IMG/VR virus record: IMGVR_UViG_3300037461_000547
Coordinates: 17,332 to 81,331 of that record
Length of the DNA stretch: 64,000 nucleotides
Direction: 5' to 3' (one strand)
Source of the DNA: a virus
Lineage: Duplodnaviria > Caudoviricetes
How positions within the stretch are numbered: position 1 is the first letter of the stretch; every line of letters starts with the position of its first letter. The notes below the pieces were generated by a model that saw only the letters and a program-made list of their open reading frames with translations, had not been told where the DNA came from and ran no database searches. Made by a program: the position numbers and the translations under genes. This document shows, one piece after another, positions 1 to 64,000 of this stretch.

Positions 1-1
1 C

Positions 2-18
2 CATCTTACTCTCCTTCC
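2..18 (-). promoter_or_regulatory. RBS and start codon of a minus-strand gene running off the left edge
   Basis: Minus strand reads GGAAGGAGAGTAAGATG: AAGGAG then ATG at 4..2. Confidence 0.5.
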
Positions 19-22
19 ACAA

Positions 23-69
23 CCCACACCCTGATTCATAGAGTCAGTGTTACTGGGTCAGGGTGTGGG
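23..69. other. Strong hairpin in divergent intergenic region
   Basis: CCCACACCCTGA (23-34) is the perfect inverted repeat of TCAGGGTGTGGG (58-69). Confidence 0.7.
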
Positions 70-171
70 CATACCTTTAGAGAGTCCCTTTTTAGGATTT
101 GGGCGGTGGTTAAACCACAAGATCATCCCCATCTCGTAGAAAGCGCTTCTGTCGCGTGAGAAGCTGTATTA

Positions 172-606
172 CAGGTAGCACAGTCACGTCGTACTGGTGG
201 AAAGAGAGGTCGCTATGTTCGCATTAGATTTAGGGCCAGTACCGAGTGAAGAAGAGTGTCAACAGTTCGGTACAGTTTCCTATGACGCTCTCCGAGCATG
301 GAAAGAGTGTCAAGCATTCCAGCACCAGTTAGAACGCCAATTCAAAAAAGAATTAACAGAAGCTAATCCCAAAGCACCAGCACCAAAGATCATCAGAATC
401 GCTGTCCACAAAGAACCTGAAGGTTACTATGAAGTAGTTGTCAAAGTAGAAGACGGCGCAAGTGATGATGTAATTGCTCTGGCGTACACCATAGAAGAAA
501 ATCTACCACAACACTGGGACAAAGAAGCTAAAGATGAACTAAAAAGAATAGAATGATTTATTAAATCAGTACGACACTACCTGTGCTGCAGGTAGCACAG
601 TCACGT
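172..606 (+). repeat. 18-bp direct repeat flanking the first ORF
   Basis: CAGGTAGCACAGTCACGT identical at 172-189 and 589-606. Confidence 0.95.
215..556 (+). CDS. Hypothetical phage protein (acidic)
   Basis: Open frame 197-556; GAGG RBS favours ATG 215; resembles a recurrent phage hypothetical (LGPVPSEEECQQ...YYEVVV...HWD). Confidence 0.8.
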   Translation: MFALDLGPVPSEEECQQFGTVSYDALRAWKECQAFQHQLERQFKKELTEANPKAPAPKIIRIAVHKEPEGYYEVVVKVEDGASDDVIALAYTIEENLPQHWDKEAKDELKRIE

Positions 607-628
607 TAAGCGTCCTGTCGCCATTGGA

Positions 629-675
629 AGGCCTGTGGGGAAACTCACAATACCCCAACGGGGTAGAAAGGCCTA
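629..675 (+). other. Local three-way-junction leader upstream of the ParB-like gene
   Basis: AGGCC/GGCCT closing stem, TGTGGG-GAAA-CTCACA GNRA hairpin, TACCCC-AAC-GGGGTA hairpin, ending 3 nt before ATG 679. Confidence 0.55.
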
Positions 676-678
676 ACA

Positions 679-1953
679 ATGGCTAAAGCTAAATCGATCT
701 TTGAGTCAATGACGCAAGAAGATATGCAGAAGCTGATCGATGCGTCAGAAGTGACGCCTGCGGGTCAGATTATGTATCAAGACGGTTTCATTGACCCTGA
801 AGCCGAGGGCAAAGACCTTAAGTACGACTGGGACGCACAACCCAGAGAAACGACAGATGGAAGAGGGTTGGTCGATTCTATTCTTCGTTTAGGATTGATT
901 GAACCTCCAACACTGGCGTTGTACGGTGGTGATGACGTCCCAGAAGTAGTTCGTGGACATCGTAGAATCGACGCCACGAAAATCAGTAAGACAGAACACC
1001 CAGAAGATTACAAGCGTATTTTCCCCAACGGTGTTCCTGTCAAGATTGCCGTCGGTAAAGTGGTCAATGGTAATCGGGTGGATTTAACGCACAAAGACAT
1101 CTTTCTTCTGCGTGCGGACCACGATTTGGACTCTCTCAAAGAATCCTTACATTCAAAGATTGAGTGCTACAAAATGGTATCCCCGCTGTTTCGCGCTGGG
1201 TTCACTTATGCAGAAGTAATTGAGAATACGTGGCGCACTGTGTCGCGTATCTTAAGCACAAAGTATAATGAACTCAAAGATGAAATCGCAAAGACTCCTG
1301 CACGTAGCGTTCAACTTCAAATACTGGAAAGAAGCCAACATGGGAATTACCAGTTTTTGAAGGCTTTGAGTGATTCACCGAATCTCCTTGTAGAAGCATG
1401 GATGAACGGTGAACGGAACAAAGGTCCTAAATTCACACAAGCACAGATCAAAGGTCTGGCTTCAAAGTTCAAAAGTCTTCAGGCGGATGCGGGCAAAACT
1501 GCCGGTGCAGACGCATTAACTCAAGAAAATCCTGGCGATGCTTGGATTAAAGAGTTCAATGATGTCTTCACAGAAATCAGTGTGCCTAAAGAAGCCAAAG
1601 AAGCCGGTCCAAAAATGGCAAAACGTGGCAAGATTGAAGAAATGCTCATTGCTGTTTCTTCAAAGACTGCACGCTTGGCTTTCCAATCTGTTCTCGGTGT
1701 GGAGAACGCAGAGAAACTGTTGAAAAACACCTATGACAAAGATGTCGCTGTGTTTGAATCAATCCGTGAATCTGTCCCCAGCTTCGTAGAATTCGTGCTG
1801 ATCAATGCGCCCCTAATGGAGCAAGACATTACCAAATCCGATGTTAAGAAATTGACAGAAGTGCTTGGTCTTGAATCTGCTCACAGTAAAGCGGCCCAAG
1901 CTGCTGCGAAGGGTGGCCGTTCAGCGAAACAAGAAACCGCAAAAGCAAAGTAA
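679..1953 (+). CDS. ParB/Srx-like N-terminal domain protein
   Basis: SILRLGLIEPPTL...VVRGHRRIDA matches ParB-N boxes including the GxxRxxA motif. Confidence 0.7.
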   Translation: MAKAKSIFESMTQEDMQKLIDASEVTPAGQIMYQDGFIDPEAEGKDLKYDWDAQPRETTDGRGLVDSILRLGLIEPPTLALYGGDDVPEVVRGHRRIDATKISKTEHPEDYKRIFPNGVPVKIAVGKVVNGNRVDLTHKDIFLLRADHDLDSLKESLHSKIECYKMVSPLFRAGFTYAEVIENTWRTVSRILSTKYNELKDEIAKTPARSVQLQILERSQHGNYQFLKALSDSPNLLVEAWMNGERNKGPKFTQAQIKGLASKFKSLQADAGKTAGADALTQENPGDAWIKEFNDVFTEISVPKEAKEAGPKMAKRGKIEEMLIAVSSKTARLAFQSVLGVENAEKLLKNTYDKDVAVFESIRESVPSFVEFVLINAPLMEQDITKSDVKKLTEVLGLESAHSKAAQAAAKGGRSAKQETAKAK

Positions 1954-2021
1954 ACGTGCTTAAATAGAACACCCTGCGGGTCTTCCAATGGCGGCAGACG
2001 CAGACTATATGGGAGGCCAAA

Positions 2022-2213
2022 ATGCGTAAAGTCATAGAAACTTTGCTTCGGATTCTTCGAATCCATAAGAAGCAATATATCACCTATCAAAGACGTGCCG
2101 TTGACCCGTTGGAGTCAATGGTGAAAATGTATAAAAGGCAACCTTCAATTCGAGTACTGTTTCTATTAAGAAACACAACCAATGGATTACCAAAGTTGAA
2201 ACTGAAACGGTAA
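2022..2213 (+). CDS. Small basic hypothetical protein
   Basis: GGGAGG RBS 5 nt before ATG; 63 aa, K/R-rich. Confidence 0.7.
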   Translation: MRKVIETLLRILRIHKKQYITYQRRAVDPLESMVKMYKRQPSIRVLFLLRNTTNGLPKLKLKR

Positions 2214-2261
2214 AGAAGTAGACATAGTCTGCCGCTTAATGGCGACAGGAATCATCTATTA

Positions 2262-2373
2262 GGGGCGCAATTGTGTGGCGATGAGGATACATCGTTAAAA
2301 CACACAATGGGTTCAGAAAATACCCTTCCCAACGGATAAAAATTCGAGAACACGAATCCACGTGTTCCGCCCC
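2262..2373 (+). ncRNA. Putative multi-way-junction RNA domain
   Basis: GGGGCG/CGCCCC closing stem; ATTGTGTG/CACACAAT carrying GCGATG/CATCGT; GGGT/ACCC; GAACACG/CGTGTTC hairpins; no ORF. Confidence 0.6.
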
Positions 2374-2381
2374 GTCTATAC

Positions 2382-2598
2382 GCCCCCATAGCTCAATTGG
2401 TAGAGCGTCGAGTGTAGAAGCACAGGGAGATAATGCCGTGCCAATCGTAAGATTTGACGAATCTCTACGAAAAGGTTGTGGTCAATATGGGTTTGCTGCC
2501 CAGACCATCACGGAGAAATAATGCCCTGCTACCTTGAAGGCGTGCCCTGTAGGTTCGTCACTACGCTGGGCCTGTGGGTTCGAGTCCCACTGGGGGTA
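2382..2598 (+). ncRNA. Large tRNA-like RNA (217 nt) with expanded anticodon domain and long variable arm
   Basis: Acceptor GCCCCCA/TGGGGGT plus A73; D arm GCTC-AATTGGTA-GAGC; TCGAG/CTTGA stem enclosing 120 nt; T arm GTGGG-TTCGAGT-CCCAC; no encoded CCA. Confidence 0.85.
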
Positions 2599-2631
2599 TT
2601 TGGTGACAGGACGACAGGAAGGACGGTCACT

Positions 2632-2901
2632 ATGGCAGAAACAGCACCTAAATCTTCGAAAGAAGTGATGCGTGAAATCGCGGAGAAAAATACTATCCCA
2701 GAAGGATATTCTCTCGAACAAGAAATACACATATCGCTCGACGATACTTTGATTTCAGAGGTGGCGTGCCAACTCCTACGGTATAGAGTTCGCGCCATTC
2801 GTTTAGATGGCGAGTGGGAGTTACCAGAATGGGTGTATAAATCCGCAGAGGATATTGTTGATTCATACATCCATGAACACTTTATCCATCGTAAAAGATA
2901 A
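2632..2901 (+). CDS. Hypothetical protein (89 aa)
   Basis: AGGAAGGA RBS before ATG 2632; the upstream extension of the track ORF overlaps the tRNA-like RNA. Confidence 0.75.
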   Translation: MAETAPKSSKEVMREIAEKNTIPEGYSLEQEIHISLDDTLISEVACQLLRYRVRAIRLDGEWELPEWVYKSAEDIVDSYIHEHFIHRKR

Positions 2902-2984
2902 CCCTTAAGATGTCGTCAATCCTGTCACCCAATGACGGTAGGACGATAGAAAGTGAGGTGCATATGAATAGAGATAATCACTAA

Positions 2985-3518
2985 ATGTACGAAACCCTTG
3001 TATATCAAACCGTAGAAGGGGTGATTACAAGAATCGCGATTGTCAATTACAGTAGTGAAGTGTTCGGGTCATTGTTTGTGAATCCTGAATTTAAGAATAA
3101 GGATTGGCGCTCTCGCAAAATAGAGATTGTCGCAAATGATGCGTATTACTCTCCTTGTTGGATGTACCTTGATTTGGTTGCGGCACTTTCCAGACAATAT
3201 GGAAATGCCGTCCCATGGGGCACAGCCGATGTACTACATCGCGTTGTCCCACACGTGAGTAAAGCATACATAGAAAATTACACACATCTTATGTTGCTTG
3301 ACTACCGGACAGAGATTGATCGCGTCCATCATCTGGACTTGGTAGCGAACAAACAAATCAAGACCGTCTATGAACGCGACATAACATGCCGGAACATTCA
3401 CTTGTCAAAGATAATTACGATTCAACCAATCACAGACTACGAGAATGAACACGTCTATGAAATCGCACAACAGACGTTAGAGAAAAACATGTACCCTGTA
3501 AAAGTCGTCCTGCAATAA
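2985..3518 (+). CDS. Hypothetical protein
   Basis: 177-aa ORF followed by a terminator; no recognisable motif. Confidence 0.8.
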   Translation: MYETLVYQTVEGVITRIAIVNYSSEVFGSLFVNPEFKNKDWRSRKIEIVANDAYYSPCWMYLDLVAALSRQYGNAVPWGTADVLHRVVPHVSKAYIENYTHLMLLDYRTEIDRVHHLDLVANKQIKTVYERDITCRNIHLSKIITIQPITDYENEHVYEIAQQTLEKNMYPVKVVLQ

Positions 3519-3520
3519 CC

Positions 3521-3559
3521 AAACGCCCGTATCTCGTTATGAGGTACGGGCGTTTTTTT
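3521..3559 (+). terminator. Intrinsic terminator of the + strand operon
   Basis: AAACGCCCGTA...TACGGGCGTTT stem followed by T7. Confidence 0.9.
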
Positions 3560-3604
3560 ATTGATTCAACGCATCGTTAGTGTGATTTTCAAAAATCAGA
3601 ATAT

Positions 3605-3620
3605 GATTGCACAATCATAA
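3605..3620. promoter_or_regulatory. Palindromic site GATTG-N2-CAATC(R)TAA, copy 1 of 3
   Basis: GATTGCACAATCATAA; also at 3924-3942 and 34970-34988. Confidence 0.55.
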
Positions 3621-3649
3621 CCCGATTACTGTTATTGTATTCTTTTTAT

Positions 3650-3674
3650 AAAAAAAAAAAAAAAAAAAAAAAAA
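3650..3674. repeat. Poly(A) tract (25 nt)
   Basis: Direct count of the A run. Confidence 0.9.
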
Positions 3675-3729
3675 TAATATAAAGAATAGGAACTACCCCT
3701 AATCGGTCATTTTCAGTAATGTGAAAATT

Positions 3730-3793
3730 ATCACAACACACCCACCGCCCGCTGCCCATCACAACACGCCCATCACAACACACCCACCGCCCG
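3730..3793. repeat. A/C-rich direct repeats
   Basis: ATCACAACACACCCACCGCCCG at 3730-3751 and 3772-3793; ATCACAACAC three times. Confidence 0.9.
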
Positions 3794-3865
3794 TAGAACG
3801 GTTAAGCAACGGTTGCTTTGCCCTTCAGAGCTTGAAACACCACACCACCCACCAAAACTACCAAT

Positions 3866-3902
3866 AAAAAAAGGTCGCTTCCTATCTCAAGGAGAGCGAC
3901 CT
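3866..3902 (-). terminator. Intrinsic terminator of the long - strand block
   Basis: AGGTCGCT/AGCGACCT stem followed by T7 on the minus strand, downstream of dut. Confidence 0.85.
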
Positions 3903-3954
3903 ACAACCACGATGCTACAATCAGATTGCACAATCATAATCGCATCTGGCACAA

Positions 3955-4383
3955 TCACATCTGAGAAACAATCCCACCACTCGCACCCCGACACGTTGCT
4001 ACGGGATGTGCGCAATCCACTTTCTCCAATACTGGGGTATGGACCGGTACTATTACGATTTGTGCAATCGGTTCACCTTTAGCAATATAAATCGCTTGGT
4101 CCATAATATTGAATATTTTCACCAGAATCTCACCTTGATAGTCCGCGTCAATCACGCCTGCACCGATTAAGAAGTTTGATTTACTTTTCGGCCAGACGAA
4201 GGCCACTGTACCTTTTTCCCAAGCACACTTCACACCTGTCCGCACAATCTGGTAATTATGCGGATACACAATCGTATCATGTAAAGCACAGACGTCGAAT
4301 CCGGCGTCCGTAGGATGCTTACGTTTAGGGTCAGTTGCGAACTCTTCCACTTGGTACTTACAAACTTTCTTCCTTTTCCACAT
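3955..4383 (-). CDS. dut: dUTPase (trimeric type)
   Basis: DAGFD, PKSKS, GAGVIDADYQGEI and RGASG motifs; start refined to ATG 4383. Confidence 0.95.
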   Translation of the reverse strand: MWKRKKVCKYQVEEFATDPKRKHPTDAGFDVCALHDTIVYPHNYQIVRTGVKCAWEKGTVAFVWPKSKSNFLIGAGVIDADYQGEILVKIFNIMDQAIYIAKGEPIAQIVIVPVHTPVLEKVDCAHPVATCRGASGGIVSQM

Positions 4384-4387
4384 ACCT

Positions 4388-4687
4388 TTACCTTTCCACC
4401 GCCCAACATCGGACGTCGAAACGTTGTCCTTTTCGGATTCGCTCAATCTTAAACACACGTTTAATAATTGAGTAACAAAGAGCTATCGTGTCTTCACCGT
4501 CTGCTACGAGAATAAATACTTCAGATTTTTTGACAACTTTATAACGACCCTTTGGATTCATTGTAATCTCGGCACGGAATTTACAATGGCCTCTCGGAAG
4601 ACCAAACATTTCAACGCGCCAATAGCTTGTGATAAATTGTCGCCTGTAAAAAATAGTGTAATTAATTTTTGTGAATGTCCGTATCAT
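4388..4687 (-). CDS. Hypothetical protein
   Basis: 99-aa ORF tightly packed between neighbours. Confidence 0.65.
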   Translation of the reverse strand: MIRTFTKINYTIFYRRQFITSYWRVEMFGLPRGHCKFRAEITMNPKGRYKVVKKSEVFILVADGEDTIALCYSIIKRVFKIERIRKGQRFDVRCWAVER

Positions 4688-4971
4688 TGTTCTTTCCTTT
4701 CAACACCTGCTATTTCTTCGAGAAATAGCACTTGTTTTTTCAAGTGCGCAATCTCATCCCGTAGTTTGTCTTCGACAGGGGCGGGTGTTAATAACCTCCA
4801 TGATTTCCCCAATCGTATACTCGTCTGAATCAAACATAAGCATAAAATTACAGTCATTGTTTGTGCATTCAACATTGTTCGTAGAGAAATATGGCTTCTG
4901 ATTAACAGGCCCCATTGATGTTGCATTTTTAACTAATTTTAATTCACTTCCGCAAATGGACATGGCTTCAT
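4684..4971 (-). pseudogene. Lar-like (restriction alleviation) zinc-finger gene with two compensating frameshifts
   Basis: MKPCPF + CGSELK...INTRP + VEDKLRDEIAHLK is restored by adding one T at 4954-4956 and removing one C at 4778-4781. Confidence 0.65.
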
Positions 4972-4972
4972 T

Positions 4973-5188
4973 TTAGAACCCTTTTATTTCTACCATTTCG
5001 ATGCCTTCAATCTTTTCGGATTGAAATACGGTGGATACTTCATTAGCATCACAGTGGGAGATAACACCGAATATTTCGATTGTCCTGCTATCTGACTTAA
5101 AATCAGTAATTGCCTTTTGAGCGACTTCCTCATTACAAATATACTGATATGTAGAAGTCGTAAAAACAACAAGTTTCACTCGTTTCAT
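4973..5188 (-). CDS. Hypothetical protein
   Basis: 71 aa with GAAAGGAGACTGAAAAATG leader. Confidence 0.8.
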   Translation of the reverse strand: MKRVKLVVFTTSTYQYICNEEVAQKAITDFKSDSRTIEIFGVISHCDANEVSTVFQSEKIEGIEMVEIKGF

Positions 5189-5212
5189 TTTTCAGTCTCC
5201 TTTCAAAAAGGT

Positions 5213-5329
5213 GCGGCGGGCAGTTGGTCTGCAACTCTTTCGTTTTCGTCCGGTTCTTACTGCCGGATTCCGTTATCGTTTCGCCAACGCCTACGGACAG
5301 GGTGAGTCTGGCCACCACGCCACCGCCGC
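5213..5329 (-). ncRNA. Putative ~120-nt structured RNA, copy 1
   Basis: Begins GCGGCGGTGGC and ends TGCCCGCCGC; internal hairpins; intergenic. Confidence 0.5.
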
Positions 5330-5373
5330 ATTATTCAGTTTTCAATTCCAGAACAAACTTAAACAAGGTTCAC

Positions 5374-5529
5374 TCAACACATCTCCTTTGGCTTGTACCC
5401 TTCTTTCAGGCGGTCAATCTCGGCGTCTTTGCAATCGCACAGCATAATAATTTTATGTTCATCGCATAGTTTATGAATCTCAACCCCTACCTGCTTTTTA
5501 CATTTAGCGCATTCAACAATTATCCTCAT
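5374..5529 (-). CDS. Small Cys-rich protein with KDAEI motif (51 aa, below track cutoff)
   Basis: MRIIVECAKCKKQ...CDCKDAEIDRLKEGYKPKEMC; ATGA overlap with the upstream gene. Confidence 0.7.
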   Translation of the reverse strand: MRIIVECAKCKKQVGVEIHKLCDEHKIIMLCDCKDAEIDRLKEGYKPKEMC

Positions 5530-5804
5530 TTTTCACCGCCTTTCAGGGCTTGTTCGATTAAACTTACTATGACATCTCCATCGTGTTTTAACATATCAAA
5601 TACATATTTCTGCGAAATCCCAAACAGCAATTTTTTCAGCCGCTCAATCTCGGCGTCTTTGGCAGCCAGTTCTGTCAATAACCGCTTAAACTCAAGTTCG
5701 TCGGCTTTGTCTTGGAGTGGATGTCTTTTGCCCATCGGCGCGTTCATCCATTCGTCGTCCTCATCGGTTGTTTCAAATTTCGATTCATGCCAATCTTTAC
5801 TCAT
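5526..5804 (-). CDS. Hypothetical protein with AAKDAEIERLK motif
   Basis: Strong RBS leader; coiled-coil-like motif shared with neighbours. Confidence 0.8.
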   Translation of the reverse strand: MSKDWHESKFETTDEDDEWMNAPMGKRHPLQDKADELEFKRLLTELAAKDAEIERLKKLLFGISQKYVFDMLKHDGDVIVSLIEQALKGGEK

Positions 5805-5807
5805 TTT

Positions 5808-6134
5808 TCAGTCTCCTTTCAAAACTTGCTCTATAAGCCCAAGATGAGAGCTTATCGACCACGCAGGGTCATCGATTCGAGTATGCAATAACCTCAAGAC
5901 ATCTTTCATCTGGTCAATCACTGAATTTAAGTCGGCTATCTCGATACAGTGGTCTGCAATCTGATGCTGCCATTCCAAATTCTCGGTTTTCAATGTTGCA
6001 ATCTCGGCGTCTTTGGCGGCACAGTTTGGACATTGGATATTCGGAATCAGCACCCCTTCTATTCTCTTGCAGGGACAGTTATATTCGTGATTTCCTGCCG
6101 TGTCCATCTGGCAATAACAACACTGGGTAATCAT
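5808..6134 (-). CDS. Hypothetical Cys-rich protein with AAKDAEIATLK motif
   Basis: Strong RBS leader; CxxC motifs. Confidence 0.8.
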   Translation of the reverse strand: MITQCCYCQMDTAGNHEYNCPCKRIEGVLIPNIQCPNCAAKDAEIATLKTENLEWQHQIADHCIEIADLNSVIDQMKDVLRLLHTRIDDPAWSISSHLGLIEQVLKGD

Positions 6135-6472
6135 TGTTCAGTCTCCTTTCCTGTTCCATTACAGTCTGGACATTTAATAAAATGCCATCCATCACACTTT
6201 TCGAAAGCTGATTTCCAGTACCTTGTAAAAAGCCTTTTTAATCTCCATCGGATTGACCGACAGGTTTTATTATGTTCTTTTAACCATTCGGCATTTTCAT
6301 AGTCAGTATTATGCTCATCACTTATTGTCAAATTATTACCTGTTGGCTGTTTCAAATGATGTATGACAGGGTAAAACCCTACGCCATCACAGTGTCCCTT
6401 GCACATCGTTTCTGGATTCGGATAAGGTATCCCTAATGCTTCGTATCGGTCTGTAAATTCGTATTCACTCAT
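6131..6472 (-). CDS. DnaJ-type zinc-finger (CxxCxGxG) protein
   Basis: CKGHCDGVG...CPDCNGTG. Confidence 0.75.
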   Translation of the reverse strand: MSEYEFTDRYEALGIPYPNPETMCKGHCDGVGFYPVIHHLKQPTGNNLTISDEHNTDYENAEWLKEHNKTCRSIRWRLKRLFTRYWKSAFEKCDGWHFIKCPDCNGTGKETEQ

Positions 6473-6653
6473 TTTTCATTCTCCTTTATTCCGTATGTTT
6501 TATGAATTTCATCAAGCGGAGAAATTTCGATTATCCCCTGCCGCAACACGTTCGGCAGACTTCGGCTGCCGTTGATGTAGTCGATTCCGGTGCGGTGTAA
6601 AATCCGTAAGGGACTAATCCTTTGCCCTCACAGACCGGACATTTTTGGTACAT
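6469..6653 (-). pseudogene. CxxCxGxG zinc-finger gene, truncated or frameshifted
   Basis: MYQKCPVCEGKG...CRTCCGRG then TAA; one extra G in the G4 run gives GIIEISPLDEIHKTYGIKENEK* ending in an ATGA overlap with the next gene. Confidence 0.6.
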
Positions 6654-6702
6654 TTTTCAGTCTCCTTTCAGCCCGTGCCATTTTGTCACGGGCTTAAAAT
6701 TA

Positions 6703-6824
6703 GGCGGCGGGCATTCATCAAAATCTTGGTTTGACCTCAGTACGGCTTATTAGGACTTAAACCAAGTAACCTCTTGTCCTGTATGTCCGTCGTTTTGGTC
6801 TGGTAGATGTTTGTCACCGCCGCC
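6703..6824 (-). ncRNA. Putative ~120-nt structured RNA, copy 2
   Basis: GGCGGCGGTGAC...TGCCCGCCGCC termini; internal CTTGGTTT/AAACCAAG stem. Confidence 0.5.
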
Positions 6825-6828
6825 CAAA

Positions 6829-6885
6829 TCAATTACGTTTACATTTACATTCGAGAGGGTGTTTCCCACATTTAGGACAAACCAT
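6829..6885 (-). CDS. 18-aa Cys-rich micropeptide
   Basis: AAGGAG RBS; MVCPKCGKHPLECKCKRN*. Confidence 0.5.
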   Translation of the reverse strand: MVCPKCGKHPLECKCKRN

Positions 6886-6905
6886 TTTATTCTCCTTAAA
6901 ATTAG

Positions 6906-7026
6906 GCAGCGGGCAGGATAAAACTGGCAATATTTCCTGAGCAATCTTTACAAAGACCTTTGGGGAGCAAGACTCAACCTACTCAATCAGTTCCAGTTTT
7001 GGCTGCTTCATATAAGCCACCGCCGC
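6906..7026 (-). ncRNA. Putative ~120-nt structured RNA, copy 3
   Basis: GCGGCGGTGGC...TGCCCGCTGC termini; internal AAAACTGG/CCAGTTTT stem. Confidence 0.5.
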
Positions 7027-7032
7027 ACGATT

Positions 7033-7215
7033 CTAATAATATTTACCCCAATTCCCGAACCTCTTAACATATTCCTCTTTACATGTCTGCGCTGCCACTT
7101 CATTACCGTCGACAAACTGGGCCATGTAACATGCCATTAAAAAATCTGCCTCCACATGCTTACCAATTCTATCCAATGTAATGATGTCATCATACATATC
7201 ACTATCATTTGCCAT
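7033..7215 (-). CDS. Hypothetical protein
   Basis: 60 aa, part of an overlapping gene string. Confidence 0.7.
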   Translation of the reverse strand: MANDSDMYDDIITLDRIGKHVEADFLMACYMAQFVDGNEVAAQTCKEEYVKRFGNWGKYY

Positions 7216-7453
7216 GTGTCCCTCTCAATTGTTTATATTCAAAATCAGATTCACAAGGACTGGGAACTGCAAACTGGATAGGGACGACAACCTGACCGTC
7301 ACAGTGTTTATGATTTCTTAAATCATTGACAGTATCACGTGTCGACGCAAGCAGTTGCGATATTCTAAACACTTTGTCTGCTAACCTTTCGATCTTTTCA
7401 TCACGCTTAAGTTCATCCCAATACTTTGCTCTTTTATTGGATTCCATGTTCAT
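7205..7453 (-). CDS. Hypothetical protein
   Basis: 82 aa, coupled overlaps with neighbours. Confidence 0.7.
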   Translation of the reverse strand: MNMESNKRAKYWDELKRDEKIERLADKVFRISQLLASTRDTVNDLRNHKHCDGQVVVPIQFAVPSPCESDFEYKQLRGTHGK

Positions 7454-7616
7454 GATGTGTCCTTTCTAAACTTAATTTCGATTTAGCCAATCTAAGTTCT
7501 GCTGTAAGATATTCAATATACTTTGATCGGCTCTCAATACGTTCTTGTTTTTGTTCAAACGTTAAATCTTCCCAACCTCGAAACAAGTCATCACACATTT
7601 TGCACCGTCCTTTCAA
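7434..7616 (-). CDS. Hypothetical protein
   Basis: 60 aa, ATGA overlap. Confidence 0.7.
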   Translation of the reverse strand: MKGRCKMCDDLFRGWEDLTFEQKQERIESRSKYIEYLTAELRLAKSKLSLERTHHEHGIQ

Positions 7617-8575
7617 TTTTCACGTGTCATTTCACTGAATATACGACCTTCTTCCGACCCCAAATCCCGTATATAGTTTTCCGCAAGTCGAGTAAGACGT
7701 GCCAACTCATCGGAATCCCAGTACAAAGTTGGGTCTTTACAAATGTTCCACAGTGTCACATACGCACTAAACAATTTCTTTTGATAATCCGCCCCAATAT
7801 ACGCACAATGTTGTGCCACACGTAGCTGACTATTACGACAAACGATTTGGTGAATCATGGCAGGATGTTTCTGTCCTACGGGAATCCCGCATATCCACCC
7901 GTATGGCGCTAATTGGGCAGCCCAATCAGGATAGAGGTCTTCAAAAGACTCACTAACATTAACGGACAACCCATTTTCATTGACAACATAAGCGTCCTTA
8001 TGCCACATGTTGGCGCCCTTCGAAGGCTTCCCAACCCAGCCATCCCGAATCTTGACGTACCCTCTCGCGGGACTCACACCTGAAAGACTGTAAAATCCAT
8101 TGACCTTCCAGTCTAACATAACTTCACCCCCACTCACCTTAAACTTAAGGTCAGGTCTTCCATGGATAATGACAGAGTTTTGGGGGTCATCGCATGTAGT
8201 ACATTGTAACGTACGCTCCGTTGCGAGTTCCAGATTCACGTCATCCGCCTGTTGTAACAAAGTTATGACGTCACTAAGCGCGCCGGAAGTTTTATATGCT
8301 TCAAATACCACACGCCCGTCTTCTTTGGCTTTAGCTCGATTCTGTTCCTCCACCTGTTTTTCGAAGAGTTCGTCGAAGGATACGGATGTAATCCCTAATA
8401 TCGATGCGATGTGTGTTTTAACATAAGCATCGAACGCTGAACCGACAGCCATAGGTATTGTCTGTGGTGGACGTGGCGGTCTATTATCCGCTAAATAACG
8501 AATAAAGAATTCTGTTTTATCTTCTTTCTGCCAACAGCTCATCGCTGTCGGTGACAAATAATTGGGGATACGCAT
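7613..8575 (-). CDS. PD-(D/E)xK (RecB/Cas4-like) exonuclease
   Basis: HGRPDL...MLDWK motif; N-terminal YLSPTAMSCW typical of phage exonucleases. Confidence 0.75.
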   Translation of the reverse strand: MRIPNYLSPTAMSCWQKEDKTEFFIRYLADNRPPRPPQTIPMAVGSAFDAYVKTHIASILGITSVSFDELFEKQVEEQNRAKAKEDGRVVFEAYKTSGALSDVITLLQQADDVNLELATERTLQCTTCDDPQNSVIIHGRPDLKFKVSGGEVMLDWKVNGFYSLSGVSPARGYVKIRDGWVGKPSKGANMWHKDAYVVNENGLSVNVSESFEDLYPDWAAQLAPYGWICGIPVGQKHPAMIHQIVCRNSQLRVAQHCAYIGADYQKKLFSAYVTLWNICKDPTLYWDSDELARLTRLAENYIRDLGSEEGRIFSEMTREN

Positions 8576-8584
8576 TATTTTATC

Positions 8585-8818
8585 CTATCCTTTCCATATA
8601 TATACGTTCATGAGTTCATACCCATGTTCCATAACACTATCAAGCCAAACACGGGGATTCAAGAAATCCTCAAACGAAACATTTACACATCTTATATGTT
8701 TTACACCGTTCCAAAACTTAAATACCTCTACCGTAATCCCCCTTAGAGTGGGGCAGAAACGTATTTCTACCCCACCCCGTAGGAGTTTGTCAAGTACCAA
8801 ATGTACGTCGAGAGCCAT
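8585..8818 (-). CDS. Hypothetical protein
   Basis: AAAGGA RBS before ATG 8818. Confidence 0.65.
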   Translation of the reverse strand: MALDVHLVLDKLLRGGVEIRFCPTLRGITVEVFKFWNGVKHIRCVNVSFEDFLNPRVWLDSVMEHGYELMNVYIWKG

Positions 8819-9026
8819 GGTTATCTGTCCTTTCATCCATAAGATGGACGAGTTCTCGTAATTCATCAAGCGTTACAATGTCCCAAAACTCCATCTCCCA
8901 AATCCCACGTCCGAGATCGTGTAAGAGACCTACACGACCCCGAACGTCGGCGACTTCTAAAATCTTTGGGGTTTCGGTATCAAGGAGACGTACAATTTTT
9001 CTCGAATTTTTGTTCCTTGAGTTCAT
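8790..9026 (-). CDS. Hypothetical protein
   Basis: 78-aa ORF in a packed string. Confidence 0.55.
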   Translation of the reverse strand: MNSRNKNSRKIVRLLDTETPKILEVADVRGRVGLLHDLGRGIWEMEFWDIVTLDELRELVHLMDERTDNHGSRRTFGT

Positions 9027-9267
9027 GCTTTACCTCACTAACTACTGCTTCAAGCAGTTCAAGACTTGTAGCACGTAACAAGGAGAGTAATCCATCACCG
9101 TCCTTAGCACGTAGAGATGCTTCGCTGTATCCATTGGACACCAATAGATTTATTGAATCTGAGCAAAGTACCTTCACTAAGTCGATTGCGTTTACCAGTT
9201 CTTTTAATTGTTGATGCAAACGAACTGTGTTCGTTGCAACTATATACAACTTCTCATTACTGTCCAT
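8980..9267 (-). CDS. Hypothetical protein
   Basis: GGAGG RBS, 95 aa. Confidence 0.75.
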   Translation of the reverse strand: MDSNEKLYIVATNTVRLHQQLKELVNAIDLVKVLCSDSINLLVSNGYSEASLRAKDGDGLLSLLRATSLELLEAVVSEVKHELKEQKFEKNCTSP

Positions 9268-9284
9268 AAATCCTCCATACTATT

Positions 9285-9476
9285 TTATTTAACACAAAAG
9301 GGACGGACAAGAATTTCCACGTTCTCATGAAATACCATAGAACCTAAAGACATTATCCCTTTCTTTTCTGCCTGTGAAGCGTTGTCCGCAAGCACAGTTC
9401 CTTGTTGCAATATATGTTGTTCATTTAGATCGCCATAATCTACTGCTACCCATTCATACACTTTTTTCTTTTCCAT
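9285..9476 (-). CDS. Hypothetical protein
   Basis: AAAGGA RBS before ATG 9476. Confidence 0.7.
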   Translation of the reverse strand: MEKKKVYEWVAVDYGDLNEQHILQQGTVLADNASQAEKKGIMSLGSMVFHENVEILVRPFCVK

Positions 9477-9817
9477 TTGTTTTCCTTTCCAAATAATAAA
9501 GACCCCAATAACACCCACAACGTTGTGGGTTCTGGGACTATTTTTCCTTGATATTTGTCATTAACATAGAATGAAACGGAATCTCCGGTATTGATGTACA
9601 GAATCCTACTATCGGTACCTTCGAAGTTGGGTAAGTTGTATGTTGTGCCACACCATAGGATTCTGATGTCTTCAATATTGGGCGGTGGTACTGATATTCC
9701 CAACCAATATGGTATTGTTGTTTGATACACGGGCTGATTTATTAAATCAACACGACGCCCATCTGTCGTGGGATACGCTGTCAATATTATTATAGTGAGG
9801 AGATGTATAATATTCAT
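9446..9817 (-). CDS. Secreted protein with C-terminal PEP-CTERM sorting signal
   Basis: Hydrophobic N-terminus; C-terminal VPEPTTLWVLLGSLLFG followed by basic KENKWKRKK. Confidence 0.8.
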   Translation of the reverse strand: MNIIHLLTIIILTAYPTTDGRRVDLINQPVYQTTIPYWLGISVPPPNIEDIRILWCGTTYNLPNFEGTDSRILYINTGDSVSFYVNDKYQGKIVPEPTTLWVLLGSLLFGKENKWKRKKCMNG

Positions 9818-9837
9818 TGTTTTATTTCTTTTCAAGG

Positions 9838-9941
9838 TCAAGAGGTGGGTTTCTCACCCACAGTACACTGAGTGCTCCGTTGCACATAACGGACTTGCGA
9901 CTATACAGATGTGCCTGTACCCTGCGTACGCAGACTCTTGA
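9838..9941 (-). ncRNA. Putative multi-way-junction RNA with complementary (kissing) loops
   Basis: 7-bp closing stem TCAAGAG/CTCTTGA; five hairpins; loops GCACAT (9882-9887) and ATGTGC (9909-9914) are exact reverse complements. Confidence 0.7.
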
Positions 9942-9956
9942 TGCGTTAAGGTTACG

Positions 9957-10130
9957 TTACTCAAACAATGTTACGAAAGTATCGGTGAATTGTTCGACAC
10001 CATAGTCTGATAGCACATCATAGACATCTTCCCCGTCATTGACACGCACTCTCATGTCGTCAATAACTTCGACGGCTTCCTCACGTTCGATACCTTCTGA
10101 CTCCATTACCGCTGCGATTAATTCTTCCAT
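9957..10130 (-). CDS. Small acidic protein (57 aa, below track cutoff)
   Basis: AAAGGA RBS; MEELIAAVMESEGIEREEAVEVIDDM... Confidence 0.75.
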   Translation of the reverse strand: MEELIAAVMESEGIEREEAVEVIDDMRVRVNDGEDVYDVLSDYGVEQFTDTFVTLFE

Positions 10131-10224
10131 ACTGTGTCCTTTCTTCTTGTGATTAATAAAATCAAAACAATTATCAACGTAATAATTGTCGGTTTAATCA
10201 TTGTACACTCTTTCTTATTAAAAG

Positions 10225-10304
10225 TGCCAGTACCATGGGGGATTCGAACCCGCATTCCTGATACTATTTATCAGATCCTACCAATTAGATGAATGTGTAC
10301 TGGC
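10225..10304 (-). tRNA. Aberrant tRNA-like gene (pseudo-tRNA), no valid anticodon
   Basis: GCCAGTAC/GTACTGGC stem plus A; D loop AATTGGTA; CTGAT/ATCAG stem; T loop TTCGAAT; acceptor extended by CAT/ATG; anticodon loop AAATAGT lacks U33. Confidence 0.65.
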
Positions 10305-10317
10305 AATATTCACAGGT

Positions 10318-10346
10318 GAGTGAGTCGACACCGAGCCGACTCACTC
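10318..10346. other. Perfect 10-bp hairpin upstream of the tRNA-like gene (terminator or processing site)
   Basis: GAGTGAGTCG / CGACTCACTC. Confidence 0.6.
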
Positions 10347-10381
10347 TATTGAAGGGAGACCTAAATAGAAAGGGAGAAGAC

Positions 10382-11656
10382 CTACAGGAATATTCCATGT
10401 TGATTTTCAAGAAGCGTAAGGATTTGACCAATCAAATAGTTCTGCATCTCACGTGTATTGTCACCTGCACAAGATTCCAAATGTGCGATTTCCTCTAAGA
10501 TAGTTTCAGCGAGTCGACGCAACCCTAAATCAAATAGGCGTGTGGACAATATTATTTTTCCGTTGTGTGCACGTCCATATATCTTAGAGTCTGTGAACCG
10601 TGCTATGAGAATTTCATACTTTATTTCTATCCCCACTTCTTTGAAAAATTCTAAAACTTTATTTAGTTTGAAGATTTCCCGTTTCGTGGGTGTTGACACT
10701 AAATACTCGTGTCTAACATCTACAGATTGGACAACAGATTTAAGATCTGGAAACTCACTTATCAAGACACTGAGTAAAGATGTTGGTAACTGTATTGCAT
10801 TAGATGCTGTGACATCATCGGGATACCAACCAGCATATTCCAGAGGTATTAAGAGTTTGTCCTTGAAAAATTCAAACCAATCATCGTTAAACATACCTGG
10901 ACAAGAGTCGTGCCACCGTAATCTATGTTCAAATCGTTCTTCCTTTAATGTAGTACAGTAAAGACTTAACATTTGTTTTGTTGCCATTGACGCCCACATC
11001 TTACATATACGTTCCTGAATATCACAAGACCAAGAAATTATGCGACACTCATTTACATGGATATTGTGAAAATCATAATCGAACAATGATGTATATTGTT
11101 CGTCATAAGCACGTACCCCTTTACGATAAAGAGTCATGTGTTGACCGGCACGGTTATAAATTTTTCCAACTTCATTCCCTGCAAGAGGGATTCTTTTCAT
11201 CGCAAAGTAACTTGTCCAATCTGTCGCGATAGCTTCGAGCTGTTCACCCACACATTTTATATGAAAGACTGTGGTGTTTTCTTTGGGTTGTGGGTCATCT
11301 TGTAAACTGTGTTCATATTCGCCTTCATCAATCGCGTTACAGAATATTTCACGTATCGCGTGCCACAATTTCCAATCTGGTCCCATATCAGTTGTTAGGG
11401 AAGTTTTTTGGCCGTTAATGTAAATAACATTAAATTCTTTACCTCTAAAAATTGTTGGTCGGGCATCAATGTAGATTTCTTGCAATCCTGAAAACACCTG
11501 AAACGGAATATTGTCCCGCAGGAGTACAGCTATTGCATATTTTAATCCCGAACCAAAGTAACCTATTGAATTTGTCCCACGTTTTGTGCATGCACCAAGC
11601 AATTGAAAAGCGTCTGGTTCAATCAGTGTGTTGTTTTGTATCACTAATGTTTTCAT
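10382..11656 (-). CDS. GHKL-type ATPase with permuted motif order and C-terminal EExxH motif
   Basis: IGYFGSGLKYA precedes AIREIFCNAIDEG; C-terminal ETILEEIAHLES. Confidence 0.7.
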   Translation of the reverse strand: MKTLVIQNNTLIEPDAFQLLGACTKRGTNSIGYFGSGLKYAIAVLLRDNIPFQVFSGLQEIYIDARPTIFRGKEFNVIYINGQKTSLTTDMGPDWKLWHAIREIFCNAIDEGEYEHSLQDDPQPKENTTVFHIKCVGEQLEAIATDWTSYFAMKRIPLAGNEVGKIYNRAGQHMTLYRKGVRAYDEQYTSLFDYDFHNIHVNECRIISWSCDIQERICKMWASMATKQMLSLYCTTLKEERFEHRLRWHDSCPGMFNDDWFEFFKDKLLIPLEYAGWYPDDVTASNAIQLPTSLLSVLISEFPDLKSVVQSVDVRHEYLVSTPTKREIFKLNKVLEFFKEVGIEIKYEILIARFTDSKIYGRAHNGKIILSTRLFDLGLRRLAETILEEIAHLESCAGDNTREMQNYLIGQILTLLENQHGIFL

Positions 11657-11978
11657 TTTTGTTCCCTTCACCATTTATCTTGTGTCTGTCTTCTTGTTCC
11701 ATTTGTTTTCCACGTCCAAGCGCAAGTATCTTTTCCAAGAGTCTATCTTTATGTTTTTCTAAAGCCACTATAATATCAGATATAACTTCTTTATTTTCTT
11801 CGGAGTTTGTTAATATTAAAACAATGTCTCCGCCGGTACGAATATCGAACCCTTTGCAAGGCAGATTTACAGCATCCGTCACAGCATGCAACTGTTCTGT
11901 GAGTTCTAATATCCTATCAACATAATCATCTCCACAACTTCTTTTCATATTGCACCCCTTACATCCAAATTTTGACAC
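11619..11978 (-). CDS. Hypothetical protein
   Basis: 119 aa with N-terminal CxxC...C. Confidence 0.7.
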   Translation of the reverse strand: MSKFGCKGCNMKRSCGDDYVDRILELTEQLHAVTDAVNLPCKGFDIRTGGDIVLILTNSEENKEVISDIIVALEKHKDRLLEKILALGRGKQMEQEDRHKINGEGNKNENISDTKQHTD

Positions 11979-12159
11979 GTTTCAAACTTTTCAGCATCCC
12001 ACGTATTGCCACACTGAATCTCGTTCCTTCGGAAATTATTTCCAGTGCTTTACTTAAGATTTCACGAATCTCAGTGCCATTATACTCTGGGTCTGTGTCG
12101 TCTAATGTGAGTTCGTGCATTTCATGTGCTAATTTTTCAATGTCTTGTAATTTACTCAT
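11959..12159 (-). CDS. Hypothetical protein
   Basis: AAAGGA RBS before ATG 12159. Confidence 0.7.
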   Translation of the reverse strand: MSKLQDIEKLAHEMHELTLDDTDPEYNGTEIREILSKALEIISEGTRFSVAIRGMLKSLKRVKIWM

Positions 12160-12223
12160 TGTTGTCCTTTCAAAAATGTGGTGGGGACAAGCCCCACCAC
12201 ATACACGGAGGGGAGGAGGTGAA

Positions 12224-13312
12224 TCAATATTCTTCATACTTTCGCCAATACCGTGCTTCAAGTGGTGTACCATCATTACTCCGGCCTCGATATTGGAACG
12301 TTACAATACTGCCTAAAGGAAAATTCCGTGGAACATAACACGGATCAATATTTTCTTTTCCTTCCATTACAATACCTGTTTCCCAAAATGGGTATGCCTT
12401 AAACTCATCATTTATTGGATTCCGACGCATTACAGCAGGTGAACCATCATACAATATTTCACGTTCATCGTCAGTGAATCCACTGATGAAAAGAATCGGG
12501 CCTGTACCTTTTTCACGTATCTTTAATCCACCTAATCTCCCTAAATGCCGAGAACCTTTATCCGTCGCTTTACCCCAAGAAAATCCAACAACCGTCCCTT
12601 CACTGTCGCTTAAGGGTTTGTGTTTCATTAAATTCCATGTACGTTCAGGCATCCATGGTGTACGTGGATTCCGTAACATAATACCCTCAGCACCTACTGA
12701 AAGAACGTCTTCCAAGTATTCATTTAATGTAGTCTCTAATTTGGCAGTCATCATTGGGAGTTGGATTTGTTTAATCGCAAACACAGGTGGAGAGAAATTA
12801 GTGTCCTTAACACTTAAACCGATACCGTCAGCACCGTTTCTATCTTCCCACCATTTTATAGCCCAGTGTGGTATTGTTTTTCTTATATACAAATTATCAA
12901 TGTGACGCGGTTCAAGAAAATGTGCAATTTTAGGGCTGTCAAATACACGGTAACTAACAGGTTTCCACTCCCCGTCAATGGGTTCATGTTTCTTAACAGC
13001 TGAAATAAGTTTTTGTCTGTCTTCTCTCTTAGTCCAGAGTTCACCGTCTAACGGGTATTTAGGTAGCGCTTCGAGAAACCAAACAGGTGCTGTGATAATT
13101 TTACCGTAACGTGTCCACAGTCCGGTTGCATATCTTACACTCTTGTCCTTCGCAGTATTTGCCCATGGGACATGGATTGCTTGCAATCCTGTTGAGACAC
13201 CACCATCCCAAAAACAACGAATACCATCCAACTTTTCAGACATTAGCCAACCGCCGATGAAGTGTTTCTTAGGATTATATTCTTGAGCAAGTTGTAAAAA
13301 TTCTGGTTTCAT
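12224..13312 (-). CDS. lig: ATP-dependent DNA ligase
   Basis: Motif I SEKLDGIR, LDGELW, EGIMLR, LMKHKP and C-terminal OB fold. Confidence 0.93.
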   Translation of the reverse strand: MKPEFLQLAQEYNPKKHFIGGWLMSEKLDGIRCFWDGGVSTGLQAIHVPWANTAKDKSVRYATGLWTRYGKIITAPVWFLEALPKYPLDGELWTKREDRQKLISAVKKHEPIDGEWKPVSYRVFDSPKIAHFLEPRHIDNLYIRKTIPHWAIKWWEDRNGADGIGLSVKDTNFSPPVFAIKQIQLPMMTAKLETTLNEYLEDVLSVGAEGIMLRNPRTPWMPERTWNLMKHKPLSDSEGTVVGFSWGKATDKGSRHLGRLGGLKIREKGTGPILFISGFTDDEREILYDGSPAVMRRNPINDEFKAYPFWETGIVMEGKENIDPCYVPRNFPLGSIVTFQYRGRSNDGTPLEARYWRKYEEY

Positions 13313-13336
13313 TTTCTGTTTCCTTAAAACATGTTG

Positions 13337-13693
13337 TTATCCCTTTTTCAAAAGTCCTTTGAATTTTTCAAGCGTATGGCACATTTTCATTATGCTCGGT
13401 AACGCCAACTCAACTAACTCAATATCATATTGAGTTAAAATGGTGTCACTGATTGGGATTTGTTTAATCGGCTCAGTAGTAGCAGGGGTCAGTGTTGCTT
13501 CTACTTTCTCAATGTCGATGTTGTGAATCGCGGTGGTCGGAAGAAGGACAGAGATATAATGTCCTTTGTTTTCTTCCTTTGGGATTTTGTGTGCCTTACG
13601 TAAATGCAATCCCATGTGTTGTAATCTGTCTGTTCTAAAATCACAATGCTTACAATTGAAATTGCCTCTCTTGTGTTCATATTTCTTAGTCAT
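13337..13693 (-). CDS. C2H2 zinc-finger protein
   Basis: FNCKHCDFRTDRLQHMGLHLRKAH. Confidence 0.7.
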   Translation of the reverse strand: MTKKYEHKRGNFNCKHCDFRTDRLQHMGLHLRKAHKIPKEENKGHYISVLLPTTAIHNIDIEKVEATLTPATTEPIKQIPISDTILTQYDIELVELALPSIMKMCHTLEKFKGLLKKG

Positions 13694-13732
13694 ATTTTCT
13701 CCTTTCATATTAACACATCAAGCAATTTTACA

Positions 13733-13954
13733 TTAAGGAACTTTATCTACAAGTTTATTTATTGCTTCATACAAAATAGTGTTATCACTTTTCTGACGTT
13801 CAAGCAAGACAGACCCGTCTTTTTCCATGATAAACGCATCAATTTCTTGGTTTCCCCAACGTGTATATTGTAACACAGTCCCATCGGGTTTTGTCACAAC
13901 GATACGTGCGCAACCACAGAGAAAAACTAACATTAAGACAATTGTTAAACGCAT
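13733..13954 (-). CDS. Small lipoprotein
   Basis: Signal peptide with lipobox FLCG-C. Confidence 0.75.
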   Translation of the reverse strand: MRLTIVLMLVFLCGCARIVVTKPDGTVLQYTRWGNQEIDAFIMEKDGSVLLERQKSDNTILYEAINKLVDKVP

Positions 13955-13967
13955 ACTTTCTCCTTTA

Positions 13968-14609
13968 TCAATACCGTAATCTTACAAGACTGTTATCGAC
14001 AGCTCTACGCAGTTCAAATCCACAACACAACATATTCAGACATTGTAACACTGGACTGGGCACATCACGCCAAGTATTCAGGAATTTGTTGATGTAGCAA
14101 ATCACACGCTCATCAGCCCCTGTCGGGTCGCCGGCCAAACAAACTACACGATGTTGAACCTCAGAGCAAATATTCTTTCTACTGTTGTGGAAACGTTTGT
14201 TACAGAGAAAAGATAAAATACACAGGAAATCGTACCCATCATTGTTTGCAACTTCCATTCGTAACCATGATAGTATTGCTGTGTATCCTGAATTACTTAC
14301 AGGGAACTCAATGTATAACCATCTCCGTGGGTCATCAACGACTTCCGAATATGGACGGACGCATGTACCTGTGCCTTTTTTGAAAAGATTGCGTAACAAT
14401 CCATGTCGACGCATTTCGCCCATCGTGGATGTATACATGTCATCCCCAAGACGCACCTCACCGTGCGATAACAACGGAAACCACTCTGGATTGATACAAC
14501 ACTCAATCATACGTTGTTTATTCGCTGCGTGGGTACTCCGTCCAATAATGTCATCCATTATATGGCCGTCAAATTGTGTCATAAAATAATACAATCGTAC
14601 AGTTTTCAT
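13968..14609 (-). CDS. Permuted papain-like (NlpC/P60, YiiX-like) amidase
   Basis: SHGEVR (His) precedes YDF and NICSEV (Cys). Confidence 0.65.
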   Translation of the reverse strand: MKTVRLYYFMTQFDGHIMDDIIGRSTHAANKQRMIECCINPEWFPLLSHGEVRLGDDMYTSTMGEMRRHGLLRNLFKKGTGTCVRPYSEVVDDPRRWLYIEFPVSNSGYTAILSWLRMEVANNDGYDFLCILSFLCNKRFHNSRKNICSEVQHRVVCLAGDPTGADERVICYINKFLNTWRDVPSPVLQCLNMLCCGFELRRAVDNSLVRLRY

Positions 14610-15193
14610 TTATTCTCCTGCGTCGGTAAAAGTTCTGGTCTGTCACATTGTGATAAAACATCATTGATAAATATCTGCCAATGCGGGAGTTTGTGATCAC
14701 GACGTTGAAGTATGATGTTACGCATCGTCTTATAACTCATACACCATAACCGTGATTGTAGGAATCCTTCTGGCAAAATAGATTTTAATTTTAACAGATT
14801 CCCATCCTCTTTAGCTAACTCCCACATCTGTATTATTTGGGCAGATTGTAATAACTCAGCACACTCAAAAGATTCACTTGCCCAAGCGACCATCTCATCC
14901 AAGTCATGGCAATCTCTAAGTTGTTTTACAAGTGTGTGCATCGTGCTCTCACTCTGTTTGGTAGACAGACGAAAGGTATCGGCTTCCTGCCACCAATATC
15001 GCGGTGCTTTAACCATGATCCACATAAAAATGGATTCAAGAAATTTATTGTGCCCGCCGTCCTTGAAAGCAAGTGTTTTTGCGACCTCCTCTGCACGTTC
15101 AAAACTATCTAAGTTGTACGAGAGTGCGAGTCCAGTTATCGCTTGTTCATATCCAACGTCTTGTAACACTATTGTTGTTATTTTTGGTCTCAT
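14606..15193 (-). CDS. thyX: FAD-dependent thymidylate synthase ThyX-like
   Basis: GHNKFLE, APRYWWQEADTFR, QSESTMH, LPEG and LPHW motifs. Confidence 0.8.
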   Translation of the reverse strand: MRPKITTIVLQDVGYEQAITGLALSYNLDSFERAEEVAKTLAFKDGGHNKFLESIFMWIMVKAPRYWWQEADTFRLSTKQSESTMHTLVKQLRDCHDLDEMVAWASESFECAELLQSAQIIQMWELAKEDGNLLKLKSILPEGFLQSRLWCMSYKTMRNIILQRRDHKLPHWQIFINDVLSQCDRPELLPTQENK

Positions 15194-15297
15194 ATTTTGT
15201 CTCCTAAGTGTTTTATTGTTGCCAATCACCAACACCAAAAATCGCGGGCAACCAATCCTGTCCGTCCCACACCATGATAATGTCACCATGCTTTGAA

Positions 15298-15597
15298 TCA
15301 CCTAATTTTACTGCCACTTTCAATCTCCCTTAACGAATATTCATTTGCACGTTTCTCTGAATCCCGATTCTGCCAATCCATCCAAGCGTCGAGAGTTTCC
15401 TTGCCTATGATCCCATCGACTTTAATGTTGTAACCTGCTTTACGTAGTAACTGTTGGACTTCATAAGTGTACAGTAATTGTTTTTGTGGTTCTGGCTTTG
15501 GAGGTCGCATTAAAGTAAGAGTAAGGGTTACAACGGAACAAATGATAACTATTGCGCAGAATATTCTTATAAGTTTTAGACATTTTTCAATTTCCAT
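15298..15597 (-). CDS. Membrane-anchored peptidoglycan-binding protein
   Basis: N-terminal TM helix; VQQLLRKAGYNIKVDGIIGKETLDA matches PG_binding_1. Confidence 0.75.
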   Translation of the reverse strand: MEIEKCLKLIRIFCAIVIICSVVTLTLTLMRPPKPEPQKQLLYTYEVQQLLRKAGYNIKVDGIIGKETLDAWMDWQNRDSEKRANEYSLREIESGSKIR

Positions 15598-15604
15598 ATT
15601 TCAC

Positions 15605-15784
15605 CTATTCGTATGGTGTTAGATTTTTTCCTTGTTCTATTGCATCAGTAATTATCGCTGAACAATACGCTCTGTTTTCAAGTTTCTTAAACAGTCGCTT
15701 ACGTTCTCGTAAAGATTCTCCAGGTCTTTTATGTAAGTCTTTGAGTTGATTTAAAATATCTTCTTGAGTTTGCTTCGTGTCCAT
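15605..15784 (-). CDS. Hypothetical protein (59 aa, below track cutoff)
   Basis: AAAGGA RBS; MDTKQTQEDILNQLK...NLTPYE*. Confidence 0.6.
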   Translation of the reverse strand: MDTKQTQEDILNQLKDLHKRPGESLRERKRLFKKLENRAYCSAIITDAIEQGKNLTPYE

Positions 15785-15987
15785 TGTATTATCCTTTCCA
15801 GTTTAGAGTGTTTAATTTCCCAAGAACCGCTGCCCAAATGCGCACAATCGTTTAACAGACAAAACAATATCTGACCCTCATCGCACACAACTGCAAATCG
15901 ATCGTGCCACATGCTTTCAATTTTGTACCATTTCCCTTTTGTAAGGTAGTAAGGTACATTACCTGTCTTTACCCTTGCTTTCGACAT
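15751..15987 (-). CDS. Hypothetical protein
   Basis: AAAGGAG RBS before ATG 15987. Confidence 0.65.
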   Translation of the reverse strand: MSKARVKTGNVPYYLTKGKWYKIESMWHDRFAVVCDEGQILFCLLNDCAHLGSGSWEIKHSKLERIIQWTRSKLKKIF

Positions 15988-17407
15988 AATACAGCTCCTT
16001 TTTCGCTCTTGTAATTGCGACATAGTGTAAATTATTTTCCTGAATTTTTTGCCACGGTTCGGTACATTTTGGATGTGGAAGAAGTTCTGGTTTCATAATG
16101 AAAACTCTATCGGCTTCCAATCCTTTACTTTTGTGTATTGTGCTGAATGTTACACCTTCACCTTTAGAAGAAAAGATTTTGTCAATCCGTTTCCTAACGT
16201 CCGAGACGGTCTCACAATCTGCACAAAGTGCGTACAGTGTGTCCCGCGTATCTTGGATTTTTATTGTCAGGGCTTCATGGCCGACACATCGCTTCATCTT
16301 CTTTGTGAGCCAACTTTCAAGGGACTCAAAATACGCTTCAATATTTGCTGAGTCTTTAAGATTCAGCTCATCGATAGTTGAAAGTAGATTCTCAGCAATA
16401 TCACGACCAAGAATAACTGCCTTCTGTCCGTTGCGTAACATATACATACACTCCTCTACAAGGGGCGCTGTAGTCCGGCATAGAACATAATCCCCTTCAC
16501 GGGCATCCAGCTTCTTGACACGTGTGACACATCCTTCTTCCGCGTTTTCCCACCACTCGATATAGGGTACAATTTTCTTTGCTTCTTTTACGATAGATTT
16601 ACTGCATCGGTAACAAATGCTCAGCGGTAATACTTTTGCCTTTAGTGTGCTGTGAAGCCCTTCAATGGCCTCAGTGTCTGCACCCCGAAACCCATATATC
16701 GCTTGAAACGTATCACCTACAGCTATTATACGCCCATTCTCTTTAATCAGCTGTAAGATAAAAGAAATTTGTAATGGTGAGAGGTCTTGCGATTCGTCCA
16801 CAAAGACATACTCAAACTTTGGAAAGTCCCAACCATACATCAAAGGAAACCAAATCATATCATCATAGTCAGCGACACGTGTGTATTCAAAACTACGGAC
16901 ATAAACACGACGCAACAAATCAACGTTCCAATTGTCAGGCAATTCAATTCCATGTCTATCTACGAGTGGCTGAATGTCAAACGTACATAGTGGCGGGTAC
17001 TCTGCGCTCTTCATAAGACTGACAAGTTTCTTTATCGGGCTAATGTGGCTCTTAAAAATTTTCACGTCATCCGGATTATCAAAATCAAGTATCTCATATT
17101 TGAGAATATTCTTAATTTTATTGTCATTAACTTTGATATATCCCCGAATATTGTCCCGACATAATTCCCATCCGACACTATGTAATGTACGTGCTTCCAC
17201 ATGTACAGGTAATCTACGTGCCAATTCCTCTGCGATGTGTTTGTTGAACGCAACAAAAATACAGCGTTTATCCCAGGGGACACGATTGGCAGCTTCAACA
17301 ATAGTGGTAGTTTTTCCGCTACCGGCGACAGCTTCAACGATACAATGTCCAACGCCATGATTTATGAAATCGAAAATGTCCTCTTGATATTTACTGTATT
17401 TAGTCAT
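15959..17407 (-). CDS. UvrD/Rep-family SF1 helicase
   Basis: AVAGSGKT, VDESQD, VGDTFQAIYGFRGA, STIHKSKGLE and YVAITRAK motifs. Confidence 0.93.
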   Translation of the reverse strand: MTKYSKYQEDIFDFINHGVGHCIVEAVAGSGKTTTIVEAANRVPWDKRCIFVAFNKHIAEELARRLPVHVEARTLHSVGWELCRDNIRGYIKVNDNKIKNILKYEILDFDNPDDVKIFKSHISPIKKLVSLMKSAEYPPLCTFDIQPLVDRHGIELPDNWNVDLLRRVYVRSFEYTRVADYDDMIWFPLMYGWDFPKFEYVFVDESQDLSPLQISFILQLIKENGRIIAVGDTFQAIYGFRGADTEAIEGLHSTLKAKVLPLSICYRCSKSIVKEAKKIVPYIEWWENAEEGCVTRVKKLDAREGDYVLCRTTAPLVEECMYMLRNGQKAVILGRDIAENLLSTIDELNLKDSANIEAYFESLESWLTKKMKRCVGHEALTIKIQDTRDTLYALCADCETVSDVRKRIDKIFSSKGEGVTFSTIHKSKGLEADRVFIMKPELLPHPKCTEPWQKIQENNLHYVAITRAKKELYYVESKGKDR

Positions 17408-17681
17408 GTCCTGTGTCTCCTACAATGTAATAGTAAATATATTTTTTGTTTCGTATTTCCGCCCAACGCAAATCTTGTTTCAGGTGTCCGACAACAAGTG
17501 TGTTGTCCCCAACTTTTTCTATCAGTTGTCTGAGTTCATTGAGCGTTAATCGATACCCTAATTCCTCATAATAATGGCCAAAACTTTCGAGAACGTCTAT
17601 TACATCATCGTCTAAAATAATGTTAAACGATGGACGCGTCTCAAAGTCAAAGCTGTTTACACGATGTGCTGATATTGACAT
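17400..17681 (-). CDS. Hypothetical protein
   Basis: AAGGAG RBS before ATG 17681. Confidence 0.7.
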   Translation of the reverse strand: MSISAHRVNSFDFETRPSFNIILDDDVIDVLESFGHYYEELGYRLTLNELRQLIEKVGDNTLVVGHLKQDLRWAEIRNKKYIYYYIVGDTGHD

Positions 17682-17692
17682 AATAGTTCTCC

Positions 17693-18064
17693 TTAACTTA
17701 TATGTACCAAAATAACTTTTGAAGAAGCATCGTTGGCTGTTATGTTGTAACGGTCTCTGATTTTTGGTTTCAAATCGAGTGTATTTAGATGGATAACATC
17801 CAATGTTATCCAACTAATTCCACATAAATTGACAGGTTTTTTGATGCTCTGAATCAAAGCCATTAACTCAACAGCGTCTGATGTGTACACGCAATCCTGT
17901 AAAACTTTTCTGAGTCCGTACGGTGTGATTGTCCAGCCTACACGCGTATCGTGTTTAAGTTCATCATCGGGTGTACTGTAGAGTATATTAAGTTGTGCTA
18001 CAATATCTTCGCTAAGATAAAAATAGCTGTCTGAATCGTCGTGGAAAATTTCTAATGCACGCAT
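17693..18064 (-). CDS. Hypothetical protein
   Basis: AAGGAG RBS before ATG 18064. Confidence 0.7.
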   Translation of the reverse strand: MRALEIFHDDSDSYFYLSEDIVAQLNILYSTPDDELKHDTRVGWTITPYGLRKVLQDCVYTSDAVELMALIQSIKKPVNLCGISWITLDVIHLNTLDLKPKIRDRYNITANDASSKVILVHIS

Positions 18065-18339
18065 ACTATTCTCCTTACCGGTTTTGTTAAACAATCAACC
18101 AATGCCTTAATATACTCTTGTGTAAACAGTTCATCTTGTTGAACACATATCCTACCCTTATAAATAGGAAATGTTATTACACCGTCCTCAAGATGCCAAA
18201 ACCCAATAACATATTCAGGGTCATCTTTGCTAATTATAGCTATATCGGGATCACCCAATTTTTTACGGAGTTCATCTGATTGTTTCAATCGGCTTGAACA
18301 ACTTTTCAAAAGATACTCTGTCCATTCTTCTAAGCTCAT
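18052..18339 (-). CDS. Hypothetical protein
   Basis: 95 aa, ATGA overlap. Confidence 0.7.
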   Translation of the reverse strand: MSLEEWTEYLLKSCSSRLKQSDELRKKLGDPDIAIISKDDPEYVIGFWHLEDGVITFPIYKGRICVQQDELFTQEYIKALVDCLTKPVRRIVCVH

Positions 18340-18608
18340 AATTTGTTCCCTTCAATTTTGAATTTTGTTTTAGCTTCTTCTACAAAAGAAACAGGATAAC
18401 AAGACATGTCCATATCCAAAGTCAATTCTAACATGATGTGACGAATTGGTGCGGCTATATTTAGACCTTCGTCAGTCCATGTTAACGCGCCGTCATGAAA
18501 CATTTTACGTAACCCCAACTCGATCAATCTTTGTTCTGTGTACATTGTCTTCCTTTCCGGACGCATGTCCTTCACAAAGGGTATTAAGCTCTGTTTTAAT
18601 GTATTCAC
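18336..18608 (-). CDS. Hypothetical protein
   Basis: 90 aa. Confidence 0.6.
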   Translation of the reverse strand: MNTLKQSLIPFVKDMRPERKTMYTEQRLIELGLRKMFHDGALTWTDEGLNIAAPIRHIMLELTLDMDMSCYPVSFVEEAKTKFKIEGNKL

Positions 18609-19104
18609 AAATATCTAAGTCTGTGAGAAAATGTTTCGCATTCCAGATTCGTGGAATCAGGATTCCTTTTCCACCTTGTGTTATCCAGCGTGCAACATTT
18701 GAGTCATTGTCGTCGATTAAAATAGCTTCTGGATGTGCACACATTTCTTTTACGGGTGTGACAATGAGTTTCCTATATAGTTCAGGTATCTCACGTTTAA
18801 CCCACGCAATCTTACCACCCACGCACTCAGGATGTAGTGTGGGTGTTGTGATTAATGCAATCGGTAATCCAACGTCAGTGACAGTTTCAAGAATATCTTT
18901 TCCATCAGGTGTCCATGGTAGTGATTCCCAGAATCCATAATTAAGTGGACTCCAGAAACTATTTTCCGACATCCTTAAGTAATTTACAAAATTCCACACG
19001 CCCGCCGGATACGGCCACGGATCATATGGCAACCCGTGAAACTGATGACTACCGCGTACAAAGTCAACTAACACACCGTCCATATCCAAAAAGATTTTAT
19101 ACAT
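18505..19104 (-). CDS. 5'(3')-deoxyribonucleotidase, HAD family
   Basis: IFLDMDGVLVDF motif I; ILIDDNDSN motif IV. Confidence 0.88.
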   Translation of the reverse strand: MYKIFLDMDGVLVDFVRGSHQFHGLPYDPWPYPAGVWNFVNYLRMSENSFWSPLNYGFWESLPWTPDGKDILETVTDVGLPIALITTPTLHPECVGGKIAWVKREIPELYRKLIVTPVKEMCAHPEAILIDDNDSNVARWITQGGKGILIPRIWNAKHFLTDLDICEYIKTELNTLCEGHASGKEDNVHRTKIDRVGVT

Positions 19105-19127
19105 CACGTACTCCTTAATAAAAGTAG

Positions 19128-19154
19128 ACACGCCCCGCCACGCACGGGGCGTGT
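19128..19154 (-). terminator. GC-rich hairpin, possible terminator
   Basis: ACACGCCCCG/CGGGGCGTGT followed by CTACTTTT on the minus strand. Confidence 0.5.
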
Positions 19155-19173
19155 AGCAAAGAAACAGCACATT

Positions 19174-19374
19174 TCAAGCATACGGGCAATGACTCGCAAG
19201 ATTCGCCAAATCGTAAAAATGTTTTGGGTCAAACTTAGGATTTTGTGTGAACTCTCTGGCGATAAGACCCAAGAATCTTGCTTTGATTGTCTTTGCCAAC
19301 CCTGGCTCACCAACATACATCTCTAACTCCAATTTCCCAATGTTAACAGCGATTTGATAAATCTCATTTAACAC
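19174..19374 (-). CDS. Hypothetical protein
   Basis: 66 aa. Confidence 0.65.
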   Translation of the reverse strand: MLNEIYQIAVNIGKLELEMYVGEPGLAKTIKARFLGLIAREFTQNPKFDPKHFYDLANLASHCPYA

Positions 19375-19377
19375 ATT

Positions 19378-19971
19378 TCACCCTTTCAAAGAATTATCGT
19401 TCAAATACTCTGACATTTTTCCCCGTAAACTTTGACGAAGATTTGATACAGTTGCAGATGAAACATTTAATATTTGAACAACATCTTCCTGTGAATAACC
19501 TTCAAGAAGATACCACAGGAGAAGCCGTTCTCTTTTAGTGAGGGACATAGCTTCAATGATTTCTGAAATCATATAAGGACAATCAACTTTTGCAGGAAGT
19601 GTCTCAAACAAAATATCGCGGGACACTGTTACAGACTGTCCAGTAGAATATCCATATCGTGTTATTTTGATTGGTTGATTTTCAGAAATAAATTGTATAA
19701 GCTCTCTTTTTATCCGTGTCGCCAAGATTGCCTTAATCGGCAATTCCCACTTATCAGGTTGTGTAATAAGTTCATTGACACACATGCAAAGAGCCAATAA
19801 TCCCACACCCTCCAAACTACTAAAATCATTTGGTAACAAATGCATGTAATTATGCACAACAGCTTTGGTGAAAGGCAAGTGTGCAAGTATAATTTTATTC
19901 CTTGCGGTCTGATCACCGTTCTTTGCAGACAGCAAACAACTTTGAATTTCGATTTGCGACATCGCTGACAT
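19378..19971 (-). CDS. Phage sigma70-family sigma factor
   Basis: Region 2-like AKNGDQTARNKIILAHL...GLLAL; region 4 LTKRER...GYSQEDVVQILNVSSATV. Confidence 0.8.
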   Translation of the reverse strand: MSAMSQIEIQSCLLSAKNGDQTARNKIILAHLPFTKAVVHNYMHLLPNDFSSLEGVGLLALCMCVNELITQPDKWELPIKAILATRIKRELIQFISENQPIKITRYGYSTGQSVTVSRDILFETLPAKVDCPYMISEIIEAMSLTKRERLLLWYLLEGYSQEDVVQILNVSSATVSNLRQSLRGKMSEYLNDNSLKG

Positions 19972-20061
19972 CCCAAGGCTCCTCAAACAATCGACGTATT
20001 ACTCATTATTTATTATGATGCAACAAATCTGTATTATACATCCATATGCACCCCCTTTTCT

Positions 20062-20294
20062 ATGGATTCACTGAATCCATTTCGCGTCTTTGATTCGATT
20101 TGCAGTAAATTATACCTAACTACAGCATATCACAGTAGTTATGGAAAGTCAAGAGAAAAAACAGAAAAAAAACACTGATTTGAAAATATATTTTATTGAT
20201 TCGATTTGCAAGTGGGCGGACGATTAGATTGGAACGCGCCCGCGAGGAAATCTAATCAGTAATTTTAGTGATAATGTAGTATGATTCGATTTGC
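20062..20294. promoter_or_regulatory. Operator-like array
   Basis: Palindrome ATGGATTCA-C-TGAATCCAT (20062-20080); (T)TGATTCGATTTGC at 20090, 20196 and 20282. Confidence 0.65.
20124..20152 (-). promoter_or_regulatory. Host sigma70-type promoter upstream of the sigma gene
   Basis: TTGACT-N17-TATGCT with extended -10 TG. Confidence 0.7.
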
Positions 20295-20710
20295 CCTTCT
20301 ATGTTTCCGATTGGATAAATCATACCCTTAGGGTCATATATTTTCTTACTGTCCCATGCAACAGCGTGTGTCTTTAATTTTATTACACCCTGTGTTTTTG
20401 TGAGGTAATTCAATAACCGTTGTTTTGCAACTGCGATTGAATAAATCAGATGTGTCTTATTGTCACCATACTGTCCTAACATAGGTAAGGATTGTATTTC
20501 TGTTACACAATACCCTAAACAACAAACAGCGTCAATAAGTTCTTGGATATGAAAGCCACGTCTACACTGTGGTTCGGGTAGACGTGGCCAGAGGATGTGG
20601 TTAGGGTCACTACCCACAAGATGAAAAAGGTGTGTTTGGTTTGTGTCACACGCCATCGCGAATGAAGTTAATAAACATGTATTAGGTATTAGTGATTTTT
20701 GTAGCTGCAT
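20252..20710 (-). CDS. Papain-like (C39-related) cysteine peptidase
   Basis: QKSLIPNTCLLTSFAM...HAVAWD...IYDP suggests a Cys-His-Asp triad. Confidence 0.55.
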   Translation of the reverse strand: MQLQKSLIPNTCLLTSFAMACDTNQTHLFHLVGSDPNHILWPRLPEPQCRRGFHIQELIDAVCCLGYCVTEIQSLPMLGQYGDNKTHLIYSIAVAKQRLLNYLTKTQGVIKLKTHAVAWDSKKIYDPKGMIYPIGNIEGQIESYYIITKITD

Positions 20711-21479
20711 TTATTTTCTTTCCAGCATAGTCGAAATATGTTTTATCTATTTCAACACCAATGAATTTTCTTTCTGTGTTGATTGCAACAATCCCTGTTG
20801 TCCCACTTCCCATGAAGGGATCAAGTACAGTGTCCCCTTTAACACTCCAAGTGAGTATTTGATCAAGCACAAGGTCACGTGGAAAACAAGCGGGGTGTAA
20901 TTCGCCAGGTTCTACAGAATGTCCGCCACCCACTTTATATATAAAGATATTTGTTGCCTTGACTTTTCCTGTGAGTGAAATTGTTGATTCGTGCGATCGT
21001 GTACCGTCTCTGTTTCTGGAGATACTTGTCCGACGTTCTTTTCGGTAAACATCAAAATATTTTCTATCGACCATTTTGGGTATAAATGTTTTTGGTTTTC
21101 CCTTAGAAAAAATAAACATATATTCAAATGCTTGGTAGTACCTTGTATCTCCGCTGACCGGAACAGGATTTTGTTTTACATATAATTGTGTGTCATGTAA
21201 ATTAAATCCAATTTCTTTTGCAAAAAGCGCTTGTCGAAAGGAAGTACCTGTTTCCGATCCTTTTACAGTGGCGTCTGCTACAACCCAAACAACAACACCA
21301 CCTTTTTTAGTAACTCTAAAGATTTGACGCATCGCAAGTTTCCAAACAGACCAATCCCAAACACATCCACCGTATGCACGTAAGTCATCATACGGTGGAC
21401 TTGTTATTGTCAAATCAACAGAATCATTAGGCAATTGTACTAATATGTCGCGACAATCTCCTAAATACAAATCAAACAT
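20682..21479 (-). CDS. DNA N4-cytosine/N6-adenine methyltransferase (beta class)
   Basis: TSPPY precedes DPFMGSGTTG. Confidence 0.92.
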   Translation of the reverse strand: MFDLYLGDCRDILVQLPNDSVDLTITSPPYDDLRAYGGCVWDWSVWKLAMRQIFRVTKKGGVVVWVVADATVKGSETGTSFRQALFAKEIGFNLHDTQLYVKQNPVPVSGDTRYYQAFEYMFIFSKGKPKTFIPKMVDRKYFDVYRKERRTSISRNRDGTRSHESTISLTGKVKATNIFIYKVGGGHSVEPGELHPACFPRDLVLDQILTWSVKGDTVLDPFMGSGTTGIVAINTERKFIGVEIDKTYFDYAGKKINAATKITNT

Positions 21480-21951
21480 TTGTTTTTTCCTCTAAAATGT
21501 CTTCAGAGATTTCAAAAATCCCGTCTGACGCTACCTTCAAATCTTTATGTAACCCACATCCCACAACGAAAACCTTAACACCATTTTCCCGTAGGAAATA
21601 TATCAATGGTATTAAATCGCGGTCGTTACTCACAAGTATTACCTTTGAAATCTTTTCGCGGATAAGGATTACCGTAATCGTAATATCGACATTTAGAGAA
21701 GTTATTTTCCCTGGGGTTGTGTACACAAATTTTGTAACATACCCGATCTGTTTCAAACTATCAATAAAGTTTTTCGCTTCATTTGAAAGACGTGTTCCGT
21801 ACGCATAAAGCAAATCAGGTTCAAACATCTCTTTGAGTTTTGTGTAATCTAATTTGCGATCAGGAAACGCTTTACGGATTGTGTAGTACAAATTAGCTGT
21901 ATCGACTAACAATGCTGTCTTCATTTTATTGGACACCCACCTTTCAAACAT
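21472..21951 (-). CDS. NYN-domain (PIN-like) protein
   Basis: LVDTANL...NVDITI...LVSNDRDLIPL...GVKVFVVG. Confidence 0.85.
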   Translation of the reverse strand: MFERWVSNKMKTALLVDTANLYYTIRKAFPDRKLDYTKLKEMFEPDLLYAYGTRLSNEAKNFIDSLKQIGYVTKFVYTTPGKITSLNVDITITVILIREKISKVILVSNDRDLIPLIYFLRENGVKVFVVGCGLHKDLKVASDGIFEISEDILEEKTNV

Positions 21952-23846
21952 TCAGAATCATCTTGTAATTGACCATCAAAAGAATCTTGTTTTATTTGGA
22001 CTATTGGTATTATCTTAGAAGTTAATTCTTTATACTGCTCACTCGTGATTGGTTCAATCGGCGCTTGTAAAAATCCATGTTCTTCACGAAGTAAAAAGGA
22101 AACAGATTTTATATTGTGGTAATGTCGGTTCAGCCAATCTTTAATCGCAGGAACTTCACTATCATCGTAGTAAATTGTAGCAGACACACTGTTGTCTGCC
22201 CAATATGTCTGTAACCATTGTTGCGCCCTTAGTTGATCGATTGCCGACATCTCTTCCGCACAAATAGCATCATCAGGTGTTTTAATCGGAAAACTAATAA
22301 CAGATGTTTCATAGTCCCGACCGCCGTCTTGGTTCATTTGCGGTTCAACAAAATACCCCGCATCACGACACATTTTAACAAGTGGGTCGGACGCAGCCAT
22401 ACGCACTCTACGGATATAGTATGGGGAATAAGCGGCATGAACACCTGGTAAGACACCTGGTAATAATGAAAGTGTGCCAGATGGTTTTACTGTTGTTAAT
22501 TTTATTGACTCGTTACTTCCAAGATATTGACTGTATTCTTTGTCCATGTGTTCAAGAACTTCATAGACATTATTAAACACTTCAATATCATAACGGAAAT
22601 GTGATTGCATGAATCCTGTTACACTGATACCGATGCGTTGATTTTGTTTCATTATCTCGGCAGACATTTTATGTATAAACGGGAGTTGAGTTACTGATTT
22701 GCACACCTTGTACATTATTTTTGCGATACGGATAAACTGTTCCTGTGTCTCAATATTCGGTAAAAATATTTCACACAGATTACATCCTTCATAACTTTCT
22801 AAAGGAATCTCTGCACAAGGATTAAAGCCAATCACACCCCTGTCCGGTCGGTATCCAAATCCATCAGCAATACGTCCATAATCACGTGCGGCACAAAGAT
22901 TAACAAGTCCAAGTGCTTCGCCCTCGCCATTAAAACCACTCCAAAATTCAGGGGGTAAATCGTTGGGGTCACAGCAAACTAAGCTATTATTACTCATCGC
23001 GCGCCACGTTGGGATTGTGCCCATCGACCAATTTTTGGCGTTAATGAACTCATAATCATTAACATCACCTAATGCGATCTCAGCACTCCGTCTGACATTA
23101 CCAGACACAACGATACTTCCAATAATGTTCATAATGTCAAGACAGTTAATCGGACGCAATTTTGTACCGTAACAAGCTCGCAAGATGTTAATGATTTTAT
23201 GAATCCCGTCAACAAGACTTTCGCTACCAGAAGCAGTCCCACCGAAACTTTTTATTTCTTTCCCTCTGGCACGGATACAATTGGTTGAGTATGTTAAATC
23301 ACCGCCACCATAGAAAAAGCGTTTCAATACTTTTCCAAGTAACTTAACCCATCCTTCACGGTTGTCTGGAACGATGAACCCACAATCAAAAGTATCGACA
23401 CGATTAATCCTTGGATTGAATTTGATTGGTGGCAATTCGTAAACATACTGTGGTTGTATATTAAAACCGACACCACCACCCAACATAAGTTCATCGAAAG
23501 CAAAACAAAATGATGTGACCGGATTGTTTACTGCGACTGCCCAACAGTTAATTAAACTGTCACCGCCAAAACGTTCCACAGTGGATGTCCCTAATTGCCA
23601 CAATGCACGACCTGAAAAACACGCACGTAAATTAAACACATGGTCATAAAGTTCTTCAATTTCATCTTGTGTAAAAGAGCCGATTTCGTCAATCGCTTTT
23701 ACACAACGTTTAACAGTTTGCCACCATTCTTCACGCCCATCATTCTCAATCAAACGTGCGTATGTTCTTTTATAGACAACATACCCGACAGGACCCCACG
23801 GGACAACACTGTTTCTGTATTTATCCATGAATGAGTAGTTATGCAT
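21921..23846 (-). CDS. nrdJ: Class II (B12-dependent) ribonucleotide reductase
   Basis: GPVGYVVYKRTYAR, INCW, GNVRRSA, FNPCAEI and TTVKPSGT motifs. Confidence 0.93.
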   Translation of the reverse strand: MHNYSFMDKYRNSVVPWGPVGYVVYKRTYARLIENDGREEWWQTVKRCVKAIDEIGSFTQDEIEELYDHVFNLRACFSGRALWQLGTSTVERFGGDSLINCWAVAVNNPVTSFCFAFDELMLGGGVGFNIQPQYVYELPPIKFNPRINRVDTFDCGFIVPDNREGWVKLLGKVLKRFFYGGGDLTYSTNCIRARGKEIKSFGGTASGSESLVDGIHKIINILRACYGTKLRPINCLDIMNIIGSIVVSGNVRRSAEIALGDVNDYEFINAKNWSMGTIPTWRAMSNNSLVCCDPNDLPPEFWSGFNGEGEALGLVNLCAARDYGRIADGFGYRPDRGVIGFNPCAEIPLESYEGCNLCEIFLPNIETQEQFIRIAKIMYKVCKSVTQLPFIHKMSAEIMKQNQRIGISVTGFMQSHFRYDIEVFNNVYEVLEHMDKEYSQYLGSNESIKLTTVKPSGTLSLLPGVLPGVHAAYSPYYIRRVRMAASDPLVKMCRDAGYFVEPQMNQDGGRDYETSVISFPIKTPDDAICAEEMSAIDQLRAQQWLQTYWADNSVSATIYYDDSEVPAIKDWLNRHYHNIKSVSFLLREEHGFLQAPIEPITSEQYKELTSKIIPIVQIKQDSFDGQLQDDSECLKGGCPIK

Positions 23847-23861
23847 TTTTTCTCCGTTATG

Positions 23862-24239
23862 TTAGCTATATTCAACTTCGATTAAGCCAATAATATGTCC
23901 TTGCAAACGTGCGCAACACGCATAGTTTTTGTCCCCAGTTTCACTGGTTTTTACTGAAAATGCAGGACATAAAGACCCACAACTTCTTGGCTTATCAAAC
24001 GCACACTCTAATGCCATTGGCGGGGAAAGGGACAAATCAACAAGGAAATCGTTTCTTTCTAATCCAAGACTTCGATGCAGTGAATCTGTACGTATTTTCA
24101 TATTTCCATGACATTTAGGACATGGACTAACATTTTGAGTTTGTCCATTTTCAAGTCTTTGAATGTAACGACCCTTTCCATTACACAAATCACATTCACC
24201 CCACATTGGTTGTACTTTCATTTTATCTCCAATCACCAT
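23862..24239 (-). CDS. Cys-rich protein with DnaJ-type zinc finger
   Basis: CDLCNGKG...CPKCHG. Confidence 0.7.
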   Translation of the reverse strand: MVIGDKMKVQPMWGECDLCNGKGRYIQRLENGQTQNVSPCPKCHGNMKIRTDSLHRSLGLERNDFLVDLSLSPPMALECAFDKPRSCGSLCPAFSVKTSETGDKNYACCARLQGHIIGLIEVEYS

Positions 24240-24571
24240 TTAAGGTATCTGTACCAATTCTCTTGTTGAAAAAGTTTATTTATCTCCGTATCACTGTCAC
24301 TTGTTAAAATCCAGATGGGCGATCCGTTAGCTGAAAACTTTGGAAAGAACTCAGCTTGTGCCGGTGTGAAATCATATCTGTCTGGATTTTTTACTTCCAC
24401 CCATCTTTGACCGTAACGTGTATGACAAATAAAAAGATCAGGGAAACCACTCTGATACATATTCCCGTGTGTCGCTTTTACAAACCAGCCAAGTAGTGTT
24501 AATTTTTTAATAATGGCAGCTTGTATTTGAGCTTCAGGACCTTTTACTTGTCTTGATTTGAATTTGTCCAC
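24233..24571 (-). CDS. VRR-NUC family nuclease
   Basis: EAQIQ...GFPDL...WVEVK...TPAQ. Confidence 0.85.
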   Translation of the reverse strand: MDKFKSRQVKGPEAQIQAAIIKKLTLLGWFVKATHGNMYQSGFPDLFICHTRYGQRWVEVKNPDRYDFTPAQAEFFPKFSANGSPIWILTSDSDTEINKLFQQENWYRYLKW

Positions 24572-24846
24572 TGTTTCCTCATAGTATAATAATCCACGTT
24601 AGTGTCAATAAGTGCTTGATACAATGCGAGCAAACTTATCACTTGGGTTATATTAGGTTTTGTTGTCGATTGTATCTCCGACAGCCACAATTCTTTCGCC
24701 CTCAATAGTAGATAACTCGGATTGACTTTCGCTGTTTCCAAGATGAATTTCAGTGACATCTCCGGATTTCTTGGGTCCACTATCGCACGTTTCAAGATTT
24801 GTTGAATCTGCGTTCTGCTCGGTAATTTGAACTTTTTCGTTGTCAT
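24544..24846 (-). CDS. Hypothetical protein
   Basis: GGAG RBS, 100 aa. Confidence 0.7.
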   Translation of the reverse strand: MTTKKFKLPSRTQIQQILKRAIVDPRNPEMSLKFILETAKVNPSYLLLRAKELWLSEIQSTTKPNITQVISLLALYQALIDTNVDYYTMRKQWTNSNQDK

Positions 24847-25066
24847 TGGATTCTCCTGTTTTGGGTATTAAGATACCTTTTTCATGTAGTATGTTTATTA
24901 TCGCCATCATTTGGGCTTGTTGTGAAACTAATGCTTCCCCCATACTTTTTAATGCGTCGTTTAGACTCCGAATGTGTGCGATACATTTATTCGTCAGTTC
25001 AGCAAGTCTGTCTGAACGTGTTACATGTTTATGTCTTTCTCTGCCCAACTTATTTGGTTTTATCAT
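24653..25066 (-). CDS. Hypothetical protein (3' end overlaps the next gene by about 190 nt)
   Basis: GAAGGTGA RBS. Confidence 0.6.
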   Translation of the reverse strand: MIKPNKLGRERHKHVTRSDRLAELTNKCIAHIRSLNDALKSMGEALVSQQAQMMAIINILHEKGILIPKTGESNDNEKVQITEQNADSTNLETCDSGPKKSGDVTEIHLGNSESQSELSTIEGERIVAVGDTIDNKT

Positions 25067-25421
25067 GTTTCACCTTCACATATTTAGGGAGAGTTTTCCA
25101 TGCTTCTTTCAATCCTTTAATCGCAGCTTTACGTTTTCTCATTTCCAGATTATCGAAATCCATTAAAATATAGTAGTCCCAAAGTTCCGGTGTCGTCATA
25201 TCCATATGCATAACACTGTCATATGCAATGACCGCATTTTTAATATTTTTGAGTGCTGTTAAAATATCTCCAACGTAACTCGCTTTTATGTCCGGTTTTT
25301 GGATACGTTTTAAGATTGCTGTAATCTTTTTCTCTGTCACATCAGCTACTGACAATATTTTTTGTGTTTCCACATTGTTTAAGTACGACTCAATTTCCCT
25401 AACCTTTTCATCTCGTTTCAT
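25050..25421 (-). CDS. Hypothetical protein
   Basis: 123 aa, coupled overlap. Confidence 0.7.
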   Translation of the reverse strand: MKRDEKVREIESYLNNVETQKILSVADVTEKKITAILKRIQKPDIKASYVGDILTALKNIKNAVIAYDSVMHMDMTTPELWDYYILMDFDNLEMRKRKAAIKGLKEAWKTLPKYVKVKHDKTK

Positions 25422-25798
25422 AATTCAGACCTTTCTTTCTTGATAAGTTGTATAAGTTGATTTTTATTTAATTTTGTTGCACCATAAACATTATAGTATC
25501 GGGCAATTTCGCGTAATTCAAATATATTCTTTGCTTCTAAACAGTCGCGTATTAGTGCCCGAACTACAACATACAACATTGATAAATCACCATGTTGAAT
25601 ACACTCCTTTAAGCATATTTTCTGTGTTTCATCAGCAACATTAAACGCATCAATAAAATTTCGCGTATTGACAAAGTAGTCTATGTTCCGCGCTTTTAAC
25701 AAAGCGTCATGTGCTTGTATTTGCAAATCCGTCATTGTTATCGTCATCGTCGTTGTCATCGTCGTTGGTTTCCCATCTTTTAATATCCTTTTCAACAA
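25418..25798 (-). CDS. Protein with C-terminal Rho_N/HeH-like motif
   Basis: ELREIARYYNVYGATKLNKNQLIQLI; true start may be a downstream Met. Confidence 0.6.
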   Translation of the reverse strand: MLKRILKDGKPTTMTTTMTITMTDLQIQAHDALLKARNIDYFVNTRNFIDAFNVADETQKICLKECIQHGDLSMLYVVVRALIRDCLEAKNIFELREIARYYNVYGATKLNKNQLIQLIKKERSEL

Positions 25799-25964
25799 TT
25801 AAACGTTGTAAGTAATAATAACGCTGCAAGAGTCTACCTAACTTTTCCATTGTTAGATACTCTTCATCACTTAACGCTTTTCCTTGCATTTGTTTTTCTA
25901 AAAAGTCGCCATAAAGCCCTTGCGCATTATTCCAAAAATTAAATATTGCATCATATCCGGTCAT
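25707..25964 (-). CDS. Hypothetical protein with acidic tail
   Basis: 85 aa, ATGA overlap with polA. Confidence 0.65.
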   Translation of the reverse strand: MTGYDAIFNFWNNAQGLYGDFLEKQMQGKALSDEEYLTMEKLGRLLQRYYYLQRLIVEKDIKRWETNDDDNDDDDNNDGFANTST

Positions 25965-28201
25965 TTATCTGCCCACGTTGTTAATTTATCCTGCCATTCC
26001 ATTTTTATTAAAGGGATAACAGGCCGGAACAATTCAACAGTTGTGTCTACGATTTGGTGAATCTTTTGTACAAAAATTTGTTTTGTGACTGCCATAATTT
26101 CATCGTGTATATTCAACGGCTTAACACACCAAATCCCAATTCCCGCAGGTTGAACCCCGTCCCAAATATTTCGTTCAACTCTTTTTGTGACTTCTGCGCC
26201 TGTCGATTGTATTTGGTGATTTGAAGCAGCACGCATATTGGCGGCTTGAATTGCGAACGCAGATGCAAATAATGCTGAACGTACAGCACCGCTTGCAGTT
26301 TGTTCTCTATCTCGTCGTATTACTTTGAGTTTAGCTTGTTGCCATTCTTTCGGTGGATTTTCAGCGAGATTAAATAGTGTCCGACAAATGTCATTTTCAA
26401 GTGTAAAGTATCGACGAAATCCTAACATGGATTCAATGTATTCCGCAGGTTCATGCCATTCAACTTTCGTGCCAATACCGCCAGGTTGTCGCATCGAACA
26501 AAACATATCATAAATCCGTTTCCTTGCAATCCCAACACCTGGATAATCTTTAGCAAAATCTTGATACGCTTTTGTGGCAGTCTGTTCATCGATACCTAAT
26601 TTTTGTTGTAAGGTATTTTCGTTGCCGCCATAAATCATTGCGAACACACCACGTTTTCCCTTGTCATACATATCGTTATCAGCGTCACCTTTGCTCGCGA
26701 CAATATCTCCGTATTCTTGACCTGGGAAAAGTTTTTCAGCGAATAGTCCATGTAGTTTTTTGCCTGAAAGAATTTGAGAGCGTAATTTTTCATCATTATA
26801 AAGGGCCTCGGCGATTGTTACTTCAAACGCATCAAAATCCCCACCCGTTAAGATTTCATCATTTTCTGCAAGCGTAAAGCAACTACGGATAAGTGGCGTA
26901 TGGTCAATACCTTGTGGATTAAGACCGTCGCTTCCGGACATTCTTGAGCTGAGAGTCCCGATGACCTTAAATGATGCGTGGAATCGACCAGCTTCCAATA
27001 ATTTATCAAATAGTTCACATTCTTTTTTCGCGCTTCTTGCATCTAATATATCGCTTGCCGCTTTAGCAGCTGGGTGTTTAGTCCCGTCATCATTTTCCCA
27101 TTTTGAAATTTCTTCAAGTAAGACGCCTTTTGTACTACCGTTGAGAACAGTTTTCTCGGTAACGTCCATATGTTGCTCAAGATAAATACGTGCGATATGT
27201 GGCGCTGTGGCAATGGCAGGGGGATATTTTTGTAATGTTTCAAGTTTCTTATTTTTGATTTCGAGAATCTTTTTAGTGTCTATTGCGAACCCGTGCCAAC
27301 GAACAGCACCCACCATACACGCTAACACACTATCATCATCTCCAGATGCAGGACACTGGAAAAATTTATAAAGGTCACGTGTATAGACAACATCGAGTCT
27401 TGCATATTCTCTTGCTGTCTTGTGGTATGCCCAATGGTCGATATGCCATTGTATTACTTCTGGCCACGATCGTTTCCAATATCCTTTTTTACCAACCGCT
27501 TTTGCAAAGGGCGCCCACCCCTTTTCCTCTGGCGGGAACGGCGGTTCAATGTCTACGAATCTTAAAATATAATCTTCTTTGACGCCAAGTGCATCAACGG
27601 CTAACGCTTTCAACGCGCTGGACGGATTAAATTTAAGGACAATATCCTTAAAATCTGTTATGACATTTCCAAGGTCATCCTCTAAATCCATTACCTTCCA
27701 TTTCTCACCCTGCGTTTTACGGCGCGCAAAATAGATTTCATTGAATCGTATATTCTTTTCCAAATACTCAGCAACTTTCCAAACAAGTATTGTGGGTACA
27801 CGTTTAATACGAATCTCATGTCTGTCCATTGTTGACTGATATTGGCCTTTGCGCGCATGTAGCATAAGGTCGCAAGCTGTTGTAGGTTTGAGACAAACGT
27901 CTTGAAAACGTGCTCGTTCTTCGAGTTCAGCAATTTCGTCAATATGGTCAACAGGATAAGCAAAGGGGTCAGGATACAAACAAAGAACAGTGTACAACTT
28001 ACATAAATGAAACCAATCAAAAGCGAGATTAAAACCAACAATACCAGTTTCATGATTTACAAAATCCTCAATAAGTTTAAGTGTTTCAATTATTGGCGTG
28101 TTCCAAACATCGTGGAGAATTATTTCTCCATCGTCGATGGCGTATTGTATTAGGACAACCATCCCGTGTAAGCCACAAGTTTCAGTATCAAAGAATATCA
28201 T
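25961..28201 (-). CDS. polA: Family A DNA polymerase with 3'-5' exonuclease
   Basis: FDTET, FNLAFD; motif A DFDAFE, motif B KRGVFAMIYGG, motif C IHDE. Confidence 0.93.
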   Translation of the reverse strand: MIFFDTETCGLHGMVVLIQYAIDDGEIILHDVWNTPIIETLKLIEDFVNHETGIVGFNLAFDWFHLCKLYTVLCLYPDPFAYPVDHIDEIAELEERARFQDVCLKPTTACDLMLHARKGQYQSTMDRHEIRIKRVPTILVWKVAEYLEKNIRFNEIYFARRKTQGEKWKVMDLEDDLGNVITDFKDIVLKFNPSSALKALAVDALGVKEDYILRFVDIEPPFPPEEKGWAPFAKAVGKKGYWKRSWPEVIQWHIDHWAYHKTAREYARLDVVYTRDLYKFFQCPASGDDDSVLACMVGAVRWHGFAIDTKKILEIKNKKLETLQKYPPAIATAPHIARIYLEQHMDVTEKTVLNGSTKGVLLEEISKWENDDGTKHPAAKAASDILDARSAKKECELFDKLLEAGRFHASFKVIGTLSSRMSGSDGLNPQGIDHTPLIRSCFTLAENDEILTGGDFDAFEVTIAEALYNDEKLRSQILSGKKLHGLFAEKLFPGQEYGDIVASKGDADNDMYDKGKRGVFAMIYGGNENTLQQKLGIDEQTATKAYQDFAKDYPGVGIARKRIYDMFCSMRQPGGIGTKVEWHEPAEYIESMLGFRRYFTLENDICRTLFNLAENPPKEWQQAKLKVIRRDREQTASGAVRSALFASAFAIQAANMRAASNHQIQSTGAEVTKRVERNIWDGVQPAGIGIWCVKPLNIHDEIMAVTKQIFVQKIHQIVDTTVELFRPVIPLIKMEWQDKLTTWADK

Positions 28202-28737
28202 ATTTTCCACTCGCAAATAAGGCGTCTTGTTGTTGTTACTTTTATGGGACAAAGTACGGTTTGTGTTGGCAAAACTGGAAACCATTCATTGATGTGTGTT
28301 TCATTTAACCCGTCATGAATCCTATCGCCAACGTCCCACATATAAGGAATTGATACAATTAAATATTTTTGTGTGTGTTGATAAAGTTTTTCAGCAAACT
28401 TTTTCTTATCTTCGATGTGTTCAATCACTTGAAGACAGAGTACCACATCACAAGGTTGTATATGAGCCGTCAGGAAATCTTCTTGAATGTATGTTAGATT
28501 TTTAACATCACCACCGAAAAACAGTAAGTTACAAGGGTCGACGAGAATTCGTGTTTTATATTTAGGCAACTGGAATAACACACCTACAGGTCCACCGCCC
28601 ACGTCCATGACCGATGTACAGTTTTCGTATCCGTTGACTTTAGCAATAACAGTCGTGATGTATTCTTTTTTAATACGTTTTTTATAATACGCAATTTGTC
28701 CCTCATGTGTGTTTGCCATGTCCCTGAAATTAATCAT
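28198..28737 (-). CDS. Class I SAM-dependent methyltransferase
   Basis: VMDVGGG...LCLQVIEHI. Confidence 0.8.
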   Translation of the reverse strand: MINFRDMANTHEGQIAYYKKRIKKEYITTVIAKVNGYENCTSVMDVGGGPVGVLFQLPKYKTRILVDPCNLLFFGGDVKNLTYIQEDFLTAHIQPCDVVLCLQVIEHIEDKKKFAEKLYQHTQKYLIVSIPYMWDVGDRIHDGLNETHINEWFPVLPTQTVLCPIKVTTTRRLICEWKI

Positions 28738-29077
28738 CTTGGGACATTTCCGTCACGTTACGGTAATCTGCCCCGAAACAAAAGAATAATTCTACAGGAG
28801 TTATCTTATCTTCGTACGAAATACATTCAAAATAAATTCCGTACTTGGGCGGATCACTGTATTGTTCGATAGTTTCAAATAGTGTAGAGTACCCATAATA
28901 CAGGAAAGCATCCTCATGAAAAAGAAAATCACATTTTGTAACTAACACATGGGATAATAAATCTGTTACAAGATGTGGGTAATTTAATACTGTTTTTTTA
29001 TCTATCTGAAATTTTCCGAGCCGACGTTCCTCAATTATTTTACAGGGATTGGCTTGGGATTGTATAGTCTTTTCCAT
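28730..29077 (-). CDS. Hypothetical protein
   Basis: 115 aa. Confidence 0.7.
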   Translation of the reverse strand: MEKTIQSQANPCKIIEERRLGKFQIDKKTVLNYPHLVTDLLSHVLVTKCDFLFHEDAFLYYGYSTLFETIEQYSDPPKYGIYFECISYEDKITPVELFFCFGADYRNVTEMSQDD

Positions 29078-29873
29078 TTTTCATTGCCTCATTTTTAATG
29101 TCTTGAAAAATATCTAAATCACTAATTTCACCTGCACACCATGAAACACATCTGGCACCAAAACTATTCCCGAGATGTTCCAAGATGTGGTCAATCAAAG
29201 CAAACATTTCTTGTCGTTTACGCAACCGTTTTGATTGTGCCGGTGGCATTTTTCGCGGGATATGTTTGCCAATACCACTATGTTTAATTTTGTTGTCTTT
29301 GATTATTTTGACATGCTCATAGAGTTGTTCGTCAGTCGCACCATTATTTTTTAATGTGTACAAATCACGTATTTGTGTTTGAGATAAAAGACCGGCTGCT
29401 GCTTCCTTTTGAACTTCCACAGGTAATTTAAGTAGCATTACACGGACTTGTACCCATCCTCTTGAAGCACTTGGAAGTTCATCTGCAATTTGGTATTCGT
29501 TTAATCCAAGTTTGAAAAGTGGGAGGATGGATTTTGCTTCTTCAAGTATTGTGAGGTTATGTCTTGAAAGATTTTCTGTTAGATTTAAAATTCTGGCTGC
29601 TTTTTCATCAAGATCAGCTCTAACAATACAATCAATGGTTTCCGCTTTATTTACGCGATGTGCAAAAAGCCGTCTAAAGCCAGCCACAACTTTGTACTTG
29701 TAATCTTCGATAGGCTCTTTTATCGTAGTTACTACGATAGGTTGAATCAGACCGTCTTTAGCAATACTCTTTGCAAGGTCAACAACTTCAACGGGATTTA
29801 TAGAATCCCTACAGTTAAATTCTTCGTCTACATAAATTTCATTCAGTGGGATTTTTTGAATCTGTTCTGACAT
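29040..29873 (-). CDS. ParB-like protein
   Basis: LAKSIAKDGLIQPIVV...VVAGFRRLFA...ENLSRHNL plus HTH. Confidence 0.88.
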   Translation of the reverse strand: MSEQIQKIPLNEIYVDEEFNCRDSINPVEVVDLAKSIAKDGLIQPIVVTTIKEPIEDYKYKVVAGFRRLFAHRVNKAETIDCIVRADLDEKAARILNLTENLSRHNLTILEEAKSILPLFKLGLNEYQIADELPSASRGWVQVRVMLLKLPVEVQKEAAAGLLSQTQIRDLYTLKNNGATDEQLYEHVKIIKDNKIKHSGIGKHIPRKMPPAQSKRLRKRQEMFALIDHILEHLGNSFGARCVSWCAGEISDLDIFQDIKNEAMKNGKDYTIPSQSL

Positions 29874-30528
29874 TTTTGATTTCCTTAAAGCAATAGGTTG
29901 CATATTTTATTTGGTATAAACAATCACTCAATGCGTCGTGTTTATTTTCTTGCGGGTGTTTTTCTTTTAATTTTTTATAGTCGCCACCCCACAACCAAGT
30001 TAAGGTTCTGAGATCACACATGTCGTGGTAGTTAAAAGGTGTACCTTGTCCGAGTATACGGTATGCGTTTGTAATAATAGGAATATCAAACGTTGAATGT
30101 GACCACACATGTTTCGCGTTAAACGAAAAGACTCTGAACGCATTTAAGGCCTCCGACAATGTTTTAGCATCTTTAATCCATGTTCTCGCGGATTCAGGTT
30201 GCTCGAACCACCACTTTATTGTGGAACCATCAATAATTAATCCATGATTCAAACAATCTTGAATCTGTATATTGACACTGAACTTACCACCTATGTCACC
30301 GTCCATATTAAAATAAGCCGCGCCGATTTGTGTAATCACAGATTGTGGTCCTCGACCAAGCGTTTCAAGATCAAGCATTAAATGTGGTGTTGGATTTATA
30401 ATTTTGGGTGTTTCACCTATACATTCTGGATCACCATGTTCCTGTATATAAGCATCAGTATAGGTTGCACCGCAAACACCGCACTCCCACTGTCGGTTTG
30501 CGCGATTTTGATATAGTGAACATTTCAT
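29839..30528 (-). CDS. DEDDh 3'-5' exo(ribo)nuclease (Rv2179c-like) with N-terminal Zn ribbon
   Basis: LMLDLETLG...FDIPII...HDALSD. Confidence 0.85.
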   Translation of the reverse strand: MKCSLYQNRANRQWECGVCGATYTDAYIQEHGDPECIGETPKIINPTPHLMLDLETLGRGPQSVITQIGAAYFNMDGDIGGKFSVNIQIQDCLNHGLIIDGSTIKWWFEQPESARTWIKDAKTLSEALNAFRVFSFNAKHVWSHSTFDIPIITNAYRILGQGTPFNYHDMCDLRTLTWLWGGDYKKLKEKHPQENKHDALSDCLYQIKYATYCFKEIKNVRTDSKNPTE

Positions 30529-30782
30529 CGTATTGCCTCATAAGTTTTCTCGAAAACATCTTTATTAAAAATTCCAATACCGTAGTTAGGATGTCGAGTT
30601 ACATAATCCCCTGGATATAGTATATTTCCTTCGCACAAGCGAATACAACCGTCAGGAGATACAGCAACTTTTTCAGGGTGCAAGATTTCTTGAATCTGTA
30701 TAATACTTATCGGTTCACCGGTGAATTGCACCGCTTCAAAAATTATGTCTTCTTTACGCTTATACTGTACGAACTTGCTCAT
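30525..30782 (-). CDS. Hypothetical phage protein
   Basis: YKRK...EAVQFTG...FEKTYE, a common phage hypothetical. Confidence 0.75.
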   Translation of the reverse strand: MSKFVQYKRKEDIIFEAVQFTGEPISIIQIQEILHPEKVAVSPDGCIRLCEGNILYPGDYVTRHPNYGIGIFNKDVFEKTYEAIR

Positions 30783-32628
30783 GGTCAATTCCTTTGAATA
30801 GACTTCGAATGTCATCTATACTTTGTTTTTGTAAATCACGTTTCTTTTTCAAGTTATTTAATACATATTCATCAGTCGGCAGGTGAAGAATATCGATTAT
30901 AGTTGCACCACGATTGGTGTCCATCCCTACTCTATGGATACGGTCCTCTGACTGTATTCTGGATTCAGCATTAAAATCATTGCTGAAATAAATAATGGAC
31001 GGTGAGGCCGTAAGCGTTAGACCCATGCCACCGGACCCTGGCTGACCAATAAATGCGAGCCTTGGGAATTGTTTTTCTAACAATTCTTTATCTGGATGCG
31101 ACGCATCCATAGCTTGTAGTAGTTTTTTGTCATCTGGGAAGGGGTGGCCATCGCAGTCCACACACTCGATTCCTCTACCGTCCATTTTTATATACGCCCA
31201 ATGGAAGCGTCTACAAATCTTCATTATACGTTCAATTGATCCTTGAAATCCCGCATAAATAACGGCACGTCCGACCTCACTGTGTTCGTCAAGAAGATCG
31301 ATTAAAGCACGTTCTTTAGGACTATCAACTTCAGCAATTGTACGTTCTTTTTTCACTTGTTCACCTGTGCCTTTACAATTAGGGCAAGTTTCGGTTTGTT
31401 CATTTATCGTGTATGTTCTTTTTCCATGACAAAGTTCACAAACTTCTTTACCGACTACAGTTTCCTGATACTGAAAGCCGTCGGACAATTCCCGTAAAAG
31501 TATAAGACACTGTGCAGCTCGCGGCGTTTTTGTTGCAATAAGACTTGCCGCACGTAAAATACTCGGTGTTGGGTCGACACGAACGATTCGATAAATCTTA
31601 TCAGGTAAGTCCAAACAATCTTTCTTAAAGATTACTTGAACCAAACCCCGCATCCGTTTTCCCAATCGAGCAACTTCATCCACAGACGGTTCAAAAGTAT
31701 GTCCATCTGAAGATAAATGAATCTCACTCATTAACTCTTGACCACAAATATTACACAATTTAGGGTTATTGCGCCATGTAACAAGATGTGGATAAACACC
31801 ACCTGTTATGGATTCGCGTTCCTCAATAATAGCAAGAGTCTTTTTGAATAAAAATTGGTCACCTTCTTTAAGAAATCCTGGGCAAGCGACCTCAGCTTGA
31901 TGCCACCAATCAACGGGGCTTTTAGGCGCTGGCGACCCTGACAACAGAACAATGTACCCTGAATCTTCCCACGCACCGCGTATTGCGTTTGCTAAATGTA
32001 AAGCGGCTTCCGAGCGTTGGGCGGTAGGATTTTTAATTCTCGAAGATTCATCAAAAACTACACCGTGTGGTGGCGGTGTACCATTTTGCCAAGCACTTAG
32101 GACAGATTTAAGACCTTCGTAAGTCAACAGGCGGGGACGAACCGAAGCCTGCCATTTAATCAATTCCAATTCAACTGATTTCAAAGCAGACTTCGGCCCA
32201 ATCCACCACCAATCAGTGTGGCCAGATTGTTCCATAACCTCAATACCAGCCAATGTTTTTCCAGTTCCCATCTCTGCGGCCTCGATACAGTGTTTAACAG
32301 TCAAAATGTGGCTGACCATTAAACGCTGGTGTTCATATAAAGACCGTTTCGGTGTAACTTCAATCAAAGGTTGGTCATAGCGGGCGTAAGGATTTTTTCC
32401 CTCAAGATAACTTATTTGGAATCGGTTACGCGGGGAGTTGGTAACTGACCATATTTTTTGAGGATTGGCTTCATCGAAACCGTGCCAACGGCATCCTTGC
32501 ATATTTTTTATTTCGTCTTTTAATATCTTGTTATATTTGAATTTGAAAAATATTCTATCGTCCGCTATCAATAACGTGACAGGAATCATGAATTTACCTG
32601 CCCGCAATTTTGTGTTATGTTCAATCAT
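30760..32628 (-). CDS. SNF2-like SF2 helicase with inserted DnaJ-type zinc finger
   Basis: EMGTGKT, FDES, LSGSP, GMGLTLT and QSEDRIHRVG; CELCHG...CPNCKGTG insert. Confidence 0.9.
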   Translation of the reverse strand: MIEHNTKLRAGKFMIPVTLLIADDRIFFKFKYNKILKDEIKNMQGCRWHGFDEANPQKIWSVTNSPRNRFQISYLEGKNPYARYDQPLIEVTPKRSLYEHQRLMVSHILTVKHCIEAAEMGTGKTLAGIEVMEQSGHTDWWWIGPKSALKSVELELIKWQASVRPRLLTYEGLKSVLSAWQNGTPPPHGVVFDESSRIKNPTAQRSEAALHLANAIRGAWEDSGYIVLLSGSPAPKSPVDWWHQAEVACPGFLKEGDQFLFKKTLAIIEERESITGGVYPHLVTWRNNPKLCNICGQELMSEIHLSSDGHTFEPSVDEVARLGKRMRGLVQVIFKKDCLDLPDKIYRIVRVDPTPSILRAASLIATKTPRAAQCLILLRELSDGFQYQETVVGKEVCELCHGKRTYTINEQTETCPNCKGTGEQVKKERTIAEVDSPKERALIDLLDEHSEVGRAVIYAGFQGSIERIMKICRRFHWAYIKMDGRGIECVDCDGHPFPDDKKLLQAMDASHPDKELLEKQFPRLAFIGQPGSGGMGLTLTASPSIIYFSNDFNAESRIQSEDRIHRVGMDTNRGATIIDILHLPTDEYVLNNLKKKRDLQKQSIDDIRSLFKGIDHEQVRTV

Positions 32629-32638
32629 GGTTTCGCCT

Positions 32639-33142
32639 TTATATATCTATAATCAAAGTTCCGTCACTGTGTTTTCGTCGTGTTGCTTTAGGCCAAAGAT
32701 TCAAACGTAAGTTGATAAAATGTAAAAAACATTTGTTGAGGGTCAAGCGTACATCATTGGGCACTGATGCTGCGCATCCGATATAGATGGCTTGTTGCCA
32801 TTCCATTAAATTGCCTGTGAAGATTGCTAAGTTCCATGTCCTATCAATCTCAACTGTGCAAGTATGTATAGGTGTTTTTTCCATTACAAACACAACGGTC
32901 TCAAACAAACATCTTACAATAAAGGAAACATGGATATGTCCCCAAACGTGATTGTAGTAATCAGCGTCTTTGACACCGGTTAGGGCTTGTAGTGTCAAAA
33001 GCAAAGCATTGGGGTCATCCAATTGAACGCCGTTTGAATCTAATACCCGTGTTGGACTGTTGCCAAGACTCTCTTGAACAAGGTCAATGTACTCTTGCCA
33101 ATTAGGGATTGGCAACATCAAAATCTTGACAACATTTTCCAT
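32639..33142 (-). CDS. Hypothetical protein
   Basis: 167 aa. Confidence 0.75.
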   Translation of the reverse strand: MENVVKILMLPIPNWQEYIDLVQESLGNSPTRVLDSNGVQLDDPNALLLTLQALTGVKDADYYNHVWGHIHVSFIVRCLFETVVFVMEKTPIHTCTVEIDRTWNLAIFTGNLMEWQQAIYIGCAASVPNDVRLTLNKCFLHFINLRLNLWPKATRRKHSDGTLIIDI

Positions 33143-33145
33143 CTA

Positions 33146-33826
33146 TTATCTCTCTCTATCAGATGGGGCGGCTTCAGCAATCTCGACACCAGAATCCTTA
33201 GGAGGATTCTTAAATTTTTCCAATGCCTTTAGGAACTTTTCGGGCGTAGGATTGTGGAAAGGCGTTGAACATTGTGTGACAATGGGTGCATGCCATTTGT
33301 ACCGTTTAGTTTCAACTAAAGTAGATTTCAATGTGGCTGGCCCTGGTGCATTATTTTCTTCATCGATGAAACTACGTACTTTTTTGGCTTCACGTTGTGC
33401 AGATTTACTCGCCATATAAAACGTCGCAAACGTTTCGATTTGCGGAATCCAAAGTAAAAATTCCACACCACACATACAGCCAGAGTCCTTAACACCGGAC
33501 TGCGCACGAATACGACTGAAATTGGGGTCAGAGGGATTATAGACGCTAATCACAGTTTCATCAGCTACTTGCATAGCTTTGAGACGCCATGAACAAACAA
33601 GCACGTCAATCTCTTTACCTAAAACTTGAAAATCATCTTTAGTGGCAATGAAAACATACTCTCCAACATTAGCATCACCACTTTGTACCAACCCTGAATT
33701 TCCAGTCATGAGTTGAACGCGCGGGAAAAAATCACCCGCTGTAATAACTGAATCAAACGCGTCAATTTGGTCTTGATTTACAAGTGTACCTGATTCTGTG
33801 TTCAAAGCAAGAGCATTTTCTTCCAT
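33146..33826 (-). CDS. Putative ssDNA-binding protein
   Basis: Context among replication genes; beta-rich core with charged C-terminus; function inferred only. Confidence 0.45.
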   Translation of the reverse strand: MEENALALNTESGTLVNQDQIDAFDSVITAGDFFPRVQLMTGNSGLVQSGDANVGEYVFIATKDDFQVLGKEIDVLVCSWRLKAMQVADETVISVYNPSDPNFSRIRAQSGVKDSGCMCGVEFLLWIPQIETFATFYMASKSAQREAKKVRSFIDEENNAPGPATLKSTLVETKRYKWHAPIVTQCSTPFHNPTPEKFLKALEKFKNPPKDSGVEIAEAAPSDRER

Positions 33827-33845
33827 ATGTTTTTCCTTTGTTTGT

Positions 33846-33884
33846 AAAAAGCGAGTGCTCTGATAACTAACACAGAGCACTCGC
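33846..33884 (-). terminator. Intrinsic terminator after the ParB-like gene
   Basis: 12-bp stem GCGAGTGCTCTG/CAGAGCACTCGC followed by T5 on the minus strand. Confidence 0.8.
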
Positions 33885-33917
33885 AATATTAAATGAAAAT
33901 GATTTATCGAATCTGTT

Positions 33918-34877
33918 TTACTTTGTCAAGTTTGCTTCAATCTCAACAGCTTTCTTTGCAGCATCTGCAGCTTTCTGTTTTTCACGTTCAGCTTTCCGAC
34001 GTTGCTTGGCTTCTTCTCTTGAACGTTTTCGCTGTTCATCTAAAATCTGTGCAGCTTCAATCGACTTCTGATCAAGATGCAGTACCCACTGTAGCGTCAG
34101 CATCGCGGCATCCACAGGATTCTTAACCCCAAACTCTTTAATAAGAGCTGGAAGAATCTGCGGGGTCGTCAATTCAGATTTGAGGACAGAAACTTTCTGG
34201 AGGTGTGCAATCGGAACAAACTCAGCAGCTTCAACTTTCTTACCCTGCCGACGGGCTTCCCGAATCTCTTTTGCGCGTTGCTGAATGAGGGGTACAAACT
34301 CATTGGGCTTCATCGTTTGTGCCCTATCAACGAAGGCAGCTTGTTCATCCGGCGGGAGTTTAGCAAGGGCATACGCGTTGGAAAGATTGATTTTTTCCTC
34401 ATCGACAAGTGCGCCGATATTCTTGTCAAGGCGAAGTAAGCCAAGACGCTCGCCAACCCAAGTAGGACTCTTTGACAATTTTGTAGCCAGCTCGGAAATT
34501 GTCATTGTCGCGTTGCAACCCAAAATCTTCTGCAACTGTTTGCTGTACTCGACGGGCTTAGTTTCAATGCGGTGAACATTTGCTAAGACCTGTGCCTCAA
34601 GGACTTGTGCGTCCGAGAGTTTCATAATGTGAACTGGGATTTCGGGAATCCCTGCGTCACAGCACGCCGAAAAACGCTGGAGACCATCAACCAACTCAAA
34701 GAAATCTTTGCCGTCAACACTCTTGGGGCGGACAACGATCGGGTTCAATAATCCGTTCTGTTTGATTGACGCCATCAAATTTTGATAATCTTCAGCTTCC
34801 TTGTTTACGCCACGCAAAGCAACTTCATTCGGGACGATTTCGGTAATCGCAATTGTTTTAACTTCTGTCTTTTGCAT
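33918..34877 (-). CDS. ParB-like protein, first gene of the - block
   Basis: LMASIKQNGLLNPIVV...LVDGLQRFSA...ANVHR plus HTH ISELATKLSKSPTWV. Confidence 0.88.
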   Translation of the reverse strand: MQKTEVKTIAITEIVPNEVALRGVNKEAEDYQNLMASIKQNGLLNPIVVRPKSVDGKDFFELVDGLQRFSACCDAGIPEIPVHIMKLSDAQVLEAQVLANVHRIETKPVEYSKQLQKILGCNATMTISELATKLSKSPTWVGERLGLLRLDKNIGALVDEEKINLSNAYALAKLPPDEQAAFVDRAQTMKPNEFVPLIQQRAKEIREARRQGKKVEAAEFVPIAHLQKVSVLKSELTTPQILPALIKEFGVKNPVDAAMLTLQWVLHLDQKSIEAAQILDEQRKRSREEAKQRRKAEREKQKAADAAKKAVEIEANLTK

Positions 34878-34879
34878 TT

Positions 34880-35278
34880 TGAATGTTACTCCAATAAATA
34901 GTGTTAATTTTCTTTTTCCCGATTCACTGAATCATATTGCCCTAACTCTGAAATCAAATCCAACGATGTGATTGCCCAATCGTAATCGTGGGATTACAGT
35001 GAATAAAGGGGCTTTCATTATATTATCGCCGAAAATGGCGTACATTTTCAGAAAATAAAAAAATTATTTTCTATTTTTGCATATAATAGAACACGCGGGC
35101 GCGACTGTTTTTCAAATCCTTTTTTATATACATTTTATTTTATTTTATTTTATATATAAAGGATTGAAAAATAGTAATCGGGTCGGCGATAATATAGGGG
35201 CGATATATACTTTTGAGTTAATCGAATCAACTTTTGATTCGATTTGCGAACTATTTATTTCCGATTGAATGAATCGTA
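34880..35278. promoter_or_regulatory. Divergent control region, candidate replication origin
   Basis: AT-rich core (35119-35160); inverted 14-mers TCGGCGATAATATA at 35019-35032 (-) and 35183-35196 (+); palindromes at 34921, 34970 and 35220-35244. Confidence 0.65.
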
Positions 35279-35293
35279 ATGAAAGGAAAAGAA

Positions 35294-38032
35294 ATGGCGG
35301 TTACAAGAACAACAGCAATTAAAAATTTCCTGATTGCGCGAACACGTCCCGATTTGGCTAATCTCTATGATATGTCAATGGAGTGCCAAGTTAATGTCGC
35401 ACAGGATGGCGGTGAAAGGATTGAAGGGACATATAGAGGGCGTCAATGGCATGGATGGTCAAACGGTGTTCAAACTTGGAAAAGTTTTCGTATCCCGTAC
35501 AATGCAAATAAAAATCCAGAATATGAAGATGTTGAATTAAAATTCGATTTAGCTGAACATGCTGAAGGCATCGGGATGACTGGGTGGGATTGGAAACACA
35601 AAGTAAGTAAATGGGTTGCTTTTGACTTCGATGCTATAATCGGCCACACTGGAAGTAAAGCATTAAATACACGAAGTGAGATTCAGCAAATCGCGGATGC
35701 TGCGTGTGGTATCCCGTGGGTTACTGTAAGATCGTCAACATCTGGAAGTGGATTACATTTGTATGTTTTTCTTAATCCTGTTGTTAATACGGATAATCAC
35801 AATGAACATGCTGCCCTCGCGCGTTCTATTTTAGGTGTAATGTCCGCGATGACAGGGTTTGATTTTAGTGCTAAAGTGGATGCCTGTGGTGGTAATATGT
35901 GGGTTTGGCATAGACGTATGACTAACGACGGACTACGATGCACGAAATCGGGTGTAGCTTTGTCTGAAGTACCTGTTAATTGGAGAGACCATCTTAATGT
36001 TATTTCAGGACAACGGAAAAAGACGATTCCAAACAATTTACAAAACATTCCAACAAGAGATGATTCGTCTAATCTTTCGGAAACTGAACGAATTTTTGAA
36101 GAACTCACAGGACAAAGACCGAATATCTTACTTGATATAACACATAAAAAACTCATTGACTTTATACGAGATTCAGGATACATTTGGTGGTGGGATGCAG
36201 ACAATCATATGCTTGTTACGCACACATGTGCACTTGCTGATGCACATTTAGCACTCTCACTCAGGGGTCTTTTTAAGACGTCCTCACCTAATTCTGACCC
36301 ACACACTCAAAATTGTTTCTGCTTCCCACTTCCCGATGGCGGATGGATTGTCCGACGATTCACACCAGGTGTTCAGGAAGCAGATACTTGGTCGCAAGAT
36401 GCTGGAGGTTGGACACGATGTTATTTTAATGTTGAACCTGATTTAAAAACAGCGGCACGTTCTTTTGAAGGCGTTGAGCATGATAAAAAGGGCTTCATTT
36501 TCCGTCATGCCGAGATGGCCGTACGAACCGCAGAAGCCGTAAATGTTTACCCGAATCTCCCGAATTGGGCGATGGCGCGTGAAGCAACGATTAAACGACA
36601 CAAAGACGGACGTATGATTTTCGAAATCAAGCGTGAAGCAACTGACCATTATGACGATATGAAAGGATGGTTGGCCGAAAAAGATGTTTGGCGTAAAATC
36701 TTTGATAGAGTTGTTGATGTTGACAGGATGGAGATTGGAAATTTTGACAACATTGTTCGGCATATCGTCACTGAATCTGGCGAAGATTGTGGGTGGTCAA
36801 TTAAATCAGATGAAGTTTGGCGGAGTGAACCGCTTAACCATGTTAAAGTTGCATTGAAATCTATGGGCCACAACCCGCAAGAGGTTGACCAAATCTTGGG
36901 TTCGAGTATTTTCCAATGTTGGGAATTGGTGAACAGACCCTTTGACCCTGAATATCCTGGGAATAGGAAATGGAATAAGGGTGCTGCACAATTTAGATTC
37001 ACGCCATCACAAACGCGCGACGATTTGAAATATCCGACGTGGGAGAAAATTCTTAATCACGTTGGCATTGGTTTGGATTCAGCAGTTTCCGACAGTGATT
37101 GGTGTAAAACAAACGGAATAATTTCTGGCGCGGATTATCTTATGTGTTGGGTCGCATCTTTATTCCAAGAGCCCCGCGAACCACTCCCGTATTTATTTTT
37201 GCATGGACCGCAGAACAGTGGTAAAAGTATTTTACATGAAGCACTCAGTCTTTTACTCACGACAGGGTATCAACGTGCAGATAACTGTTTATCCAGCTCA
37301 TCGATTTTTAATGGTGAATTGGAAAATGCTGTCATCTGTGTTGTGGAAGAAACAGACTTGAAACGTAATAAAGTTGCGTATAACCGTATTAAGGATTGGG
37401 TAACATCGAAACATTTGAATATCCGACATCTGTACCGAAGCCCATATCATGTGCCTAACACAACACACTGGATACATTGTGCTAATGACGCATCTGCTTG
37501 TCCTGTATTTGCAGGTGATACACGAATAACAATGTGTTACGTGGATGCATTAAATCCTGGTGACGCAATTCCTAAAAAATATTTATTTCCGAAATTAGAG
37601 TCTGAAGCGCCAGATTTCTTGGCGCGTGTTTTATTCCTTGAAATTCCAAAAACCAACGACCGTCTAAATATTCCTGTACTGATGACCAGTGATAAGGAAT
37701 TTTTACAATCACAAAATCAGTCAAGCGTTGAAATGTTTTTCGATGATTGTGCATATTATGTTGAAGGTGAAATGATTAGTTTTTCTGATGTTTATGAAAA
37801 GTTTCTTGAATGGCTTGACCCCGCTGAAATTCACGATTGGTCGAAAATTAAATTCGGGCGTGAGTTACCTTCAGTATATCCTAAAGGACGTAGGATTTCT
37901 GATGGTACACACTGGATTGGGAATCTGTCTTTCGAACCTAAAGAATCCACAGCCCCAAAACTGATTGTACGTCAAGGAAAACTTGTCCCTGCAGGAGAAC
38001 ATAGCGATGGCACGACCAATAAACAAGAATAA
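35294..38032 (+). CDS. Primase-helicase (primpol-like N-terminus, SF3 helicase C-terminus)
   Basis: AFDFD and SSTSGSGLHLY; Walker A HGPQNSGKS, Walker B VVEE. Confidence 0.85.
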   Translation: MAVTRTTAIKNFLIARTRPDLANLYDMSMECQVNVAQDGGERIEGTYRGRQWHGWSNGVQTWKSFRIPYNANKNPEYEDVELKFDLAEHAEGIGMTGWDWKHKVSKWVAFDFDAIIGHTGSKALNTRSEIQQIADAACGIPWVTVRSSTSGSGLHLYVFLNPVVNTDNHNEHAALARSILGVMSAMTGFDFSAKVDACGGNMWVWHRRMTNDGLRCTKSGVALSEVPVNWRDHLNVISGQRKKTIPNNLQNIPTRDDSSNLSETERIFEELTGQRPNILLDITHKKLIDFIRDSGYIWWWDADNHMLVTHTCALADAHLALSLRGLFKTSSPNSDPHTQNCFCFPLPDGGWIVRRFTPGVQEADTWSQDAGGWTRCYFNVEPDLKTAARSFEGVEHDKKGFIFRHAEMAVRTAEAVNVYPNLPNWAMAREATIKRHKDGRMIFEIKREATDHYDDMKGWLAEKDVWRKIFDRVVDVDRMEIGNFDNIVRHIVTESGEDCGWSIKSDEVWRSEPLNHVKVALKSMGHNPQEVDQILGSSIFQCWELVNRPFDPEYPGNRKWNKGAAQFRFTPSQTRDDLKYPTWEKILNHVGIGLDSAVSDSDWCKTNGIISGADYLMCWVASLFQEPREPLPYLFLHGPQNSGKSILHEALSLLLTTGYQRADNCLSSSSIFNGELENAVICVVEETDLKRNKVAYNRIKDWVTSKHLNIRHLYRSPYHVPNTTHWIHCANDASACPVFAGDTRITMCYVDALNPGDAIPKKYLFPKLESEAPDFLARVLFLEIPKTNDRLNIPVLMTSDKEFLQSQNQSSVEMFFDDCAYYVEGEMISFSDVYEKFLEWLDPAEIHDWSKIKFGRELPSVYPKGRRISDGTHWIGNLSFEPKESTAPKLIVRQGKLVPAGEHSDGTTNKQE

Positions 38033-38522
38033 AATGACGTTTTATCCACAGATGATACCAATCTTAAAAGCCGCAGCGTTTTTAACATGGAAGGCACACA
38101 AAGTTTTAATGCAAGAAGTAGGTATAGATGAGGATGATCTTATTCAAATTGGATGGTTGCGCGTAGGTAGATTTCTTAAATCTGAAGAACAATTAAAATA
38201 CATGTTCTTAAACGCAAAATCTTGTATGTTTCGTTACTTAGTTTACATGCATGCTAAACGCAATCGTCTTACATTAGTAAGGATACCTGACTTGTCTGAA
38301 GATATGTCACATAAACTGGCTTCAAAAGATAAAATAGAAATACCTGTGATTCAACAACTTTTAGAGTTAAAACAATTAACAGACAGACATAAAAGTATTC
38401 TATATTATTTCTACATTAAAAAACACACATTAAAGGAAATAGGTGAAATTTTAGGTATTAGTCGTGAACGTGTCAGACAATTAAAAAGAGAGGCGTTGCA
38501 AATTAGTAGAGGACTATTATGA
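38007..38522 (+). CDS. Sigma70 region-4 / sigma-like protein
   Basis: LTDRHKSILYYFY...TLKEIGEILGISRERVRQL. Confidence 0.8.
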   Translation: MARPINKNKMTFYPQMIPILKAAAFLTWKAHKVLMQEVGIDEDDLIQIGWLRVGRFLKSEEQLKYMFLNAKSCMFRYLVYMHAKRNRLTLVRIPDLSEDMSHKLASKDKIEIPVIQQLLELKQLTDRHKSILYYFYIKKHTLKEIGEILGISRERVRQLKREALQISRGLL

Positions 38523-39046
38523 TGAACGATGTTAAAGACAGTGGTGAACGAAGAACGTTTGAAACAGGTGCACAACGTGATCGTGCGTTTGGTAAGGGTC
38601 TACCAACTTTAATAAGTCCAATTTTTGTACGAGATTTAATTGCAAAAACAAATCCCGGACCTTTGGAAGGGGATTTATTGGCGCTTGATATTGCCTATGA
38701 AATTCTTGAAACTGGTGATTGGACTAAAGCATTAGACATCTTCGATGCACTCACATCGGACTATCCTTCGGGTCTACGTTTATTATCTTACCAGTTAGAG
38801 AAAGGTGCTGCGAAATATAGTGCAAGGAATTGGGAAAAAGGCATGCCTTTGGAAGAATATCTGAACTCTTTGATTCGCCACATCCTTGCAGTTATAGAGG
38901 GTAAAAATGATGAACCACATTTAGACGCGGCGCTTTTCAATGCGATGGCACTTTATCATACAGGTAAAATGATTCAACGTTGTTTGCTACCTTCTACGCT
39001 GGATAATTTGCCGAAACCAATCAATTATGTAAGAGAGATAATTTAA
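38519..39046 (+). CDS. dATP/dGTP diphosphohydrolase-like (DUF5664)
   Basis: RTFETGAQRD...GAAKYSARNWEKGM...SLIRH...HL. Confidence 0.8.
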   Translation: MMNDVKDSGERRTFETGAQRDRAFGKGLPTLISPIFVRDLIAKTNPGPLEGDLLALDIAYEILETGDWTKALDIFDALTSDYPSGLRLLSYQLEKGAAKYSARNWEKGMPLEEYLNSLIRHILAVIEGKNDEPHLDAALFNAMALYHTGKMIQRCLLPSTLDNLPKPINYVREII

Positions 39047-39249
39047 TGGACTTCTATGTTGAACAATCAAACTATCAACCTGATGTGCTGTGTCCTAATT
39101 GCAGGTGTTCACTTGCTGTTGAAGATTTAAGATGTTATGAGGGCAAAGTGGATTGTGAAGAAAAACACACGTGTTCATGTTGTGGGCTTCCGTACAACTT
39201 AATATGTAGGATAGAAACGATTTATGAAACGGAGAAAGTAAATGACTGA
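39046..39249 (+). CDS. Small zinc-ribbon protein
   Basis: CPNC...CSCC. Confidence 0.7.
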   Translation: MDFYVEQSNYQPDVLCPNCRCSLAVEDLRCYEGKVDCEEKHTCSCCGLPYNLICRIETIYETEKVND

Positions 39250-39805
39250 GACATTCGACTTATTGGCAGCTTTTGCAGATTTGGATAATCTGACAAAACT
39301 ACCACCCAACAAAATACTCTATTCCAACGGTAACTATGATGAATGTTATACACCGCCGTATGCTGTATATCCGCTTGTGAAATATGTCCCCAAAGATACT
39401 ATTATTTGGTGCCCGTTCGATACGCTTGAAAGTGCATTTGTTAAAATTTTAAGTAAAACAAACATTGTATTTAGGAGCCATATTTCAGATGGTCAGGATT
39501 TTTATACATTCACACCGCCCATTCATTGGGACATGATTATAAGTAATCCGCCATTCACAAATAAAAGACAGATATTTGAGCGTGCGTTGTCGTTTGGAAA
39601 ACCTTTTGCTTTGTTAATGTCTAACACATGGCTCAATGACGCAGCACCTAAACAAATATTCAAACATAAAGATTTGCAACTTTTAATGTTTGAAGAACGT
39701 ATTGATTTTACAGGTACTGAAAAAATACCATTTAGTAGTAGTTATTTTTGTTGGAATTTTTTACCCAAACAAATTATAATGGAAAGTTTGAAAGGATATT
39801 TATGA
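39242..39805 (+). CDS. Phage N6-adenine-type methyltransferase
   Basis: YTPPY, WCPFD and ISNPPF motifs. Confidence 0.8.
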   Translation: MTETFDLLAAFADLDNLTKLPPNKILYSNGNYDECYTPPYAVYPLVKYVPKDTIIWCPFDTLESAFVKILSKTNIVFRSHISDGQDFYTFTPPIHWDMIISNPPFTNKRQIFERALSFGKPFALLMSNTWLNDAAPKQIFKHKDLQLLMFEERIDFTGTEKIPFSSSYFCWNFLPKQIIMESLKGYL

Positions 39806-39848
39806 CTGAGAAATTCGACTTATTGGCAGCCTTTGCAGATTTGGATAA
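39242..39848 (+). repeat. 47-bp duplicated gene start shared by two methyltransferases
   Basis: 39242-39288 versus 39802-39848, 45/47 identical. Confidence 0.95.
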
Positions 39849-40683
39849 ATCAGACGAAACACGGGAAACAATTCTTCGTGCGCCGTTCAGTTATCCAGGC
39901 GGTAAATCGCGCTCTGTGGAAACAATTACACAACATTTACCGATTAAAAAGATTTACGTTGAACCGTTTGGCGGAAGTGGCGCTGTTCTTCTTGCACGCC
40001 AGAAAAGCAAATTAGAGATATTCAATGATAGATATGCAGGCGTTGTTGCACTATATCGTGTTATCCGAGACCCGCAAAAGTTAGAACAATTCCTTGACAG
40101 GATGCGTGCAATCATACACTCACGTGAGGAGTTTCGATGGTGTAAGGATACCTGGAAGACATGTGCAGATGATGTTGAACGGGCAGCACGTTGGTATTAT
40201 ATGACAATGTGTTCTTTCAGTTCTTTAGGGAGAAACTTCGGACGCTCAACGTCGGGTTCTAATAATATGATGTCAAAAATCAGAAATAAATTCCCAGATT
40301 TCTGGCCACTTCACGACCGCATCAAGGACGTTACTTTCGAAAATCAGGATTGGGAACAAATAGTGTATGACTATGATAATGAAGATGCTGTCTTTTATAT
40401 GGACCCACCATATCTAACTGCATATAAAGGCACATACAAACATGAAATGACGTATGATGAACACCGGCACTTGCTTGATGTAATTATGAAAATGAAAGCG
40501 TTTGTTGCAGTAAGTGGTTTTAGTAATGAACTTTACGACAGTTATAAGTGGGATGAAAAATATACTTGGGATGTTAACCAATCGATTAAAGCTATGGCTT
40601 TCCATGAAGAAAATTATAAGGCAGAATTGAAAGATTTAGCAACACGTGAAACACAGGAGGAAGTTTTGTGGATAAAGCATTAG
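39802..40683 (+). CDS. Dam-like (D12 class) DNA adenine methyltransferase
   Basis: YPGGKS, VEPFGGSG, FYMDPPY and EEVLW motifs. Confidence 0.92.
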   Translation: MTEKFDLLAAFADLDKSDETRETILRAPFSYPGGKSRSVETITQHLPIKKIYVEPFGGSGAVLLARQKSKLEIFNDRYAGVVALYRVIRDPQKLEQFLDRMRAIIHSREEFRWCKDTWKTCADDVERAARWYYMTMCSFSSLGRNFGRSTSGSNNMMSKIRNKFPDFWPLHDRIKDVTFENQDWEQIVYDYDNEDAVFYMDPPYLTAYKGTYKHEMTYDEHRHLLDVIMKMKAFVAVSGFSNELYDSYKWDEKYTWDVNQSIKAMAFHEENYKAELKDLATRETQEEVLWIKH

Positions 40684-41378
40684 ACCTATATTGTGGTGCC
40701 GGTGGCGCGTCACAAGGATTAGCAAAAGCTGGCTTCGATGTGACTGGTGTTGATATTGCGTTTCAACCAAACTATCTTTTTAATTTTATCCAAAAAGATG
40801 TTATGAAACTCGACATTGAATTTCTAAAATCTTTCGACCTTATTTGGGCGTCCCCACCTTGTCAAGCATATACTGCGTTGCGTACATGCGGCCATCAAGA
40901 GCGTGAGTATCCTGATTTAATAGATGCGACACGGCAAATGCTGAAGAAATCAGGGAAACCATATATCATTGAGAATGTGGTCGGCGCCCCTTTATTCGAG
41001 TGTGTTATGTTGTGTGGTACAATGTTTAAGTTACAAACCCAAGATGGCGCGCAACTCATCAGACACAGAATATTTGAAACAACGTTCTTAGTTGATCAAC
41101 CTATCTGTAACCATAAATCAGGTTCGGCAATCGGTGTCTATGGTGGTGGTCAAAATCCACATAGGAAAAAGATTCAGAGCATCGGTGTTTATGGAAACTC
41201 TGGTGGATCATCTTCACGGGATGGACTTACATTTTACGGCGCGCGTGCTCGTGAATACGCTATGGGAATAAGTTGGATGTCACCAAAAGAACTTTCACAA
41301 GCAATACCACCTGCCTATTCTTATTATTTGGCAGAACAATTCAAAAAATATGGACATGAAATTATTTACAGGAGATAA
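40668..41378 (+). CDS. DNA cytosine-C5 methyltransferase
   Basis: LDLYCGAGG, ASPPCQ, IENV and RHRIFE motifs. Confidence 0.88.
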   Translation: MDKALDLYCGAGGASQGLAKAGFDVTGVDIAFQPNYLFNFIQKDVMKLDIEFLKSFDLIWASPPCQAYTALRTCGHQEREYPDLIDATRQMLKKSGKPYIIENVVGAPLFECVMLCGTMFKLQTQDGAQLIRHRIFETTFLVDQPICNHKSGSAIGVYGGGQNPHRKKIQSIGVYGNSGGSSSRDGLTFYGARAREYAMGISWMSPKELSQAIPPAYSYYLAEQFKKYGHEIIYRR

Positions 41379-41379
41379 T

Positions 41380-41994
41380 ATGAATTTAATACATCTCAAT
41401 GGTAATATAATGTGTGCGGTTGATGTTGAAACTACAGGGTTAGATGTACAACAACATGATATTGTTGAAATCTGCGTACTTCCTTTGAACGCAAATCTTG
41501 ACCCTATTCAAACAAAATTTCCTTTTGACATGCTTTTACAACCTGGGCGCCCACAGAATATCGATCCAAGAGCTACACGCACACACAAGCATAAATTAGT
41601 TGAATTGATGACATCCGGTATTGAACAGTTTAAGGCGGCAGATTTATTTGATGAGTGGTTTGAAAAATTAGATTTGCCGTTCGGAAAGAAAATTGTGCCA
41701 CTTGCACATAACTGGCCTTTTGACCATGGATTTATACAAGCGTGGCTGGGCATCGAACATTTTAATCACTATTTTTCACCGCTTTACCGTGACACAATGG
41801 CTGCTGCCCAGTATTTTAATGACCGTGCAACTTTCCATGCTAATGAAATACCTTTCAATAAAGTAACACTTTCTTATCTTGCTTCACAACTGTACGTTCC
41901 ACATGAACATTCTCATAATGCGTTAAACGATTGCTTGACTACTGCGGCGGTATACAAGAAGTTAATGTTTCACGGCCCGTCTCTGCTGGCGTAA
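41380..41994 (+). CDS. DEDDh 3'-5' exonuclease (DnaQ/RNase T-like)
   Basis: VDVETTG, AHNWPFD, HNALND. Confidence 0.88.
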   Translation: MNLIHLNGNIMCAVDVETTGLDVQQHDIVEICVLPLNANLDPIQTKFPFDMLLQPGRPQNIDPRATRTHKHKLVELMTSGIEQFKAADLFDEWFEKLDLPFGKKIVPLAHNWPFDHGFIQAWLGIEHFNHYFSPLYRDTMAAAQYFNDRATFHANEIPFNKVTLSYLASQLYVPHEHSHNALNDCLTTAAVYKKLMFHGPSLLA

Positions 41995-42691
41995 AAACAG
42001 TATATTCAACATTGTTGAGCGCATTAAGTAGAGCTTGTCGATGGTTCAAAAATCTTCTTTGGTCTGTATACACTTGATTTAATGAATCTTTGACACAGTT
42101 TGCATAAGTTATTTTCCCCAAAAACGCACCATCGAAAGCTGCCATTATGATGCGACTGCATCCAAGATATTTTGCAAGACCCACACCTAAACATCCGACG
42201 GGCGTCCATGTTGGAATGTCTAACTCTTTAGGATTTGGAACATATAATAAATGTGCATCATTGTAAAAATGTGCACAATTTGCCAAAATAACTGGTGTTG
42301 AAAACGGATTGTAATTTCTTTTTGCTACAGGGTCGCATTGAACGTTGTATATACATTTATGTTGTGAAACTTCTACAACTTTATGTACGGCATTGTTACA
42401 CGCAATTAGTACATCTGCCATAGCATAATCTTCTTTGGTTAAATGATCTAAACTTGGGCCTTTACCGATTACCATCGCGATCAGGCCCTTTTTTATGTCC
42501 TTTAATTCCTGTGTAGGTCTATAATTGAAAGGAACTAAATACCAAACCTCTTTCTTAGGATTCAGGCGATGTATTCCTGATGTATTATCGAGCGTTTGTA
42601 TTTGTGTTTTGTCTTTCCGTGACAACCAAAAAGGCCCCATTTCAGTAAGCCCATGTAAATTTTTGCAACCGAACTTTCCTTCAAATTTCAT
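41939..42691 (-). CDS. DUF115/Maf-like (glycosyltransferase-related) protein
   Basis: VIGKGPSL...ACNNA...LGCSRIIMAAFDG. Confidence 0.65.
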   Translation of the reverse strand: MKFEGKFGCKNLHGLTEMGPFWLSRKDKTQIQTLDNTSGIHRLNPKKEVWYLVPFNYRPTQELKDIKKGLIAMVIGKGPSLDHLTKEDYAMADVLIACNNAVHKVVEVSQHKCIYNVQCDPVAKRNYNPFSTPVILANCAHFYNDAHLLYVPNPKELDIPTWTPVGCLGVGLAKYLGCSRIIMAAFDGAFLGKITYANCVKDSLNQVYTDQRRFLNHRQALLNALNNVEYTVFTPAETGRETLTSCIPPQ

Positions 42692-42701
42692 AGTATCCTC
42701 T

Positions 42702-43706
42702 TTAATAAACGTTCTTATTTATAATACTTCTATTTAAGACTTGGAAACCATCTTTAGTGTTTAACACAATTGCAAATCCGTGATTCCATTTATTTATGGG
42801 AAGATATTCTGGACGTAAATCACACAAACATCCAACGGACCAACAAGAAATAATTTTACTGTTCATGCTTTTTTCTACGTGTTGCGATGTTTGATGGAAA
42901 TGTCCACACAGCGCATTATCTTTTCCACGTAAATAAAGTCCACGCGCCGGATTAACTGGATTTGAAATCGTACGCCCGAACTCATGTCCATGTATACAAT
43001 TAAGTTTTCCGATTTTGAGAATCCGTTTTTGATCGACGATACGGATTTTAAATCTTCTGGCGTCAATCATTTCTGTGTATTCTAAAGCACGGTATCCTAA
43101 TAATTCAGGTGCTTTAACTCGTAAATAGCGTTCAAGTCTTTCTTCATGATTCCCTAATAAATAATACATATCAACATCAGGGAAAACTTCTCTAAGGATT
43201 TCGAACACTGTCTTACATTTATCAAGTTCTTCTTGAATGTTTCTGAGTCTTGGGTCATTTACCCATCGACTTAGAGAATAGAAATCAATAAAATCTCCAA
43301 GAAAAATGATTGCGGAAATCCCAAATGAATCAGCATACTCTAACGCTGTTTTTAATGCTTCTGTGTTGTGATATGGGACGTGGGCGTCAGATAATATAAG
43401 TGTTGCTTCACTTTCTATATTGATTGGCTCCCACTGACCGTAGTCTCTAAGTCCTTCTGGTAATTTGTCGAAAGGAGAAAAATTAGGGTCGCCACTTATT
43501 ACAGACGTTTTATCTGTCAATTTATTATACGCAGCACGTCCGTGCCTTCCACGTAACTGTCTTATCTTGTCTCTAATTTGTTCAACAGATATAAAGACAG
43601 TTGGATTTTCTTTATATATTTTCTTTGCCAGTGTTAATGACGGTGTCTCTGGAAAATCTTGTAAAACTTTTTTAACAATTTCGTGTTCTATATTACTTTT
43701 TTTCAT
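42702..43706 (-). CDS. Calcineurin-like metallophosphoesterase
   Basis: SDAH, GDFID, GNHE, HGH and GHFH motifs. Confidence 0.9.
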   Translation of the reverse strand: MKKSNIEHEIVKKVLQDFPETPSLTLAKKIYKENPTVFISVEQIRDKIRQLRGRHGRAAYNKLTDKTSVISGDPNFSPFDKLPEGLRDYGQWEPINIESEATLILSDAHVPYHNTEALKTALEYADSFGISAIIFLGDFIDFYSLSRWVNDPRLRNIQEELDKCKTVFEILREVFPDVDMYYLLGNHEERLERYLRVKAPELLGYRALEYTEMIDARRFKIRIVDQKRILKIGKLNCIHGHEFGRTISNPVNPARGLYLRGKDNALCGHFHQTSQHVEKSMNSKIISCWSVGCLCDLRPEYLPINKWNHGFAIVLNTKDGFQVLNRSIINKNVY

Positions 43707-44793
43707 AGTTATCTCTTTCAAAAAGTAATCCGATTTTTCCACAAGGATGCCTACTTGTGAAATGTTCAATATATTTCGCGTTGGGGTGATTTATAAAATC
43801 GGACCCCTCCCAAATTGAGCGATGTTTTTCATATGGATATTCTTTAGCAATATCATCATTTTCGTTCAGCTGATCGCCAAGTGGGATAGTTGCCATCACA
43901 AATTTATTGTTTGCAATCATGTGTTCTAAAACAACTGTCGCAACAGATTTTTCTAAATGTTCAAGAACATCATTCATTATTACTAAATCATAACCATGTA
44001 ATTCAGATAAACATTCCTCAACAGTACATATTTTAATCGTATTATAAATGTAACGTGTCAATGGTGTAATGTATGTTTCACAAGGTTCAATACCGTCGAT
44101 CTGTATTTTCCAATCTTCTTTTTTCATACGTAAACATGCCGCTTCTAAATAATCTCGACAAAGAAATCCCCATTTCCCAAACCCCACACCTATATCCAAG
44201 ACCTTAGTTGGTTTAATTTTACGAATCATAGATACACACCAAACTAAATTTGATTGTTGTGATGTTGGCATGAAAAGTCTCCTACTAATATAGTCGTGAA
44301 CAATTACAGATTCTTTAAATCTCTCACCTTCACGTTTTAATACAGCATACTCATCTGGTAAAATACCTTTGTTCAAGGGTAAACTTCGCCATAATTTACG
44401 GAATGGAGTCTGTTGATTATTTCCAGATTCTTTCATTAACACATACCATTGTTTCAAAAAATTAAATGTATTGTGTGTCGGTTCAAGATATATAGTTCCA
44501 AGTATTGGTGTTTTTTCGTTGTATAATCGACAAGCAATATCACAGGAGAGCGTATCAAAAATTGTTGGTTTTCGTAATATCCTACAATCCACGTCAAGAG
44601 AAACTATCGGCTGATTATATTCCTCTAACGTCTGTGCTATTAACAAAGGACGCAGTAAAAGATTCTTGAAACGTGTTTGATGCGGTTCTCTCTGTAGACA
44701 ATAACTTAAATTAAATCTGTTAAAGTCTTTTTCTAAACACTTCGCTAAAGACTCATAAAGCGTGTGTTGTGTGTAATAGGCGAAGTAAATCAT
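43693..44793 (-). CDS. Nucleotide-sugar transferase-like domain fused to SAM methyltransferase
   Basis: DVD (DxD) motif in the N-half; VLDIGVGFG...DVLEH in the C-half. Confidence 0.7.
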   Translation of the reverse strand: MIYFAYYTQHTLYESLAKCLEKDFNRFNLSYCLQREPHQTRFKNLLLRPLLIAQTLEEYNQPIVSLDVDCRILRKPTIFDTLSCDIACRLYNEKTPILGTIYLEPTHNTFNFLKQWYVLMKESGNNQQTPFRKLWRSLPLNKGILPDEYAVLKREGERFKESVIVHDYISRRLFMPTSQQSNLVWCVSMIRKIKPTKVLDIGVGFGKWGFLCRDYLEAACLRMKKEDWKIQIDGIEPCETYITPLTRYIYNTIKICTVEECLSELHGYDLVIMNDVLEHLEKSVATVVLEHMIANNKFVMATIPLGDQLNENDDIAKEYPYEKHRSIWEGSDFINHPNAKYIEHFTSRHPCGKIGLLFERDNYEKK

Positions 44794-45430
44794 AATCCTC
44801 CTCAGGTGTTATAACAGGCAGTTCCTCAAATTTGGGGTATTTTTGTCCTTTATGGACGTGCCAAGATTCACCCAATCTGTATACGAGAGAGGGCTTCACA
44901 TCTAAAAGTACCTGACAATTTATTCGACGAAGTAAAATACTGTCGAATCCATTTTGTTTTTTGTGCCCATCTGCAAGACTTTGAAGTCGTGATTGCGGGA
45001 ATCCAGTCACAGCAAATCTACACCACATACCCGATGTTTGTTGTGTCACATATTTATTTTCTACTTGCCAGTATCCCCAACACCCGATACCGTGACAAGG
45101 GACGATGTTAAGATTTGATATTGCTTCAATTCCTTTTATAAGTGCGTCAGTGTGATGTGGTAATGCATAATCATCAGAATCTAAAACACACCAATAAGGT
45201 GTTTCGACTTGTTTAAGCGCATACGCGATTTGTAAGGGATAATATTCAAAAGGTTCGATGTTATGTATTTCAACGTTTGGATATTCTTTGTCAAGATGCA
45301 AGCCATCAGGATGTATACAAAAGATTTTGAACATAAAATCTTTGTTACTTTGATTTAACACTGAGTAAATTGCGTGTGAAATTAAATGTGGGTGATGCCC
45401 CGTCATATTCATAACAACAGTAAGTTTCAT
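44753..45430 (-). CDS. GT2-like glycosyltransferase
   Basis: AIYSVLNQS...LDSDD. Confidence 0.75.
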   Translation of the reverse strand: MKLTVVMNMTGHHPHLISHAIYSVLNQSNKDFMFKIFCIHPDGLHLDKEYPNVEIHNIEPFEYYPLQIAYALKQVETPYWCVLDSDDYALPHHTDALIKGIEAISNLNIVPCHGIGCWGYWQVENKYVTQQTSGMWCRFAVTGFPQSRLQSLADGHKKQNGFDSILLRRINCQVLLDVKPSLVYRLGESWHVHKGQKYPKFEELPVITPEEDYDLLRLLHTTHAL

Positions 45431-45444
45431 AAAATTCCCTTATA

Positions 45445-45915
45445 TTAAAATTCTTTTTTATTACTTACAACAGTTGTCCATGGTTTCAATAATCTACAAT
45501 CATAGCGGTATTTGAACTGTTGTAACACAGGCTCATAATTATATGCAGGTTCTTCTGTATCGTGTACAACAATATGATTTGCAACATCTTTTAATTTAAG
45601 AATATCAATTATTCGACGTTCCCCAGGCGCGTGGTCAATAAATACAACGTCCCACGCCGGCCACACTTGTTTATAAATATCATCCCAATTCTTAACACGG
45701 ACAAAAATATGGTTGTCCGATTGCATGTGTATTACACGTTTTATCCACGCGGGATTATTTTCAACCGTCACCAACTGTCGATGCATAACATCGCAAATTT
45801 CATGTAAAACAGGTGTACTGTTGTCCCCGCATCCAAATTCAATAACAGGGCCTGTTGTTTTACACATCACAGCAGTTAATAATGGTAAGTGTGTTGCACG
45901 TGATTCCATCAACAA
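45445..45915 (-). CDS. SAM-dependent methyltransferase-like protein
   Basis: VIEFGCG...VTVEN...VFIDH. Confidence 0.7.
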   Translation of the reverse strand: MLMESRATHLPLLTAVMCKTTGPVIEFGCGDNSTPVLHEICDVMHRQLVTVENNPAWIKRVIHMQSDNHIFVRVKNWDDIYKQVWPAWDVVFIDHAPGERRIIDILKLKDVANHIVVHDTEEPAYNYEPVLQQFKYRYDCRLLKPWTTVVSNKKEF

Positions 45916-46709
45916 TACTCCATGTATAAAGGTTCAAATTCTTTCTTCCAATATGTTAAAATATTGAATCTGTCGTCAACCACGTCATAAGTCTGTTCAG
46001 ACGCGGACAAAACATCCTGTATGTATTTTTCATTTTCTTCTAATGGATGGCTCATAAAATGAGAATGTGACCCCATTTTTCTTTTTAATTCTGTGATGTT
46101 AAAACGAACTGCCGTCATATGATGCATAAGTAATTCTTTGGGTTTGAAAATATAAAAGTCTTGTGTCTTAACTTTTCTACTTTCATCAAGTAAAACAGGG
46201 AATAATGCACTTCCCAAAGGCATGGTAATGTCGTGAATAAAGGGAACATACAACTTTGTAATTTGTTTGGCGCGCAATATAGGTGTTTTTACATAATCAA
46301 TGATTGGTGCAATCAATAATTTATGTTGTTTTATTTTTGTCTTTATATTTTTTAATTGTTCTTTGTCATAATACTCATCGCAATCACAACCTAAAAAATG
46401 TGTACAACCTTTTTTAATACAGTATGCTTTTAGTATTCGATAATTGTCACGTGCATACTGACAATAAAGGTGAGGGTCTTGTATCTGTTCAAATTTATAT
46501 TCAATAAAATCATCAATCAACCCTTCATGTTTTAGACTTAACAAAAGAGGAAGTAAGTATTTAGGGGACGGCACCCCAAAATAAGATGTTTGTGAATATG
46601 AACAAACAATGATATTTGCAAACTCTCTCAAACATTTTAACATTGGTTTGAGATGTTCAGCTCCACTATAAGTAATGATGCCAATTCCCAGTTTCAAAAT
46701 CCACCTCAA
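45909..46709 (-). CDS. GT-A-fold glycosyltransferase-like protein
   Basis: GIITYSG...DCDEYY. Confidence 0.6.
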   Translation of the reverse strand: MRWILKLGIGIITYSGAEHLKPMLKCLREFANIIVCSYSQTSYFGVPSPKYLLPLLLSLKHEGLIDDFIEYKFEQIQDPHLYCQYARDNYRILKAYCIKKGCTHFLGCDCDEYYDKEQLKNIKTKIKQHKLLIAPIIDYVKTPILRAKQITKLYVPFIHDITMPLGSALFPVLLDESRKVKTQDFYIFKPKELLMHHMTAVRFNITELKRKMGSHSHFMSHPLEENEKYIQDVLSASEQTYDVVDDRFNILTYWKKEFEPLYMEYC

Positions 46710-47322
46710 AACACATTGTTCTAAATTTAGTTATTGACGTTCTTCCATACCACTTTTTCAGTAACCATTCAACAGCTAATCTGAATGTTGGGTCATATTT
46801 TCCTTTGGCAGACAAATGTTCTAACGTCGAATAAATTATATAATTATTAAAACCCGCTTCAATAGCAGATAAACAAATATCCGCACCGTACACATGAAAA
46901 TACGGACAAGATTCATCGAATCTTAAACCGAATGACTTATAAAGAATTAAACAATGTTCATCCAAAGTTAATGCTTCACATGGGAGTGTGCCACTTTTTC
47001 GTAATGTGGGGTACGGATTATAAATGTATCCAGCACACTTCAAATCAAACTTACGCCCGAATGTCCCGACGACTCCAACATTTTCCAACGTTGACAATTG
47101 TGTTAAAAGTATTTGATGCCAATTAATAGGGAACTTGACATCTTGATGGCAACAAATTACTAAATCATTATTCGATTGCTCTATACCAACATTGAGACCT
47201 TGTGTTGCAGAAATCGGATTATAAACAGGGATAAGTTCAAAATATTTGGGATTCAGGGAATCACAGACCATTTCCCTGTACATTTTTTCATTGTTAACAA
47301 GTGTCACTACTGACGCTATCAC
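46666..47322 (-). CDS. Glycosyltransferase-like (GT2-related) protein
   Basis: ATQGLNVG...CHQDV...FHVYGADIC. Confidence 0.8.
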   Translation of the reverse strand: MIASVVTLVNNEKMYREMVCDSLNPKYFELIPVYNPISATQGLNVGIEQSNNDLVICCHQDVKFPINWHQILLTQLSTLENVGVVGTFGRKFDLKCAGYIYNPYPTLRKSGTLPCEALTLDEHCLILYKSFGLRFDESCPYFHVYGADICLSAIEAGFNNYIIYSTLEHLSAKGKYDPTFRLAVEWLLKKWYGRTSITKFRTMCFEVDFETGNWHHYL

Positions 47323-48899
47323 AAATACCTCTCATACAAATTGATGTCATCACCTACCACAGATTTGAAGTATGCTAAATCCCTGTCCTTAATTATAGCA
47401 CGTTTCAAAACCCCTTTATTAGACGCATACGTTACACCGCGTCTCCCAGGCAATCCTTTTATACCTAATACAAAAACATCTGTTTCTTTGAATACACCTT
47501 GTTGTACATTTTTTCCAGCTCCACGCCATAATGACAAATCAATATAAGGGCTGTCATTACGCATTGACATTATCCTTTTACAAACACTGAATTGGAATGA
47601 TGTTGAACAAAATGAAGAGTGTTTTGTATTTACATGTGTGCAATATTCTCGGTCTTTTATATAATAGTATTTATTATGTTGTAATCCAACCATCGTGTAT
47701 GTATTAAGTTTTTCCACAGCCCATTCAAAATAATCTGATTTGTACCAATCATCGTCTTCCATTATAATTATTTTATTAGTTTTAACATGGGAGAGTGCTA
47801 CTTTCATTTGTAATGGGAGTGTATGGTGTGGTTCTCTTTTTTCTCTACAACGTTTTATATATTGAACAAATGGAAAGTCAGGTATTTTTATATCGTCAGT
47901 AATACCGTCATCAACGATTATCCATTGTGTCGGTTTTACAGTTTGTTTAGCCATCAACGCACAACAAATTTCAAATGATTCTGGTCTATCCCCCGTCGGT
48001 GTTATCACTGTAAAACCGTCGACCAATGTTGCGATTGGTGTTTCTAATTTACGCACAATAGGACTCTTTCTTATTTTATATGACGTGCGAGTGTCTTTGC
48101 AACCGCAAATTTTTGTTCTGTCCAACGCTTCACAATATTCGATATATGGGAACGCGGTTAATCCACTGTTAGGTGTACAGTTAAATACGTTAAAACCAGA
48201 TTCTAAAAATCTTGGTTGTAATTTATTGAAATACTGATTAGTTAAAGAATATAAATTATTATTCCCCGATGTTTTTTCAACACACATGTCTACAGGAAAA
48301 AAGTAAGGATTCTTTGCATCCATATGGAAATCTGCACCCAAAATAAAAACTGTTCTGAAACCCAAAAACCAAATAATATGTAGTGCTGCCACCATTGTAT
48401 TACTTCTGTGGCCTTTATTTTTCGGCACTCCCCACGATATTTTGTCGTGCGTCAGCCATCCATCAGAATTTCGGTAAGTATCTTTTCTATGCCAAACAAT
48501 ATTCGGGCAGTCTGCAATCGTTTCATCGCTGACAGTATTTTTAACACTGTCCCAAAAATGTCCTGTTTTTGCACCGAACGGAATAAATTTTATTATTGTC
48601 GGGTCACGCCAAATACTGTCCAGAAATTTATCAGACGGGTCCTGTGCTGTCCAAAATGTTGGACGTAAAATGCCACCATTGTTCATTCCAAATGTTAATC
48701 TTTGTTTAAGGGGTTCTACGTCAATTTCTTTGACACTTGGCCCGTTACAAATTAAAAAAATTTGTTGATTTAAAAAGTAATCTTCAAGATTCAACACATC
48801 ACCATTCAAACGGTAAAAATGGTTTTGTGTTGTAAGTGTTGGATATATTATACCATCACTTTTGTTTCTTGTCTTCGGGTGTATTTGTAGGAAACCCAT
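47319..48899 (-). CDS. DUF115/Maf-like domain fused to GT2-like domain
   Basis: ICNGPS...GMN...FILGAD in the N-half; VITPTG...WIIVDDG...MEDDDWY in the C-half. Confidence 0.7.
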   Translation of the reverse strand: MGFLQIHPKTRNKSDGIIYPTLTTQNHFYRLNGDVLNLEDYFLNQQIFLICNGPSVKEIDVEPLKQRLTFGMNNGGILRPTFWTAQDPSDKFLDSIWRDPTIIKFIPFGAKTGHFWDSVKNTVSDETIADCPNIVWHRKDTYRNSDGWLTHDKISWGVPKNKGHRSNTMVAALHIIWFLGFRTVFILGADFHMDAKNPYFFPVDMCVEKTSGNNNLYSLTNQYFNKLQPRFLESGFNVFNCTPNSGLTAFPYIEYCEALDRTKICGCKDTRTSYKIRKSPIVRKLETPIATLVDGFTVITPTGDRPESFEICCALMAKQTVKPTQWIIVDDGITDDIKIPDFPFVQYIKRCREKREPHHTLPLQMKVALSHVKTNKIIIMEDDDWYKSDYFEWAVEKLNTYTMVGLQHNKYYYIKDREYCTHVNTKHSSFCSTSFQFSVCKRIMSMRNDSPYIDLSLWRGAGKNVQQGVFKETDVFVLGIKGLPGRRGVTYASNKGVLKRAIIKDRDLAYFKSVVGDDINLYERYL

Positions 48900-49122
48900 T
48901 TTTCCAATATCCTTTAGGACAATCTTCAGTTTCTACTGCTGCTTTTGCCCACAACTGACAACCACAAATCGGGCATGTCCATCCATTGGAACATTTTGCA
49001 CATATTTGCCGTCTTTTTATATATTCTTCTTTACTACAAACCGGAGTACCGGCACGTACCCATTTAGTCATGGCTTTTGCAAAGTGTAAGACGAGTTGGG
49101 CTATGGATGGTCCTCTTTCCAT
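48856..49122 (-). CDS. Small Cys-rich protein (DUF6171-like)
   Basis: RRQICAKC...CPICGC...K...CPKGYW. Confidence 0.7.
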   Translation of the reverse strand: MERGPSIAQLVLHFAKAMTKWVRAGTPVCSKEEYIKRRQICAKCSNGWTCPICGCQLWAKAAVETEDCPKGYWKNGFPTNTPEDKKQK

Positions 49123-49138
49123 TTAATCCTCTTTAATA

Positions 49139-52100
49139 TTAATAAGGTTGAATCGTATAATCTTTATCCATTGTTAAAGTTAAAGGGTTGTCTCCATAAG
49201 TCGTTTCATTCAATGAATCGATCCAATAATAGTTTAATGGATCAGACTCAACTTCCACTTCTGTGTCCACTGGATATATGTGCGTATATGGTAAATCTAC
49301 TTCCACACTATCTACAGTTACAGTGTACCCTGAACTGTCCAATATTTTGAGTACATACCCTGATGGAAGTTCATACTGACATTTAATGCCAGATTTTCCG
49401 GTATCTACGTTTTTATACCGCAAACGATAAACATATCGATTGCAATCAGGTGCTTCTATCCAAATACAACCGTCACCAACCATGTTAGGGGCACGTTCAC
49501 TTACTGTGACATCTTGAGTTTCTTCCTCATAATCCCATAAAAGGGGTTGGGTATCAATTGCACATTCTGTCCAAGGCCCGACTATATTTGTAGCTCTTTC
49601 CAATACGAAGGTAAGTTCGGCGTCATCCGGCATTATTGGGAGTTTAACTTTTATAAAATCCCACCACTCAGTCGGTTCACTGGTTTCTGTTGGCCCGATT
49701 ATCCCAATCCGACAAGGTGGATAATATATTGTACTACCCAACCCAAACAAATCTGCCGTGACACTTGTTTCTGGCATAACTGAAACAGGGAACATCGGCA
49801 CATCACTGTCAAAATCGATTAACACAGGGTCAGCAGGTGTTCCTATATTGTCGTCTAATCCAGGTGGAATACGATCAGAATAATTGTCCTTACTGTTCAA
49901 CGTAACTTCCCACTCATCTATAAGATGATCACGCGTGTACCACGCATCAAACTCATCGCCTGCGATACTTTGATTTTCCCCCATGTCTAAAGTTTTATCG
50001 TATTTTCTGACTGTACTTGTTTGATCCATTAAATCTGCATCGGTGCCATATGTTTCATGATAAAAATCTATAATATAACTGACGCCGTTGCCCTCTAAAT
50101 CTTCCATTAAAACAGGTCTGGCTTTTATTTTCCAACATGTCCCACCGCCGTCTTTTCCGATATATCCTTCGGCGTCATATTTCATTCCACTGTATAAGTT
50201 GTCGTAAAGTGTGGGGACTATGTTCCATTCATTTCTCCATACAGGTGGTTTTGTGTCAGGCCCGTAAGGGTCTATGAGTTTGTAGTCTGCTCTTTCTTTT
50301 GTTCTGTCCCATAATAAATCTGTGTAACTGTACCAGTCAAATTTCATCATATACGGAAATGTGCTTGATACTATTTTAACATAGGCTGAACAATCAATCC
50401 TATGTTGTGCCATTCCTTCGCCACCAGAGAAAACAAATTCACAATCCGTATAATCGCGACTGCCCGTTCCACCCCAAACATTCATCCAATATCGGGTATA
50501 TGTATCATCAGACAAAGGGAGCGCCATCCAACAATAGTTTACATAGTAAGTTTCTCCAACATCTGCATAACCAACCTGCATATCAAACACACCTTCAATA
50601 CCGACAGACGGTTGCCTTTCATCAGGTAAGAAATATTCAACAGGACTTGTCAACGGTATTTCATAGTGCGCGTAATAATATGCGCCGATTAACATATTTA
50701 ATTGTGTACCGTCAGGGTCTGAAAATATTGGATTCGTAATTTGTAAATACATCTCTTTAATTGCGACTTCACCTGAATCCATTGTGGCTTCTTGCCAAAT
50801 ATCGTAAAGTGCATCTGTTCCAAACCAGACATACCCCGAACCCTCAGCACTCCATGAATCTAAGTCATCATAGTCATTTTCATATTTCTCAAGTTCCCAT
50901 CCAGCTTCAACTTGAGCAAACACTCCGGCCAATGACGTTGGGGTATGAAATCCATTAGCAGACCATGAAAAAGAATAGAAACCAGCAGAAACATCGGGTA
51001 CTGCTTTATATTGTAACTGTTGTAAAACGACACGGCAATGGTTCAGTATTAACGGGAGTCTATCACCTTGATAATGTATCGTATCGTTGATAGCAAGACA
51101 TCCATCATGCGTTTCCGATAAGTCAATATCACCGTAAAGCGTTGTTGGATTCACTGAATCAAAATTATCAGATAAACGTATAACGGTATTTGTGCCGTCA
51201 AACGTTACATTTAACACTGTAAAAGAGTAATACTCATCTTCACTATTCTCTTTCGCCCATACCTTCCAACCTGTGTGAAATTCATCGGTTTTGTCACCAA
51301 CAAAAGAGATAACATTATCTTCAATTTCTGTCCAATCTGTTTCGTCCCAAGAATAGAACACAGTATCTTCTGGAGTATTGTCTATCGTCGGCGTTTCCAT
51401 AACAACAGTACCGACCATACGATTATGTCCGGTTTCACTTACGTCATCATATTCATAAACTTGATCACCTACAGGAGGTCCACCTTCACCAGAACGCATA
51501 AATATATCGTCGACACGACCAAGAGAGTATTTCCAAGTTCGTCTCCAAACTCCTTTAGGTTCTGGCCAACAAGCGTCGGCAACGTCATGTCCAGTTTCAC
51601 ACTCCACACCGTTCCAAGTACCTATCCACTCATCCTCACCATTATCTGCATCCCATTTCCAATAATCATCAAGAATACGCTTACTGCGATAGGGATAATC
51701 GGTATCGTAATACCAATCGTAATAGTCTGAACCGAGCTTCTTTAATATTAACTCAAACGCTGAGCTATTACACCCCCAATACTCTGTATTCAAGTAATCA
51801 TATTTTAATTGACTGCTACAATGTACCGGATCATATGCTGCACTTTCACCGTAACTGTCTACAATATCTTGATACGTCGCATCATCTAATTCTCCAGGTG
51901 TTAAGTCATTATCATATTCTAACCATTCTTGTAAATCACTTGCAATTGTATTATCTTGATTTATCCAAAGCCAGTTAGTCACATAAGCAGAATCAACTTC
52001 TAAAACCCAGTCAAGACTTGAACACGCCAGTTCTACCATATTCTGTAATGCTGTGTCATATTTCCGATTGTACCACCAACTATCTGGATATGTATTCAAC

Positions 52101-53461
52101 GACGTATTTGGAAAGTAACCATCCTGAGGATATGACCTTGTGCTGGTAGTACGTAAGAAGGTTGTATTATATTGATGGTCAGTAGAATCCCCCAAATTAC
52201 CAGATTCCGAAGTCCAGTAACCATTAGCCCTAACTGCTTGAATTGCCCCAAGATTTGCCGAATCAGTTATTTGTGTCGCTCTGATAGATACTTTGTCACC
52301 ATACTTCCAATGTATACGGTATGTATCTTCATAAAAGAATGGTGATTCAACTTCTTTAGGGTCTGTCTGTGTCGGTAGATATTCATGTGCGGGTATTAAA
52401 GCTGTGTACTGCTCGTAATCAATATCACCTGGAGAATTAATTGTGTGTGCCTTAATGTCCCATCTATGCGCGTTAGTATCATACGTATGATACAAGTTTG
52501 GATTTGGACACCTTATCCAGTCACCATTACAATCAGCAGACATTTGTCCACCATCAGGTGGACGACCATCATTAGGGCCAGAAACATTGCCCACATAACG
52601 ATGTATGAAATCTTTATTACTCCACCATCTATCTCTCGATGTTACATATTGCTCATCGACAACTTTAGCAGAAAACATGGTGTCCATATGACCACCATCT
52701 GTCATATAACCTTCTAACGAGTTACCATTCCCACCGCGAAAGATATACCAATCTCCGCCAAAATCACATTTTGCAGTTGTATCCTCATCTGAATAGGTAC
52801 ATTCAACTAATTCTTGTTGTTCATAATTATTATTGTCCGGTGTTACATACACATAACCAGACTCGTATCTAACAGAACGCACTCTATAAAAACCATCGTT
52901 AGTTGAAATATCTTCACCGGCACTCTTGAGTATAAACGGTGTTCCACGTCGAAAATCATCTTGTTCTTCATACCATGTTTCTAACGTGCCATCAATATCG
53001 ATGGTCGACCCATTCTCATCATAAATACCATAGACATTTTTCTCAGTCGCTGCAAACTTAAATTCACCCAACGGTTCTTCCGTAGTAATTACAACGCCAA
53101 GACACTGATGCTCGAATTCTCTTTCGTGAAAAACAATATGTGCTCCAGGTTCTATTCGTGGATGTTGTACGTTTTGGACATACTCTGATGGTGGACCATC
53201 ACCAGTGTCATAAACTATATCCTCCGTCGGATAATCAGCGAGTAAATCAGCAAATGATCCGGCAAATCTTTTTACATAACCAGATTCGCCAGGACTTTTA
53301 CTTGTGTCTTGAGCTTCAAAGACTGTACTACTTGCATGTGCATAGTGACCAATCGTTGTTAGCCAAATAAAACGACGTATATCTTCTGCTGTTAAGTGAT
53401 GTATTTTATCGCCTTCACTCGCAGGCCATTCATAATCTTCCCAAGGATTTGCTTGTACCAT
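49139..53461 (-). CDS. Large acidic virion/tail-associated protein
   Basis: 1440 aa, D/E/Y/W-rich, directly downstream of tail genes. Confidence 0.7.
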   Translation of the reverse strand: MVQANPWEDYEWPASEGDKIHHLTAEDIRRFIWLTTIGHYAHASSTVFEAQDTSKSPGESGYVKRFAGSFADLLADYPTEDIVYDTGDGPPSEYVQNVQHPRIEPGAHIVFHEREFEHQCLGVVITTEEPLGEFKFAATEKNVYGIYDENGSTIDIDGTLETWYEEQDDFRRGTPFILKSAGEDISTNDGFYRVRSVRYESGYVYVTPDNNNYEQQELVECTYSDEDTTAKCDFGGDWYIFRGGNGNSLEGYMTDGGHMDTMFSAKVVDEQYVTSRDRWWSNKDFIHRYVGNVSGPNDGRPPDGGQMSADCNGDWIRCPNPNLYHTYDTNAHRWDIKAHTINSPGDIDYEQYTALIPAHEYLPTQTDPKEVESPFFYEDTYRIHWKYGDKVSIRATQITDSANLGAIQAVRANGYWTSESGNLGDSTDHQYNTTFLRTTSTRSYPQDGYFPNTSLNTYPDSWWYNRKYDTALQNMVELACSSLDWVLEVDSAYVTNWLWINQDNTIASDLQEWLEYDNDLTPGELDDATYQDIVDSYGESAAYDPVHCSSQLKYDYLNTEYWGCNSSAFELILKKLGSDYYDWYYDTDYPYRSKRILDDYWKWDADNGEDEWIGTWNGVECETGHDVADACWPEPKGVWRRTWKYSLGRVDDIFMRSGEGGPPVGDQVYEYDDVSETGHNRMVGTVVMETPTIDNTPEDTVFYSWDETDWTEIEDNVISFVGDKTDEFHTGWKVWAKENSEDEYYSFTVLNVTFDGTNTVIRLSDNFDSVNPTTLYGDIDLSETHDGCLAINDTIHYQGDRLPLILNHCRVVLQQLQYKAVPDVSAGFYSFSWSANGFHTPTSLAGVFAQVEAGWELEKYENDYDDLDSWSAEGSGYVWFGTDALYDIWQEATMDSGEVAIKEMYLQITNPIFSDPDGTQLNMLIGAYYYAHYEIPLTSPVEYFLPDERQPSVGIEGVFDMQVGYADVGETYYVNYCWMALPLSDDTYTRYWMNVWGGTGSRDYTDCEFVFSGGEGMAQHRIDCSAYVKIVSSTFPYMMKFDWYSYTDLLWDRTKERADYKLIDPYGPDTKPPVWRNEWNIVPTLYDNLYSGMKYDAEGYIGKDGGGTCWKIKARPVLMEDLEGNGVSYIIDFYHETYGTDADLMDQTSTVRKYDKTLDMGENQSIAGDEFDAWYTRDHLIDEWEVTLNSKDNYSDRIPPGLDDNIGTPADPVLIDFDSDVPMFPVSVMPETSVTADLFGLGSTIYYPPCRIGIIGPTETSEPTEWWDFIKVKLPIMPDDAELTFVLERATNIVGPWTECAIDTQPLLWDYEEETQDVTVSERAPNMVGDGCIWIEAPDCNRYVYRLRYKNVDTGKSGIKCQYELPSGYVLKILDSSGYTVTVDSVEVDLPYTHIYPVDTEVEVESDPLNYYWIDSLNETTYGDNPLTLTMDKDYTIQPY

Positions 53462-53468
53462 AATTTAC

Positions 53469-53924
53469 CTATGTCCAAACTGCTTCAATATGATTGTTAG
53501 TCACATCATGTCTTAAACTTGCAGTTGTTTCTGGTCCTGTATACATAAGTGGCATATCTAAAAACCACTTTTCTTCGCTGGTTTCATTGTCAAAACGTTG
53601 GACAATTTTAACGATGCTACCAATCTCATACCATGGATTCCAATTCCTTATATCCTTTGCATCTTCTGGATAACCTTCAAAACCCAAAGCACGATCAATT
53701 TCAATATCGTTACCATCGCCTTCCCATCCATTGACCGTAGTTGAAGATTCAACAGCTTTTTGCACAACATATTTATTTTTTGTTATTTCATTATACTCAG
53801 GTATTTGTAATACAATGGCCCATTGAAAATCAGCAACACCGCCACCAGACCCGCCGCCCTGTTCATACAAAACTTTTTCAATACCACCGTCATTAAAAAA
53901 TACTGCTGTTGAGTCGAGTGTCAT
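53469..53924 (-). CDS. Putative tail-associated protein
   Basis: 151 aa within the tail operon. Confidence 0.6.
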   Translation of the reverse strand: MTLDSTAVFFNDGGIEKVLYEQGGGSGGGVADFQWAIVLQIPEYNEITKNKYVVQKAVESSTTVNGWEGDGNDIEIDRALGFEGYPEDAKDIRNWNPWYEIGSIVKIVQRFDNETSEEKWFLDMPLMYTGPETTASLRHDVTNNHIEAVWT

Positions 53925-53925
53925 A

Positions 53926-56367
53926 TTAGCCCCTATATACTGTGGTTAAGATACCACCAACATAGTACCATTCTCCAGAATGTTTAGCAACGATTATCCG
54001 ATTATTAACGCTTAGTTTTGGTATTTGATACGTGTATATTCCACCGTATGTCGATTGTAAATTCACTGTGACGTTTGACCATTCACCGGCCGTTTGTTCA
54101 ATATCATCTTCATTGTAAAAATTTACTTGGCACGTTGTGCCACTTATACTTTTTATGACACAAAAGTAGACATAACTCCAAGAAATGTCAGGCTTTGTTT
54201 CTGCATTGTTGATATTTATTGCATTATCAGGTTCGACATAAATTTCTGGTGTATAATCAACGAGCGTTCTTCCCTCAATAGGATTATCTGGTGTCGGGTC
54301 GCCAACACTTGTAACATACGCGTCACTACTCTGTGTAAGAGTCCCAGCTATAACGGGCGTCCAGATATTATATGTCAAAAGATTTTTATCCATGTCATAG
54401 ACAATATCTATAAGCAACCCGTAAACAGAAGATGACGCAATAGGATTATTTGTAAAATTAAGATTCACGTAATCACCAACGTCCAAACCAACTAACGGGA
54501 GTGGTGTACTTACGCTCAAGATTTTCCACACATTTGATTTTCTGTTCAACCAAAATTGCAACGATTTCTGGACAACAGATTTTATATTGTATGCGTAAAA
54601 ATTAAAATCTTGTTTTTTATTCCCGAACAAATCTACATTGTTTTCTAACGTAAGTTCATACGCTTTTGTTTGACTTCCTTCAAGTTTCCATGTTGCTTTT
54701 GCTTTAGTTATTAAATCAACATCGTCGGTCAAAGACACAGATATTGATTTATGTAGCGCTTTGGATTCAGCCAACGTCCCTGAACCACTTATAGGTTCTC
54801 TGCTTAAAAGTTTATAATAGACGGTATTGTGTCTAATGAAAATACCCATACGTGCCTGCCAAGCTAAATCTTGAATTAGATCAAGAACATTGAGTTCATC
54901 AACAAGGAATCCGTGCATGGGATATTTTGTAACTAAAACACCGATTAAAGTTCTTGATGACACGTCAGAGGACAAATCACTAAAATATGTCACAAACGTT
55001 TCTATAAGTGTTGCTGTATTATAACTTAATGTCGACCATAGAGAAACATAAATGACATCATCTTTCCATTTCTCATCCACATATCTATGTAACGGTGTTT
55101 CGAATTTAATTGCCGTACAAACTGTATTAGCATCAGGGTTATTGGTTTTATATCTATCAGGGACGGGATAATCATAATCAATAGTAAATCGCGATGACGG
55201 TACAGCAACTAATTTTTGAATATCATTCATACCGTATGAGCGATATGCCATAACTTCTGCAATACCTGTCGATTCAAACAAATTTGCAATATACACAGTT
55301 TCAATGTTAGGGTCATCGACCCAATAAATAACGCTTCCCGACAATATGACAGTATATGTTGCCATATTTGTAACATATCCTGTCCATGCATCATCAGGAA
55401 ATCCACGTACCTCAGTAAATGATGTGGGTTGTGTGCCTGTGCTTGAATACCAGTCTGACGTGAACCAACATTTTTTACCGTCTTGACGGATACACTTTTG
55501 AAACTTTGTTCCAGTATAACAATAAAGATTCAAAAGATTTTTGCTTGAATCGCTTATCCATAAAACAGTATGATTGCTGTAATCTTCATCCGCATGGTGT
55601 AACGTGCGCGATTCTATTGTAACACCCGTGTACCACGTTCCATTCATTGTGCCAGCAGCAATAGTTAAAATATCTCCTTCTATTTCTCCTGTGCATTTAA
55701 TATTTTTTATTGAGTATGTTTGTGAACCTGTTGGAACACTACCTGTATAATTAACCTTAACTTCTACTTCTGAATCATCTAAAGGGAAATCGCTCTCAGT
55801 TTCTCCTCTGAACGGTTCAATAATTTTAAGGGCAGGCACACGTAAAGCACTACCCCAACACATAGGCCATGCTTGTCCTATTGCGCTTTCAAGCGCAACA
55901 ATAGGATAACCGTCCGCGGTATCATTATCCTGTAAAGAAAAACCTGCTGTGCGGTATCCCCAATCACTAATTATAGCAAAAGATAATGTTCGTTGCCCCT
56001 CATCCCAAATAATGGGTCCGCCAACTTTACCTGTGACCAATTTAATTCCGTCAGTCGCAATTTCAGTATACGCAAGATAACATTCAGCAACAAGACCAAG
56101 AATATTTTCTGTGTCAAATACCGTTTTCAAATCTCCAGAGGAGTCATCAAGTACAACACTTAAAACACCGATGTTATTTATTTGTCCAACTGAAAATGAT
56201 TCATTGAATCCTGAAATACTTAATACATTCGCATAATCAACACCAGTTATTGATTTTTCACCGTAATAAACATCTCCATCGTACCACCCTATTTTGATAA
56301 TTAAAACAGGTTCTGTGGCTTTGATTGTATCAATCTTAGTTTGTGCACCACTGGATACAGTTTTCAT
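53926..56367 (-). CDS. Tail tip / baseplate hub-like protein
   Basis: 813 aa, third gene after the tape measure; position typical of Tal/hub. Confidence 0.65.
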   Translation of the reverse strand: MKTVSSGAQTKIDTIKATEPVLIIKIGWYDGDVYYGEKSITGVDYANVLSISGFNESFSVGQINNIGVLSVVLDDSSGDLKTVFDTENILGLVAECYLAYTEIATDGIKLVTGKVGGPIIWDEGQRTLSFAIISDWGYRTAGFSLQDNDTADGYPIVALESAIGQAWPMCWGSALRVPALKIIEPFRGETESDFPLDDSEVEVKVNYTGSVPTGSQTYSIKNIKCTGEIEGDILTIAAGTMNGTWYTGVTIESRTLHHADEDYSNHTVLWISDSSKNLLNLYCYTGTKFQKCIRQDGKKCWFTSDWYSSTGTQPTSFTEVRGFPDDAWTGYVTNMATYTVILSGSVIYWVDDPNIETVYIANLFESTGIAEVMAYRSYGMNDIQKLVAVPSSRFTIDYDYPVPDRYKTNNPDANTVCTAIKFETPLHRYVDEKWKDDVIYVSLWSTLSYNTATLIETFVTYFSDLSSDVSSRTLIGVLVTKYPMHGFLVDELNVLDLIQDLAWQARMGIFIRHNTVYYKLLSREPISGSGTLAESKALHKSISVSLTDDVDLITKAKATWKLEGSQTKAYELTLENNVDLFGNKKQDFNFYAYNIKSVVQKSLQFWLNRKSNVWKILSVSTPLPLVGLDVGDYVNLNFTNNPIASSSVYGLLIDIVYDMDKNLLTYNIWTPVIAGTLTQSSDAYVTSVGDPTPDNPIEGRTLVDYTPEIYVEPDNAININNAETKPDISWSYVYFCVIKSISGTTCQVNFYNEDDIEQTAGEWSNVTVNLQSTYGGIYTYQIPKLSVNNRIIVAKHSGEWYYVGGILTTVYRG

Positions 56368-56756
56368 GCGTATACTGCCCCTTCAAACTCTAACGTAATT
56401 GAACCGAGTTCGGTTTGATATGTGTTACCACCCGTTTCAAAACATGAACCCTCACCAATACCGCGTGAAGTCCAAACAATACTTGCGGGATTTGTGCGAA
56501 TATAACCACCCCAAGTAACACTGTCCCAATCAATGAGTGTAATAAATGTGCCTGCTGTGCTTATGAGGTACGCTTTCAATGCCACAAATGTTCCATAACT
56601 GAGATTAGAGATTGTGAATGTTAAATGGTAATCAGCAGATTTGCGAACGTATGTGTACAGTGTTCCGTCCATCATACGATGTGCGTTCATTTCTATGATT
56701 CTTGATTTAGAGTCACCCCATTCGGGATTTGGAAGTGTGATTGTGCCAATCTGCAT
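56364..56756 (-). CDS. Distal-tail-like protein
   Basis: TLPNP...RMMDGTLYT, similar to its neighbour; position after the tape measure. Confidence 0.55.
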   Translation of the reverse strand: MQIGTITLPNPEWGDSKSRIIEMNAHRMMDGTLYTYVRKSADYHLTFTISNLSYGTFVALKAYLISTAGTFITLIDWDSVTWGGYIRTNPASIVWTSRGIGEGSCFETGGNTYQTELGSITLEFEGAVYA

Positions 56757-57137
56757 TTATACAACCTCCAATTCAAGACTTATATTACGTTGTCCTTTTG
56801 CATTTGGATAATCAACAACATCACGCCCTTCTTGTATTGTATTATTGTTAAGCGTCAATACTATTACATCGAAAGAATCACCACGATAATCAACATACGT
56901 TATTTGTTCACCAGCGTGTTCATATAGGAAAGTTAATAAATCATCAACAAGATTAATGTCTAAAAAACGCCATGTTACATTGAATCGTTCAATAGTCTGC
57001 CAATTAGCATCGTTGACCGCTAATATCTCCTGTCCACTCGTCCTACGCACGATTGACGGGTCTTGCCACCATTCTGAATCCCCTAAAATTGGATTGGGCA
57101 ATTCAAGTATTTCTTCATCTATCGTAAATGTTACCAT
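56757..57137 (-). CDS. Distal-tail-like protein
   Basis: ELPNP...RRTSG; directly after the tape measure. Confidence 0.55.
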   Translation of the reverse strand: MVTFTIDEEILELPNPILGDSEWWQDPSIVRRTSGQEILAVNDANWQTIERFNVTWRFLDINLVDDLLTFLYEHAGEQITYVDYRGDSFDVIVLTLNNNTIQEGRDVVDYPNAKGQRNISLELEVV

Positions 57138-60100
57138 GATAATCTTCCCCGACGTATCTCTCTACGGAGTTCTATCCCGATTTCTTGTGCAGTTTGTCGT
57201 GGCGTATTACCACCTGCAACATTTACATTTATGTCCCCAACTGAAATTGTGTCACTGGATTGCGTAAATCTACTTGCGTTATGTGCGAAATTCATTGGAA
57301 CTAATTGTTGTAGGAATTTCTTAGTCGCAGATTTACTTAAAACAAATTCCCCAGGTGTCAACATAGCAGGTACAGTGTCTGTTGATTTTGGAATAAACTG
57401 TCCGGCCGTTGCGTAAACCGCTTTTTCCTTTGTGTTAGGAACAATCTGTCCTGCTACAGCATGAATCGCCCCACCTACAGATTTAGGTTGAATTGGTAAC
57501 TGTTGTTTTTCATTTATTGTGTTTAGATTTGAAATAACTTCTTTTAATATGTTGTTCAACGCACTAAAATCAGATTTGCCTGTGGACGCTAAATTAGATA
57601 ATGCGTTCATGGCATTATTGGATGAAGTTGTTATATTGTCTAAATTAAGTGTGACATCAACAAGAAGTTGAATGTATTCTCGTAATATTTGTTCACTTTC
57701 CTCAGAAATTAAATTTATTGAGATTGCACTTATCGTTGTTGCCAACGTTTGTATTTGTTGCAATTCCGATAACATATTTCCGTAAGACGGTACACCCATC
57801 TGTGGATACATCTGTTGGCCAAACATCTGTTGTGGAAACATTTGCTGTTGACCGTACATCTGTTGTTGACCGTACATCTGCTGTGGGTACATCTGCTGTG
57901 GATAAATTTGTTCAGGGTATATTTGTTTTGGGAAAAACATTTGTTGATTACCCCAAATCTTTTGTAAGATACCCATTCGGGATTCCATCATTTTCTCAAT
58001 CTGCATCCACGGCGTTTCAAATGGGGACATTCCTTTTTCACGTGGCTCACGCTGTCGCGGTTCACGTTCACGTGGCTCACGCACACGACCACCACCGCGC
58101 TCATCACGCTTTTGTAAACGCACACTTTCCAAATGTTGATTGTGTAAATCACGAGCATTTTCTCGTAATATTTTTAGTACACCCTTGTCCGTTGTTTTTG
58201 AGTAAACGTCTCTGATTGCATTCATCTCTTGTCTGTATGTTGTTTTCTCAGGACTTATTACACGTGTTTCTTGTTTTTGTGTATTTAATTCTTTTAACTT
58301 TTCAAACAATTTATTAAAAGAATTTTCAATATTATCATAGGATTTATTGTTCTCAGGTGAAATTGTTCTCAGGTTCTGTAATGTCGTTTGATATTCTTTA
58401 ATACGTTCTGCTATTTCTTTAATTCTTAATGGTATCTCGTCCGACTGTCTTTCTGAAATCATTTCCTGTGTAAGACTGTCGATGGCTTCCGTTATTTCTT
58501 GAACACCCTCACCCCAAGTTTCCGCAATATTTGATGGAAATATTTTATCTTCAATTTCTACTTGAGGTCTATCGTATTTAGTGTCCCAACCATTGACAAA
58601 ACGATTTGGATGGTTGTCATCCTTAAACGGACTACCCCAATGATATAGATTATCCGTTGGATCAATAGCTGGTTCTATACGTGCCTTCCATGCTTTACGA
58701 TAGTCATAATACTGTCTTTCATCATCGGGATTTGGATTTAGGTGGGCTGGACGTCCTTGTGGGTCAATGATGTTATTCGTGTCATAGTATTTATTTATTT
58801 TATTAACCCATGCAGAATACCATGCTTGGAAAGTTGCCTCATCTTCTGGTTTTAATTCCAAATGTAGAGATTGTGGTTCTACAGTTGCCATCGCCGCCGC
58901 GGTCATTGCCTGCATCGCGGCATTTAATAACAATGTTCCACCACCCTGATTATAGCTCATTGGTTTTGAAGTCATTTGTTCAGGTGTGGGTGTTGGGGTG
59001 CCATATCTACCAATGTTCTCAATACGCTTTTCAAATGAGCTGACAGATTGTTCTGCTGTGTTTATTTGTATAATGATTGTATCAAGTAGTTTTGATAATT
59101 CTTGGAAATTATTGATCCCTATTTGTGCTGCCTTGTCAAGGTTCACATGGATATTGGCTGTTATATTATAAAATTCAGCAGCTTTTGTGAGTTCTTCATT
59201 GAGCGCGTCAATGGCCTGTTGCGCTTTATCTTCTACAACGTAAGATTCTTGAATTTTTTCAAATGCATCACTGATAATTTTTAATAAGTTTTCATAACTT
59301 GCGATTTCTTGTATTGGAACTTTTTCTAATATAATTTCCTGAGGAATTCCCTCAACCTGTACTGATGTTGTAATGACTTCAAGTTTTTTCAACTTAGCAA
59401 GAACAGTATAAAATTCATTGTACGCAGCAGTCAGTTTCGTTACATCTTTTTCAGTTGTTATCGTCTGGACAAGTTGTTGTAATTCTTTGACATATTCAGT
59501 TGTTCCACCTTCACCGACCGTTCGTTGCGGTACTTTCATTACATCAGCGAGAGCTTTGCTTATTTTATCTAAATATTCGAGTCTATTTCCTTGTGCTGTT
59601 TCAGCTTGTTTAGTTGCATTACGTATTTCTTCATTGTAACGCATTATAGCTTTAACAGCATTTTCTGTCGCAGTTTTTGTTTTGTCTATCGCTGAACTCC
59701 AACCAGTTATCGACGCTTCAATTTGTTGGGTTTGATTTAATAAATCAGTTAATTGATTGGCAGTATCACCGAGACCAAGTTCTACAAGTGTTAGTGTTTT
59801 TCCTTCTGTTAATAACGTTTTAATTCGCTCTATTTCTCTTGTTGATGTTTCACCAAAAACAACACCTTTTAACGCGTTAGCGATAAGTTCACCGACAGCC
59901 GAGCCAATTCCTTTTGCTTCTTCAATGAGTTTTAATCGGGATTCTTCTAATCTAATTATTGCCTGTTCTGCTTCAAAAATAATTTCATTTTGTGTTTCTT
60001 TTTCTTTTTCCGCCACAGCCTCTAACGCGGACATTCCTTCTTCAAGAGCTTTTGCTGCTTTGTCATACGTTGTTTTCTGTTTGGCAGGGTCAACACCTTC

Positions 60101-63100
60101 AAATTTTTCATTTTCAAAAGAGGGGAAATCAGACTTATATAAATTAGGTTGTCCTCTACGCGCGTTCATTCTTGAACGTAGTTCTGTGTAATATTGATTC
60201 TGATACTTTGCACGTGCGTTATTTGTTTTTACTATTTCACGTTGTTTGTCCTCTTCAATTTTTATTTCAAGAGACGCGATTTCTTGGACAATTTCTTTGT
60301 AACGATTAAACGCAGATTCTGCTTTTTCAAAGTCCGGCGCCAACTGTATTTCTCTTAATGTTTGTGCTTCTCTTTCATACAGGGCTTTAAGTTGTTGTTC
60401 TGTTGTCCGTCCTTTTTGTTGAAAATCAAATATAGTATCAAGATAATTTTCACGGATGTCCGTCATCCGTTTATCGACGTCCTCAATAGCTTTAGTTGCT
60501 TCTTTTATTGAATCTTGTAACTCGTCATAAACGCCTTTGAGTGAGTCAACGACGTTTTTAACATTGTCCCCAAAACTCTTAACCATTTCCTCTTGTAATT
60601 TTTGTATGTCCTCAAGTTTCTTTTGTAAGACATCAAAACCAACGCCAAGAACTTTGTACTTATCAGACGCTGAATCCACAGGTTCAATAAAAGCAATATC
60701 AAACGCTGTTCTTAATTCATTAGTTTTATGTATGACACCTTCCATATCCGCATTTATTGTTGCGAATACACGTTTTACTTGTGTGTCATCAATTGCGGTT
60801 GTTAAATTTTTAAGACCTTCTTTGATTAATTCTCGATTAACAGAATCAGGTTTTTGTCGTGTACGATTTCTAAAATCCTCTAAGAGTTGTTCCCTTCTCC
60901 TTAAATTATCTATTTCGGCACCCATTTGTGCTAAACTCTCTTTAGCTTGTCTGACTTCCTGTGCCCATTCAATCATTTTACCGATAGCAAATGACGCGGC
61001 TACAACAGCTGCAGCAGCTAAAACAGTGTATGTTGTTGAAATATATGCGGCTTTTATTGCACGTTGTGCCGCAATAGTCTTTTCAGACATGTGAATCATG
61101 GTAACTTCAGCAGCAGAAAATGCAGCAGCTTGTTCTGTAACATTAGCTGTACCGCGTTTCACAGCGTCATTTGTCAACATTAAACGTTCGTGTAAACTTA
61201 CCTGTAATGCTTTTTGAGCTTTGAGTTGTTCCATAAATGCTACTTTCGCAGCATGTACTGAACTTCTCATATGCAAATAGTGTCCACTTATTACCAATAA
61301 AATTGGTGAGAACCCTTTTAATACTGTCGTGAGCAATTTAACAATATTCAATAATCCTGAAACTTCTTTAGTCGTTCCATTGATGGTTGTGGTAGTTGTT
61401 TTGAATGCGTCAGTAAGATTTAATAATGTCTCTGTTATAGATTCACCCAATCCGATTTGTACATAGTTTTTAACTTGATTAAATGCAAGTTTTGCTCTTT
61501 CTCCGGTTGTTTTGAATTGATAATTAAGTGCTTCTTGATATTCAACTGCGGCTGTTTCATCCAATGAATCAAGAATCTCTACATACCCCTTAACATCTGA
61601 CAGTAAGGCAGCCATACCAGTTGCAGGGCGTATATTATTAAAGAGATCAGCAATTTCAGATGCCGTTCCTTTTGTTTCCGTGTACAGTTTTTCAATCACA
61701 CCCATCCAACCGTATGTTGCAATTGCGGCTTCAGCAGATTTGACGCCCCATCTATCAAATAATGCCGTCATATCTTCTGTGGGTTTTGCTAATTTCATTA
61801 TGATGCCACGAATCAAAGTCATGGCTTCATGTGCTCGCACACCGCGTAATGTGATATGTGCAAGAGTCGCAGAAACTTCTTCAAGACTGATACCTAATTG
61901 TGCTGCTGGAACTGTTATACGTCCAAAAGTTTCTGCTATTTCTTCAGCTCTAACACGTCCCAAGTCAATCGTCTTAAATAAAATACTTGAAACACGTGTT
62001 ACTTCTGTTGCACTCATGCCATAAGCATTAAGCACAGCTGTTAAAACATTCACAGAGTCTGCTGCTGTTGACGCTGTGACTTTAGCGAAATCAAAAACAG
62101 ATTCACTGAATCTTTCTGTTTGAAAAGCGCCTTCTGTTAATTGGTTAGACAATAATTCATATGCAGATTTAGCTGTATCAACTAAGTCAATACCCCACGC
62201 ATCAGACAATCTAACAAGCGAATTTGACCAACCATCGACAGAGGATTGTAATCTTTGGCTGATTGTTTGAATCTCAACCAATTTGGTATGAAACATTACA
62301 ATTCTATCGATCGACGAGCGTAAGACATTTATTAACTGATGAAAAGCACGCCTAATAATATGCACAAGTAAAACACGTTCAAGTGTTCGCCAAGACAAAA
62401 TTGTTTGTTGTAATGCTTCTTTGGACGCTGCTCCAAATAACATTGTCCGTAAAATTGTGCGTCTTGTCGCGTCTGCAACTTTATTTTGTGCGCGCACTTG
62501 CGTGTCGGCCGCTTTTTGTGCCGCAGCTTCTTCGCGTGCTACTGCGTTGATTCTTTGTGTAACGAGGGACAATCTTTCACGTGCTTCTTGTCTTTCACGA
62601 TTCCAACGTTGTTCTCTACGCGATTCTGCTTGAGATTCTGCTTGTTCTCTACGTGCAATAGATTCTTCGTACGCTCTATCTTCTGCTTCTTGCGCCCTGA
62701 AAATTTCTTTTTCACGTTGTTCCGTTAATTTTATATAATCACGTAATTCTTTACCTTCCTCTCTACCAACGACCGCCGCAGATTTAAGTTCTGTGGACAA
62801 TGCTTTTTGTGCAGGCGTTCCTTTTACAGTTTCCCGCATCATCTTTTTCTGTGTTGCAACAATTTTAGCGAGTTGAGCTTGTGTTAATGCTTTCTCGCTC
62901 TCTGTTAAATTTTGATTTGCAACAGTTAAATCTTTAGTTTGAACTACCGCTGCACGATTAAGTGCATTAACGGCGCTTTGCTGTCTATTATATTCATCTA
63001 AAGTTTTAACAACTTTAGCATATATCAACGCTAAACTGGTATTTTTCTCCGTGATTCGTTGTAAAATACCTGTGGCCGTAGTTTGGTTGTCAAGTTGTAC

Positions 63101-63262
63101 TTGTATTGTTCTGTTTGCTTTCGCCGCCCACGTATCAAAGTTTTCAACAGCTTTTGCCGCCGTGGTAAAAGCCGCTCTCAACTTATCAGGAACGGCCGAA
63201 ATTAACTCCCCACCTTCCGTACCGTATTCTGTTATAACTCTATTTCTGATTTCTTCGCCCAT
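57131..63262 (-). CDS. Tail tape measure protein
   Basis: 2043 aa, helical; TP901-like core (VLTAVLNAYG...KTIDLG); C-terminal TDTVPAMLTPGEFV. Confidence 0.93.
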   Translation of the reverse strand: MGEEIRNRVITEYGTEGGELISAVPDKLRAAFTTAAKAVENFDTWAAKANRTIQVQLDNQTTATGILQRITEKNTSLALIYAKVVKTLDEYNRQQSAVNALNRAAVVQTKDLTVANQNLTESEKALTQAQLAKIVATQKKMMRETVKGTPAQKALSTELKSAAVVGREEGKELRDYIKLTEQREKEIFRAQEAEDRAYEESIARREQAESQAESRREQRWNRERQEARERLSLVTQRINAVAREEAAAQKAADTQVRAQNKVADATRRTILRTMLFGAASKEALQQTILSWRTLERVLLVHIIRRAFHQLINVLRSSIDRIVMFHTKLVEIQTISQRLQSSVDGWSNSLVRLSDAWGIDLVDTAKSAYELLSNQLTEGAFQTERFSESVFDFAKVTASTAADSVNVLTAVLNAYGMSATEVTRVSSILFKTIDLGRVRAEEIAETFGRITVPAAQLGISLEEVSATLAHITLRGVRAHEAMTLIRGIIMKLAKPTEDMTALFDRWGVKSAEAAIATYGWMGVIEKLYTETKGTASEIADLFNNIRPATGMAALLSDVKGYVEILDSLDETAAVEYQEALNYQFKTTGERAKLAFNQVKNYVQIGLGESITETLLNLTDAFKTTTTTINGTTKEVSGLLNIVKLLTTVLKGFSPILLVISGHYLHMRSSVHAAKVAFMEQLKAQKALQVSLHERLMLTNDAVKRGTANVTEQAAAFSAAEVTMIHMSEKTIAAQRAIKAAYISTTYTVLAAAAVVAASFAIGKMIEWAQEVRQAKESLAQMGAEIDNLRRREQLLEDFRNRTRQKPDSVNRELIKEGLKNLTTAIDDTQVKRVFATINADMEGVIHKTNELRTAFDIAFIEPVDSASDKYKVLGVGFDVLQKKLEDIQKLQEEMVKSFGDNVKNVVDSLKGVYDELQDSIKEATKAIEDVDKRMTDIRENYLDTIFDFQQKGRTTEQQLKALYEREAQTLREIQLAPDFEKAESAFNRYKEIVQEIASLEIKIEEDKQREIVKTNNARAKYQNQYYTELRSRMNARRGQPNLYKSDFPSFENEKFEGVDPAKQKTTYDKAAKALEEGMSALEAVAEKEKETQNEIIFEAEQAIIRLEESRLKLIEEAKGIGSAVGELIANALKGVVFGETSTREIERIKTLLTEGKTLTLVELGLGDTANQLTDLLNQTQQIEASITGWSSAIDKTKTATENAVKAIMRYNEEIRNATKQAETAQGNRLEYLDKISKALADVMKVPQRTVGEGGTTEYVKELQQLVQTITTEKDVTKLTAAYNEFYTVLAKLKKLEVITTSVQVEGIPQEIILEKVPIQEIASYENLLKIISDAFEKIQESYVVEDKAQQAIDALNEELTKAAEFYNITANIHVNLDKAAQIGINNFQELSKLLDTIIIQINTAEQSVSSFEKRIENIGRYGTPTPTPEQMTSKPMSYNQGGGTLLLNAAMQAMTAAAMATVEPQSLHLELKPEDEATFQAWYSAWVNKINKYYDTNNIIDPQGRPAHLNPNPDDERQYYDYRKAWKARIEPAIDPTDNLYHWGSPFKDDNHPNRFVNGWDTKYDRPQVEIEDKIFPSNIAETWGEGVQEITEAIDSLTQEMISERQSDEIPLRIKEIAERIKEYQTTLQNLRTISPENNKSYDNIENSFNKLFEKLKELNTQKQETRVISPEKTTYRQEMNAIRDVYSKTTDKGVLKILRENARDLHNQHLESVRLQKRDERGGGRVREPREREPRQREPREKGMSPFETPWMQIEKMMESRMGILQKIWGNQQMFFPKQIYPEQIYPQQMYPQQMYGQQQMYGQQQMFPQQMFGQQMYPQMGVPSYGNMLSELQQIQTLATTISAISINLISEESEQILREYIQLLVDVTLNLDNITTSSNNAMNALSNLASTGKSDFSALNNILKEVISNLNTINEKQQLPIQPKSVGGAIHAVAGQIVPNTKEKAVYATAGQFIPKSTDTVPAMLTPGEFVLSKSATKKFLQQLVPMNFAHNASRFTQSSDTISVGDINVNVAGGNTPRQTAQEIGIELRREIRRGRLSW
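57797..58082 (-). repeat. Low-complexity coding repeats inside the tape measure
   Basis: REPREREPRQREPRE and QIYP/QQMYP/QQQMYG/QQMF tandem units. Confidence 0.85.
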
Positions 63263-63897
63263 TATTTTTTCTCCTCAACAACTTCAACGAAACCGGATAC
63301 AACACGTAATTTTGGATTATATTTTACAAATCTCCAACGACCGTATGTCGTTGGTTTGGGTGGATGTCGTGCATCATCCGTAAGGGATTGATATGCAATT
63401 TTCATTGCGTTTCTTACAGCGTGCCACGGTGGGTACACGACTTTACCCGTCATAGTTTTTCCACCTAAATGAAAACACGGTGCACCTGTATGTATATTCT
63501 CAATTTTATTTGTATCAACTTGATCATTAAGGTTAAAGTGATCAACAAACGTTTCCCAATTAAAGTTGAACCACATGTTTGCATCACCTTTTAGTATTGT
63601 CGTTTTCACACCCATCTTCCCACCTAAAGACTCACCTAATGCGCGTCGATCCGGCGCATCTTCAACAGGGATAATGGGTACGGCAAAACGTACGGCTCTG
63701 GCCAACGGTTTTATCGAGGCCAGAGCCATACCAGACCAGACGGGAACACTTTTATAGATTTCAGCACAAAAAGTACGGCCAGCTTTTCGTATTATCCGGT
63801 TTCCAAATTCAAAAACAGCTTTATTGAATTTATCAACGTTGAACTCATAAAATTTGAGTGTTAGCGATGCACTAATAAAATTTTTATTTGTGGACAT
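63262..63897 (-). CDS. Hypothetical tail/neck completion protein
   Basis: 211 aa immediately upstream of the tape measure. Confidence 0.6.
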   Translation of the reverse strand: MSTNKNFISASLTLKFYEFNVDKFNKAVFEFGNRIIRKAGRTFCAEIYKSVPVWSGMALASIKPLARAVRFAVPIIPVEDAPDRRALGESLGGKMGVKTTILKGDANMWFNFNWETFVDHFNLNDQVDTNKIENIHTGAPCFHLGGKTMTGKVVYPPWHAVRNAMKIAYQSLTDDARHPPKPTTYGRWRFVKYNPKLRVVSGFVEVVEEKK

Positions 63898-64000
63898 TAT
63901 GCTGGCGGACCTTTCGTTGCAACACCTATTGTTGCAAGTTCCATTTCTTCATACTCACGAATTTGTTCATACGTTAATAGTTGTGAAATTGTCCATGCTG
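63897..64000 (-). CDS. 3' end of a gene entering from the right edge (possible tail assembly chaperone)
   Basis: ...AWTISQLLTYEQIREYEEMELATIGVATKGPPA*, TAATG overlap. Confidence 0.5.
   Translation of the reverse strand, partial: AWTISQLLTYEQIREYEEMELATIGVATKGPPA

Follow-up and report, generated by a model that had tools for sequence, protein, structure and literature searches.

Introduction

In phage T7, host RNase III separates the cistrons of the early mRNA at local intergenic hairpins, and the remnants of these hairpins stabilise the products. RNase III is specific for double-stranded RNA, and its natural substrates are stems at least two helical turns long. In rrn operons, the 16S and 23S rRNAs are enclosed by leader-trailer helices of 25-40 bp that are cut by RNase III and that consist of an invariant core, boxC, and flanks that covary (PMC10250234). 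RNase III sites formed by long-range intramolecular pairing have also been documented in Bacillus subtilis mRNAs (PMC11780869), the 5'- and 3'-UTRs of hbs mRNA pair over 14 bp (PMC5737220), and those of icaR mRNA pair such that the ribosome-binding site is occluded (PMC3868564). In these mRNAs the pairing controls RNase access, RNase III cleavage or translation (PMC11780869, PMC5737220, PMC3868564). In T4-type phages, PeSL cassettes consist of direct repeats with a sigma-70 promoter and a local terminator hairpin (PMC2839356). Our literature searches returned no account of phage mRNAs in which stems enclose genes.

Here we analyze the first operon adjoining the packaging genes of an uncultured wetland phage with an 81-kb genome, using a window of 64,000 nt (the whole stretch of DNA under study) and all relatives that were fetched. 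The operon diverges from the terminase genes, and the large terminase shares no more than 27% identity with that of any cultured phage. In this phage and in the relatives, each gene of the operon is bracketed by flanks that pair into a stem of 20-35 bp, probably at the mRNA level. As in the rRNA leader-trailer helices, long-range flank helices of about 25-40 bp would stand in series on one transcript, with an invariant core, a covarying remainder, variable flank sequence and conserved pairing. Unlike in rRNA operons, the units are protein-coding cistrons with ribosome-binding sites (and, in one relative, a tRNA-shaped RNA), arranged as at least five tandem units of a phage early operon whose cleavage is a prediction. 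The proposed separation of cistrons on a polycistronic phage early transcript by host RNase III resembles T7, whereas the T7 hairpins are local and the strands of the stems described here flank a gene, so that both ends of the product would stay paired. As in the B. subtilis, hbs and icaR mRNAs, mRNA ends or distant segments pair across hundreds of nucleotides, but those are single cases with shorter pairing, whereas the phage has a systematic, clade-wide tandem array in which the ribosome-binding site is mostly free. The locus shares with PeSL cassettes the repeated intergenic elements that bound small, exchangeable genes with no known function in a hyperplastic early region, and differs from them in having inverted arms that are specific to each unit and lack a promoter consensus, with one terminator per operon unit.

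Results

The stems follow one another head to tail with one looped-out cistron each, the 5' partner lying just 5' of the ribosome-binding site and the 3' partner just 3' of the stop codon (Table 1). Every loop contains one ORF with its own ribosome-binding site, and the ORF usually makes up 90-98% of the loop. The gap between arm and ORF is 6-50 nt on the 5' side, where it contains the ribosome-binding site only, and 0-55 nt on the 3' side. Loops in the window span 215-1331 nt, with the arms on opposite sides of each ORF and not in one intergenic region, and units adjoin with 0-4 nt between them and without flanking direct duplications. The loops hold protein-coding ORFs and enclose no rRNA, and searches of ORFs A, B, C, D and E against Pfam and PHROGs gave no match. 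A search of sequencing runs found the stretch in no RNA run and in one DNA run only, from a wetland metagenome and probably its source, and the contigs of this run were identical in sequence, with no alternative joints or variants. The 5' arm of the local hairpin at 23..69 is similar to the CCACA(G/C)CCCAC arm family of the relatives.

Table 1. Features of the operon, with positions numbered from the first letter of the window
Feature	Position	Strand	Description
Stem around ORF0, missed by the first-pass annotation	-422..-399/-28..-5		24 bp; encloses ORF0 (118 aa), upstream of the window
Local hairpin	23..69	+	12-bp perfect stem 23-34/58-69, 23-nt loop, no gene
5' arm, composite stem around ORF A	144..198	+	MFE fold; RNAduplex -54.8 kcal/mol; pairs checked
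ORF A	215..556	+	113 aa; no family match; 93% of loop; ribosome-binding site AGAGAGG between 5' arm and ATG
3' arm, stem around ORF A	565..612	+	Adjoins next 5' arm; composite helix 144-198/565-612
5' arm, stem around B	615..640	+	Invariant core CTGTCGCCATTG, then 14-nt covarying extension
Gene B	679..1953	+	424 aa; remote ParB/Noc/KorB-like; conserved in all relatives
3' arm, stem around B	1972..1997	+	Pairs with 615-640
5' arm, stem around ORF C	2000..2008	+	9 bp; alternative register 1992-1999/2227-2234
ORF C	2022..2213	+	63 aa; GGAGG ribosome-binding site; 89% of loop
3' arm, stem around ORF C	2224..2232	+	
Reverse copy of core motif	2236..2250	+	Perfect complement of 613-625
tRNA-shaped RNA inside operon	2382..2598	+	Canonical acceptor, D and T arms
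5' arm, composite stem around ORF D	2597..2623	+	Includes reverse copy of core motif
ORF D	2632..2901	+	89 aa; 92% of loop
3' arm, stem around ORF D	2902..2934	+	About 23 bp in total, 4-nt bulge
ORF E	2985..3518	+	177 aa; last gene of operon
Intrinsic terminator	3513..3563	+	16-bp G+C-rich stem, then T run

When RNAduplex was applied to the 80-nt flanks of every one of the 103 ORFs in the 81-kb genome, the four strongest duplexes were those of ORF0 (-60.9 kcal/mol), B (-59.4), A (-55.3) and C (-43.8), which are neighbouring genes of this one operon; the genome median was -21.5 kcal/mol (sd 8.4). ORF D reached -33.7 to -53.4 kcal/mol with its start set correctly. A symmetric-score scan of the whole genome returned five long duplexes, of which this operon contains four, and the next-ranked minus-strand genes of the genome had scattered weak pairing only and no stems. 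The score of the B stem was reached by none of 200 shuffles. Stem lengths are 24 bp for ORF0, 26 bp for B, about 23-45 bp for the composite stems of A and D, 9 bp for C and 20-35 bp in the relatives, so that all but that of C span at least 20 bp, or two helical turns. The private 9-bp stem of ORF C is weak alone and too short for RNase III. An MFE fold of 4 kb recovered the stems of ORF0, A and D and the E pairing, and displaced the B stem by alternatives, although MFE folding of translated kilobase RNAs is considered unreliable either way; the B stem forms in two of three shorter folding contexts.

Checked base by base, the pairings given in the first-pass annotation for B (615-640/1972-1997, a contiguous 26 bp with 21 Watson-Crick and 5 G:U pairs and no mismatch), for ORF C (2000-2008/2224-2232, 9 Watson-Crick pairs) and for ORF D (2602-2611/2920-2929 and 2612-2616/2911-2915, 15 Watson-Crick pairs around a 4-nt bulge) were reproduced, as was the inner pairing of ORF A (188-197/566-575, 9 Watson-Crick and 1 G:U). 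The outer ORF A pairing, proposed at 172-183/577-587, has no single register and must be replaced by 164-178/577-591 (12 Watson-Crick, 2 G:U, 1 mismatch); the MFE fold offers 175-183/581-589 as an alternative within the composite helix 144-198/565-612. For ORF E, the suggested segments 2938-2947/3504-3513 do pair (8 Watson-Crick, 2 G:U), but the proposed enclosing stem looks like chance, because it lies partly inside the coding sequence, the flank duplex of E ranks only 9th of 103, and no enclosing stem is present around the relatives' homologues of E, which are weak and found in the nearest relatives L003, L004 and L007.

Gene B is the best-conserved gene of the operon, and it is enclosed by a stem of 15-34 bp in all 12 lineages (the window, L003, L004, L007, L008, L134, L135, L137, L138, L139, L140 and L141), the B proteins of which share between 59% and 21% identity. 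Distant lineages have arms of unrelated sequence, and cognate flank duplexes average -55.5 kcal/mol compared to -27.7 (sd 6.1) for non-cognate ones. Within a group of close lineages, 8 out of 14 variable extension columns carry two-sided compensatory changes. The flank complementarity that the first-pass annotation had reported in one genome is kept in the 12 lineages by compensating changes, which argues from comparison of the sequences that the pairing is selected and not accidental. Most of the small neighbour genes have no homology from phage to phage, but every one is stem-enclosed. Given that the top four of 103 flank duplexes fall here, that the pairing is conserved in 12 lineages and that an extra stem encloses ORF0 upstream of the window, the original observation is confirmed and is stronger than first stated. 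DNA and protein searches for B in 50,697 phage records gave no match, no relatives came from scanning viral and genome collections with protein patterns, and a metagenome scan for the locus returned the known loci again and one short fragment. A scan of viral contigs for the 14-mer CTCTGTCGCCATTG gave single chance matches only and was uninformative.

Gene content varies between phages that share the arm families CCACAGCCCACTG, GTGACTGCATTACGT and CTGTCGCCATTG, and relatives carry a few local long hairpins or 'empty' stems with loops of 20-80 nt. Both observations would fit repeats that act as DNA-level cassette boundaries, that is, as recombination linkers of the PeSL type (PeSL elements mediate such shuffling in T4-type phages; PMC2839356), with complementarity arising through gene conversion or shared descent. 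We regard this explanation as improbable, because homologous exchange needs direct repeats between genomes and not inverted repeats within one, and recombination between inverted arms would flip genes, whereas B has the same orientation in 12 out of 12 lineages. Furthermore, each unit has inner arm halves of its own, which covary; no copies of the arms are scattered through the rest of the genome, and no promoter or terminator modules were found within the arms. Cassette exchange at the DNA level may well hold as a by-product of conserved arms. Two further candidates were rejected: terminal inverted repeats of IS or MITE elements (the arms occur only in this operon, there are no target duplications, and no transposase family matches were found among the enclosed ORFs) and a Hin/Gin-type invertible segment (the orientation of B relative to its flanks is constant in 12 lineages, and the contigs, on which this point rests, have no alternative joints).

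Read on the coding strand, the pairs of 40 non-redundant stems comprised 886 Watson-Crick, 54 G:U, 24 A:C and 24 of other kinds. Tested against a null based on composition, G:U exceeded A:C with p=0.004; the ratio was 20:4 in the B stems and 34:20 in the small-gene stems (p=0.14), with significance only overall and for the B stems, and a few stems have three A:C mismatches each. In 26 out of 36 stems the sense duplex was more stable than the antisense duplex. G:U pairs on the plus strand had initially been taken as a sign of selection on the transcript, and the overall excess (54 versus 24 A:C) agrees: it points to the transcript. The overall coding-strand excess speaks against DNA-level cassette boundaries, and the weak bias in the small-gene stems counts in their favour.

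The label 'ParB-like' given to B proved apt, as profile match and predicted fold agree. Its profile matches Spo0J (1vz0, E=4e-8, with the GHRR motif covered), Foldseek returned ParB, Noc and KorB (E about 1e-4), and profile and predicted fold identify the N-terminus as a CTPase-type domain with the GHRR motif and an arginine patch; Pfam gave a result below threshold. Five to six copies of the core CTGTCGCCATTG, in both orientations, surround B, and in L003, L004 and L007 the core also forms local 20-bp palindromes (e.g. CTGTCGCCAAATGGCTACAG). The reverse copy at 2236..2250 is an alternative partner for the 5' arm of B. A protein of ParB/Noc/KorB-type fold, a repeated core in both orientations with palindromes in three relatives, and repeat families that change along with the B lineage would be expected if the core and its reverse copies were the DNA site of B, forming a parS-like centromere or operator array to which the complementarity of the B flanks is secondary. 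It is very unlikely that this accounts for the locus, because each arm contains only a half-site, and the covarying 14-bp extension private to the B stem, the 20:4 G:U to A:C bias of the B stems and the stems around unrelated neighbour genes are all left unexplained.

The tRNA-shaped RNA inside the operon has about 130 nt where the anticodon arm would be, and in L003 a 21-23 bp stem holds its counterpart (6354-6547) in place of a protein gene. Such an RNA within the operon, together with arms that adjoin head to tail, could be read as a single large structured RNA whose loops carry ORFs, or as units that are ligated into circular RNAs, both of which had been raised in the first-pass annotation. 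We consider either scarcely credible. There is no conserved arm-to-arm tertiary or cross pairing, and arms and units are exchanged between relatives. The 'one large ~900-nt structured RNA' is not supported by arms that are private and wholly different between relatives, by the swapping of units, or by Rfam: there was no match in the window at gathering thresholds, nor in positions 1-4000 and five related loci at permissive E-values. As for circles, the phage genome encodes no RtcB-type ligase, and nothing else points that way. The idea of a pre-rRNA-like system is supported as far as head-to-tail stems each looping out one unit are concerned (PMC10250234), and is not supported for the circularised units.

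Discussion

We propose that the stems are mRNA helices within one polycistronic early transcript and that they are most likely cut by host RNase III, an explanation to which we give about even chances and which is suggested by the suitability of stems of two or more helical turns for this enzyme. The operon would be read as a single transcript ending at the terminator at 3513-3563, the sole plus-strand terminator-like site in the operon unit; promoter-like sites inside the unit do not exceed the shuffled expectation, which further supports a single transcript, and matches to a boxA-like antitermination motif were not above chance. Each cistron would be looped out by a 20-35 bp stem of its own, and cutting of each stem by RNase III would release monocistronic messages in which the inner half of the stem keeps the 5' and 3' ends clamped. 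We infer that clamped ends would protect the message from end-dependent RNases and insulate it from neighbouring sequence, such that early genes could be swapped without disturbing expression. No phage-encoded RNase III was found in the genome, and the cutting model thus rests on the host enzyme. Several observations count against cutting: the outer part of several arms is sequence-conserved and repeated in both orientations, which RNase III does not require, the 4-kb MFE fold favours alternatives to the B stem, and the stem of ORF C has 9 bp.

All of the evidence for pairing at the RNA level would apply equally if the helices were real but left uncut, serving as structural clamps or insulators. 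They might block exonucleases or 5'-end-dependent RNases, give the ribosome-binding site a defined context, bring stop and start codons together for re-initiation, or tune translation by partial occlusion. Some 5' arms stop 6-17 nt before the start codon and touch the ribosome footprint, 5'/3'-UTR pairing in the hbs and icaR mRNAs controls RNase access or translation (PMC5737220, PMC3868564), and one role of the rRNA leader-trailer helix does not depend on RNase III (PMC10250234). We nevertheless judge uncut helices to be unlikely, though worth keeping in view, since continuous duplexes of 20-35 bp would be hard to keep intact where RNase III is present, their lengths are concentrated around two to three helical turns, a size that suits RNase III, and the ribosome-binding site is free and not sequestered in most units.

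Stem-enclosed cistrons may be a general organizing principle of phage early operons, a generalization that we put forward tentatively and hold to be somewhat less probable than the cutting itself. The stem would act as an 'expression socket' from which host RNase III excises the gene in the loop with clamped ends, so that the gene can be exchanged without a change of expression context, and small RNAs like the tRNA-shaped one would use the sockets as well. Should the stems work as proposed, phages would apply the strategy of rRNA operons to cut and protect single protein-coding messages. This would account for the tolerance of hypervariable early regions to constant gene exchange, and would provide a sequence-only signature for early operons and their unit boundaries in uncultured phages, as well as natural, portable insulator parts for synthetic operons.

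Complementary flanks enclose consecutive genes

The window spans bases 17332-81331 of an 81,331-bp virus record (estimated completeness 89%, G+C 39%). The operon opens a + strand gene block and diverges from the genes for the small and large terminase, which lie on the - strand. No cultured phage has a large terminase more than 27% identical to this one, so this lineage is an unstudied one, and a wetland metagenome is the only sequencing run that we found to carry the window sequence. Directly past the operon terminator lies a 24-A run, followed by a 22-nt repeat (ATCACAACACACCCACCGCCCG) in three copies; the public contig from the source run is broken here. The adjoining minus-strand block starts with a gene for a dUTPase (Pfam, E=1.7e-26).

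The first-pass annotation had proposed that each gene of this operon is looped out by complementary RNA flanks. Base-by-base comparison bore out its pairings around A, B and C, and the pairing around D is likewise as claimed (Table). The second helix that it had placed around A (172-183/577-587) is out of register, and the true pairing takes one of two other forms. The private 9-bp stem of C is weak taken alone. Just upstream of the window, a further stem encloses a 118-aa ORF (ORF0) and stands first in the series; two stretches around A, both copies from the same arm family, are complementary to its 5' arm as well.

To place these pairings against the rest of the genome, we took the 80 nt on either side of each of its 103 ORFs and computed the best RNA duplex that the two flanks can form (median -21.5, sd 8.4 kcal/mol). 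The four most stable flank duplexes all belong to neighbouring genes, namely ORF0, B, A and C. With its start corrected, D ranges from -33.7 (45-nt flanks) to -53.4 kcal/mol (80-nt flanks). The pairing described for E is present in the sequence; we nevertheless judge the enclosing stem to be chance, because its duplex ranks 9th, its 3' partner lies within the coding sequence and no enclosing stem surrounds E homologues in relatives. In a whole-genome scan that gave G:T and A:C equal scores, no more than five long duplexes came up within 3 kb, and the operon accounts for four.

Table. Features of the operon and of related contigs (window coordinates unless a contig is named; negative, upstream of the window; energies from 80-nt flanks).
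Feature	Position	Enclosing pairing	Pairs	Flank duplex (kcal/mol)
ORF0	unit -428..-4 (contig L011 6903-7327)	-422..-399/-28..-5	24 bp, one G:U	-60.9
A	215-556	188-197/566-575	9 WC + 1 G:U	-55.3
A, second helix		164-178/577-591, or 175-183/581-589 within composite helix 144-198/565-612
Copies of ORF0 arm family	163-192; 581-608
B	679-1953	615-640/1972-1997	26 contiguous: 21 WC + 5 G:U	-59.4
C	2022-2213	2000-2008/2224-2232	9 WC	-43.8
D	2632-2901	2602-2616/2911-2929	15 WC around 4-nt bulge
E (stem judged chance)	2985-3518	2938-2947/3504-3513	8 WC + 2 G:U
Core motif around B, both orientations	613-627; 1985-1997; 2236-2250; 2598-2613; 2920-2945
Core motif, local 20-bp palindromes	L003 6564-6584; L004 6538-6557; L007 2600-2620
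Structured non-coding stretch	2262-2373
tRNA-shaped RNA	2382-2598
tRNA-shaped RNA, L003	6354-6547	6332-6354/6550-6572	21-23 bp
Crossing pairs, L140	ParB-like gene	506-536/1771-1801; 570-592/1810-1832
Four head-to-tail stems, L141	1698-4089		28-31 bp each
A run and 22-nt repeats	3650-3673 and 3730-3793
dUTPase gene (-)	3955-4458

The layout recurs around unrelated genes

The comparison covered contigs of twelve lineages, that of the window included. B is conserved in every relative (49-59% identity for those from database searches, 20-31% for further ones found by profile search), E is recognisable in the nearest relatives at 21-24% identity, and none of the small genes between B and E is recognisable in relatives. 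B is a ParB/Noc/KorB-like protein: its profile matches Spo0J (E=4e-8), and its AlphaFold model (pLDDT 85) has Foldseek matches to ParB structures at E about 1e-4. The family, unrecognised by Pfam, counts 64 representatives at E<=0.001, and all fetched members lie near a divergent operon start beside terminase genes.

Although the small genes near B are mostly unrelated between phages, each still lies inside its own stem of 20-35 bp. Related contigs carry four (L135) or five (L004) such stems, the four of L135 being consecutive, and the cleanest example of the layout is contig L141, in which linkers of only 2 nt separate consecutive arms. In nearly every case, one ORF fills about 90-98% of the loop, with a 5' gap that holds only a Shine-Dalgarno-like sequence and a 3' gap mostly shorter than 12 nt; a few 'empty' stems have loops of 20-146 nt.

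In every lineage with enough flank, B lies within a stem of 15-34 bp; 16-51 nt separate the 5' arm from the start codon, and the 3' arm follows the stop after 5-55 nt. The five closest lineages share an invariant core motif, CTGTCGCCATTG, as the first 12 pairs, and 8 of the next 14 columns carry two-sided compensatory changes, with pairing almost complete. Arm sequences are unrelated among more distant lineages. Cognate flank pairs average -55.5 kcal/mol, compared with -27.7 (sd 6.1) for upstream and downstream flanks taken from different phages. In contig L140, the ParB-like gene is flanked by two long complementary pairs that cross, being either mutually exclusive or pseudoknotted.

One stem, in contig L003, encloses a tRNA-shaped RNA in place of a gene and stacks on its acceptor stem. 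This RNA, present also in the window, has canonical acceptor, D and T arms, and a branched structure of about 100-130 nt takes the place of the anticodon arm. ARAGORN detects it in intron mode only, with an implausible anticodon arm, and it has no Rfam match. In the window, a structured non-coding stretch separates it from an extra copy of the core motif.

Probable pairing in RNA and a possible DNA role

Mismatches were counted across 40 non-redundant stems, with the stem ends placed by a strand-symmetric score (886 WC, 54 G:U, 24 A:C and 24 other pairs). G:U made up 69% of G:U plus A:C, against 52.6% expected from arm base composition (p=0.004). In the B stems alone the ratio was 20:4 (p=0.003), and in the small-gene stems it was 34:20, which is not significant. 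With G:U-extended ends, 26 of 36 stems had a sense duplex more stable than the antisense one (Wilcoxon, p=0.004). Pairing at the RNA level is also favoured by the orientation of B, identical in all lineages, by the confinement of the arms to this operon, by the lack of excess promoter-like sites inside the unit together with its single + strand terminator, and by the RNA gene in one stem.

These data leave room for a role of the arms in DNA. Their outer parts belong to a few conserved families common to units with different cargo, and five to six copies of the core, in both orientations, surround B; since B is ParB-like, this core could double as its DNA site. The core motif, found in relatives as local palindromes too, is a candidate binding site of B. 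None of these points accounts for the inner stem halves, which are private to each unit and covary. The core copies are also alternative pairing partners for the 5' arm of B.

A proposed route of transcript processing

We propose that a single early transcript would fold co-transcriptionally, each 3' arm joining the waiting 5' arm of its own unit, and that host RNase III would cut those duplexes that extend over at least two turns; the phage encodes neither RNase III nor RtcB. Nothing supports the circular RNAs, or the single large structured RNA with ORFs in its loops, that the first-pass annotation had envisaged. The leader-trailer helices of rRNA follow the same logic, being 25-40 bp long and covarying, with boxC as their invariant core (PMC10250234). 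Bacterial mRNAs contain long-range RNase III sites (PMC11780869), and 5'/3'-UTR pairing occurs in the hbs and icaR mRNAs (PMC5737220, PMC3868564); parts of the proposed mechanism therefore exist in bacteria. Among DNA-level analogues, PeSL cassettes come closest but differ from these arms in orientation and content. Full-text literature searches returned no account of phage mRNAs whose genes are enclosed by stems, so the layout is apparently unpublished, and this operon is a well-controlled instance of it. Each cistron would be freed while the inner half of the stem still held its two ends, and ends clamped in this way may be shielded from end-dependent RNases and insulate the unit from its neighbours.

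Follow-up and report, generated by a model that had tools for sequence, protein, structure and literature searches.

The cistrons of one phage operon are predicted to be enclosed by helices that join their flanks, and at one of them, a ParB-like gene, the upstream arm of the helix competes with a fold that occludes the gene's own translation start, an arrangement that may license translation after full transcription. From the folds and comparisons given below, we hold this combined reading to be an even call.

The helix around the ParB-like gene and its conservation

The window, the whole 64-kb stretch of DNA that was analysed, is part of an 81-kb metagenomic siphovirus genome, in which window -430 to 3560 forms a single polycistronic + strand operon of ~4 kb. 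The elements that concern the ParB-like gene and the end of the operon are as follows.

615-640, + strand: 5' arm of the ParB-like bracket; 26 bp with 1972-1997, and local pairing to the start region
627-674, + strand: local three-way junction of the closed state, from the predicted fold
666-683, + strand: translation start region, with the Shine-Dalgarno sequence GAAAGG (666-671) and AUG (679-681); CAAUGGC at 677-683 pairs with 620-626
679-1953, + strand: ParB-like ORF of 424 aa with a GHRR motif, named from profile and fold likeness; no Pfam or PHROG match
1972-1997, + strand: 3' arm of the ParB-like bracket; resembles the start region and contains CAAUGGC
3521-3555, + strand: intrinsic terminator at the end of the operon, from a terminator search

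The two arms form 26 bp (21 Watson-Crick and five G·U pairs, zero other mismatches) with a duplex energy of -49.8 kcal/mol, enclosing 679-1953, and the 3' arm begins 18 nt past the stop codon of the same cistron, that is, in cis. The flanks of a unit on one transcript thus form a duplex longer than the ~20 bp that marks an rRNA-operon-type stem. These pairings are above chance, because the flank-to-flank duplex of the gene reaches z = -5.7 relative to shuffles and because, in a scan of flank-to-flank helices at 100 ORFs of the genome, scores above 11 were confined to genes of the island (gene A, 25; ParB-like gene, 23.5) over a background of 5-11. The pairing of 613-625 with 1987-1997, which an earlier note on this DNA had pointed out, is present. 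The same note had described 613-625 (TCCTGTCGCCATT) as perfectly complementary to 2238-2250; it is the exact reverse complement, and such a perfect 13-mer pair is by itself marginal, since ~0.1 of them are estimated by chance in 4 kb.

For comparison, we used 12 fetched homologous loci, leaving L011, which ends before the 3' flank, out of the bracket test. All of the fetched loci with a 3' flank have a bracket helix of 20-33 bp around the ParB-like homolog. The corresponding 20-33 nt inverted repeat was seen in nine relatives, and further in L024 (30 nt, 87%) and L025 (23 nt). The arms of one subgroup show no sequence relationship to those of another; duplexes of cognate flanks had z values of -4.5 to -9.5, and non-cognate combinations across subgroups were far weaker. 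Between L009 and L010, the bracket carries a compensatory change from A-U to G-C. Mismatches in the ParB-like brackets comprised 18 G·U and two A·C (binomial p = 4e-4), and those over all brackets 28 G·U and six A·C (p = 2e-4), an excess that points to + strand RNA as the pairing molecule.

Two DNA-level candidates were set aside. The units of an invertible DNA segment (inverton or shufflon) would share one recombinase-specific inverted repeat, which does not fit arms that are different at each gene and in each phage, with a G·U bias that favours RNA, and terminal inverted repeats of a mobile element do not fit the G·U-biased mismatches or the fixed syntenic position of the gene among relatives. 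Archaeal bulge-helix-bulge sites were rejected since the helices contain no opposed 3-nt bulges, and CRISPR-repeat mimics since the stems contain mismatches and are wrongly spaced.

The protein appears to be ParB/Noc/KorB-like, although remotely so. Its family profile matches Spo0J/ParB/Noc (1vz0, E = 1.5e-6), and an AlphaFold model of the 424-aa protein (pLDDT 84) gave a Foldseek probability of 1.0 to ParB/Noc/KorB. The name that the earlier note gave it therefore holds as a remote likeness in profile and fold, but not as a Pfam ParB_N match, of which the 679-1953 ORF has none. The same genome does contain two canonical ParB_N genes, at other positions. None of the five island proteins, nor any of 10 homologs, matched Pfam or PHROGs. 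BLAST of 1-4000 against phage and plasmid collections found no matches, pattern scans of viral and genome contigs found no additional relatives, and a metagenome scan added one fragment only to the loci already in the comparison set. An Rfam scan of 1-6000 (E up to 1) returned just one chance miRNA match, on the terminator, and with ARAGORN neither the window nor nine relatives yielded a tRNA or tmRNA.

The closed fold over the translation start and the predicted change of partner

The 5' arm has a second partner. Inside it, the anti-AUG segment GCCAUUG (620-626) pairs with CAAUGGC (677-683), and the anti-Shine-Dalgarno segment AGGCCU (629-634) pairs with 669-674, covering GAAAGG. An upstream arm that pairs with both the Shine-Dalgarno and the AUG region, as in the rpoS/DsrA type, is thus present, and the local junction that had been proposed beside the start codon reappears as a predicted three-way junction at 627-674. 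When the 5' UTR was folded alone, seven close loci showed GCCAUUG on CAAUGGC together with the anti-Shine-Dalgarno stem, and L016 and L017 reached an equivalent closed fold from different sequences, giving nine loci in total; the closed fold was absent in L019 and L021. Duplexes of the arm with the start region were better than shuffles in seven of 10 loci. RNAalifold on a MAFFT alignment of the seven 5' UTRs recovered just the 7-bp anti-AUG stem, which is invariant, and missed the inner stem because indels misalign it. The inner anti-Shine-Dalgarno stem was therefore evaluated by cognate versus permuted duplex energies in place of RNAalifold; cognate pairs beat permuted ones in the seven close loci (permutation p = 0.002), which is covariation of the pairing. 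Judged by sequence comparison, both helices, closed and bracket, are present, conserved and covarying.

We then computed partition-function folds of transcripts starting at 602 with varied 3' ends. The 5' arm changed partner between transcript ends 1965 and 2000, and in the full-length folds it exchanged 13-18 pairs with the start region for 22-31 pairs with the 3' arm. The arm is thus predicted to leave the start region for the 3' arm after ~1997. On this flip, the mean unpaired probability of positions -15 to +3 rose from 0.29 to 0.49 in the window, and the start-region value rose from 0.17-0.33 to 0.49-0.63 in L005, L009, L010, L016 and L017. L020 and L021 showed no start-region opening, L019 moved in the opposite direction and L006 was almost unchanged. 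The open state was ahead of the closed state by just 9.3 kcal/mol (598-2262), the constrained fold energy of the closed state being -562.3, and a transcript ending at 2620 gave a mixed ensemble.

These folds suggest a three-part design, composed of the upstream arm (615-640), the start region (666-683) and the start-mimicking downstream arm (1972-1997). During transcription of the ORF, the upstream arm would fold back and keep the start region shut; once the polymerase has moved beyond ~1997, the 26-bp helix would remove the upstream arm and expose the ribosome binding site. By the same logic, degradation from the 3' end would turn translation off again. One point against this scheme is that, with the start region shut while 1.3 kb is transcribed, no ribosomes would follow the polymerase and Rho could reach the RNA. 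A duplex of at least 20 bp could also plausibly serve for RNase III-type processing or stabilisation, separating cistrons as the stems of rRNA operons do; against this, the phage genome encodes no RNase III. Both the effect on translation and any cleavage are what we infer from the predicted structures.

Helices across the operon and the repeated core

The earlier note had treated the switch as a feature of the ParB-like gene. When the whole 4-kb transcript is folded, the minimum-energy structure places each cistron inside a long-range helix, so that bracketing is, in the modelled structure, operon-wide and not peculiar to this gene. The further elements are listed below.

147-155, + strand: degenerate 5'-type core copy TTCTGTCGC; partner 2242-2250 when the operon is folded whole; weak alone
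164-183, + strand: 5' arm of the bracket of gene 215-556; partner 581-600
188-198/565-575, + strand: second helix of the bracket of gene 215-556, from the fold
581-600, + strand: 3' arm of the bracket of gene 215-556 and copy of the GGTAGCACAGTCACGT motif; partner 164-183
604-612, + strand: 5' strand of an outer 9-bp helix in the minimum-energy fold; partner 2233-2241
2000-2008, + strand: 5' arm of a 9-bp helix enclosing the small gene 2022-2213; partner 2224-2232
2224-2250, + strand: composite 3' element, with 2224-2232 pairing 2000-2008, 2233-2241 pairing 604-612, and a distal core copy at 2238-2250
2598-2611, + strand: core copy, 5' strand of a 14-bp helix around gene 2632-2901, from the fold
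2920-2933, + strand: core copy in the opposite orientation, 3' strand of the bracket of gene 2632-2901, from the fold

The outer helix 604-612/2233-2241 closes over the ParB-like gene and the next gene and is the outer helix of a three-way junction. The GGTAGCACAGTCACGT motif at 581-600 is also complementary to a 5' arm upstream of the operon's first gene, outside the window; a promoter role for GGTAGCACAGTCACGT was set aside, as its lone minus copy and first plus copy form a 24-bp helix exactly around the first gene. Relatives have brackets with non-repeated arms around other genes as well (26/26 in L017, 22/22 in L020 and 20/20 in L005).

This generality bears on the alternative that the brackets serve RNA processing, stability or insulation only, with the duplex either cut by host RNase III or protecting ends, and with the arm/start complementarity having no regulatory role or acting just through removal by cleavage. 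The bracketed small genes lack general start-region masking, which rules out licensing as what the brackets are for in general, and L019, L020 and L021 are bracketed without any predicted opening of the ribosome binding site. Helices of 20-33 bp suit RNase III substrates. Precedents for processing exist in rRNA operons and in the T7 early region. Against it, several neighbouring brackets are just 11-16 bp, below the length of classical RNase III substrates, and arm/start pairing is seen in each of three unrelated sequence classes, with covariation, which is hard to explain without selection. We therefore regard processing alone as unlikely, if worth serious consideration. From window -887 to 4200, the + strand has a single terminator-like site, the strong one at the operon end (3521-3555); within the operon, including between the bracket arms, no internal terminator was found.

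The repeated core also lay behind the model of the earlier note, in which strand exchange by 2238-2250 opens the outer half of the 26-bp helix and thereby times a change in translation or processing of the ParB-like mRNA. Its pairings exist in the sequence: 2224-2232/2000-2008 comprises nine Watson-Crick pairs, 2227-2236/1990-1999 nine Watson-Crick pairs and one G·U, and every pair in both proposed states is canonical. As the note had reported, the exact motif GGYGACAGGA occurs at 613, 2241, 2602 and 2920. The 81-kb genome holds no further exact copy; at up to one mismatch, 11 matches were counted versus 4.35 expected, a number that none of 100 shuffles reached. Homologs conserve more than one pairing partner, and the close relatives retain 2-4 distal core copies. 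In L006, the distal copies extend over 5' nucleotides (CGCAC) not engaged by the proximal helix, which would provide a toehold, and state 2 (13 + 15 + 10 bp) would disrupt the helix of at least 20 bp and could delete an RNase III site.

The folding results run the other way. State 2 lay 5.8 kcal/mol above the minimum-energy state 1 in the comparison of suboptimal energies that the note had called for, a gap that is nonetheless inside model error, and was unpopulated in the 602-2260 ensemble. In the whole 4-kb fold, 2233-2250 pairs instead with 604-612 and the motif copy at 147-155; 2238-2250 is perfect against 613-625 and forms 9 bp with 147-155. The anti-start segments at 620-634 are paired in both states, leaving the start region equally exposed, so that exchange between states 1 and 2 should leave translation unchanged, contrary to the original proposal. 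Nor does the predicted flip await transcription past 2250, as it falls between ends 1965 and 2000. In relatives, most of the distal copies have GGCTACAG, with a C·U mismatch to the ParB 5' arm and a match to the arms CTGTAGCC, and the proximal partner alone reaches the variable, covarying portion of the arm. What survives of the proposed switch is that 613-640 has mutually exclusive partners, one of them at the start codon; the pair 1987-1997 versus 2238-2250 does not, and the states with comparative support are those in which the 5' arm is paired to its own start region or, alternatively, to the 3' arm (1972-1997). We consider strand exchange by 2238-2250 improbable. Most simply, the distal core copies 2238-2250, 2598-2611 and 2920-2933 would be arms of outer or neighbouring brackets built on one repeated core.

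A third possibility is that the core, (A/T)TGG(C/T)GACAGGA, is a DNA site, parS- or operator-like, for a ParB/KorB-like protein or a repressor, and that its two orientations merely mimic RNA pairing. The repeated, partly palindromic core adjoins a gene whose product has a ParB/Noc/KorB-like fold, and proteins of this type bind palindromes that cluster close to the genes encoding them. In relatives, the core takes the form CTGTNGCC-NAAT-GGCNACAG; 20-nt near-palindromes occupy intergenic spacers downstream of the gene in close relatives, and copies evolve in concert within a genome (AGGACG in the window versus AGAGTGCA in relatives). However, the window contains half-sites only, kilobases apart and in mixed orientation without a local palindrome, and none of the ~13-16 bp palindromic dimer sites expected of parS or KorB operators was found in it; the near-palindromes of L005, L006 and L009 always have a central mismatch. 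A DNA site also leaves unexplained the complementarity that runs 10-15 nt past the core into unique sequence, the full turnover of arm sequence with pairing retained, the G·U over A·C bias, and the brackets with non-repeated arms at other genes. A DNA site as the whole explanation thus seems to us very doubtful; DNA-site and RNA roles of the core could coexist.

Licensing within an operon of gene-flank helices, the reading that we prefer, can be extended to a bacterial counterpart of the closed-loop mRNA, used by a lineage of phages, in which all cistron ends are helix-joined, at least one gene is licensed by post-stop sequence so that translation would be confined to intact, complete cistrons, and the core arms together with a co-transcribed tRNA-shaped RNA act as a folding or processing relay. 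We offer this extension tentatively and think it somewhat unlikely.

Relation to known systems

If the licensing reading is true, expression would hinge on the completeness of the mRNA. It would give phages a new route to insulate, time or quality-control single cistrons of a polycistronic RNA, and would offer a compact, portable design for synthetic operons.

The brackets resemble the 16S/23S processing stems of rRNA operons, in which flanks 1-3 kb apart pair over at least 20 bp and enclose a functional unit, and in which successive units of one polycistronic RNA have their own stems. Unlike those stems, the phage helices enclose protein-coding cistrons, some are 11-16 bp, cleavage is hypothetical, and the arm of the ParB-like gene has a second, local partner in its own start region. 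In phage T7, RNase III sites lie between early genes and some cleavages affect translation; there, too, a polycistronic phage mRNA is split into cistrons by double-stranded spacer elements, but the T7 sites are local intergenic hairpins, whereas the helices described here span whole cistrons. Mycobacteriophage stoperators, the conserved inverted repeats of phiC31 and parS/KorB operators are DNA sites. The core shares with phage operator repeats a short motif repeated in the spacers of gene blocks and concerted evolution, but its pairs reach unique sequence, covary and are G·U-biased, while DNA sites need no long-range complementarity.

The closest parallels to the predicted switch are regulatory. 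In the anti-antisense activation of rpoS, DsrA, RprA and ArcZ pair with a 5' UTR arm that occludes the start region, and here a competing RNA on such an arm would likewise free the start; the difference is that the competitor is in cis, in sequence beyond the cistron's own stop codon, with no small RNA or Hfq implied. In Staphylococcus aureus, the 3' UTR of icaR mRNA pairs with the Shine-Dalgarno sequence of the 5' UTR, represses translation and forms an RNase III substrate (PMC3868564). A covarying helix, the G·U bias and occupancy in the predicted ensemble argue for 5'-3' pairing of this kind in the phage, where the 3' flank of an mRNA would similarly pair with its own 5' UTR, bear on ribosome access and present a double-stranded RNase III substrate. 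Unlike in icaR, the partner of the 3' arm (615-640) lies upstream of the Shine-Dalgarno sequence, activation is predicted, and the feature is operon-wide and conserved in a phage lineage. Pairing between the ends of bacterial mRNAs was previously a matter of a handful of single cases; here it appears to organise a whole operon, persists in at least twelve related phages although the arm sequences have turned over completely, and gives one gene two mutually exclusive helices, both of which covary.

The plus-strand island and its ParB-like gene

The window corresponds to bases 17332-81331 of a linear viral contig of 81,331 bp, estimated to be 89% complete, with genes for a tape-measure protein, a family A DNA polymerase, a UvrD-like helicase and a class II ribonucleotide reductase. 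Nearly all genes of the contig are carried by the minus strand. The replication genes are separated from the GpA-type terminase genes by a small island on the plus strand (window about -430 to 3560, negative positions lying upstream of the window start). Since a search of -887 to 3520 gave no terminator-like site on the plus strand, and the island ends in a strong intrinsic terminator at 3521-3555 (+), it is most simply regarded as one transcription unit of ~4 kb.

Features of the plus-strand island
-392/-380 to -36 (+), ORF 1
215-556 (+), ORF 2
679-1953 (+), ORF 3, the ParB-like gene
2022-2213 (+), ORF 4
2382-2601 (+), tRNA-shaped RNA
2632-2901 (+), ORF 5
2985-3518 (+), ORF 6

ORF 679-1953 had no match in Pfam or PHROG; Pfam ParB_N matched two other genes of the phage, at 29040-29903 (-) (E 1e-14) and 33918-34877 (-) (E 3e-16), which are distinct from it. 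A profile of 23 homologs of ORF 679-1953 matched Spo0J/ParB/Noc (E 1.5e-6), the AlphaFold model of its product (pLDDT 84) matched ParB, Noc and KorB structures, and the name "ParB-like" is acceptable for a remote relationship. Where the terminase-side genes and the island diverge, the spacer (L001:1-260, in the locus reaching upstream of the window; window about -885 to -670) contains three ~21-nt copies of a (T/A)CCTGTATTTACAAGGATTTA-like sequence, which could be promoters, operators or cos-binding sites.

Predicted helices enclosing the cistrons

The flanks of the ParB-like gene are predicted to pair with each other at 615-640/1972-1997, forming a long-range helix (a bracket, with a 5' and a 3' arm) of 26 paired positions, in which all five non-Watson-Crick pairs are G·U in the plus-strand RNA. 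This duplex was far stronger than shuffles (z -5.7), and a genome scan of 100 ORFs detected a flank-to-flank helix above background at island genes only. The pairings listed in the earlier note were also confirmed: 613-625 and 2238-2250 are perfect reverse complements, and 2224-2232/2000-2008 and 2227-2236/1990-1999 are canonical. The motif GGYGACAGGA does recur as described: the 81 kb contain four exact copies of the 10-mer, all within 613-2929. When the 4-kb transcript was folded whole, its minimum-energy structure put a helix around each cistron.

Predicted helices (all +) in the minimum-energy fold of the 4-kb transcript
-423..-398/-29..-4, 26 bp
163-183/581-601 with 188-198/565-575
615-640/1972-1997
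2000-2008/2224-2232, outer 604-612/2233-2241
2598-2611/2920-2933
2938-2947/3504-3513

Homologs of the ParB-like protein at 50-59% and 19-31% identity were traced to 12 further loci, the longer of which share the synteny of the window; these relatives are metagenomic contigs and represent only five or six independent sequence classes. An inverted repeat of 20-33 nt lies around the homologous gene in every locus with both flanks present. Arms of the close group have a conserved outer part (CTCTGTCGCCATTG) and an inner part that varies between loci and covaries (GAAGGCCTGTGGGG/CCCTGCGGGTCTTC in the window, TGTTACCTACTGA/TCGGTAGGTACCA in locus L005, AGTGACCTA/TAGGTCACT in L006 and L010); the arm sequences of distant loci are unrelated, such as AACCAATGTAATTAATGGTATCCTTG (L016) and TAGTGCCGGTTTCGGTAGTTTGTTAGC (L020). 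Cognate flanks paired far above shuffles and also above the flanks of other subgroups. Brackets also surround most small neighbouring ORFs of the relatives, often with unique perfect arms (26/26 in L017, 22/22 in L020, 20/20 in L005, 23-28 nt in L024). The mismatches comprised 18 G·U and 2 A·C in the brackets of the ParB-like gene, and 28 and 6 in all brackets together. This asymmetry is what selection on a plus-strand transcript would predict; DNA motifs, recombination sites and mobile-element terminal repeats would not be expected to show it.

The repeated core could also be a protein binding site, because the gene product resembles ParB/KorB and near-palindromes (CTGTNGCC-NAAT-GGCNACAG) occur in the downstream spacers of close relatives; a DNA site, however, leaves unexplained why the arms extend into unique covarying sequence, why their sequences turn over, why the mismatches favour G·U and why other genes have brackets too. 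Such a role may coexist with the RNA role.

At L021:2647-3934, ten copies of a 16-mer, GAGGGCAATGGCTGAT, alternate strictly in orientation, flanking each small ORF and also making 16-bp spacer hairpins with 13-nt loops, so that brackets and local hairpins are indistinguishable there. A local hairpin at 23-69 (+) (CCCACACCCTGA / TCAGGGTGTGGG, loop 23 nt) starts with CCACA(A/G)CCCAC, common to bracket 5' arms in L005, L006, L009 and L015. The tRNA-shaped RNA, not called by ARAGORN or Rfam, has canonical acceptor, D and T arms and a structured insert of ~120-150 nt at the place of the anticodon loop. The spacer before it, 170 nt (2262-2373, +), is without an ORF and has GC-rich stems, with a terminator-like hairpin on its minus strand (2368-2347). 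In L005, an element comparable to the tRNA-shaped RNA (L005:6353-6551 (+), T arm GGAGGUUCGAAUCCUCU, fold z -3.8) lies in the spacer after the ParB-like gene and has its own bracket, 6332-6352/6552-6572.

Predicted competition at the start site of the ParB-like gene

Folding of the isolated 5' UTR of the ParB-like gene placed the 5' arm on the gene's own start region. The local three-way junction proposed in the earlier note was reproduced, closed by an anti-AUG stem, GCCAUUG (620-626) with CAAUGGC (677-683, AUG included), and an anti-SD stem, AGGCCU (629-634) with 669-674, covering the Shine-Dalgarno sequence. This closed-state architecture is found in 7/7 close loci, among which the inner stem varies yet matches (GAGUUCC/GGAACUU in L011, GUG-ACCU/AGGA-CAC in L010), and L016 and L017 build it from quite different sequences. 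The arm-to-start-region duplexes were above shuffles in seven of ten loci, and cognate anti-SD/SD pairing in the close group was better than all but 0.2% of permuted assignments. The 3' arm thus mimics the start region, and there are two conserved, mutually exclusive partners for the 5' arm. No general masking of start regions was found at the bracketed small genes. A 13-codon frame, 1988-2029 (+), begins at the AUG of the 3' arm (CAAUGGC); it has no Shine-Dalgarno sequence upstream, and its stop overlaps the start of gene 2022-2213 (AUGCGUAA). This frame may be a by-product of the mimicry.

Partition-function folding of window transcripts with their start at 602 placed the 5' arm on the start region (about 13 pairs) at all ends from 720 to 1965, with a mean unpaired probability from -15 to +3 of 0.29; at ends of 2000-2260 the 5' arm had moved completely to the 3' arm (25-27 pairs), and this probability was 0.49. 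The flip was also predicted in L005, L009, L010, L016 and L017 (0.17-0.33 to 0.49-0.63); the start region showed little change in L006, no change in L020 and L021, and the opposite direction in L019.

The earlier note had placed a switch elsewhere, between a 26-bp duplex plus 9 bp (state 1) and a three-way junction of 13 + 15 + 10 bp (state 2), whose sole difference is the 3' copy that pairs with the outer half of the 5' arm. The start region is open in both, and the exchange would thus not affect it. State 2 was unpopulated in the ensemble, 5.8 kcal/mol less stable than state 1 (598-2262 fold energies: bracket, i.e. state 1, -571.6; state 2, -565.8; closed, -562.3), and 2233-2250 pairs in the whole-operon fold with 604-612 and a further motif copy at 147-155. 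Close relatives retain 2-4 distal core copies, and because most of these carry GGCTACAG, a mismatch to the ParB arm and a match to other arms, the copies seem to belong to one repeat family that supplies arms to outer or neighbouring brackets. Strand exchange relayed via distal copies is still conceivable; the multiloop error of the folding model is the same size as the 5.8 kcal/mol gap.

The comparisons and modelled folds together show long-range helices of the plus-strand RNA that are conserved and covary; at the ParB-like gene they also show a local helix, likewise conserved, that lies over the start site and competes with the bracket. With the sequence downstream of the stop codon transcribed, the 26-bp helix would form and free the start site, which would close again if the 3' end were lost.

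Relation to known systems

The duplexes of 20 bp or more may serve as processing sites of the RNase III type or as stabilising elements, in the way known from rRNA operons and the T7 early region. The literature searched, of incomplete coverage, held no description of cistron-bracketing helices in phage operons, which is weak evidence of novelty. The closest documented 5'-3' UTR pairing in a bacterial mRNA is that of icaR, in which the target of the 3' UTR is the Shine-Dalgarno sequence itself (PMC3868564), the opposite working to the opening predicted for the ParB-like gene.

What the first reader, a model, noticed from the sequence alone, without database searches (positions are those of the whole stretch)
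2382..2598. 217-nt tRNA-shaped RNA with a 120-nt structured anticodon domain docking onto a long variable arm
Seen in sequence: canonical acceptor, D and T arms. The anticodon stem TCGAG/CTTGA continues through GTAG/CTAC, CAGGG/CCCTG, a near-symmetric internal loop (AGATAATG / AGAAATAATG) and CCGTG/CACGG into two hairpins. A long variable arm (GCCC/GGGC, GTAG/CTAC) has loop GTTCGTCA. TTCGTCA (2554-2560) is the exact complement of TGACGAA (2455-2461) at the insert hairpin loop, suggesting a kissing interaction. The AAGCA bulge can also pair with loop TGCT. There is no 7-nt anticodon loop, no G3-U70 alanine identity, no recognisable group I P7 elements and no bulge-helix-bulge. Inference: a tRNA-mimic ncRNA class, for example a decoy for anticodon nucleases or uncharged-tRNA sensors, a tmRNA analogue, or a tRNA with an unknown intron type.
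Basis: partly seen in the sequence, partly recalled or inferred. Interest (0 to 1): 0.9.

Follow-up and report, generated by a model that had tools for sequence, protein, structure and literature searches.

The report
Anticodon-less tRNA-shaped phage RNA gene
An uncultured wetland phage carries a gene for a 217-base RNA that keeps the body of a tRNA but has a 120-base folded domain where the codon-reading loop should be. It is the same kind of object as the long-known, still unexplained 'tRNA-like stable RNAs' of phages T5 and T4.

Summary
Window 2382-2598 (+) has a 7-bp acceptor stem, canonical D and T arms, a roughly 120-nt three-way-junction domain in place of the anticodon loop, and a 28-nt variable-arm hairpin. 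Rfam's tRNA model scores it 35.3 bits (cut-off 29), with a 124-nt insertion in the anticodon arm and a 34-nt one in the variable region.

One syntenic relative (L239) keeps the tRNA frame: 8 of 16 pairs have changed on both sides. A third relative appears in a wastewater run.

The 'new RNA class' reading is not supported. Phage T5 RNA1, annotated 'tRNA-like stable RNA with unknown functions', aligns to the tRNA model in the same way, and this scan has noted the same kind on many other phage genomes.

An intron reading (tRNA-Tyr GUA after removal of 100-134 nt) scores no better than shuffled inserts. There is no bulge-helix-bulge motif, no group I hit, and no splicing enzyme was found.

The proposed loop-loop kiss is complementary (7 nt; chance about 2%), but the single informative change in L239 breaks a pair. 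Its hairpin is also one of 114 genome-wide GATT-N5-AATC DNA motifs.

Verdict: a new member of a known, functionally unexplained kind. Interest is moderate.

The parts
2382..2388 (+). Acceptor stem, 5' strand (GCCCCCA). It pairs with 2591-2597; the first pair is G.U.
   Evidence: Sequence. RF00005 alignment. Three of 7 pairs changed on both sides versus L239.
2389..2407 (+). U8-A9, D arm (GCUC-AAUUGGUA-GAGC, with A14 and G18G19) and G26.
   Evidence: Three of 4 D-stem pairs changed on both sides versus L239.
2408..2412 (+). 5' strand of the anticodon-position stem (UCGAG), pairing with 2533-2537 (CUUGA).
Evidence: Infernal places the anticodon stem here.
2413..2532 (+). 120-nt structured domain replacing the anticodon loop. 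It comprises helices GUAG/CUAC, CAGGG/CCCUG and CCGUG/CACGG, an 8x10 internal loop (AGAUAAUG/AGAAAUAAUG) and a three-way junction with two hairpins.
   Evidence: No Rfam family matches it. No other copy exists in the phage genome.
2445..2470 (+). Insert hairpin 1, with apical AGAUU-UGACG-AAUCU. It is kept in L239 as GGAUU-UGACU-AAUCC at the same distance (49 nt along the 5' strand) from the stem base.
   Evidence: Shared 8-mer GATTTGAC at positions 70 and 72. It is also an instance of the genome-wide GATT-N5-AATC motif.
2478..2508 (+). Insert hairpin 2 (GUGGUC...GACCAU, loop UUGCU). It is absent from L239.
2533..2537 (+). 3' strand of the anticodon-position stem (CUUGA).
2544..2571 (+). Long variable-arm hairpin GCCC-U-GUAG-[GUUCGUCA]-CUAC-GCU-GGGC. 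The loop contains GUCA, complementary to the hairpin-1 loop.
   Evidence: L239 has a 9-bp variable hairpin with loop GAUUUGUCAA. The X2 relative has the same stems with loop AUUUUGUCA.
2574..2590 (+). T arm GUGGG-UUCGAGU-CCCAC.
   Evidence: Two of 5 pairs changed on both sides versus L239.
2591..2598 (+). Acceptor 3' strand (UGGGGGU) and discriminator A. No CCA is encoded.

Best explanation
This is a phage gene for a non-decoding, tRNA-shaped stable RNA of the same kind as phage T5 RNA1/RNA2 and T4 RNAC/RNAD.

Proposed mechanism:
- The RNA is transcribed as part of the rightward early gene block. No promoter or terminator of its own was found.
- It keeps every element that host tRNA-processing enzymes read: a 7-bp acceptor stem, U8, A14, G18G19, and the T loop UUCGAGU with G53-C61.
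- I therefore infer that RNase P cuts at 2382, and that 3' trimming and CCA addition act at 2598. This would release a stable RNA of about 217 nt.
- In that RNA the tRNA frame is a chassis. The lineage-variable 120-nt three-way-junction domain and the long variable hairpin are the working part.
- It has no 7-nt anticodon loop at the end of the anticodon stem, so it cannot read codons.
- My best guess for the working part is that it binds or titrates a tRNA-recognising protein of the host or the phage. It may be held in shape by a 4-7 bp loop-loop contact between UGACG (2455-2459) and CGUCA (2556-2560).

Shown: the fold elements, selection on the frame, membership of the tRNA shape family, and the same architecture as T5 RNA1.
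Inferred: processing, stability, no splicing, the kiss, and any function.
For: - RF00005 scores 35.3 bits (cut-off 29) over model positions 1-71, with a 124-nt insertion in the anticodon arm and a 34-nt insertion in the variable region.
- T5 RNA1 (NC_005859 30501-30644, annotated 'tRNA-like stable RNA with unknown functions') aligns to RF00005 in the same way. It has a 47-nt insertion in the anticodon arm, a 19-nt variable arm and a mismatched first acceptor pair.
- The L239 relative sits directly after the homologous 424-aa gene. It keeps the acceptor, D and T helices: 8 of 16 pairs changed on both sides, 6 are unchanged, 1 changed on one side, and only the 1:72 pair is unpaired.
- D-loop and T-loop tertiary nucleotides are kept in both.
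- The insert differs in sequence and branching between the two relatives, but the variable hairpin and the apical hairpin are kept.
- T4 RNAC/RNAD are expressed, and their roles are unknown (PMC3014915, PMC9697503).
- Other IMG/VR phages carry tRNA frames with 58-59-nt inserts (L451, L501).
Against: - No RNA data show a discrete 217-nt transcript or its ends.
- Only two full sequences and one fragment exist, so the insert helices and the kiss cannot be tested by covariation.
- Unlike T5 and T4, this phage has no canonical tRNA genes around the element.
- No sequence homology to the T5 or T4 RNAs was found, so the kinship is one of design, not shown descent.
- Both relatives share YUGUAGR, and both give GUA as the best ARAGORN 'spliced' anticodon. 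This leaves some room for an intron reading.
- L239 itself reaches only 13.7 bits on RF00005.
Confidence: 0.6

Rival explanations
1. It is an interrupted tRNA-Tyr(GUA) gene. An intervening sequence of about 100-134 nt, of an unknown type, is removed to give a decoding tRNA. For the window this means removing RNA positions 32-165, which leaves stem CGAG/UUCG and loop CUGUAGG.
For: - Among all deletions, the best ARAGORN score is tRNA-Tyr(GUA) in both relatives: 118.8 for the window and 115.1 for L239, within the range of real phage tRNAs (106-123).
- Both share YUGUAGR and the 9-mer UGUAGAAGC.
- ARAGORN -i calls both as intron-bearing tRNAs.
Against: - The best-splice scores equal the median of controls with shuffled inserts: 28 of 60 and 19 of 60 shuffles score at least as high.
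- The precursor fold with the Tyr-type stem is 13 kcal/mol worse than the MFE.
- The implied splice sites lie at different tRNA positions in the two relatives. L239 then lacks nucleotide 26 and has a G.A at pair 31:39 (and reading of the sequence).
- In the X2 relative the would-be U33 is C.
- There is no bulge-helix-bulge at any plausible boundary.
- The insert is too short for group I, and Rfam gives no intron or ribozyme hit.
- No RNA ligase or splicing endonuclease is among the 39 ORFs scanned.
- T5 RNA1, which has the same architecture, is annotated as a stable RNA of its full 144-nt length, insert included.
Confidence: 0.12
2. It is a cis-acting tRNA-like punctuation element. Its only job is to recruit RNase P and 3' tRNA processing so that the polycistronic early transcript is cut between the upstream genes and ORF 2632-2901. 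The excised RNA has no trans function.
For: - No sigma-70-like promoter or intrinsic terminator flanks it on the + strand.
- It sits between copies of the gene-preceding motif AATGGCGACAGGA / TTTGGTGACAGGA, like a cassette in the operon.
- A contig of run X2 runs from the T arm through the 3' end into the next gene's start codon.
- The phage encodes a NYN-domain RNase and an Rv2179c-like 3'-5' exoribonuclease.
Against: - A minimal acceptor/T-arm helix would be enough for RNase P, so nothing explains maintaining a 120-nt structured domain and a 28-nt variable hairpin.
- The closest relatives L240 and L243 manage the same operon without it.
- Run X2 may be DNA, so the read-through contig says little.
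Confidence: 0.15
3. It is a decaying tRNA pseudogene that picked up an insertion (a partial duplication or a small palindromic element) and has no function.
For: - UGUAG occurs at both ends of a 135-nt segment (RNA positions 32-36 and 167-171), resembling a target-site duplication.
- GUAG/CUAC and GCCC/GGGC are duplicated inside the element.
- The phage genome is rich in intergenic palindromic elements.
- The element is absent from L240 and L243.
Against: - Eight compensated pairs, and intact tertiary nucleotides in the frame, between two phages whose neighbouring protein is only 52% identical.
- The variable hairpin and the apical hairpin are kept.
- No second copy of the insert exists in the genome.
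- A near-identical 3' half is found in an independent wastewater sample.
Confidence: 0.07

Closest known systems
Phage T5 RNA1 (T5s03, 144 nt) and RNA2 (T5s06, 125 nt), annotated 'tRNA-like stable RNA with unknown functions'
   Same: Both are phage-encoded, with an acceptor, D and T arm frame. A large insertion sits inside the anticodon arm, together with a hairpin variable arm. RF00005 aligns T5 RNA1 full-length with a 47-nt insertion, exactly as it aligns this element with a 124-nt one. The first acceptor pair is non-Watson-Crick in both, and neither encodes a CCA.
   Different: No detectable sequence homology. The insert here is 2.5 times longer and branched. The T5 RNAs lie inside a cluster of about 20 tRNA genes, whereas this phage has no canonical tRNA gene. 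The D arm here is class-I-like, not Leu-like.
Phage T4 RNAC (species 1, 139 nt) and RNAD (species 2, 119 nt)
   Same: They are small stable phage RNAs made from the tRNA region, with a tRNA-type T arm and terminal helix. Their function is unknown despite decades of study (PMC3014915; PMC9697503).
   Different: RF00005 gives no full-length alignment for T4 rnaC; there is only a weak 17.5-bit tRNA-Sec-model match. They lie in a tRNA cluster. No homology is shown.
Class II tRNAs (Leu, Ser, bacterial Tyr; Rfam RF00005)
   Same: Cloverleaf frame with a long variable-arm hairpin. The score is above Rfam's gathering threshold.
   Different: There is no 7-nt anticodon loop. The variable region is 36 nt, longer than in any canonical class II tRNA that I know of. 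The D arm is of the class I type.
Group I introns in bacterial tRNA anticodon loops (tRNA-Leu UAA, tRNA-fMet, Azoarcus tRNA-Ile)
   Same: An intervening structured RNA at the anticodon loop of a bacterial-type tRNA gene.
   Different: The insert is 113-134 nt, against about 205 nt or more for known group I introns (from my own knowledge). There is no Rfam intron hit. The intron would not end in G at the candidate 3' boundaries, and the splice positions are inconsistent between relatives.
tmRNA and YrlA (tRNA-like Y RNA)
   Same: They are tRNA mimics that combine a tRNA-like module with a large extra domain.
   Different: ARAGORN tmRNA mode finds nothing. A full D arm is present and there is no tag reading frame. 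In YrlA the RNA ends lie in the Ro-binding stem, not at the acceptor. Rfam gives no hit.

Membership tests
tRNA (Rfam RF00005) | Covariance-model score at or above the gathering threshold (29 bits) over the whole cloverleaf | tested here: met
   35.3 bits, model positions 1-71, E = 4e-6. It is missed when the whole window is searched with Rfam's filters. The L239 relative reaches only 13.7 bits.
tRNA (Rfam RF00005) | A 5-bp anticodon stem closed by a 7-nt loop with U33 and an anticodon | tested here: not met
   The stem UCGAG/CUUGA encloses 120 nt. Default ARAGORN finds no tRNA.
tRNA (Rfam RF00005) | Aminoacylation and decoding on the ribosome | not testable with these tools
   This needs biochemistry.
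Phage tRNA-like stable RNAs (T5 RNA1/RNA2, T4 RNAC/RNAD) | Phage-encoded RNA with a tRNA acceptor and T-arm frame and a non-anticodon insertion in the anticodon arm | tested here: met
   This element and T5 RNA1 give the same RF00005 alignment pattern. The window is an 81-kb IMG/VR phage record.
Phage tRNA-like stable RNAs (T5 RNA1/RNA2, T4 RNAC/RNAD) | Accumulates as a discrete stable RNA that includes the insertion | not testable with these tools
   No RNA run holds the stretch. The one 'RNA?' run is contigs and may be DNA.
Phage tRNA-like stable RNAs (T5 RNA1/RNA2, T4 RNAC/RNAD) | Location inside a phage tRNA gene cluster | tested here: not met
   The 81-kb record has no canonical tRNA gene.
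Phage tRNA-like stable RNAs (T5 RNA1/RNA2, T4 RNAC/RNAD) | Sequence homology to the T5 or T4 RNAs | tested here: not met
   blastn of 2300-2700 against 50,697 phage records finds no match. Only generic D-arm and T-arm similarity to ordinary tRNAs is seen.
Group I intron in a tRNA gene | Catalytic core (P3-P9, guanosine site) recognisable by the Rfam Intron_gpI model, and a length of about 200 nt or more | tested here: not met
   There is no intron or ribozyme hit at E <= 10. The insert is 113-134 nt.
Archaeal/eukaryal protein-spliced tRNA intron | Bulge-helix-bulge (3-nt bulges on opposite strands, 4 bp apart) at the exon-intron boundaries | tested here: not met
An exhaustive scan of both relatives found no such motif at any plausible boundary.
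tmRNA | tRNA-like domain lacking a D stem, plus a tag reading frame and pseudoknots | tested here: not met
   ARAGORN tmRNA mode finds nothing. A full D arm is present.

The most novel reading that the evidence does not exclude
The insert-to-variable-arm loop-loop contact locks a tRNA-shaped scaffold. That scaffold is processed, and perhaps charged, like a tRNA, and it acts in trans as a decoy or inhibitor of a tRNA-targeting host defence nuclease or a tRNA-sensing factor. Alternatively, the insert is a new, non-group-I, non-BHB kind of tRNA intervening sequence in phage tRNA-Tyr genes.
Probability: 0.1. Interest if true: 0.8.

Novelty: new member of a known kind. Interest (0 to 1): 0.4.

Why it matters
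Anticodon-less tRNA-shaped RNAs have been known in T4 and T5 since the 1970s, and reviews still list their role as unknown (PMC3014915). This element shows that the design also occurs in an unrelated wetland phage lineage with no ordinary tRNA genes.

That argues the frame is a reusable chassis for processing and stability, and not a leftover of a tRNA cluster. It adds one more data point towards finding what these RNAs do.

On its own, however, the element is a poor test case. The phage is uncultured, the host is unknown, and only two and a half sequences exist.

Tried and rejected
- Pattern scans for relatives:
  - D arm, 155-185 nt, then T arm in IMG/VR gave only ordinary tRNA clusters.
  - The internal-loop pattern AGATAATG...AGAAATAATG gave only chance hits.
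  - Hairpin plus T arm gave one false hit in IMG/VR. In metagenomes it gave 120 rows dominated by TTGACA promoters ahead of ordinary tRNAs, plus L239's own contig.
  - TTCGTCA plus T arm gave 90 hits and no homologue of this insert.
- Neighbour-based search:
  - The 424-aa neighbour has 6 relatives. Only L239 carries the element; L240, L241, L243 and L537 do not.
  - 80 IMG/VR loci with a 50-58% identical terminase showed none by ARAGORN -i or by a custom acceptor/T-arm scan.
  - The DNA polymerase has no close relative in IMG/VR.
  - The downstream 89-aa ORF has no homologue at all, and it is unrelated to L239's downstream ORF.
- Spliced tRNA-Tyr reading: rejected as unsupported after the shuffle control.
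- BHB intron: rejected.
- tmRNA: rejected.
- MITE or repeat origin of the insert: there is no second copy in the genome.
- ORF 2521-2901 starting inside the RNA (SD GGAG plus ATG): considered. The X2 relative stays alike up to the ATG at 2632-2634 and diverges after it, so the start at 2632 is more likely.
- Expression: no RNA holder is listed. Run X2 is labelled RNA-Seq but may be DNA, and it is held only as contigs.
- Complex prediction, structure prediction and the protein atlas were not used, because no protein partner is indicated.

Full report
**What the window is.** The window is bases 17332-81331 of an 81-kb IMG/VR virus record, estimated 89% complete. It holds a tailed phage with a GpA-type terminase, its own DNA polymerase, ribonucleotide reductase, helicases, primase, ligase and dUTPase. 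The one run that fully holds the stretch is a wetland metagenome.

**Checking the observation.**
- The acceptor stem is GCCCCCA/UGGGGGU, with a G1.U72 first pair.
- U8 is followed by the D arm GCUC-AAUUGGUA-GAGC.
- The stem UCGAG/CUUGA continues through GUAG/CUAC, CAGGG/CCCUG, the 8x10 internal loop and CCGUG/CACGG into a three-way junction with two hairpins.
- The 36-nt variable region folds as GCCC-U-GUAG-[GUUCGUCA]-CUAC-GCU-GGGC.
- The T arm is GUGGG-UUCGAGU-CCCAC, followed by discriminator A. No CCA is encoded.
- TGACGAA (2455-2461) is the exact complement of TTCGTCA (2554-2560).

The model is therefore thermodynamically as good as the optimum. The MFE differs only in pairing GUAG(33-36) with the second CUAC copy.

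**What the standard detectors say.** ARAGORN in default mode and Rfam with its own filters find nothing in the window. This is a filter effect. Given only the element, Rfam's tRNA model RF00005 matches 2382-2598 over all 71 model positions at 35.3 bits (gathering 29, E = 4e-6). ARAGORN with introns allowed also calls it. No other Rfam family, intron or ribozyme matches.

**Relatives.**
- The upstream 424-aa protein has six relatives in 5.8 billion proteins.
- In one of them, a 90-kb phage contig in an NCBI assembly with 52% protein identity, a 194-nt element sits directly behind the homologous gene (L239:7354-7547).
- Other relatives of similar distance (L240, L241, L243, L537) have different sequence at that place.
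- None of 80 IMG/VR loci with a 50-58% identical terminase has such an element within 8 kb.
- A wastewater run (X2) holds short contigs of a third, close relative. One covers the 5' leader through the D arm. Another runs from the variable arm through the T arm and 3' end to the next gene's ATG.

**Selection on the frame.** Between the window and L239, 16 acceptor, D and T pairs can be compared. Eight changed on both sides and still pair, one changed on one side, six are identical, and only pair 1:72 is unpaired (G.U versus G.A). U8, A14, G18G19 and the T loop UUCGA are kept. This excludes a decaying pseudogene as the simple explanation and shows that the tRNA shape itself is what is maintained.

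**The insert.** The inserts are alike in layout but not in sequence.
- L239 has a single long, irregular rod. The window has a three-way junction.
- Three things are kept:
  - an apical hairpin, RGAUU-UGACK-AAUCY, 49 nt along the 5' strand from the stem base in both;
  - a variable hairpin of 8-9 bp;
  - a variable-arm loop containing UUYGUCA (GUUCGUCA, GAUUUGUCAA, and AUUUUGUCA in X2).
- UGAC and GUCA are therefore available for a loop-loop contact in both relatives.
- A 7-nt complement to the variable loop turns up somewhere in only 1.7% of shuffled inserts.
- The evidence stops there. The one position that differs is G-C in the window and U.U in L239, which is not compensated.
- The hairpin arms have another explanation. 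GATT-N5-AATC occurs 114 times in the 81-kb genome, against about 2.4 expected and 0-13 for other spacings. It is enriched in 22 of 85 related phage loci. The hairpin is one instance of a genome-wide palindromic DNA motif.
- I therefore rate the kiss as possible, not shown.

**Is it a split tRNA gene?** I deleted every segment (about 4,700 combinations per sequence) and scored the products with ARAGORN.
- The best product is tRNA-Tyr(GUA) in both relatives, with scores of 118.8 and 115.1, within the range of real phage tRNAs. This looked promising.
- The control removes it. With the insert shuffled, the best score is at least as high in 28 of 60 trials for the window and 19 of 60 for L239.
- The agreement on GUA, and the shared YUGUAGR, is the only residual support, at roughly 1-in-20 odds.
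- Several observations count against the reading:
  - the implied junctions fall at different tRNA positions in the two relatives;
  - L239 would lack nucleotide 26;
  - the Tyr-type stem costs 13 kcal/mol in the precursor;
  - the would-be U33 is C in the X2 relative;
  - no bulge-helix-bulge exists at any plausible boundary;
  - the insert is far too short for group I;
  - 39 phage ORFs scanned show no RNA ligase or splicing endonuclease.

**Comparison with what is known.** Notes from earlier agents of this scan pointed to phage T5 RNA1/RNA2 and T4 RNAC/RNAD, and I checked this myself.
- The T5 record annotates RNA1 (144 nt) and RNA2 (125 nt) as 'tRNA-like stable RNA with unknown functions'.
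- T5 RNA1 folds as a tRNA frame with an insertion in the anticodon arm and a hairpin variable arm.
- RF00005 aligns T5 RNA1 full-length with a 47-nt insertion at the same place and a mismatched first acceptor pair (24 bits).
- T4 annotates rnaC and rnaD as small stable RNAs. Reviews say their roles are unknown (PMC3014915), and they are expressed late (PMC9697503).
- Because T5 RNA1 is annotated as a stable RNA that includes its insertion, the analogy favours an unspliced product here too.
- The element differs in three ways: it has no sequence homology to those RNAs, it is not in a tRNA cluster because the phage has none, and its insert is much larger and branched.
- Other IMG/VR phages seen in passing carry tRNA frames with 58-59-nt inserts, in line with the scan's earlier notes that this is a widespread, uncatalogued kind.

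**How it most likely works.**
- Shown: a tRNA-shaped gene under selection for its frame, unable to present an anticodon in the normal place, and embedded in an operon without a promoter or terminator of its own.
- Inferred: host RNase P and 3' tRNA maturation release a stable RNA of about 217 nt. The frame provides processing and stability. The insert and the long variable arm are the active part, most plausibly binding a tRNA-recognising protein.
- The phage's NYN-domain RNase and Rv2179c-like 3'-5' exoribonuclease could take part in maturation, but nothing ties them to it.

My odds are:

| Reading | Odds |
|---|---|
| Non-decoding stable tRNA-like RNA | 0.6 |
| Pure cis processing signal | 0.15 |
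| Split tRNA-Tyr | 0.12 |
| Pseudogene | 0.07 |
| Other | remainder |

**Verdict.** The 'new class' claim is not: this is a new, unusually elaborate member of a known but functionally unexplained kind, which this scan has already met on many other phage genomes. Interest is moderate. The kind is a real open question, but this uncultured example, with two and a half sequences, is not the one that will answer it.

Noticed in passing
whole window and G000; instance at window 2451-2463: The palindromic DNA motif GATT-N5-AATC occurs 114 times in the 81-kb phage, against about 2.4 expected and 0-13 for spacings 0-11 other than 5. Median spacing is 556 bp, on both strands and inside genes. It is also enriched (>=0.5 per kb) in 22 of 85 related phage loci. 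The phage encodes two ParB_N+HTH_ParB proteins (29040-29903, 33918-34877) and two DNA methyltransferases (20682-21479, 39802-40683), which are candidate readers or writers of the motif.
   Followed up: partly
window 10222-10306 (-): A second, short tRNA-like cloverleaf lies just after the 430-aa gene. It has a 9-bp terminal helix (UGCCAGUAC/GUACUGGCA), an AAUUGGUAG-type D loop, a 6-bp stem with a 5-nt loop AAUAG instead of an anticodon loop, and a T loop GGGUUCGAAUCCCC. Default ARAGORN and RF00005 do not call it; the fold z-score is -2.8.
   Followed up: partly
window 2225-2250 and 2599-2611; L239:7320-7345, 7565-7590; L240:7538-7560, 7763-7785, 7897-7920, 8028-8050; L243:2600-2625, 2730-2755: A conserved hairpin-like motif, (C)CAATGGC[GT]ACAG[AG]G, precedes almost every gene and the tRNA-like RNA in the early operon of all three phage lineages. 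It often lies about 20 nt ahead of the start codon. It could be a phage-specific promoter, an RNA-processing site or a translational operator.
   Followed up: no
window 5213-5329, 6703-6824, 6906-7026 (-): Three intergenic elements of about 120 nt start GCGGCGGTG and end TGCCCGC(C/T)GC, with unrelated interiors. Another first-reader note also listed them. They are not tRNA-like by my reading.
   Followed up: no
window 38519-39046 (+), 21472-21951 (-), 29839-30528 (-): A MazZ-like dATP/dGTP diphosphohydrolase N-terminal domain hints at non-canonical DNA bases. A NYN-domain ribonuclease and an Rv2179c-like 3'-5' exoribonuclease are candidate phage RNA-processing enzymes.
   Followed up: no
run X2 (wastewater), contigs laid on window 2374-2406 and 2568-2634: A close relative of the element exists in a wastewater sample. 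It stays alike through the 3' end and the 36-nt spacer up to the next gene's ATG, then diverges completely, as if downstream genes are exchanged as cassettes at the start codon.
   Followed up: partly
L451/L523 (about 139 nt), L501 (about 132 nt); L455, L463, L472, L476, L505, L516, L517, L534, L535: Other IMG/VR phages carry tRNA frames with 58-59-nt inserts in the anticodon arm. A separate, strongly conserved element of about 190 nt ends in a T arm and ...CGGCCCACCA (nine near-identical loci). None is related to this insert.
   Followed up: no
window 2382/2597; L239:7354/7546; T5 RNA1: The first acceptor pair (1:72) is non-Watson-Crick in all three tRNA-like RNAs: G.U, G.A and U.U. This recalls the unpaired 1:72 of bacterial initiator tRNA, which keeps it away from EF-Tu.
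   Followed up: no
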